The notes under the pieces were generated by a model. The model worked only from the letters and a program-made list of their open reading frames with translations. It was not told the DNA's origin and ran no database searches. A stretch of 29,867 bases of DNA from Veillonellaceae bacterium UBA5809 (GTDB lineage Bacteria; Bacillota; Negativicutes; Veillonellales; Dialisteraceae): NCBI GenBank assembly GCA_002417965.1, contig DIDD01000034.1, positions 1 through 29,867 on the forward strand. Reading direction: 5' to 3'. Numbering within the stretch: position 1 is the stretch's first letter; every line of letters starts with the position of its first letter. Positions 1-29,867 of the stretch are shown here, in pieces. The translations under genes and the position numbers were made by a program.

Positions 1-41
1 GAATATTCTGCACCTTCTTTTTATGAGAACCAGTCGAATGA

Positions 42-635
42 TTATTTGGAATAGAGTTCGACGATATAGGTTTCATTGACCTCGTCTTTGTAAGGAAGCT
101 CTTCCCGGAGGGGGAAGCGGGTCAGGACGGCTGTCCAGTTGTCAAAACTTTTTTCAATGTAAGGAAGATCAAAAGTTTTCAGTTCCTGGAATGCCTGCTT
201 GAACATATCATTGCTGCGGTATTCTTCCTTCAGGGAAATAACCTGTCCGGGACGTACAGGAAAAGAAGGAATATCAACGCGGTTGCCGTTTACAGTAATC
301 AGGCCATGATTGACCATCTGACGGGCCTGGCGGATGGAACGGGCAAATCCGGCACGGTATACCAGGTTGTCCAGGCGCGTTTCCAGAAGAAACAGCAGGT
401 TGGCGCCGGCAATGCCTTCCATTTTTCGGGCTTTATCATAATAGCGGTAGAACTGTCTTTCAAGAAGATTGTACATCGCTTTAACTTTTTGTTTTTCTGC
501 CAGCTGCTGTCCGTATTCTGACTGTTTTTTCTGACGGACATCAGACTGCTGCCGTTTTAACGCTTTCGAATGGCCGTAAATATTGATGCCAAAACGTCTG
601 CATGCCTTAAAACGGGGATTTCTGTTCGTTGCCAT
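42..635 (-). CDS. rpsD: 30S ribosomal protein S4, stand-alone zinc-ribbon-less (rpsD2-type) form, 197 aa
   Basis: S4 motifs [40 protein letters not shown] and VDIPSF; ends IVELYSK. Start moved from 647 to ATG 635 because SD GAGGTG lies 9 nt upstream. The N-terminus has only one Cys (KACRR). Confidence 0.95.
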
Positions 636-694
636 GTTATGGATCACCTCAATTTTTATTTGCTGTATCGATTTTTTGTCGATATTGCTTAATT

Positions 695-723
695 ATTTTA
701 TCAGATGATGGGATTTATGTCAA
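695..723 (-). promoter_or_regulatory. sigma-A/70 promoter of rpsD
   Basis: Minus strand: TTGACA (723-718), 17-nt spacer, TAAAAT (700-695) preceded by TGn (extended -10). Confidence 0.8.
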
Positions 724-732
724 TGAGTGAAA

Positions 733-1500
733 TTATTCCCTTTCGAAGGATTTCATGCGCTTTTTCTGGTCGGGATCGGCGAAGCAAAGGCCAAAGGCCT
801 GTGATTCATGGTAAATAGCAGTATGTATATCAGCATCACGGCCCAGATTAATACTTTCTTTTGTAAAACGGACGGCAGTCTGACCATTGGATTTTATCTC
901 TTCAGCAGTTTTTAAAACAGACGGCATCAATTCATCCGGGGAACCAACTCTGTTTACCAGGCCGATCCGGAATGCTTCTTCTGCATGAATAAAACGGGCT
1001 GTATACATTAGTTCACGGGCAATCCCGGGGGCAACGGCCCGGGCCAGACGCTGTGTTCCGCCAAAACAGGGGTTAATGCCCCATTTCACTTCGGGCTGAC
1101 CAAAACAGGCATTTTCAGAGGCATATATAAAGTCGCAGGCCAGTGCCATTTCACATCCTCCGCCCAGTGCATATCCGTTGACGGCCGCAATTACCGGCTG
1201 GGGACAGGACTCGATAAGGCCGGCTACTTTTTCACCCAGTACGGCCCATTGCCGCCCTGATTCCACATCCATTTCCGACATTTCTTTGATATCGGCACCG
1301 GCAATAAATGCCTTGTTTCCCGCACCGGTCAAAATGATGACTTTCACTGTCTGATCTTCGTGAAATCCGGTAAAGCAGCACTGCAGTTCTTTCATTAAGG
1401 CCTGATTCAGGGCATTCATGGATGCAGGACGCTGGATGGTTACAACAGCAGTGCCGTTTTGATAAGTTACACTCAGGTTTTTCCATTTTTCATTGTTCAT
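733..1500 (-). CDS. crt: Enoyl-CoA hydratase/crotonase-family protein (short-chain type), 255 aa
   Basis: FIAGADIKEM oxyanion motif; AAVNGYALGGGCEMALACD and GQPEVKWG carry both catalytic Glu. SD AGGAGG upstream of ATG 1500. Substrate cannot be fixed from sequence. Confidence 0.88.
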   Translation of the reverse strand: MNNEKWKNLSVTYQNGTAVVTIQRPASMNALNQALMKELQCCFTGFHEDQTVKVIILTGAGNKAFIAGADIKEMSEMDVESGRQWAVLGEKVAGLIESCPQPVIAAVNGYALGGGCEMALACDFIYASENACFGQPEVKWGINPCFGGTQRLARAVAPGIARELMYTARFIHAEEAFRIGLVNRVGSPDELMPSVLKTAEEIKSNGQTAVRFTKESINLGRDADIHTAIYHESQAFGLCFADPDQKKRMKSFERE

Positions 1501-1628
1501 GGTTGACATTCCTCCTGTCATATCAGTAAAAGACATCCGGACTGCAGGTCATAAGATCCGGCATGTTTTAAAAGCGGTTTCTGCCTTCATGAAAGTATGG
1601 GCGGAGACCTGCTGGGCGATCTTCTCCC

Positions 1629-1657
1629 ATTATACAGCCATACGGAACTTCTTTCAG
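1629..1657 (-). promoter_or_regulatory. Candidate promoter of the crotonase gene
   Basis: Minus strand: CTGAAA (1657-1652), 17 nt, TATAAT (1634-1629). Confidence 0.45.
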
Positions 1658-1675
1658 AAAATTTTGGTATGGCCG

Positions 1676-3796
1676 CTACCGCAGAACGGAAGGAAGATTC
1701 TCATCCTTGAGAACCCAGCCAAAGCATATGGTGCGGTTATCTTTTTTCATTGTATGAATGCCGTGGACCTCAGGACAGAGTCCGGGAAGTTCATTCATGC
1801 AGTCTTCCAGGGAGAGAAAGTAATCACGGGCGGTTTCTGTCCATCTTTCGCCAGGAACAATACAGAAAATGCCGGGAGGATAGGCAAGAGCTCCTTCCAG
1901 CGCAATACGTCCGGCAATCTGACTGATGGGGACTCTTTCCATATTTCCGCGGATAAATTCTTCATTGGCATCACGGGCATTCATGGCTGTTGCTGGGAAA
2001 AAGCGGCGTAGGAAAAGATGCTGCTGGATACGGTTTACAGAGCGTCTGCGGAAAAATTCATGTTGTTTCATGCAGAGGTCACGCAGTTTCATGCCGCTGT
2101 AGGTGCGGGGGTACAGCCGTACCAGCCAGGGAAGCACTTTTTCAATGGGAGGATTGGCATCCAAGGCTGTTTCAAAGTCTTCCAGATCCCTGACAAGACG
2201 TTCCATTTTATCGGGAGTATCTCCCGGCGTGACCAGAAACAGGATGGAGTAAAGATCACATTTCTCTGGGGTCATCTGCCTTTCCTGAAGGTATTTGGAC
2301 AGGATCATGGAGGGAACTCCAAAATCTTTGTATTCCCATGTGCCCAGATCAATTCCTGTTGTAAACAGAAGCAGCTTACAGGGATCCAGATAATATTGTT
2401 TTTCTGCGATTCCCTCAAATCCATGCCAGTTGCGTTCCGGGGAAATCTCAAAAAAACGGGCATCATTGGACATTTCAGTGGTATCGAATGATTCCCAGGG
2501 CTTTCCGTCAATGGTGGGGGGGACAAAAGGCCTGATGTACCGGCATCGCCGGAGAATTTCCTTCCGCACATCAATTACCATGCGGACTGTATTTTTCCAC
2601 ATGATTTTCCCCCGTTCTCCTTCGTGAAGTTTGGCATTCATTTCCAGAGAGGCAAAGAGGGGATAGCAGGGGGAGGTAGAGGCATTCATTAAGAACGCAT
2701 TATTAAATACGGCATGTCTTACGTATCTGGACTGCCCTTTTAAATTATAATCTTTTTTGTGGATTTGCGAGACCTGTGAGAAACCGGCCAACTGTTTGTG
2801 AACAGACTGGGTGACAAGAATTCCGGGATCTTTTTTGGTGAGTGACAGCAGAAGGGGGCTGGTGTCCCTGATCATGGGGATGAACTGTTCATAGCCGACC
2901 CATGCAGAGTCAAAAAGAATATAGTCGCACAGATGTCCAATCCGGCTTACAATATGACGGGCATTGGCCAAAATACCGTCATAAGTGCCAAGCTGGAGAC
3001 ATATGAGCCGGAAGGGACGTTCTTCATTTTCTCTCCCCGGTGCGGTTTCTGCAATTCTTGCACGGATATAATCTTCATCCAGGCAGTGATCCATGATTCC
3101 TCCGATAAATCCGTAAGGATTTCGGGTTGTTTCCAGATATATGGGGGTGGCGCCGGCCTGAATCAGAGCACCCTGGTGAACGGATTTGTGATTGTTGCGG
3201 TCAAAGAGAACAAGATCACCCGGGGACAGGAGGGCTGTACAGCAGATCTTATTGGAGGCAGAAGTTCCGTTCAGTACAAAATAGGTTTGGTCTGCATGAA
3301 AGACTTTGGCGGCGAACTGTTCTCCCTGAAGCGGATATCCCTCGTGTGTCAAAGGGTCGCCCATTTTGGTGTCGGAAGATGAAACATCTGATTTGAAGAT
3401 GTTGGGACCAAAAAAATCATAAAAGATACGTCCTCCGGGAGTCCGACGAAAAAATTGGCCGCCGTGATGCCCCGGTGTCGCCAGGGATGTCTGCTGTCCT
3501 CCGATATAATCCATCAGGGCAGATACAAAGGGCGGCAGAAGGGTTTTCTGATAAGCCTCGGATACCAGGTCTATATATCGGTATAAGTCTGACCGGTGCT
3601 GCTCAATGACGATCACAGGGAGCTTCAGTCCTGCTGCTTTTACAGTTTTGTTCCAAAAAGAGGACTGGGCTTCATCGGTAACAAGGGCAGCTACGTCCAT
3701 TAAGTTCACAGTTTCCGCTTCTAGAATGGAACGGTTCTGATAATCACTGAGAAAGGGAAACGCATTTTGTGATGCGGCAATAGGCAATGGTCTCAT
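1676..3796 (-). CDS. speC: PLP-dependent ornithine decarboxylase (SpeC/SpeF type, Orn/Lys/Arg decarboxylase family), 706 aa
   Basis: PGHHGG, YFVLNGTSASNK, DRNNHKSVH, FDSAWVGY, PLP-lysine motif TQSVHKQLAGFSQ, STSP and C-terminal AYPPGI. The N-terminus resembles SpeC (IAAS...DVAA). SD AGGAGG 5 nt before ATG 3796. SpeC versus SpeF is not resolvable. Confidence 0.88.
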   Translation of the reverse strand: MRPLPIAASQNAFPFLSDYQNRSILEAETVNLMDVAALVTDEAQSSFWNKTVKAAGLKLPVIVIEQHRSDLYRYIDLVSEAYQKTLLPPFVSALMDYIGGQQTSLATPGHHGGQFFRRTPGGRIFYDFFGPNIFKSDVSSSDTKMGDPLTHEGYPLQGEQFAAKVFHADQTYFVLNGTSASNKICCTALLSPGDLVLFDRNNHKSVHQGALIQAGATPIYLETTRNPYGFIGGIMDHCLDEDYIRARIAETAPGRENEERPFRLICLQLGTYDGILANARHIVSRIGHLCDYILFDSAWVGYEQFIPMIRDTSPLLLSLTKKDPGILVTQSVHKQLAGFSQVSQIHKKDYNLKGQSRYVRHAVFNNAFLMNASTSPCYPLFASLEMNAKLHEGERGKIMWKNTVRMVIDVRKEILRRCRYIRPFVPPTIDGKPWESFDTTEMSNDARFFEISPERNWHGFEGIAEKQYYLDPCKLLLFTTGIDLGTWEYKDFGVPSMILSKYLQERQMTPEKCDLYSILFLVTPGDTPDKMERLVRDLEDFETALDANPPIEKVLPWLVRLYPRTYSGMKLRDLCMKQHEFFRRRSVNRIQQHLFLRRFFPATAMNARDANEEFIRGNMERVPISQIAGRIALEGALAYPPGIFCIVPGERWTETARDYFLSLEDCMNELPGLCPEVHGIHTMKKDNRTICFGWVLKDENLPSVLR

Positions 3797-3837
3797 ATCA
3801 GCCTCCTGTATTTTCATTTATTTTTATAATGGGCTTT

Positions 3838-3866
3838 AGTGTACTACGCTGTTTTTAAAAATGCAA
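3838..3866 (-). promoter_or_regulatory. Candidate promoter of the decarboxylase gene
   Basis: Minus strand: TTGCAT (3866-3861), 17 nt, TACACT (3843-3838). Weak match to consensus. Confidence 0.35.
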
Positions 3867-3917
3867 CAGGCGGAGCAGACTAAAAAATACCGGCCGGTAC
3901 AGACTGCAGGCGGGCGG

Positions 3918-3946
3918 TTGAGATTCTCTTCCCTATGTGATAAAAT
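3918..3946 (+). promoter_or_regulatory. sigma-A/70 promoter of the scpA operon
   Basis: TTGAGA (3918-3923), 17 nt, TAAAAT (3941-3946) with TG at 3938-3939 (extended -10). Confidence 0.7.
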
Positions 3947-4032
3947 TAGGCAAATCAGAAATAGCCGTCTGCCCGTTGCCGGCCGGATTGAAAATCGATT
4001 TTATGACAGAGAGTACAGGGTATATCTCCAGG

Positions 4033-4055
4033 CGCGGCATGGCCGCGTTTTTTTT
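4033..4055 (+). terminator. Intrinsic terminator-like hairpin in the scpA leader
   Basis: CGCGGC-ATG-GCCGCG followed by 8 T, ending 15 nt before the scpA ATG. Confidence 0.7.
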
Positions 4056-4070
4056 ATCCATAGGAGGACC

Positions 4071-4793
4071 ATGGACATTTTTGATGATACAGGAGATTAT
4101 GAAATTTCCCTTCCCGTTTTTGAGGGGCCGATGGATCTGCTTCTTCATCTGGTGGAAAAGAACAGAGTTGATATTCATGATATTCCTATTCATAAAATAA
4201 CGGATCAATATCTGGCGTACATGAATCAGGCGAGAAAGTTTGATCTGGCGCTGGGCAGCAGTTTTTTTCTTATGGCGGCGACACTGCTTTTGATCAAGTC
4301 CCGCATGCTGCTTCCGGTGAGATCTCAGGACAGCGGCGATGAATCAGAAGATCCGAGGCGGGAATTGTCGCGTTCTTTGGAGGAGTTCCGTGCAGTTAAA
4401 AAGATAAAATTAGAATTGGAAAAATTAATGGAAGCGGAGCGGCCTTACAGAAAACGTGAGCCCGGTGAGGTGAAGTCCGGGATCTTTGACAGGCCTATTT
4501 CAGCTGAACGGCTTATGGCGTTTTTCGGAGCTTTATGGAAAAAAGAAGGACGGGAACAAAAGGAACAAGTTTTTGAGGCAGAAGAAGTATCTCTGGAGGA
4601 CCGCCTGAAACTGCTCCGGTCCTGGCTGGGACAATGCAGAGAGGGAATCCTGCTGAAACAGTTTTTTCTCAGTCAGCATACACGGATGGAACTGGCGGTA
4701 TCATTGGTGGCAGTACTGGAGACTGTACGTACTGGTGAAGCAGTTCTGTATGAGTCAATGGAAGGACTTTCTATCAGGAGGGATTGTTTATGA
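4071..4793 (+). CDS. scpA: Segregation and condensation protein A (kleisin), 240 aa
   Basis: FEGPMDLLLHLV, ITDQYL, FFLMAATLLLIKSRMLLP and EDPR motifs. SD AGGAGG before ATG 4071; the ORF-track start at 3861 runs through the promoter and leader. Confidence 0.93.
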   Translation: MDIFDDTGDYEISLPVFEGPMDLLLHLVEKNRVDIHDIPIHKITDQYLAYMNQARKFDLALGSSFFLMAATLLLIKSRMLLPVRSQDSGDESEDPRRELSRSLEEFRAVKKIKLELEKLMEAERPYRKREPGEVKSGIFDRPISAERLMAFFGALWKKEGREQKEQVFEAEEVSLEDRLKLLRSWLGQCREGILLKQFFLSQHTRMELAVSLVAVLETVRTGEAVLYESMEGLSIRRDCL

Positions 4794-5323
4794 GTCTGCC
4801 CCGTTTGGCAGCATCACTGGAGGCGCTTCTTTTTGTCAGGGGCAATCCTTTGACGCTGGAAGAACTGTCCGGGCTTTTAAAAACCGGAAGCGCGGAAGTA
4901 GAAGCGGCATTATCCGAACTGGAGAAAAAATACAGCAGCGAAAATTCAGGTATTACAGTGCACTGCAGCGGCGGTCGCTGGTGCCTGGCCACGAAGCCTG
5001 AATATGACGGATGGATTTCGTCGGTCCTGGGACGGTCGGCGCCGCTGTCCCCTGCCGCTTTGGAGACGCTGGCGGTTATTGCATGCAAGGAGCCGGTGAC
5101 CCGTTCGGAGATTGAACAGGTCAGGGGTGTTTCCGCGGACCGTGTACTTGCTTCCCTGATGGAGAAAGGCTTAATTGAAGAGCGGGGGCGGATGGATATA
5201 CCGGGGAAACCAATATTATATGGAACAACAGCTTTGTTTTTAAAGGATACAGGTCTTTCCAGTGTGGAAGAATTGAAAACACGCTGTATGAATGAGATAA
5301 CCAAGGAGGAAAGTTTATTTTGA
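4790..5323 (+). CDS. scpB: SMC-Scp complex subunit ScpB, 177 aa
   Basis: LEALLF, LSPAALETLAVIA..EPVTRSEIEQVRGV, GRMDIPGKPILYGTTALFL. ATGA overlap with the scpA stop. Confidence 0.95.
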   Translation: MSLPRLAASLEALLFVRGNPLTLEELSGLLKTGSAEVEAALSELEKKYSSENSGITVHCSGGRWCLATKPEYDGWISSVLGRSAPLSPAALETLAVIACKEPVTRSEIEQVRGVSADRVLASLMEKGLIEERGRMDIPGKPILYGTTALFLKDTGLSSVEELKTRCMNEITKEESLF

Positions 5324-6045
5324 CAGAGCGTCTGCAGAAAATATTGAGCCGATGCGGAATCTGTTCACGCCGAAAGGCGGAGGAACTGATTTTGCAGGGA
5401 CGTGTGAAGGTGAACGGATCAGCGGAAAGGACACTGGGGAGTACGGCGGATCTGGAACGAGACCGCATTGAGGTTGACGGAAGACCTCTGCGGAGAGAAC
5501 GGAAAAGGTACTTTTTATTTTATAAACCGGACAGAGTTATTACCTCATCGGATGATCCGCAGGGACGGCGTACCGTGATGGACTTTTTCGGATCAGTCAG
5601 GGAACGTATTTTTCCGGTGGGACGTCTTGATTATCATACCGAAGGGCTTCTTCTCATGACTAATGACGGCAAACTTGATGAATGGCTGACTCATCCCAGG
5701 GGAGAAGTAAAGAAGGTTTATGAGGTGGAAGTCCGGGGACGTCTGTCAGAAAGACTGGCAGCTCAGATTGGGCGGGGTGTCAGGCTTGAGGATGGAAAAA
5801 CAGCGCCGTGCGGAGTTGAAGTTCTTGCATATGATGAAGCAAGAAACCGTACATTTTTAAGAATGACGCTCCATGAGGGCAAAAACAGGGAAATAAGAAG
5901 AATAATGGCTCACTTTCACTATCCGGTTTTTTCATTAAAACGGACGCAGTACAGTTTTTTGACGGCAGACAGGTTGAAAAAAGGAACATTCCGGGCGCTC
6001 ACATCCGAGGAGGTTAAGAAATTATATGCAAATCCGCAGGAATGA
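5320..6045 (+). CDS. rluB: 23S rRNA pseudouridine synthase (RluB/RsuA family)
   Basis: S4-like ERLQKILSRCGICSRRKAEELI and catalytic PVGRLDYHTEGLLLMTNDG, EGKNREIRR. TTG start overlaps the scpB stop. Position after scpB is typical. Confidence 0.9.
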   Translation: MTERLQKILSRCGICSRRKAEELILQGRVKVNGSAERTLGSTADLERDRIEVDGRPLRRERKRYFLFYKPDRVITSSDDPQGRRTVMDFFGSVRERIFPVGRLDYHTEGLLLMTNDGKLDEWLTHPRGEVKKVYEVEVRGRLSERLAAQIGRGVRLEDGKTAPCGVEVLAYDEARNRTFLRMTLHEGKNREIRRIMAHFHYPVFSLKRTQYSFLTADRLKKGTFRALTSEEVKKLYANPQE

Positions 6046-7300
6046 TACATTAAAGCCCATTGCCGTTATTGGAGGCGGGGCTGCGGGGCTGCTGGCGGCT
6101 GTTACGGCTGCACAGGAGGGAAGAAAGGTTCTCTTGTTTGAAAAGATGGACCGCATAGGGCTGAAGATGGGAATCACGGGAAAAGGAAGATGCAATCTGA
6201 CCAATATATGCCCTATTGATGAATTTATCGGGAAGACACCTGGAAACGGACGGTTCCTGTACAGTGCTTATAAGCGGTTCGATAATCAGGATTTGATAGA
6301 GCTTTTGAACCAGTGGGGGATTGAGACTGTTTCGGAAAGAGGAGGACGGGTATTTCCCAAAAGTCAAAGTGCGCAGGAGGTCCGCCGGGTATTTTTAAAA
6401 AAACTGGAAGAGTATGGAGTCGGTCTGCATTTATCAGAACCGGTTGTTTCCATTCAGACCGGGCAGTCAGCTATTGATGCTGTTGTCACAGAAAAGCGGA
6501 AGTATCCGGTCAGTGCGTGCATTTTGGCGACAGGCGGCAAATCTTATCCGCGGACAGGATCCACGGGAGACGGATACCGTATGGCATTTCAGATGGGGCA
6601 TACGGTGACTCCCCTCAGGCCTTCCCTGATACCGCTTGTATGCAGAGAGGCCTATTGCAAAGAACTGCAGGGGCTGTCACTGAAAAATGTTCTTTTTTCT
6701 GTTTATTCGAATGACGGCGAAAAAGAGGAACGTTTCGGTGAAATGATTTTCACCCATTTTGGCGTATCCGGGCCAATTGTGCTGTCGCTCAGCGACCGTG
6801 TTTCGGCTTTTCTTGCAGCTGGTCATTCTGTCACGGCTTCTATTAACTTAAAGCCGGCCCTTCAGGAGGAAATACTGGATAAAAGAGTTCTTCGTGATCT
6901 GGCCAAATTTCACATGAAACAGATGGGGAATGCTCTTCAGGAACTGCTTCCCCACAGGCTGATCCAGGTTGTGTTGGACCTGGCGGATATTCCGCCGGAT
7001 TTTCCTGCTTCTGATTTGACAAAACAAAAAAGGAGCGATCTGGTTAGAATTATTCAGCATATGCCGCTTACGGTAACGGGAACCAGGCCTATTGAAGAAG
7101 CCATTGTGACAGCAGGCGGAGTCAGTGTTAATGAAATTAATTCATCTACTATGGAGTCAAAGTTAATTCGGGGATTGTATTTCGCCGGCGAAGTCATTGA
7201 TATTCATGCTTTTACCGGCGGATTCAATCTGCAGGCCGCATTTTCAACAGGATATACAGCGGCGGTTCATGCAGCGGAAGGGAATGGTGCAGATGCATAG
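6026..7300 (+). CDS. HI0933/YhiN-family NAD(P)/FAD-dependent flavoprotein
   Basis: VIGGGAAG, TGKGRCNLTN, GRVFP, ATGGKSYPRTGSTGDGY, FTHFGVSGP, TAGGV, GEVIDIHAFTGGFNLQAAFSTG. Confidence 0.92.
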   Translation: MQIRRNDTLKPIAVIGGGAAGLLAAVTAAQEGRKVLLFEKMDRIGLKMGITGKGRCNLTNICPIDEFIGKTPGNGRFLYSAYKRFDNQDLIELLNQWGIETVSERGGRVFPKSQSAQEVRRVFLKKLEEYGVGLHLSEPVVSIQTGQSAIDAVVTEKRKYPVSACILATGGKSYPRTGSTGDGYRMAFQMGHTVTPLRPSLIPLVCREAYCKELQGLSLKNVLFSVYSNDGEKEERFGEMIFTHFGVSGPIVLSLSDRVSAFLAAGHSVTASINLKPALQEEILDKRVLRDLAKFHMKQMGNALQELLPHRLIQVVLDLADIPPDFPASDLTKQKRSDLVRIIQHMPLTVTGTRPIEEAIVTAGGVSVNEINSSTMESKLIRGLYFAGEVIDIHAFTGGFNLQAAFSTGYTAAVHAAEGNGADA

Positions 7301-7967
7301 GCTCAGCGTCGCTATAGACGGACCGGCAGGTGCGGGGAAAAGCAGTGTGGCCCGCATGCTCGCGGCACAGCTCGGATATATTTATCTTGATACGGGGGCT
7401 ATGTATCGTGCGATCACTTATGAAGCATTGAGAAAAGGGTTGTCTGAAAAAGATCCCAAAGCTGTTTCAGAGATGGCAGAGCACATGAATATGAAAGTTG
7501 CAGAGGGCGCACAGGGAATGGAAATTTTTCTGGACGGGAATAATGTTACGCCTTTTTTGCGTACAGAGGAGGTTTCCCGTCATGTATCGCCTGTTTCTGC
7601 CATTCCCCGTGTCCGTGAAATATTGGTTGCTGTACAGAGAAAATTGTCTGAGGGTGGCGGCGTGGTTCTTGACGGACGGGATATAGGTACAGTGGTTCTT
7701 CCCGGCGCTGACGTAAAAGTTTTTTTGACAGCCTCAGCGGAAGAACGTGCCAAAAGACGGTTCAGGGAACTGAAAGGGACTCCTGAAGAGAGGCCCTTTT
7801 CTTCCATCTGTGACAATATCCGGCGCCGTGATGCCATTGATGCGGGACGGGCGGTCTCGCCGCTGCGGGCTGCAGCGGATGCGGTTCTCATTGACAACAG
7901 TTCCATGACACTGGAAGAAACTGCGGAGGCAATTGCTGTTTTGTGCAGGCGTGTACAGGAGGCGTAG
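7293..7967 (+). CDS. cmk: Cytidylate kinase
   Basis: AIDGPAGAGKS, YLDTGAMYRA, VLDGRDIGTVVLP, KVFLTASAEERAKRR, RDAID..R..SPL. Start set at ATG 7293, overlapping the upstream stop. Confidence 0.96.
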   Translation: MHRLSVAIDGPAGAGKSSVARMLAAQLGYIYLDTGAMYRAITYEALRKGLSEKDPKAVSEMAEHMNMKVAEGAQGMEIFLDGNNVTPFLRTEEVSRHVSPVSAIPRVREILVAVQRKLSEGGGVVLDGRDIGTVVLPGADVKVFLTASAEERAKRRFRELKGTPEERPFSSICDNIRRRDAIDAGRAVSPLRAAADAVLIDNSSMTLEETAEAIAVLCRRVQEA

Positions 7968-7968
7968 C

Positions 7969-8589
7969 ATGATCCGTCATATTGTTTACAGTACAGTGAG
8001 AAGAATCCTGGAGTTCTTTTTTATCAGAATTATGGGAATCCGTGTAGAAGGAAGAGAGAATATTCCTGATTGTGGGCCGCTGATTGCAGCGCCTAATCAC
8101 TGCAGCAATTGGGATCCTCCTATTGTGGGGATCGCCGTAAATAACCGTTTGGTTCATTATATGGCGAAAGAAGAATTGTTCCATTCACCGGTTATTGGAG
8201 CTGTTTTCCGGTATGTGGGAGCTTTCCCGGTAAAAAGAGGATCCGTGGACCGCACAGCACTGCGCTGTGCAATGAAGATCTTAAAGCAGGGCGAGGTGCT
8301 GGGCATCTTTCCAGAGGGAACTCGTATTAGAAACGGACATCTGGGACCGTTCCATTCAGGAATGGCATCCATTGCGCTTATGACGGGTACACCCATTCTC
8401 CCTATAGCCGTTGTGGGGACCAAAGATCTTCCGCGGAGAACCGGACCTACCGCGGTCATTATAGGGGAGCCGATTCCTGTCAAAAGACAGCGCGCTACAG
8501 AGGGTTTGGTCAAAGAAGTCAATGAACTGGTGAGCCATACAATCTCAGAAATGATTCAGGAGTATCAGAGAAGACATGAGAATTTATAA
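7969..8589 (+). CDS. plsC: 1-acyl-sn-glycerol-3-phosphate acyltransferase
   Basis: HX4D motif NHCSNWD, MAKEELF, FPVKRG, IFPEGTR. SD AGGAGG before ATG 7969. Confidence 0.92.
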   Translation: MIRHIVYSTVRRILEFFFIRIMGIRVEGRENIPDCGPLIAAPNHCSNWDPPIVGIAVNNRLVHYMAKEELFHSPVIGAVFRYVGAFPVKRGSVDRTALRCAMKILKQGEVLGIFPEGTRIRNGHLGPFHSGMASIALMTGTPILPIAVVGTKDLPRRTGPTAVIIGEPIPVKRQRATEGLVKEVNELVSHTISEMIQEYQRRHENL

Positions 8590-10495
8590 ATCAGCTGTGT
8601 ACGGTTTTTGCTATGGTGTAAGAAGGGCTATGGAAATCGCCGAATCAACCGCTAAAAGAGGACAGACCGCTGTTACATTAGGGCCTTTGATTCATAATCC
8701 CCAGGTTGTGGAACGACTTTCTGCGCAGGGAATTCGTCCGGTAGTACACCTGGACGGTTTGAAAAAAGAAATTGTCATCATACGGTCGCATGGGGTTGGT
8801 CCTTCGTGTTATAATGAAATTAAATGTAAAAGTCTGGCTTTGGTTGATGCAACCTGTCCTTTTGTAATGAGAAACCAGCAGATTACCAAAAAACTGGCGG
8901 AAGAGGGAAAACAGGTCGTATTGATCGGAGAAAAGAAACATCCAGAGATGAAAAGTGTAGCCGAGTGGGCAGAAGGCCATGCTTTTGTGGTGGAATCCCT
9001 GGATGATGTAGAAGCGCTTCCTCATTTCAGTGAGGTTCATGTCGTTTTGCAGACTACATTTTCGGAACCCCTGGCGGATGCATTGATTCAGGCCGTTTCC
9101 CGCCGGGCAGACCGTATAGAAGTTCACAAAACAATCTGCAATGCTACATCAGAACGGCAGCGGGCAGCCCGTGAACTGGCCCAAAAAGTGAATGTGATGA
9201 TTGTCATAGGGGGGCATAACAGTGCCAACACTACCCATCTGGCAGAGATTTGCCGCATGGAAGGGGCAGAGACACATCATATTGAAACAGCAGCTGAGCT
9301 TCGCTGCGCCTGGTTTCACCGCCAGGATAGAGTAGGCATCACCGCCGGTGCTTCTACACCGGACTGGATCATCGAGGAGGTCGTTTGTATTATGGATGAA
9401 ATGAGTAAAATGTTGGAAATGGATGACATGGATTATGATTTCCATAAGGGCAGTATCGTTGACGGAAAAGTTGTTGAATTGTTTGATGATAAAGCCTATG
9501 TGTCATTCGGATATAAAACCGAGGCTGTACTGCCTGTGCATGAATATTCTTATCCGGCACCGGAATCACTGAAAGATGTTTTGAAGGTCGGTGATGAAGT
9601 GCGCGCCCAGATTGTTAATGCCGTAAAGGAAGACAGCCCGATTTACATTTCCAAAATTAAGGTGGACCGTCTGGCAGACTGGGATGTTGTGGAAGAAGCC
9701 ATGGCTAAAAATGAACCGGTGGAATGTGAGGGCATTGAAGCCATTAAAGTGGGGCTGCTTGTCCAGATCAAGTCTCTCCGCGGATTTATCCCGCTGTCAC
9801 AGGGTGATCTTCGTTTTGTCCATTCTTTGTCAAATCTGGTAGGAAAGAAGTTCCGCGCCAAAATTTTGGAGGTTGACCGGGCTAAAAACCGTTTGGTTTT
9901 ATCCAGGAAAGCACTTTTGGAGGAAGAACGGGATCAGGAAATGAATGTTCTTGAAGAAGCTTTCAATGAGGGACGCGTTCTTGCCGGGACTGTGAAAAAA
10001 ATCATGCCCTACGGCGCTTTCGTGGATGTGGACGGCGTAGAGGGACTGCTTCATATTTCTGATATTTCCTGGAAGAAAATAGGGAAAGTAGAAGATGTGT
10101 TGAAACAGGATCAGGAAGTTGATGTCAAAATCAAGTCGTTTGACCGTGAAAAACAGAGAATTTCTTTCTCCCATAAAGAATGTCTCCCGGATCCGTGGGA
10201 AACATCGATCCATAATCATCAGGTTGATGAGGTGCTGAATGCCCGTGTTGTAAAGGTATTGGAATTTGGCGTTATTGTGGAATTGGAAGACGGACTGACA
10301 GGACTTCTCCATATTAATGAAATGACTAGAGATCATAATAAAAAACCCAGTGACATCTGTGCTTTAGGCGATGAGATTGAAGTGCGGATTATTGGAATTG
10401 ATGAAAATAGAAAGAGAATCAGTTTTTCACTTGTAAAGGCAGCTGGTCAGGATGAAAGTGATCTGTCCGGTGCAGAAGATGCCGAGGAAAACTGA
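8576..10495 (+). CDS. ispH: Bifunctional IspH (HMBPP reductase) / ribosomal protein S1 fusion, 639 aa
   Basis: IspH [4Fe-4S] cysteines in GFCYGV, DATCPFV and TICNAT; GITAGASTPDW; then four S1 repeats (e.g. PYGAFVDVDGVEGLLHISD). One open frame. Confidence 0.95.
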   Translation: MRIYKSAVYGFCYGVRRAMEIAESTAKRGQTAVTLGPLIHNPQVVERLSAQGIRPVVHLDGLKKEIVIIRSHGVGPSCYNEIKCKSLALVDATCPFVMRNQQITKKLAEEGKQVVLIGEKKHPEMKSVAEWAEGHAFVVESLDDVEALPHFSEVHVVLQTTFSEPLADALIQAVSRRADRIEVHKTICNATSERQRAARELAQKVNVMIVIGGHNSANTTHLAEICRMEGAETHHIETAAELRCAWFHRQDRVGITAGASTPDWIIEEVVCIMDEMSKMLEMDDMDYDFHKGSIVDGKVVELFDDKAYVSFGYKTEAVLPVHEYSYPAPESLKDVLKVGDEVRAQIVNAVKEDSPIYISKIKVDRLADWDVVEEAMAKNEPVECEGIEAIKVGLLVQIKSLRGFIPLSQGDLRFVHSLSNLVGKKFRAKILEVDRAKNRLVLSRKALLEEERDQEMNVLEEAFNEGRVLAGTVKKIMPYGAFVDVDGVEGLLHISDISWKKIGKVEDVLKQDQEVDVKIKSFDREKQRISFSHKECLPDPWETSIHNHQVDEVLNARVVKVLEFGVIVELEDGLTGLLHINEMTRDHNKKPSDICALGDEIEVRIIGIDENRKRISFSLVKAAGQDESDLSGAEDAEEN

Positions 10496-10510
10496 CTGAT
10501 TTGAGGGACT

Positions 10511-11827
10511 ATGGCAAGACAGAAAGAAGGCATTATTTCGGCTGTTGAAAGCGGCAGCCTGGCAGAAAAAAACGGCCTTCGTCCGGGAGACCGTATTGTC
10601 AGTGTCAATGATAGAAATGTGGGTGATATCATTGACCTGACATTCGCTCTGTCAGATGAAGATGTTCATATGGTAGTAAGAGATTCACTGGGACACACAC
10701 AGTCCCATTATTTTCAGAAAAGGTTTGATGAAGGGCTGGGAATCTCTGTAGAAAGTGCTGTTTTTGATCATATACGGCAATGTTCAAATCAATGCAGTTT
10801 CTGCTTTATTGATCAGATGCCGCGGGGAATGCGGGAGTCATTGTATGTAAAAGATGATGACTACCGCATGTCTTTTTTGTATGGGAATTTTATTACGCTG
10901 ACGAATCTAACTGATAATGACCTTGACAGAATACGGAGACTGCATCTCTCACCGCTCTATGTATCCGTCCATACAACGAATGGAACGCTGAGAAAACAGA
11001 TGATGAAAAATCCCCGGGCCGGGGATATTTGTGCTATGCTGGAAAAACTGGCGGACTGCGGTATTCAGATGAATACACAGATCGTGCTCTGTCCCGGGGT
11101 CAATGACGGTTCCGAGCTGGAGACAACGCTGGAGAAGCTGTATTCTTACGGAGAGGCCATTTTGTCAGTGGCGATTGTTCCGGTAGGGCTGTCCCGTTTC
11201 AGAGACCGGCTGGCACCTCTTTCGGCATTTGATGAAGCATCTGCAAGGCGGGCCATCCGGGTTGTGGAAAAATGGCAGAAAAAATCCAGGCAGGAGCGGG
11301 AACGGAGTTTCGCTTATCTGGGAGACGAATTTTATCTTACCGCCAGGATGCCTATGCCGCCTGCTTCCTGGTATGATGGATTCCCGGAACTGGAAGATGG
11401 TATAGGAATGATGAGAAAATTTGAAGAGCAGTGGAAGGCCCATGAGCATCCTGCGGTCAGCGGACCGGAGCATCCCACCAAAGTGGTGCTGCCCTGCGGC
11501 ACATTGATTGGTAAATGGCTTCATCATGCGTCAGATACACTGCACATTCCTAATCTGCAGGTGCATGTTATGCCGGTGGAAAATGATTATTTCGGGCATG
11601 GTGTCCATGTGACGGGACTTTTAACTGCAGAAGATATCATGAAATCTGTCAGTGCTCTTCCTTTTCGCCCGGACGGGCTGATTATCCCCGGGGTTACTCT
11701 GAGAAAGGGAGAACCTGTATTTTTGGATGATGTAACATTGAAGCAATTTCAGTCTGACTGCAAAATTCCTGTTAAAGTCTGTCAGTTTGCAGATGATTTT
11801 TTGGATACGGTTTATCAATGGAAATGA
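10511..11827 (+). CDS. PDZ + DUF512 radical-SAM-like Fe-S protein
   Basis: N-terminal PDZ-like GLRPGDRIVSVN; CSNQCSFC (CX3CX2C); DQMPRGMRESLYVKDDDYRMSF; DEFYL; PELEDGIGM; VTGLLTAED. Confidence 0.88.
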   Translation: MARQKEGIISAVESGSLAEKNGLRPGDRIVSVNDRNVGDIIDLTFALSDEDVHMVVRDSLGHTQSHYFQKRFDEGLGISVESAVFDHIRQCSNQCSFCFIDQMPRGMRESLYVKDDDYRMSFLYGNFITLTNLTDNDLDRIRRLHLSPLYVSVHTTNGTLRKQMMKNPRAGDICAMLEKLADCGIQMNTQIVLCPGVNDGSELETTLEKLYSYGEAILSVAIVPVGLSRFRDRLAPLSAFDEASARRAIRVVEKWQKKSRQERERSFAYLGDEFYLTARMPMPPASWYDGFPELEDGIGMMRKFEEQWKAHEHPAVSGPEHPTKVVLPCGTLIGKWLHHASDTLHIPNLQVHVMPVENDYFGHGVHVTGLLTAEDIMKSVSALPFRPDGLIIPGVTLRKGEPVFLDDVTLKQFQSDCKIPVKVCQFADDFLDTVYQWK

Positions 11828-11838
11828 GGTGAAATGAT

Positions 11839-13173
11839 ATGTCCAAACCGCTGGTTGCTATTGTAGGACGTCCTAATGTCGGAAAATCCACTCTTTTTAA
11901 TGGTCTGGCAGAAAAAAAAGTTTCTATTATTGAAGATATACCTGGCGTAACACGGGACAGGATTTATTGTGATGCCCAATGGCTGGATCATACCTTTACA
12001 CTGATCGATACAGGAGGTATTGAATTTCTTGATCCCGAAAGAGACGGTATTCAGACTGGAATCCGTGAACAGGCACAGCTGGCTGTTCATGAGGCAGATG
12101 TCATTATTTTTCTGACAGATGCCAGGGCAGGTGTTGTGCAGGAAGATCAAATGATTGCAGAAATGCTTAGAAAATCAGGAAAACCTGTTGTTGTTACGGT
12201 TAATAAAGTTGACAGCAGCCGCCAGGAAATGGATGTTTATGAATTCTATTCTCTGGGGCTGGGAGACCCTGTCGGAATTTCTGCTGTCAACCGCATTAAT
12301 TTCGGAGATCTATTGGACCGTGTAACAGAAGATTTTCCGCCGGCGCTTCCTGAAGAAGACAGTGATGTTGTCCGGATTGCTTTGGTCGGGAGGCCCAACG
12401 TGGGAAAGTCTACGCTGACAAATGCACTCCTGGGATATAAAAGATCTCTTGTCAGCGATGAAATGGGCACTACAAGGGATGCTGTCGATTCCGTATGGAA
12501 TTTTAAAGGCCGCCGGTTTATCCTGATTGATACGGCAGGCATGCGGCGGAAGGGCAAGATTGATCTGCCCGTAGAACGGTATAGTGTACTGCGGGCCCTC
12601 CGTTCGGTAGATCACTGCGATGTGGCTGTTCTTGTGCTGGATGCGCGTGATAAAGTAACAGAACAGGATAAAAAAATTGCCGGTTATATTCATGAATCAG
12701 GCAAGGGTGTTATTCTTCTTATGAATAAATGGGATGCGGTAGAAAAGGATACACAGACACAGCTTAGATATACAGAAGAGGTTCGTAAAGAACTGGTTTT
12801 TATGCAGTATGCCCCCGTGCTTTATGCATCTGCACTGACCGGACAGAGAATTCAGCGTTTGGGAGATTTGGCGGCTTATGTGGCAGAACAGCAGAGTCTC
12901 CGTATTTCAACCAGCGTGCTGAATGATCTGCTGAATGACGCCAAGCTGATTAATCCTCCGCCATCCCGTAAAGGACGGGTGGCCAAACTCTATTACATGA
13001 CAGAGGTATCAGTAAAGCCCCCTACTTTTGTCCTTTTTGCCAATGATGCTTCTTTGATCCATTTTTCCTATATGCGGTTTATTGAAAACCGTCTACGTGA
13101 GTCATTTGGTTTTGAGGGAACTCCTATCCGGCTTCTCGTGAGAAGCAAGAAAGAGGATGATGCACGTGCTTGA
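11839..13173 (+). CDS. der: Ribosome biogenesis GTPase Der (EngA)
   Basis: Two G domains (GRPNVGKST/DTGG/NKVD and GRPNVGKST/DTAG/NKWD) plus a C-terminal KH-like region (KPPTFVLF, FEGTPIRL). Confidence 0.98.
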   Translation: MSKPLVAIVGRPNVGKSTLFNGLAEKKVSIIEDIPGVTRDRIYCDAQWLDHTFTLIDTGGIEFLDPERDGIQTGIREQAQLAVHEADVIIFLTDARAGVVQEDQMIAEMLRKSGKPVVVTVNKVDSSRQEMDVYEFYSLGLGDPVGISAVNRINFGDLLDRVTEDFPPALPEEDSDVVRIALVGRPNVGKSTLTNALLGYKRSLVSDEMGTTRDAVDSVWNFKGRRFILIDTAGMRRKGKIDLPVERYSVLRALRSVDHCDVAVLVLDARDKVTEQDKKIAGYIHESGKGVILLMNKWDAVEKDTQTQLRYTEEVRKELVFMQYAPVLYASALTGQRIQRLGDLAAYVAEQQSLRISTSVLNDLLNDAKLINPPPSRKGRVAKLYYMTEVSVKPPTFVLFANDASLIHFSYMRFIENRLRESFGFEGTPIRLLVRSKKEDDARA

Positions 13174-13750
13174 CTATTTTTGGCCTGCAGCCGCTTATTT
13201 CCTGGGGTCCATCCCCAGCGGGTTTTTAATTGGAAGATATGTCTATCATGTCAATTTAAAAAAACAGGGAAGTTGCAACATTGGGGCCACTAATGCATAC
13301 CGTGTTATTGGTTTTCCTGCAGCGGCACTGGTATTCGCCTGCGATTTTGCAAAGGGAGCTGCTGCAGTCTGGCTCGGAGAGCCGCGCCCCATCATTATGG
13401 TTCTTTGTGCTTTTATGGCTATTGTGGGAAATAATTGGTCGGTCTTTCTCCATTTTAAAAGCGGGCGGGGCGTAGCCTGCGGAGTGGGAGCCTTTACCTG
13501 GCTTTTCCCCTGGGCTACAGCGGCGGCTTTTGCTGTATGGATTCTTGTCTTTGCAGCAAAGAGAATTGTTTCACTAGCCTCGATTATTGCGACGCCTGTA
13601 GTGCCGCTGGTCCTTTTCCTGATGGGAGAACCCAAAGAATATGTTGTCTTCGGCACACTGGCAGCTGTTTTGATTATTGCACGGCATAAAGAAAATATTC
13701 ACCGCCTCATACGGGGAGAAGAGAAGAAAATTCAAAGAGAAAAAAGGTGA
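13157..13750 (+). CDS. plsY: Glycerol-3-phosphate 1-O-acyltransferase PlsY
   Basis: YFLGSIPSG, GSCNIGATNAYR, DFAKG, FKSGRGVA, HKENIHRLIRGEE; multiple hydrophobic segments. Exact start uncertain (ATG 13157, ATG 13160 or GTG 13166). Confidence 0.93.
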   Translation: MMHVLDYFWPAAAYFLGSIPSGFLIGRYVYHVNLKKQGSCNIGATNAYRVIGFPAAALVFACDFAKGAAAVWLGEPRPIIMVLCAFMAIVGNNWSVFLHFKSGRGVACGVGAFTWLFPWATAAAFAVWILVFAAKRIVSLASIIATPVVPLVLFLMGEPKEYVVFGTLAAVLIIARHKENIHRLIRGEEKKIQREKR

Positions 13751-13754
13751 TATT

Positions 13755-14783
13755 GTGAAAATCGCCATGATAGGAGCCGGAGGCTGGGGAACAGCTATGG
13801 TCAGTCAGTTGGCAAGGCAACATAATGATATTTCATTTTACTGCCGCAATCCTAAGGTTAGGGATGAAATTCAGGAATTTCGGGAAAACCGCACGTACCT
13901 TCCAGGAGTTTTAATTCCAAATCATGTACAGGTGACCGGCTCTTTAAAAGAAGCTGTATCCGGATCCGACTGCACAATCCTGTGCACTCCGTCTAAAGCC
14001 ATTGAAGAAACGGCGGGAAGCATATCCCATTTTGTAAAGCCTGAATCAGTGATCGTCTGCGCAGCCAAGGGCTTGGCTGCCCATGACGGACTTCGTCTTT
14101 CACAGGTGATTGAAAAAAAGCTCTGTCTGGTAACTGACCGGATTGTCGCTTTATCAGGGCCTAATCATGCGGAGGAGGTCGGACGCGGCCTTCCGGCTGC
14201 TACTGTGGCGGCTTCCAGAATTCCGGAAGCTGTACAGATTGTCCAGGATATTTATATGTCGCCCACATTCCGTGTATACCGGAGTGATGATATTATCGGT
14301 GTGGAATACGGAGGCGCACTGAAAAATATCATGGCGCTGGCTGCTGGTGTGCAGGATGGCCTGGGGCTGGGAGACAACTGCCGTGCAGCGCTTATGACGC
14401 GGGGACTGGTTGAAATGACACGTTTTGGTTCTCATTTCGGAGCTAAAGTCAGTACTTTTTTTGGACTATCAGGCATGGGCGATCTCATTGTGACATGTAC
14501 CAGCAAGCACAGCAGAAATCATGCGGCGGGTATTCTTTTGGCACAGGGAAAAAACACACAGGAAGTCATGTCCGGAACGAATATGGTTGTGGAGGGAATT
14601 CGGACAGCGGCCATTGTTCATGACATTGCGCAAAAAGAAAATATTGATATGCCTATAACAGAAGAGGTATACCGTCTTTTGTGCGGAGAGCACACACCGC
14701 TGGAAGCCCTGGATCTTCTGATGTCCCGTGCCAAAAAGGCAGAGTCTGAAATGGATCTCCCCGGAAGCGGAAGTATGGATTAA
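13755..14783 (+). CDS. gpsA: NAD(P)H-dependent glycerol-3-phosphate dehydrogenase
   Basis: IGAGGWGTA, AKG, LSGPNHAEEV, GGALKNIMA, GLSGMGDLIVTCTSKHSRN, VVEG. GTG start at 13755 after SD AAGGTG. Confidence 0.96.
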   Translation: MKIAMIGAGGWGTAMVSQLARQHNDISFYCRNPKVRDEIQEFRENRTYLPGVLIPNHVQVTGSLKEAVSGSDCTILCTPSKAIEETAGSISHFVKPESVIVCAAKGLAAHDGLRLSQVIEKKLCLVTDRIVALSGPNHAEEVGRGLPAATVAASRIPEAVQIVQDIYMSPTFRVYRSDDIIGVEYGGALKNIMALAAGVQDGLGLGDNCRAALMTRGLVEMTRFGSHFGAKVSTFFGLSGMGDLIVTCTSKHSRNHAAGILLAQGKNTQEVMSGTNMVVEGIRTAAIVHDIAQKENIDMPITEEVYRLLCGEHTPLEALDLLMSRAKKAESEMDLPGSGSMD

Positions 14784-14814
14784 TTATCAGACTGTCCATT
14801 TATTTCTTGATTTA

Positions 14815-14823
14815 TGATATAAT
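14815..14823 (+). promoter_or_regulatory. Extended -10 element upstream of rsmD
   Basis: TGATATAAT (TGnTATAAT) in the AT-rich gpsA-rsmD gap; no convincing -35. Confidence 0.45.
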
Positions 14824-14845
14824 AAAACTAAAAAGTTGGAATGAT

Positions 14846-15400
14846 ATGCTGAAAATTATAGGAGGAAGCAGCCGGGGCATTTTATTGGCTGCGCCGAAGG
14901 GCCGCCACACGAGGCCTACTCTTGGCAGAGTCAGGGAAAGTATCTTTAATGTACTTGCCAATGTAGGTATAATAGATACGAAGATCATTGACCTGTTTGC
15001 AGGGACAGGAGCCATGGGGCTGGAAGCTCTGAGCCGGGGGGCCAGTTCATCTGTTTTTATTGATCAGGCTACCAGAAGGATCCTTTTGGAGAATATACGC
15101 AGGACTCACAATGAAGGCCGCTGCTCAGTGATTGGAAGCGACATATATGCAGGTCTGGGTAGGCTTGCAGGTCAAAAATTTGATTATGTATTTCTTGATC
15201 CTCCGTATCACAGTTCGCATATTCAGAAAGTGCTTGAAATTTTGGCGGCAGAGTCTCTCTTGGCAGAGAATGCTGTAGTCATTGCAGAGCATGGAGAAGA
15301 TGAAACTCTTATGGATGGGAACAACAGTGCATTCCAGCTTTGGAAGTTATCCCGATTTGGGGAAACAGCCGTCAGCTATTTGAAATATATAAAAACCTGA
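14846..15400 (+). CDS. rsmD: 16S rRNA (guanine(966)-N2)-methyltransferase
   Basis: KIIGG..RG, TRPT..RVRESIFN, DLFAGTGAMGLEALSRGA, FLDPPY. Adjacent to coaD as usual. Confidence 0.94.
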   Translation: MLKIIGGSSRGILLAAPKGRHTRPTLGRVRESIFNVLANVGIIDTKIIDLFAGTGAMGLEALSRGASSSVFIDQATRRILLENIRRTHNEGRCSVIGSDIYAGLGRLAGQKFDYVFLDPPYHSSHIQKVLEILAAESLLAENAVVIAEHGEDETLMDGNNSAFQLWKLSRFGETAVSYLKYIKT

Positions 15401-15410
15401 AGGTGAATTT

Positions 15411-15899
15411 ATGAGAATCGCGATTTGTCCGGGAAGCTTTGATCCAGTGACCTATGGACATTTGGATATTATAGAGAGAAGTTCCAAATTGGTTGATGTG
15501 CTGATTGTAGCTGTTTTCTGCAATCCAGAAAAGCATCCCATGTTTACTATGGAGGAACGGGTTGATATGCTGAAGCAGACTACAAAGAATTTTTCCAATG
15601 TGAAAATTGACTGCTTCGGCGGACTTTTGAATGAGTATGCCAAAAAAAAAGGATGCCGTCTTTTAATTCGTGGATTACGTGCATTTAGTGATTTTGAATA
15701 TGAATTTCAAAGGGCTCTTTTGCTGAAGCAGGTGGATCCGGAACTGGAAACAGCCTTCTTTATGACGGAAGGAAAGTATTCTTTCCTCAGTTCAACCGGT
15801 GTGCGTGAGTTGGCTTATTTCGGAGGAGATATTTCAAAACTGGTGCCGCCTTATGTGCAGCAGATGATTGAAAAAAAGAATTTCTGTACCAAAAAGTGA
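15411..15899 (+). CDS. coaD: Pantetheine-phosphate adenylyltransferase
   Basis: PGSFDPVTYGHLDII, IRGLRAFSDFEYE, SFLSSTGVRE. Confidence 0.97.
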   Translation: MRIAICPGSFDPVTYGHLDIIERSSKLVDVLIVAVFCNPEKHPMFTMEERVDMLKQTTKNFSNVKIDCFGGLLNEYAKKKGCRLLIRGLRAFSDFEYEFQRALLLKQVDPELETAFFMTEGKYSFLSSTGVRELAYFGGDISKLVPPYVQQMIEKKNFCTKK

Positions 15900-15912
15900 G
15901 GGGCGTTATCGT

Positions 15913-16401
15913 ATGGACACAAGAAAATTACTGGAAGAACTGGAAAATGTAGTGATTAACTCCGGCGAGCTCCCATTTACCAATAAAAAAATGGTAGATC
16001 GGGATGAAGTGGTTCGTTTAATTGATGCGATTAATCAATCTTTACCCAATGAACTGGAAAGTGCAAAACGTATTGTAGCGGATAAAGAACGGATCATGCT
16101 TGATGCTGAAAAAAAAGCGGATGATACCATCGCCCAGGCAAAGGATTATATTGCCCGTATTACAGAAGAGAGCGAACTGGTAAAACAGGCTCAGGAAAGA
16201 GCGAACCAAATTGTTTCAGCAGCCAATCAATCCTCGGAAGAGCTAAAGAACAGCTCTGTTACTTATGCAACGGATGTACTTAAGTATGTAGAAACTAATT
16301 TGGAGAATATGCTTGACAGTCTCAGAAAAAACAGGCAGAGTCTGATTGATTCCAATCATGTTTCTTCCTCTGCACAAAATCAGAAAATCGATCAGAAATA
16401 A
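15913..16401 (+). CDS. Conserved coiled-coil protein downstream of coaD (DivIVA/SepIVA-like; often auto-annotated as ATPase)
   Basis: LLEELEN...LPFTNKKMVDRDEVVRLID.I...LPNELESA followed by A/E/K-rich heptads. No Walker motif. Confidence 0.75.
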   Translation: MDTRKLLEELENVVINSGELPFTNKKMVDRDEVVRLIDAINQSLPNELESAKRIVADKERIMLDAEKKADDTIAQAKDYIARITEESELVKQAQERANQIVSAANQSSEELKNSSVTYATDVLKYVETNLENMLDSLRKNRQSLIDSNHVSSSAQNQKIDQK

Positions 16402-16407
16402 GTCAGG

Positions 16408-16441
16408 AAGGAATACCGGTGGAGCGGTATTCCTTTTTTTT
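16408..16441 (+). terminator. Intrinsic terminator between the coiled-coil gene and comEA
   Basis: Perfect 11-bp stem AAGGAATACCG/CGGTATTCCTT, loop GTGGAG, T-run continuing to 16441. Confidence 0.8.
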
Positions 16442-16455
16442 AGGGAGGGCCTTGT

Positions 16456-17028
16456 ATGAAGGGGAAAGTCATGGCCGTATTTGCACAGAAAAAACAGTTC
16501 ATTTGTCTGGTTTCTCTTTTTTTTATATTATGCAGTATTTCACTGTGGATGTGGAAGCCGCCGAAGGATTCGGTACAGATTACTGCAGATGGCGGGAACA
16601 ATGAAAAAATGGCTGAGGAAAGCGGTGTCACAGTCTATGTTACCGGTGCGGTAAAGCATCCAGGGGTTTATGATCTGATGCCGGGGGCCCGCGTATCAGA
16701 TGCATTAAAAGCGGCTGGGGATGTACTTCCGTATGCCGATTTAGAAGAAATGAACCTGGCGGCACCGGCAGCGGACGGTATCCGGATCATGGTTCCAATA
16801 TGCCCGGAAACAGGTCAATATTCATCGGGAAACAGCGGTAAAATCCCCATTAACACAGCCACGGAAAGTGAACTGAACTCTGTTCCGGGAGTGGGTATTT
16901 CCACAGCCAAAAAGATTATTGAATATCGAGAGGCTCATGGATTCTTTCATGCGAAAGAAGATCTTATGAATATCCCCGGGATAGGAGAGGGGAAATTCCG
17001 AAAAATGGAAGACCGGATCACATTATGA
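16456..17028 (+). CDS. comEA: Competence DNA receptor ComEA
   Basis: N-terminal TM helix; SLBB domain VYVTGAVKHPGVY...RVSDALKAAG; helix-hairpin-helix IPINTATESELNSVPGVG...AKKIIEYRE...IPGIGEGK. SD GGGAGG upstream. Confidence 0.93.
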   Translation: MKGKVMAVFAQKKQFICLVSLFFILCSISLWMWKPPKDSVQITADGGNNEKMAEESGVTVYVTGAVKHPGVYDLMPGARVSDALKAAGDVLPYADLEEMNLAAPAADGIRIMVPICPETGQYSSGNSGKIPINTATESELNSVPGVGISTAKKIIEYREAHGFFHAKEDLMNIPGIGEGKFRKMEDRITL

Positions 17029-19295
17029 AGGAAGTCCCTTATTGGCCGTGTACTGCGCTGGGATTTGCGGCAGGTATCGGATACGTGTATTCGTTTGCAG
17101 GGCAGTACAGTCTATGGGCGGCATCGGCCGCTTCCGTTGCCGCAGCTTTTTTGTGTTATCTGACTTTCCGGAATCCCCGGCTGCTTCCTCTGTTCTGTGT
17201 GTGTGCTTTCACCGCAGCAGGCATATTGAGAATGAATGGAGAATTCTCTGTATGGCAGGCACAGTCACATTATCTGATAGGACATACCGGGCGTTATGAG
17301 GTTATTATAAAAGAAGAAGGACAAAAATTAAAAGAAGACGGCATCCGCTATAAAGCCGCTCTTGAAACAGTGAATTTTCCGGAAGGAGAAACCCGGAAAA
17401 TTCAAGGAACGGTTATGTTATATCTTCCCACTCAGCGGGCTGAGTTTCTGCCTGGGAGCCGTTTGTCTGTCCACGGAAAAATCGAATCTATCCGGTTTTA
17501 TGGAAATCCGGGGAAAATTAATTTAGCAGGACGTTATGAGGGAGAGAGAATACTTGGGAAAATTTTTATTGAGGATATCTCACATATTGCCTATTGGGGA
17601 CTTTCAAATCAATATCAAATAGACCGATGGTCACTTCAATGCAGAAAGCAGGTGGAAAAGAGTTTTTCCTTGTATATGGATCGAATCAGGCTTCCTGTTT
17701 TGATGACACTTATTTTTGGCGGATCCTATTCTGATATTCCTGACTCTGTTTTATCCGATTTTTCAGTAACGGGAATGATTCATATTTTATCCGTATCGGG
17801 ATCGCATATTTCACTTTTATTCAGCTTTATGTTTTTTATAGGCAGAATTCTTGGACTTCCCAGAAATGGGTCTGTTTTTGTGGCATCAGGACTGATTCTT
17901 GCATATGGATTTCTGGCTGGTATGGTTCCGCCGGTTTTTCGTGCTGTGATTATGGGACTTTTTACAGCAGGAGGAATATTCTTTAAAAGAGAAGGGCGGG
18001 CATTGGATTTTCTGGGAGCGGCAGTTTTTATTATGCTGCTGTGGAATCCTTTATATCTTTTTGACATTAGTTTTCAATTATCGGCAGGCGCTTCTGCGGG
18101 AATTCTCTTATGGGCAAGACGATGGTCCTTATGGCTGAAACAATATGCGGCTATGCCGTCCGGAATAGCTGATGGAATGGCCGTGACAGCGGCCTCCCAG
18201 ATTTTGACAGTTCCTTTTGTTTTATGGAATTTCCACGGTATGCCCCTTTATACAGTTATTGCCAATATGGCGGCAGGAGCTTTGCTGGAGATGTCAATCA
18301 TTGTGGGACTTTTGGCAGCGGCTGTTTCTTCGGTTTCTGTATCTCTGGCAGGCGGCCTGGTACAGTGTATTGACTATCTGATTTATTTTTCTTTATGGCT
18401 CATTCATGCTATAGGACAATGGCCTTATGCACGCATCCATACAGGAGGAATCAGTTTTTCGGGGGCGGTCTCCTATTATGCAGTGCTGGGCACGCTTCTC
18501 TTTGCTTTTAAAGAAGAGAACCAATTTTGGCGTGGAACCACTTTTTTTATATGGGGAACAGTGCTTGCAAAAGTACTGTTTTCTTTTTTTGAGTCAAGTT
18601 CATATATCGTGCTTATTCCGGACTTGGGGCAGGCTCGTGCAGTTGTGCTTCTAACAGACCGGGCCTGCGCTGTGTATTATAAAAATGGACAGGCAAAGAT
18701 AGATTTCGGGAAAAAAGAGCTGCAGTCTTTTTTGGAATATTATGGTATTTTTTCTATTGATTTCTTGTTTGTAGAACTGCAGAATGAACGGGATCCGCTG
18801 CCCTTTTCTCTGTCTATGCCGATTCAGTATGCTGGATTCAGCAGTAGCCGATATCCGTTCCTTTGTGCTACACTATTAAACAGCACACCGGTGCGTACAG
18901 GAGTCGTCACATCGGGACAGTCTGTTATGCTGGGAGATTTAAAGGGCTTTTATGATCATGGGCATTGGTTGTTTTCAGTAAAAAACGCAGGGGTTTTTAT
19001 AGACGGAGGCAGAGGAAATTTGGATAATTTTTCTTTGCCCTCCAATCAGAGAAAACTTCTTTGGATAGGCGGAACTCCTGAAGAAGGAGGTACTCTGGAT
19101 GAAGAGAAAATCCGTGCTATTGATCCGGATTATGCAGTTTATACAGGAAGCAATGGGGTTTTGGCAGGCGAAAACAAGGAACTGTTTATACTGATGGGCA
19201 GAAAAGTATATAACCCGGCGGAAACAGGGGCGGTTTCTGCGGTGTGGAATGGAAAATCATGGCATATTTCCTCTGCCGGTATCTATGGAAAGTGA
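17025..19295 (+). CDS. comEC: ComEC/Rec2 DNA uptake channel with degenerate C-terminal metallo-beta-lactamase-like domain
   Basis: TGMIHILSVSGSHIS, PPVFRAVIM, LWNPLYLFDISFQLS, ANM; many TM segments. ATGA overlap with comEA. Confidence 0.9.
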   Translation: MKEVPYWPCTALGFAAGIGYVYSFAGQYSLWAASAASVAAAFLCYLTFRNPRLLPLFCVCAFTAAGILRMNGEFSVWQAQSHYLIGHTGRYEVIIKEEGQKLKEDGIRYKAALETVNFPEGETRKIQGTVMLYLPTQRAEFLPGSRLSVHGKIESIRFYGNPGKINLAGRYEGERILGKIFIEDISHIAYWGLSNQYQIDRWSLQCRKQVEKSFSLYMDRIRLPVLMTLIFGGSYSDIPDSVLSDFSVTGMIHILSVSGSHISLLFSFMFFIGRILGLPRNGSVFVASGLILAYGFLAGMVPPVFRAVIMGLFTAGGIFFKREGRALDFLGAAVFIMLLWNPLYLFDISFQLSAGASAGILLWARRWSLWLKQYAAMPSGIADGMAVTAASQILTVPFVLWNFHGMPLYTVIANMAAGALLEMSIIVGLLAAAVSSVSVSLAGGLVQCIDYLIYFSLWLIHAIGQWPYARIHTGGISFSGAVSYYAVLGTLLFAFKEENQFWRGTTFFIWGTVLAKVLFSFFESSSYIVLIPDLGQARAVVLLTDRACAVYYKNGQAKIDFGKKELQSFLEYYGIFSIDFLFVELQNERDPLPFSLSMPIQYAGFSSSRYPFLCATLLNSTPVRTGVVTSGQSVMLGDLKGFYDHGHWLFSVKNAGVFIDGGRGNLDNFSLPSNQRKLLWIGGTPEEGGTLDEEKIRAIDPDYAVYTGSNGVLAGENKELFILMGRKVYNPAETGAVSAVWNGKSWHISSAGIYGK

Positions 19296-19305
19296 CAGGT
19301 TACTG

Positions 19306-20298
19306 ATGATGGAGAAGAAAAATAATTGCTGGCTGCTTTTTGGCAATGATTCTGTTTTAATTCATGAGAAAAGGCAGCGGTTTATAGAAAAATATTTTGG
19401 GGCTTTGTGTCCGGATCCGGTTGTTTTTGACGGAACAGGGACTTACGCCGACTGGATGGAGCAGATCCGGGGGCAGTCTTTATTTTCAGAGGCATCAGCG
19501 GTTTTTCTTAATAATCCTTCTTTTTTTATGCATGGCGTACAGGATGAAGAAGGCTTCGCAGACTTTATAAAGACATTGCAGGAGGCACCTTCTTCTGTCG
19601 CTATAGTGATTTCATATGAAGGAATCCCGGATCGGAGGATGAAGGCAGCCAAGACTCTTTTTCAAATCTGCTCCAGTATGGAATGTTCTTTTTTGAAGCT
19701 GGGATCGGCAGAAAGTTATCTTACAGAATGTTTTCACAGAAGGCGGGTTCTGGTTACAGAAGAAGCCCGTCTCTATTTATCCGATGTCATTACCGGGTGG
19801 GCCCATATATCCATTCCGTTTTTGGAAACGGAATGTGATAAAATTGCCCTTATGGCACGGGGAGGCATTGTCTCAAAGGAAATCATGGAGAATGCTCTTC
19901 CTTCTTATATGGATAAGGGGGTGTTCCGATTTTTTGACCATTTGCTGGAGAGGAATCTCAGTGCTGTTAAAATGGATATACCCGGAATATTTACGGATGA
20001 GTCAGCTTCGCTGATGACCCTCGGATTTTTGTCATCACGGCTGCGGAGAATTAAGATTTTCCATGAAATGAAGCGCTCGGGGTCTTCTGATGCCCACATA
20101 CAAAAAATACTTGGAATCCGTACCAGGTGGTCATGGAATGAGCTTCTGAAGCAGACAAAGTGTATTTCAGAAGAAGAGGCTGAATTTTTGTTGATGGCTT
20201 TATTTCAGTATCAATATGCAGCCAGATTGGAAGGAGCGGATTCCCATATGCTGACAGATATATTGTTTCGTTTCTGCAGAAGGGGAGGAATTTCGTGA
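19306..20298 (+). CDS. holA: DNA polymerase III subunit delta
   Basis: comEC-holA gene order; WLLFGND, QSLFSE, ETECDKIAL, VFRFFD; length and helical C-terminus fit. Start uncertain (19306 or 19309). Confidence 0.8.
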   Translation: MMEKKNNCWLLFGNDSVLIHEKRQRFIEKYFGALCPDPVVFDGTGTYADWMEQIRGQSLFSEASAVFLNNPSFFMHGVQDEEGFADFIKTLQEAPSSVAIVISYEGIPDRRMKAAKTLFQICSSMECSFLKLGSAESYLTECFHRRRVLVTEEARLYLSDVITGWAHISIPFLETECDKIALMARGGIVSKEIMENALPSYMDKGVFRFFDHLLERNLSAVKMDIPGIFTDESASLMTLGFLSSRLRRIKIFHEMKRSGSSDAHIQKILGIRTRWSWNELLKQTKCISEEEAEFLLMALFQYQYAARLEGADSHMLTDILFRFCRRGGIS

Positions 20299-21665
20299 AT
20301 TTTAAGATATGGATAGCTGCTGCTGCTTTTCTGGGACTTGGAGCGGCGCCTTTCTTGTGGAGTCCGCCTGGAACCGTTATTTACGGTATGACAGCAGATC
20401 AAATTCCCATAGGCGGTATGACGAGAGATGACTTAAAAGAAATGATTGCTGAACAAAATACACGCATTTCCCAAGAGAGTCTGACTGTTTTCCATGGAGA
20501 TGTCAAGGAAACCTGGAGTTATCGTGAATTGAACGTTCATCTCGAAACGGAGAAGCTTGTGCAGCAGATCATGGGAGAAGGACAGAATAATCATTGGCTT
20601 TCTGATTGGTGGGACCGGTGGACAGCGCTGGTGGGGCACCGTGACATTTCACTCCCTGTACAGTGGGATGATGAGAAGCTGCATACGCGGATCAGCAGGA
20701 TGGAGACAAAGTACAGTCAGGAAGCCGATGACGGGCAAGTAGAGTTTCAGCAGGATGGAAGTGTATCTTTTTCCGGGGGCCGTCCTTATTTAAAAATTTC
20801 AACAGATGAATTATATGACAGGGCTGTCCGGCAAATACGTACAGAAACGGGAGGATCTGTAGAAATACCCGTTGCAGAAGAAGTGCAGCCTGCGTTGCAT
20901 GGAGAAGTGCGCCGGCAGATTAATGCTGTGCTGGCTTCTTACACGACAGAATTTCCGCTGGACCATAACAGAAATGAAAATATCCGTCTGGCGGCTTCCC
21001 GCATTTCCAGGCGTATTGTTCTTCCGGGAGAAAGTTTTTCATTTAATTCGGCCACGGGTCTGAGAACTAAAGAGGCCGGATATCTTGAGGCGCCTGTTTT
21101 TATGAATGGGAAACTGGTGCCTGATGCAGGGGGCGGAGTCTGCCAGGTAAGCAGTACTCTGTTTAATGCGGTTTTGGAAGCAGGGCTGGAGATCGAGGAG
21201 AGGACCTGTCACTTCGCTCCTGTGGGATATGTAGCGGCGGGAAGAGATGCTACTGTAGCAGATCATTACATTGATTTTGTTTTTAGAAATCAACTGGCCC
21301 GCCCTGTTTATATTTATGCCATCTACGGTCCGGGGGCCATACAAGTTTATATCCTTGGGAACCGGGAGGATATACCGGATCATGTTGATATTGTACAGAC
21401 CCGTTTTACTGTCAATCCCCACCGGACGGTCTACCATTCGGATCCGTCCCAAAAAGAAGGAAAATTTACAGAATATGGACATGATGGATATGATGTAATG
21501 ATACGCAGGGATATTATAAAAAAAGGGGTAAAGAAGACGGATGAATTCCAATCTGTTTATGATCCGGTAGATACGGTGATTTCTCTTAAAGATCCGGAGG
21601 AAGCCCGGAAAATGGAGAAGTTACAAGGAGAAAAGGCAGCTGATAAGGAGAGTTCTGGCGTATGA
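20295..21665 (+). CDS. VanW-family (YoaR-like) exported protein with peptidoglycan-binding region
   Basis: N-terminal signal/TM; NRNENIRLAA, VLPGESFSFN, GGGVCQVSSTLFNAVL, GRDATV, DFVFRN motifs of the VanW domain. Confidence 0.88.
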   Translation: MNFKIWIAAAAFLGLGAAPFLWSPPGTVIYGMTADQIPIGGMTRDDLKEMIAEQNTRISQESLTVFHGDVKETWSYRELNVHLETEKLVQQIMGEGQNNHWLSDWWDRWTALVGHRDISLPVQWDDEKLHTRISRMETKYSQEADDGQVEFQQDGSVSFSGGRPYLKISTDELYDRAVRQIRTETGGSVEIPVAEEVQPALHGEVRRQINAVLASYTTEFPLDHNRNENIRLAASRISRRIVLPGESFSFNSATGLRTKEAGYLEAPVFMNGKLVPDAGGGVCQVSSTLFNAVLEAGLEIEERTCHFAPVGYVAAGRDATVADHYIDFVFRNQLARPVYIYAIYGPGAIQVYILGNREDIPDHVDIVQTRFTVNPHRTVYHSDPSQKEGKFTEYGHDGYDVMIRRDIIKKGVKKTDEFQSVYDPVDTVISLKDPEEARKMEKLQGEKAADKESSGV

Positions 21666-24600
21666 AAAAATACAGGCTTCAGCCTAAAAATCATGAAAAG
21701 CCTATTTTAACATTGGAAGTAGATACTGAAAACAGGGACTGGTATATTGACACGGATGACATGGAAGGGGCTGTGCAGGCACTGAAAAATTTTTCATCGG
21801 ACTGTGCCCATGTTCATGCATTTTTTATTAACGGGAAAGACTGTACGGAAGATGTCCGTATGATTTCTGCCTGCAGAGTGTGCGCCGGAACTGTGCAAAT
21901 ACCGGGCATACCCACATTGGACAGTGTGCTTCCTGCAGGCGCTTTTACACCTCCTGCGGGAAAGAACGGGACGGGAAAATTTGACGGGCTGTTTTTGGGG
22001 CGGCGCCATATCAGCGGATCACCGGTTCCTATTCAGGGATTGACGCAGGAAACTGACGGTGCGGTTATTCAGGGGACAGTGGTTGAATATGATTTAAAGG
22101 ATCTTCGGGATAATAAAAAGCTGTGTATATTAAAGATTGCTGATGAAACAAACGGAATGCTTTGTAAGAGATTTTTTGACAAAGGGGATGATGCGCTTTC
22201 TCTTGAAGAATATCTTAAACCGGGAATGACGGTCAAACTGCGGGGAAATGTGCGTATAGACAAGTTTTCAGGAGATTTTGCACTGCAGATTTCTCAGATG
22301 GAACAGGTGCAGAATATAGTATGTGTTGACCATGAGGAGCATAGTGTCACACCGAGGGTGGAACTCCATCTCCATACAAAGATGAGTCTGGATGGGCTGA
22401 TCGACTTGGAACGGATTATTAAGACAATTGCGCGGTGGAAACATCCGGCTGTGGCCATTACAGATCATGGAGTGATACAGGCTTTTCCAAAAATTCAGGA
22501 TCTGGCTAAAAAATACGGGGTCAAAGTTATTTATGGGATGGAAGGGTATATGATAGAAAAAATCCCTGATGATATTGATGCCGACCGTCAGAGATATGAT
22601 CATATTATTATTCTGGCCCGTAATATGACAGGGCTGCGCAATTTATACCGTATGGTTACATTGTCCCATTTAAAATTTTATAAAAAAAGACCGCTCATCC
22701 CTAAACCCGTACTGAAAGAATTCAGAGAAGGACTTATATATGGATCAGCTTGTGTCATGGGAGAGTTTTTCCGCGCTGTTCTGGCAGGGAAGAGTGATGA
22801 AGAACTGGTCAAAACCGCTTCTTTTTATGATTATCTGGAAGTACAGCCTTTGTGCAACAATGCTTTTCTTATTAATGATGATAAGTATGGGGATATTACA
22901 TCCATGGAAGATCTCAAGCGTTTGAACCGGAAGGTTATTGAGATCGGTGAAAAATCAGGCAGGCCTGTATGTGCAACCAGCGATGCTCATTTCCTATTTC
23001 AGGAGGAGCAGATATACCGGGATATTCTTCTTGCCAAATGGGACAAGCCGGGAAAGGAGGAATCACATCCTCCGGTATATATACGCACCACACAGGAAAT
23101 GATGGACGAATTCAATTATCTGCCAAAGGAAAAAGCAAAGGAAATTGTGATAGAGAACACAAGGAAAATTGCAGCATCCTGCGATGTCCTTGAACCGCTG
23201 GCTGATGAAAGCAAATCTTACAATCCAAAGATATCCGGTGCTGATGAAGCGCTGATTCATATGTGCTATGACCGGGCGTATTCAATTTATGGGAATCCTC
23301 TTCCGGAATTGGTGAAAGAGCGGCTGGAATCTGAACTGCGGCCTATTACAAAACACGGATTCGGTGTTTTGTATTATATTGCCCATAAATTGGTCAAGCA
23401 TTCAAATGACAGAGGATATCTGGTGGGATCCCGTGGATCCGTCGGTTCTTCCTTTGTGGCTACGATGGCAGGAATTACAGAAGTGAATCCGCTTCCGCCG
23501 CATTATGTATGTCCTCATTGTCACTGGTCGCATTTTTTTACGGATGGATCAGTAGGAGGCGGTTTTGACCTCCCGGATAAAAAATGCCCTCAGTGTGGGG
23601 CAGATCTCCATAAAGACGGGCATGATATTCCGTTTGCTGTATTCCTGGGGTTTGACGGAGATAAAGTGCCTGATATTGATTTGAATTTTTCGTCCGGCGA
23701 TGATCAGGCGGTAGCCCATAAATATACAGAGGAACTTTTTGGAAGAGATAATGTATTCCGGGCAGGCACTATTACAGGCATACAGGATAAAACAGCTTTT
23801 GGATATGTGCGTAAATATGCTGAACTGCGCGGCCTGAACTGCAATGATATTTTTATGGAAAAACTGTCTTCCGGGATTACCGGGGTCAAGAGCACTACCG
23901 GTCAGCATCCGGCAGGAATCATGGTATGCCCCCGTGATATGGATATTCATGAATTTACACCTCTTCAGTATTCGGCCAATAAAAAAGCATCAGGAACAAT
24001 TACTACCCATTTTGACTATCACTCCATTTCAGGACGTATGCTTAAGCTTGATATTCTGGGCCATGATGATCCCCGTGTCATCAGAATGCTTCAGGACCTG
24101 ACAGGAGTGGATCCGCTGAAAATTCCCTTCAATGACAGGCGAACACAGTCATTGTTCAGTTCTCCGGATGAACTTGGAATCACGGCGGATCAATTGGGAA
24201 GCATTATCGGAACAAGGGGGAATACCGTGGGGTCTATTGGGCTTCCTGAGTATGGAACGTTATTTGTGCGTAAAATGCTGGAAGATACAAAACCTAAAAA
24301 TTTCTCGGAACTGGTACGTATATCAGGATTTTCCCATGGGACAAATGTATGGGTAAATAATGCCCAGGATCTGATCAAAAATGGAACGGTCAAACTGGAA
24401 GAGGCCATTTCCACACGGGATGATGTCATGAATTATCTGATTGCCCACGGCGTGAAGCCAATTACGTCATTTAAAGTCATGGAAAATGTCAGGAAGGGGA
24501 AGGGACTTGAAAAGGCTGATAAAAAGGGAAATATGTCTAACAATAAAAAAGAACTGGAAGAGGTGCATGTACCTCAATGGTTCATTGATTCCTGTGAAAA

Positions 24601-25144
24601 GATTTCCTACCTGTTTCCCCGCGCCCATGCGGTTGCTTATGTTATGATGGCTTTCCGCATTGCATGGTTTAAGGTTTATTATCCATTGGCATTTTATGCA
24701 GCCTATTTTACAATTCGGGCGGTGGGAGCTTTTAATGCAGGGGTGATTCTCCGCGGATTGGATTCACAAAAATCGGAATTGAAAAGGATAGCAGGAATGG
24801 ATTCTCCTACGGCAGTTGATAAGGATACAGCCGTAGTGATTGAAGTGGCTGCAGAAATGTATTTGAGGGGATTTTCTTTTTTACCCGTGGATCTCAGTCA
24901 TTCTGATGCTTCTCAATTTCAAATCGTAGGACAGCAGCTCCTTCCGCCTTTTAACTGTATTCCGGCGCTGGGCGAGCAGGCAGCACTTGATATTATCCAG
25001 GCGCGCAATGAGGCTCCGTTTACTTCAAAAGAGGATTTGAGAAAGAGAGGGAAGGTCAGTCAGGCTGTTATCGACACAATGGATTCGATGGGGATTCTTA
25101 GAGGGCTTCCCGATGAAGAACAGCTGAATCTTTTTGCTTTGTAA
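21662..25144 (+). CDS. polC: DNA polymerase III PolC-type alpha subunit lacking the exonuclease insertion, 1160 aa
   Basis: OB fold; PHP motifs ELHLHTKMS, AITDHG, YGMEG, SDAH; GSRGSVGSS; Zn finger CPHC...CPQC; catalytic PDIDLNF and KLDILGHDDP; YLFPRAHAVAYV. Confidence 0.97.
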   Translation: MKKYRLQPKNHEKPILTLEVDTENRDWYIDTDDMEGAVQALKNFSSDCAHVHAFFINGKDCTEDVRMISACRVCAGTVQIPGIPTLDSVLPAGAFTPPAGKNGTGKFDGLFLGRRHISGSPVPIQGLTQETDGAVIQGTVVEYDLKDLRDNKKLCILKIADETNGMLCKRFFDKGDDALSLEEYLKPGMTVKLRGNVRIDKFSGDFALQISQMEQVQNIVCVDHEEHSVTPRVELHLHTKMSLDGLIDLERIIKTIARWKHPAVAITDHGVIQAFPKIQDLAKKYGVKVIYGMEGYMIEKIPDDIDADRQRYDHIIILARNMTGLRNLYRMVTLSHLKFYKKRPLIPKPVLKEFREGLIYGSACVMGEFFRAVLAGKSDEELVKTASFYDYLEVQPLCNNAFLINDDKYGDITSMEDLKRLNRKVIEIGEKSGRPVCATSDAHFLFQEEQIYRDILLAKWDKPGKEESHPPVYIRTTQEMMDEFNYLPKEKAKEIVIENTRKIAASCDVLEPLADESKSYNPKISGADEALIHMCYDRAYSIYGNPLPELVKERLESELRPITKHGFGVLYYIAHKLVKHSNDRGYLVGSRGSVGSSFVATMAGITEVNPLPPHYVCPHCHWSHFFTDGSVGGGFDLPDKKCPQCGADLHKDGHDIPFAVFLGFDGDKVPDIDLNFSSGDDQAVAHKYTEELFGRDNVFRAGTITGIQDKTAFGYVRKYAELRGLNCNDIFMEKLSSGITGVKSTTGQHPAGIMVCPRDMDIHEFTPLQYSANKKASGTITTHFDYHSISGRMLKLDILGHDDPRVIRMLQDLTGVDPLKIPFNDRRTQSLFSSPDELGITADQLGSIIGTRGNTVGSIGLPEYGTLFVRKMLEDTKPKNFSELVRISGFSHGTNVWVNNAQDLIKNGTVKLEEAISTRDDVMNYLIAHGVKPITSFKVMENVRKGKGLEKADKKGNMSNNKKELEEVHVPQWFIDSCEKISYLFPRAHAVAYVMMAFRIAWFKVYYPLAFYAAYFTIRAVGAFNAGVILRGLDSQKSELKRIAGMDSPTAVDKDTAVVIEVAAEMYLRGFSFLPVDLSHSDASQFQIVGQQLLPPFNCIPALGEQAALDIIQARNEAPFTSKEDLRKRGKVSQAVIDTMDSMGILRGLPDEEQLNLFAL

Positions 25145-25184
25145 AAAACTCAGATCAGTCCATGGGCTGATCTGAGCTTTTTTT
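25143..25184. terminator. Bidirectional intrinsic terminator between convergent polC and queG
   Basis: A-run 25143-25148, stem CTCAGATCAG/CTGATCTGAG (25149-25158/25167-25176), T-run 25178-25184. Overlaps the last codons and stop of queG. Confidence 0.8.
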
Positions 25185-26081
25185 ATCTTTCTGCGTTTGA
25201 AGGTCTAAATTTCTAAGAAGTATATTTTTGCCTCTCCAGGAAAATGGATAATTGCCAAATTTTATCCGAAAATTTTTATTGGATAATAATTCAAAATCCT
25301 GCCGTGCAAGATTTTGAATTCGGCCGTTTTTGTATTCAGGAAGGGGTGAAGGGGCGGCCGATTGATTCCATGGGCATACCTGCTGACAGACATCACATCC
25401 AAAAATTAACGGAGTGCGTTGGATGATGCCGGTCTCTGCCTCGCTCAAGATGCCTTTTTTCTGTGTCAGCCAGGATTTGCATTTCGTAAACTGCATGGGC
25501 CCACCGTCTTTGAGAGCTTGTCCGGGGCAGGCCTTGAGGCAGGCGCTGCAGTTTCCGCATTGTTGGGAGACAGGATGATCCGGAGGGAGGTCCAATGTAG
25601 TCAGCAGGGTTCCTATAGTAATCCAGGAACCATATTTAGAATTAATCAGACAGTGGTTTTTTCCGAGAAAACCAAGCCCGGCTGCATAAGCCATCCAGCG
25701 GTCGCACAGCGGGGAGGTATCTGCTGCAGCATAAAAAGATGCAGCAGGGCACAGAGAAGACAGAAATTTTTCGAGAATGCTTAAGTAACGGCGGCTTATG
25801 ATATGATAATCAGCCAGTTGTGCATAGGCGGCTATATTTGATTTTGCTGCAGGCGGGCCATAAGGAAATAAAATAACAATGGCACAGCGGACACCCGGGA
25901 GCAGTGCTTCTGCATTCAGTCTCATATTAGTGTCGTCAGGGCATAAGGGCACCGGTCCGCTCTGCTGCAGAATATGCTTCAGATCGGGAGAGAACGGAAG
26001 CGCACAGATCCCAATGTACTCCAAAGACATGGAAGATGCTTTTTCTTTTATTTTTTGTTTTAGAAGATAAGCGGAATTCAT
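25155..26081 (-). CDS. queG: tRNA epoxyqueuosine(34) reductase (cobalamin- and Fe-S-dependent)
   Basis: DYH, DTSPLCDRWMA..AGLGFLGKN..LI...YGSW, CGNCSACLKACP and FGCDVCQQVCPWN. Confidence 0.93.
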   Translation of the reverse strand: MNSAYLLKQKIKEKASSMSLEYIGICALPFSPDLKHILQQSGPVPLCPDDTNMRLNAEALLPGVRCAIVILFPYGPPAAKSNIAAYAQLADYHIISRRYLSILEKFLSSLCPAASFYAAADTSPLCDRWMAYAAGLGFLGKNHCLINSKYGSWITIGTLLTTLDLPPDHPVSQQCGNCSACLKACPGQALKDGGPMQFTKCKSWLTQKKGILSEAETGIIQRTPLIFGCDVCQQVCPWNQSAAPSPLPEYKNGRIQNLARQDFELLSNKNFRIKFGNYPFSWRGKNILLRNLDLQTQKDKKSSDQPMD

Positions 26082-26089
26082 AGATCAAT

Positions 26090-26122
26090 AAAAGACTGGC
26101 TGCCCGGCAGCCAGTCTTTTTT
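26090..26122. terminator. Terminator-like hairpin between the zeta-family gene and queG
   Basis: Perfect 14-bp inverted repeat AAAAGACTGGCTGC/GCAGCCAGTCTTTT with 3-nt loop; T-rich tails on both strands. Confidence 0.75.
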
Positions 26123-26134
26123 CCTTTCAAAGAG

Positions 26135-27178
26135 TTAACGTATCATACGGGCAGACAGAACATCACTTACGCGTTCTGTGGGCATATCATCGCTGTCGTA
26201 TAAAAGGCCTTTCGGGCTTTTTATAATCATCTGATCGATCAGATTCTGTTTTACAATATCATTGACGGCAGTTAAAAAACCACGGCATGCCCGGTCATGA
26301 TATTCTTTGGTAATCAATCTTGAAAGTCCCGGCGCTTTCAGGCGCTGCTGAATATAGAACTGATGAATGGCTTTCCAGCTGATTCTTTGGGGACATGCAC
26401 GGAGCATGACGATTACCCGGTAGTCCAGGCCCTTTAAAAATTCAATAGTTTTCATGGTGTTTTCCGGATTTTCAAGGGAACCTTCAATGATGAGATTATA
26501 GTGATGCTGTGCAGCATAACGTGCGGTAAGACGTGACATAAGCCGTGCCATGGGCAGTGTATAGTAAGCGCAGCAACGTCCGTGTTTTTCGGCTAATTCA
26601 TGATGACTGGGATGAAATCCCCTGAAATTATCATCCATGGCCTGGATAATATCTCCTCTATGAGTTTCAATGAGGACTGAGGACATTCTTGTTTTTCCCG
26701 AACCAGGCTGCCCCGCCACCAGATAGGCGACAGGATTACGCAGAGAACCCGTTTTAGAACTGCAGACAGAAGGCCATACCTTCTCCCGGAATAATTCATT
26801 CATGACTGAATCAGCAAAGTCAGTGTCATTTTCCTGAATATGGGGGTTTGCTGAGGGGACTGATGCCGGAAGAAAAATCTGATCTTTTACATAGGCAGTT
26901 TCTATGGAGAAAGCTTCCTTCAGCATGGAAAGCTGATCTTCCATGGACAGGCCCCATCCGGTTCTGGTCTCTACAGCGGCCAGTTCATGAATGGTTTTTC
27001 TCCACAGAGCATAGAGACGTTTCTGATCCTGTATGAGCCGGTCTGATAGAGACTGGGTACTGGACAGCAGATTATTTACTGTTGTAAAAATTTCAGCATT
27101 GACTTCCAATTGTATTCCCATGGGAGTAATATCTGCGGAATCCCGGAGTTCTTTGACCGTCCGCTCGTCATATGGCAT
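26135..27178 (-). CDS. Zeta-toxin (PezT-like) P-loop kinase with ~117-aa N-terminal extension, 347 aa
   Basis: AYLVAGQPGSGKT, DDNFRGFHP, YNLIIEGS, SRLITKEYHD, LLYDS. Aligns to PezT as I recall it at a constant offset of 117 residues. SD AAAGGA upstream. Confidence 0.85.
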   Translation of the reverse strand: MPYDERTVKELRDSADITPMGIQLEVNAEIFTTVNNLLSSTQSLSDRLIQDQKRLYALWRKTIHELAAVETRTGWGLSMEDQLSMLKEAFSIETAYVKDQIFLPASVPSANPHIQENDTDFADSVMNELFREKVWPSVCSSKTGSLRNPVAYLVAGQPGSGKTRMSSVLIETHRGDIIQAMDDNFRGFHPSHHELAEKHGRCCAYYTLPMARLMSRLTARYAAQHHYNLIIEGSLENPENTMKTIEFLKGLDYRVIVMLRACPQRISWKAIHQFYIQQRLKAPGLSRLITKEYHDRACRGFLTAVNDIVKQNLIDQMIIKSPKGLLYDSDDMPTERVSDVLSARMIR

Positions 27179-27191
27179 AGCCGAACCACTT

Positions 27192-27231
27192 CCTTTGCTT
27201 CTATCATAGCAAAGGTTTTAGCAATTGTCGA
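27192..27231 (-). promoter_or_regulatory. Promoter of the zeta-family gene with overlapping 8-bp inverted repeat
   Basis: Minus strand: TCGACA (27231-27226), 17 nt, TGC-TATGAT (27208-27203). Inverted repeat CCTTTGCT-N8-AGCAAAGG at 27192-27215. Confidence 0.7.
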
Positions 27232-27296
27232 ATATTTTCACACATAACTGCTTCCGTTTTACAGAATTATTATTCTGCCAATATGACATTTGTTTT

Positions 27297-28049
27297 TTAA
27301 AAAGCTGCATGAGGCGTGGACAGTTCAGGAAAGCGGTTCCAGGGGGTGTCAAATATAGTGATACATTCGGTCAAGGTGTGATGGACGGCATGAGCGATCA
27401 TTTCTCCCAGTTCCGAGAAAGTACCGGCATCAGTATAGGAGGGACCTTTTGAATCGGTTATGATCATAAGACCGTCCGTAGCGGTTCCTGTGGCAGGCCT
27501 GCCTGTATATACGGCGGCGATGCCCAGATCCTGAAGCGCCGCGGTTTTGGCTTCTGTGGCGGTGATCAGAGCGCGCACCATTGTTCCCTCTGGCAGAGAC
27601 GCATTGGTCAGAAGCATGATGTTGATGGTTCCCACAGGCAAAAATTGTCCGGATTTTTCGCGGTATAATGCGGGATCGCCGGCACGGGCAGCAGTTTTCT
27701 CCACACCGGCTGTTGATAACACGTCTATGATAAGAGGACCTTTCCTGATGCACAGATGCCGGAACCATTCCATGCGGGCTGCAGTAAGAAGTACAGTACT
27801 CTGTGCAGGATCACATCCTTTTTCTTCCAGTTTGAGCCGCAGATAGGATGCTACAGAACCGCCAGGAAGATCTTTTTCAGTCATGCAGTAGGAAGTGAGT
27901 TTTTGATTTACTGCATATAAAATGGGATGGAATCCTCCTCCTATGACGGACGAAGAGAGAGAGTATCTTTTCCGCATGTATGTGATGCAAAGAGAATCAT
28001 CTGCAATATGGACGGTTCCGCCTGAAGCGAGCATAATTTCTTTATTCAT
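27297..28049 (-). CDS. cbiZ: Adenosylcobinamide amidohydrolase family protein
   Basis: LSSSVIGGG, VLLTAA, TAGV, GTINIMLL, ALITATEAKTAALQDLG, ATGTATD. SD AGGAGG 9 nt upstream of ATG. Confidence 0.85.
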   Translation of the reverse strand: MNKEIMLASGGTVHIADDSLCITYMRKRYSLSSSVIGGGFHPILYAVNQKLTSYCMTEKDLPGGSVASYLRLKLEEKGCDPAQSTVLLTAARMEWFRHLCIRKGPLIIDVLSTAGVEKTAARAGDPALYREKSGQFLPVGTINIMLLTNASLPEGTMVRALITATEAKTAALQDLGIAAVYTGRPATGTATDGLMIITDSKGPSYTDAGTFSELGEMIAHAVHHTLTECITIFDTPWNRFPELSTPHAAF

Positions 28050-28072
28050 AAATAAATGCCTCCTGATTATCT

Positions 28073-28101
28073 ATTATATAAGGACGTTTCCCCCATGGAA
28101 A
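28073..28101 (-). promoter_or_regulatory. Candidate cbiZ promoter
   Basis: Minus strand: TTTCCA (28101-28096), 17 nt, TATAAT (28078-28073). Confidence 0.5.
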
Positions 28102-28109
28102 GCTTTTCG

Positions 28110-28138
28110 TTGAAGGTTCCCCCGAATTATGGTAACAT
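28110..28138 (+). promoter_or_regulatory. Candidate promoter of the divergent hypothetical-sdaAB unit
   Basis: TTGAAG (28110-28115), 17 nt, TAACAT (28133-28138) with TG at 28130-28131. Confidence 0.5.
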
Positions 28139-28187
28139 AAATTTGATTTCATGAGTTTTGAAAGCGGTATATATAAAGGAGGAAACT

Positions 28188-29513
28188 GTGCTGTCTTATT
28201 TGATTGTAGTTGCGGCGGCCGTTCTGTTTTTTGCCGTTTGTTATTGGTTTATCAGTCGTAGCCATGCGGAGGAAACTGCGGCTTCTGCAGCGGCCCCGGT
28301 GCCTTCTATAAAAAAAGCGGGAAAGATTGATAAAAATCAGGAGGAGGACGCTTCACCCGCAAAGAAAACTGTCAGTGAAGCGACCCAGGTATTTACCTCA
28401 CCTCTTTCACGGATATCCGACGAAGAGGACGGAGGAGAAGAGAAAACACGTATTTTTACAAAATCAGAGCTGGAACATACCGGATCAGTCCCGGCAGCTG
28501 ATAAAAAACTTCCCGGGGAAGAAGAACCGGAACCGGTTATTTTGGAAGATAAAAATGATCCGGCGGTACTGGAAACTTATTTTGTACGTCATTTTCTTAA
28601 TCAATATGGGGCGGTTTCTAAAACAGTAGCCCGCGACGCGGGGGCAGTTACTCATAGAGCTGTTGAAAAAATGCAGATTACATCAGGCCGTGAGGCCTGT
28701 GATATCCTCAGTCATATTATGGTACAGGAAGCGCTGCAAAATGCGCAGAGAACCTACGTCATGATGCCGACGGATGTGATTATGGAGGTGGTCACGGATG
28801 CCTTTTATGATGTTGCGATGGGCGGACGTTCAGAGACGAGGACGCTTCTGGCCTATGATGCATTAAAAGCAATGCCGCGTATGGAAGAGAATCAGTTTAA
28901 AGCATTGGCGCTGCTTCTTTTATTTCACTATTCCAGGAATACAGACAATGTGGACAGTGAGTCTTTTCGTGGCTATGCAGAGAAATATGTGGCGCCTTTT
29001 CTGCAGCACCTTCCAGATGAATACAGCGGTTATCAGCAGATGGAGTATCTCCACTGCCTGTCTCTGAATAATAAGGATATGACTTTCGGAAAGGTTATGA
29101 GAGACTCTTACCCGCTGATTTTTTCTTTCAGGGGATGCATGAAAAGTGAGCTGAAGGAACTTCTTCATCCCTGCGGAGAAGAGGTTCTTGTACATAGCCT
29201 GTTTAATTCCTACTATAAAATTCCCGTTGTTGATGATTCTCTTCTGAATCGATTTTTTGATGAATTTAGAATGGATGATTCCAGGCAGCGGGAGATGATT
29301 ACAGCCCTGCTTCATTCGAGACCTGTTGAATATGACAGAGTTGAAATGGCACATATTCTGGGAAAAATTTCTCCTGTTCTTGAAAATGTTCAGGAGCTAT
29401 GGGACAGCAGCCTGCTTAGGCGCTCAGCCCTTACCCTCATGGGCATGTATATAGGACAGATTTATATCCGTGAAGTGATTGGCGAGGAATTCGATCTTTC
29501 TCATTGGATGTAA
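28188..29513 (+). CDS. Membrane-anchored hypothetical protein, C-terminal domain resembling the LPO_1073/Vpar_1526 family, 441 aa
   Basis: GTG start 28188 after SD AAGGAGG; N-terminal TM helix; charged low-complexity linker; C-terminal motifs EALQNAQRTY, YQQMEYLHC, SP.LE...ELWDSS...LT..G and FDLSHWM match my recollection of that family. The CDS is secure; the family call is tentative. Confidence 0.7.
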   Translation: MLSYLIVVAAAVLFFAVCYWFISRSHAEETAASAAAPVPSIKKAGKIDKNQEEDASPAKKTVSEATQVFTSPLSRISDEEDGGEEKTRIFTKSELEHTGSVPAADKKLPGEEEPEPVILEDKNDPAVLETYFVRHFLNQYGAVSKTVARDAGAVTHRAVEKMQITSGREACDILSHIMVQEALQNAQRTYVMMPTDVIMEVVTDAFYDVAMGGRSETRTLLAYDALKAMPRMEENQFKALALLLLFHYSRNTDNVDSESFRGYAEKYVAPFLQHLPDEYSGYQQMEYLHCLSLNNKDMTFGKVMRDSYPLIFSFRGCMKSELKELLHPCGEEVLVHSLFNSYYKIPVVDDSLLNRFFDEFRMDDSRQREMITALLHSRPVEYDRVEMAHILGKISPVLENVQELWDSSLLRRSALTLMGMYIGQIYIREVIGEEFDLSHWM

Positions 29514-29525
29514 GGGGGATTACGT

Positions 29526-29867
29526 ATGAATGTATTTGATATCATAGGTCCTGTTATGATTGGTCCGTCCAGCTCCCATACGGCGGGAGCTGCCCGTATA
29601 GGCCGGATGGTCAGAGAGATATTGGGAGAGGATATTGCTTCTGCAGAGGTTACACTTTTTTCTTCCTTTGCCCAGACGGGTGTGGGCCATGGTACGGATA
29701 AAGCCATTGCAGCGGGTCTGATGGGCTATCCTCCTGACAGCAGCCGGATTAGAAATGCGCTTGAAGTGGCGGCAAAGAAAGGGATACCTATTCATTTCAT
29801 TTTTTCTGATCGGGATATGGGGCATCCCAACGTGGCAGAGTATAATGCCTGTCTCTTATACACCACT
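29526..29867 (+). CDS. sdaAB: L-serine dehydratase beta subunit, 3'-truncated by the window end (not in the ORF track)
   Basis: Manual translation: MNVFDIIGPVMIGPSSSHTAGAARIG...SFAQTGVGHGTDKAIAAGLMG...GHPN. SD AAGGGG upstream. The last ~19 nt are adapter-like. Confidence 0.93.
   Translation, partial: MNVFDIIGPVMIGPSSSHTAGAARIGRMVREILGEDIASAEVTLFSSFAQTGVGHGTDKAIAAGLMGYPPDSSRIRNALEVAAKKGIPIHFIFSDRDMGHPNVAEYNACLLYTT
29849..29863 (+). other. Nextera/Tn5 mosaic-end adapter remnant (assembly artefact)
   Basis: CTGTCTCTTATACAC equals the first 15 of 19 nt of the mosaic end CTGTCTCTTATACACATCT, 4 nt from the sequence end; reads CLLYT in the sdaAB frame. Confidence 0.9.

Follow-up and report, generated by a model that had tools for sequence, protein, structure and literature searches.

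The hallmark of canonical PolC, as found in B. subtilis, S. aureus and G. kaustophilus, is a DnaQ-like 3'-5' exonuclease carried within the PHP domain. The insertion sits in the loop adjoining the PHP active site, and G. kaustophilus PolC, in which one PHP ligand is mutated, shows no PHP exonuclease activity (PMC5636811). The PHP domain is the proofreader of M. tuberculosis (Mtb) DnaE1, and the loop adjoining the site is 29 residues long in Mtb and 18 in Taq (PMC5636811). PHP sites can also serve structural or other phosphoesterase roles (PMC3666897, PMC4822814). In the 2026 survey by the Timinskas group an 'active' PHP site was defined by the motif HHDHEH[C/H]DH, and Clostridia usually possess three candidate proofreaders (PMC12926913).

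PolC enzymes devoid of the exonuclease insertion (hereafter exo-less) are an already known architecture, published in 2014 by Timinskas, Balvociute, Timinskas and Venclovas (NAR, PMC3919608). In that survey 6% of PolCs lacked the insertion and, one exception aside, these came only from Clostridia and Negativicutes and always from systems with both PolC and DnaE1. A genetic pointer to the PHP site comes from C. thermocellum, where the PolC point mutation C669Y alone produced a 30-fold mutator; this residue, a cysteine ligand of the PHP site, corresponds to C670 of G. kaustophilus, and the authors inferred the mechanism from its position (bioRxiv 10.1101/2021.07.30.454558).

The stretch of DNA analysed here (the window, 29,867 nt) encodes an exo-less PolC, and the coordinates of its features are collected in Table 1. 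The protein scored 1378 bits against the NCBIfam model NF001688 (cut-off 873) and 1276 bits against TIGR01405 (cut-off 1043), above the equivalog cut-off in both cases. Its Pfam domains follow the order OB (residues 135-214), PHP (234-384), DNA_pol3_alpha (530-800), finger (804-957) and HHH_6 (1071-1149), placing the OB domain N-terminal to PHP and the helix-hairpin-helix (HhH) domain C-terminal to the polymerase core, which is the arrangement of the PolC group. An AlphaFold2 model, for which 42 sequences were aligned, had a mean pLDDT of 88 and superposed on the G. kaustophilus PolC structure 3F2B with a TM score of 0.92, normalised to the target. In family scores, in fold, in the putative catalytic aspartates, in the C-terminal clamp motif and in overall sequence (48% identity to G. 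kaustophilus PolC) the protein resembles the canonical enzymes, including those of 3F2B and 9qpc, from which it differs in the absence of the PHP-loop domain of about 190 residues.

Table 1. Features of the polC locus and the free exonuclease of the same genome (positions refer to the window unless a contig is named)
Feature	Position	Strand	Basis or remark
holA (Pol III delta subunit), two genes upstream of polC	19249..20298	+	Pfam PF06144
VanW-like gene	20295..21665	+	4-nt overlap (ATGA) of its stop with the polC start codon
polC, PolC-type DNA polymerase III alpha without exonuclease insertion	21662..25144	+	1160-aa ORF translation
OB domain, N-terminal to PHP (PolC-type order)	22064..22303	+	Pfam PF01336, residues 135-214
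PHP domain, continuous, all nine metal ligands	22355..23221	+	Pfam PF02811
PHP ligands H236, H238, D244 (codons)	22367..22393	+	
PHP ligand H269 (codon)	22466..22468	+	motif TDH
PHP ligand E294 (codon)	22541..22543	+	motif GMEGY
19-residue loop E294 to H314	22544..22600	+	site of DnaQ-like domain in canonical PolC
PHP ligand H314 (codon)	22601..22603	+	motif HIIILA
PHP ligand C364 (codon)	22751..22753	+	position of G. kaustophilus C670 / C. thermocellum C669
PHP ligands D441 and H443 (codons)	22982..22990	+	
Polymerase core (palm and fingers)	23249..24532	+	Pfam PF07733 and PF17657
D671 and D673 (codons), putative catalytic aspartates	23672-23680	+	invariant alignment columns
D797 (codon), putative catalytic aspartate	24050-24052	+	invariant alignment column
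Tandem helix-hairpin-helix domain	24872..25108	+	Pfam PF14579
QLNLF, beta-clamp-binding-type motif	25121..25135	+	sequence; two residues (AL) from PolC C-terminus
P0122, free 195-aa DEDDh exonuclease	contig C144:5970-6554	-	only RNase_T gene found in the MAG (75% complete)

The first-pass annotation of this DNA had claimed that only 17 residues separate YGMEGY from HIIILA and that an exonuclease is missing at this place, and both claims were confirmed. The segment MIEKIPDDIDADRQRYD, residues 297-313 of PolC (nt 22550-22600), lies exactly between the two motifs, where canonical PolC has some 190-215 residues. No RNase_T/DEDDh domain was found by Pfam anywhere in the 1160 residues, even at E<=1. 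NF001688 and TIGR01405 each matched the protein in two stretches, the second resuming at residue 302, which corresponds to model position 604, so that about 200 model positions are skipped. The alignment to the full-length structure 9qpc was likewise split in two and left chain residues ~445-631 (187 aa) without a counterpart, and 3F2B, the best match among solved structures, aligned in one stretch from 125 to 1159. The latter is a G. kaustophilus PolC construct made without its exonuclease domain (PMC3919608, Fig. 1), and the protein of the window is in effect a natural version of this exo-deleted crystallisation construct. Since the DnaQ-like insertion is absent, we place it in the published exo-less subgroup rather than with canonical PolC. 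It shares with that subgroup (PMC3919608) the OB, PHP, Pol3 and HhH domains without Exo, a short N-terminal region unnamed by Pfam, a DnaE1 rather than a DnaE3 partner, a conserved PHP metal site and its occurrence in Negativicutes. Nothing essential differs, and what is added here is the sampling of 151 genomes of the class.

A missing domain in a fragmented metagenome-assembled genome (MAG) of 148 contigs could in principle stem from assembly collapse or from a pseudogene, or the exonuclease domain could lie hidden elsewhere in PolC. The identical PolC protein was present on 13 contigs (25 member sequences), and all 40 relatives examined, from four families of the order, encoded an unbroken exo-less PolC, the open frames measuring 1165-1294 aa. 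In the class-wide sample of 151 Negativicutes genomes (29 families, 63 genera) every genome gave an unbroken PolC match of ~3.0-3.3 kb in a frame of 1085-1350 aa, and among the matches listed in a class-wide RNase_T search none lay in a frame longer than 1012 aa. RNase_T matches of ~865 aa were also encountered in the class and are probably DinG-type helicase fusions. The 13 replicate contigs, together with the identical junction and open frame in 191 related genomes, rule out a collapsed assembly, and the Pfam search at E<=1 with a confident full-length AlphaFold2 model containing no DEDDh fold rules out a domain hidden elsewhere in the protein. An artefact is excluded as the origin of the exo-less PolC, its probability being negligible. 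The annotation had suspected a lineage-wide trait and had called for the loss to be mapped; with all 151 sampled genomes having an exo-less PolC, the missing insertion characterises the class throughout the sample. Among the close relatives are some labelled uncultured Veillonellaceae or Dialister.

The PHP domain retains a complete metal site. Its nine ligands are H236, H238, D244, H269, E294, H314, C364, D441 and H443; those listed in the annotation were correct, and the addition of H314 completes the set. The ligands read HHDHEHCDH, the ligand set of Mtb DnaE1-type PHP proofreaders, and this motif was invariant in 61 distinct PolC sequences extracted from the Negativicutes genomes, in which the loop between the equivalents of E294 and H314 measured 5-36 residues. 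G. kaustophilus PolC, aligned to the same protein, has N in place of D441, which fits the statement that one ligand is mutated in that enzyme (PMC5636811). Mtb DnaE1 and the Pol III alpha of Thermus (PMC5636811) share with the protein of the window all nine ligands (five His, three Asp/Glu and one Cys), and the 19 residues of its loop are similar in length to those of Taq and Mtb. The polymerase group is, however, PolC here and not DnaE1, and the PHP activity established in those enzymes is predicted here from the ligands.

We therefore compared the ways in which such a replisome may be proofread. Two candidate fidelity routes are encoded in the genome: an intact PHP site in both PolC and DnaE1, and a single free DEDDh exonuclease. 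In the mechanism that we propose, PolC would be a functional replicase of this gut bacterium of the Veillonellales (Negativicutes), in whose lineage the DnaQ-type 3'-5' exonuclease housed in the PHP loop of canonical PolC would have been lost. The loss would have left an ordinary 19-residue PHP loop like that of DnaE-type polymerases, and the trinuclear PHP metal site, whose nine ligands are intact like those of M. tuberculosis DnaE1 and of Thermus Pol III alpha, would most likely proofread in cis; the DnaE1 of the same genome bears the same intact site. The annotation had likewise supposed proofreading by the PHP domain or by a separate exonuclease acting in trans.

The invariant residues D671, D673 and D797 of PolC are read as its putative catalytic aspartates, and the QLNLF motif near its C-terminus, in which Q1154 and F1158 are nearly invariant, is predicted to bind the beta clamp from its likeness to the consensus QL[SD]LF. 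On one and the same strand, polC is clustered with comEC, holA and a VanW-like gene. With these invariant residues, this motif and this neighbourhood, PolC looks active and replisomal.

The possibility of a specialised exo-less PolC working beside DnaE1 was raised by Timinskas et al. in 2014 (PMC3919608). Applied to the present genome, DnaE1 would be the bulk replicase, and PolC would tolerate the lack of a DnaQ-type proofreader. The genome does encode a full-length DnaE, which scored 1425 bits against NF005298 and was above cut-off for both NF005298 and NF004226; its PHP site is intact (HLHTH, D, TDH, GCE, HLILLA, SAC and NDFH, that is HHDHEHCDH), and its assignment as DnaE1 rests on these matches and on this site, not on a tree. 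PolC accordingly co-occurs with DnaE1 rather than DnaE3, as in the exo-less subgroup of Clostridia and Negativicutes. All the features of a stand-alone replicase are present in clostridial DnaE1, and exo-less PolCs are confined to PolC+DnaE1 systems (PMC3919608), both of which would suit a DnaE1-centred replisome. Against it, PolC was intact in 151 of 151 genomes of the class; little or no variation is seen at its putative catalytic aspartates, its PHP ligands and its clamp motif; and polC is clustered on one strand with holA. The 30-fold mutator of C. thermocellum, caused by a change in PolC alone, indicates moreover that, in an organism with both PolC and DnaE1, PolC takes a substantial share in genome synthesis. 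We consider it distinctly improbable that DnaE1 carries bulk replication here in place of PolC.

The C. thermocellum mutant also bears on the PHP site. The two organisms share the PolC+DnaE1 system and the intact PHP site, and the mutated cysteine corresponds to C364 of the protein described here, but the Exo domain is still present in C. thermocellum PolC and absent from this one. By analogy, C669Y indicates on genetic grounds that fidelity in a PolC+DnaE1 replisome would be influenced by the PHP site of PolC.

Proofreading in trans calls for a nuclease other than the PHP site. The MAG from which the window comes amounts to 1.5 Mb and is estimated to be 75% complete, and the search for a free exonuclease that the annotation had recommended returned one candidate, P0122, whose residues D7, E9, D91, H144 and D149 are all present. 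It matched PF00929 with 69.6 bits. Its best NCBIfam match was the epsilon-subunit-type model NF004844, where it reached 185.6 bits (cut-off 373) over the nuclease half of the model only, and it scored 54 bits against TIGR00573 (cut-off 71.5), so that its matches to both curated epsilon models fall short of the equivalog level. Clusters of look-alikes occur in several phyla, including Spirochaetota and Pseudomonadota, which argues for a widespread small exonuclease that did not split off from PolC and is not restricted to exo-less lineages. An origin as a detached PolC exonuclease was rejected on the same ground, P0122 scoring 63 bits on the PolC model with its best match to another, epsilon-type model.

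As an epsilon-like accessory, P0122 might be brought to the primer end by the beta clamp or by PolC. Besides being catalytically complete and the sole RNase_T-domain gene found in the MAG, it has orthologues in all sampled genomes of the family (31/31) and of the order (27/27). Many orthologues have ends resembling the clamp motif QL[SD]LF: P0122 itself closes with KAVSLF, its counterparts in sister genera with KPMSLF or KPVSLF, and those of a further family within the order with EQLSFF or EQMSFF; these tails may be regarded as putative beta-clamp motifs, by resemblance. Terminal xSLF is, however, absent from the orthologues of one genus of the same family. Within the class, orthologues were present in 121 of 151 genomes, and a filtered six-frame search found none in the remaining 30. 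In 12 of the 151 the same type of search, with P0122 and PF00929 as queries, found no DEDDh domain at all, and re-examination of 10 of these blank genomes with TIGR00573, three of them complete single-contig genomes, gave no credible match. In every DEDDh-blank genome PolC is exo-less and its PHP ligands are intact. With absence meaning 'not found' in a filtered six-frame search, replicative proofreading in these genomes cannot be of the DnaQ type. Given such genomes, the partial family match, the look-alikes in distant phyla and tails that are clamp-like by resemblance, we judge it unlikely that P0122 is the proofreader of PolC in trans.

The relation between exonuclease and PHP site was followed across PolCs at large. 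Cluster representatives were searched exhaustively and yielded 150 PolCs, of which the 137 with a length of at least 1100 aa were aligned with 22 Negativicutes sequences to form a set of 159, in which a loop of up to 61 aa was scored as exo-less and a loop of 142-413 aa as exonuclease-bearing. The full PHP motif was kept in 44 of the 45 exo-less PolCs and in 69 of the 114 exonuclease-bearing ones, the ligands being degenerate in the other 45. One sequence, P0259, is an unusual PolC with neither the exonuclease insertion nor the PHP ligands. In an unrooted FastTree phylogeny of the 159 sequences, computed with the insertion columns removed and with some exo-less representatives standing for single-member clusters, the Negativicutes PolCs formed one clade (support 100) nested among the PolCs. 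On this tree the exonuclease state had to change 18 times, and well-supported branches enforce at least 15 of these changes. Since it is implausible that the same domain entered the same loop so often, we read these changes as repeated losses, of which 17 of 18 would have taken place on PHP-intact backgrounds. An exo-less ancestral PolC is unlikely, exo-less lineages being nested among exonuclease-bearing ones at 15 or more places on the unrooted tree.

A naive Fisher test associated PHP retention with exonuclease state (p = 4e-7). Despite this, among 15 phylogenetically independent pairs the PHP state differed in only about 2.4, and extra retention after exonuclease loss was not significant (median p 0.5), because the exonuclease-bearing sister lineages keep the PHP site too. 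The proposal that PHP is retained more strongly once the exonuclease is lost was thus rejected, and our claim is limited to losses having occurred on PHP-intact backgrounds.

Taken together, the comparative evidence favours the PHP route over the free DEDDh exonuclease, and proofreading in cis by the PHP domain of PolC is probably the best reading, because of the invariant ligands, the pattern of exonuclease states on the tree, the DEDDh-blank genomes and the C669Y mutator. The PHP site of this PolC would then be an active exonuclease and the main proofreader. Several points speak against this: many exonuclease-bearing clostridial PolCs also keep intact PHP ligands, the independent pairs gave no significant extra PHP retention, PHP sites can have other roles, and a catalytically complete free DEDDh exonuclease is found in the genome itself and in every sampled genome of the order; the MAG, moreover, is only 75% complete, and the DEDDh-blank genomes were identified by a filtered six-frame search. 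A wider reading would have Negativicutes replicate with PHP-type proofreading only, some members having no DnaQ-like nuclease of any kind, and would make the free DEDDh exonuclease of Veillonellales, with its C-terminal putative beta-clamp motif, an additional and hitherto unrecognised epsilon-like accessory that partly replaces the lost PolC domain; we regard this combination as rather unlikely.

As the architecture was already published, the locus alone adds little to the question of the proofreader. Exo-less PolCs are nonetheless natural single-variable cases for asking which nuclease proofreads PolC+DnaE1 replisomes, and the several complete genomes with no detected DnaQ-like domain offer clean systems for PHP proofreading. 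With an exo-less PolC in every sampled Negativicutes genome, relatives in the Veillonella and Dialister groups included, a genetically workable organism may exist within the class. PolC-targeting antibiotics, and models of fidelity derived from Bacillus or Staphylococcus PolC, may not apply to these organisms.

Among the PolC proteins lacking the DnaQ-like insertion in the PHP loop, one encoded outside the window, P0259 (1178 aa, representative of a 9-member cluster found on several contigs), stood out as an exception. In the alignment of PolCs the Exo insertion was absent from P0259, the loop there being 11 aa long, and the PHP ligands were also missing, with HRSLENSDQ occupying the ligand positions. 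P0259 carries no recognisable proofreading site. Its sister on the quick tree was a PolC which possessed Exo but had a degenerate PHP.

A partial second PolC-like copy was observed in a relative's genome (G013), located away from the main polC of that genome, sharing 56-62% identity over residues 531-702 and 778-1159 and containing an internal TAG. At four polC loci from relatives (L011, L015, L016 and L046), the strand complementary to the one that carries polC and the adjoining genes contains open frames of 1607-1711 aa, which are probably a composition effect.

Within the window, the stop codon of the VanW-like gene overlaps the start codon of polC (ATGA). Flanked by queG and cbiZ is the gene for the Zeta_toxin-domain protein, which is extended at its N-terminus.

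Coordinates of the features discussed
Feature	Location	Strand	Remarks
comEC, holA (Pol III delta), VanW-like peptidoglycan-binding gene	window 17025-21665	same as polC	preceding polC
Zeta_toxin-domain protein, 347 aa	window 26135-27178	(-)	domain, residues 145-330
Free DEDDh exonuclease, 195 aa	own genome, contig C144:5970-6554 = L001:1369-1956	(-)	
Partial PolC-like copy	G013:C1:1871934-1873664		

Orthologues of the free DEDDh exonuclease were present in loci L050-L060 and L081-L149, and an additional upstream motif, G[QL]xL[KRSH]xF, was found class-wide. The C-terminal tails of the enzyme and many of its orthologues (KAVSLF, KPMSLF, EQLSFF, EQMSFF, QDTFF and QGALF) look like beta-clamp-binding motifs.
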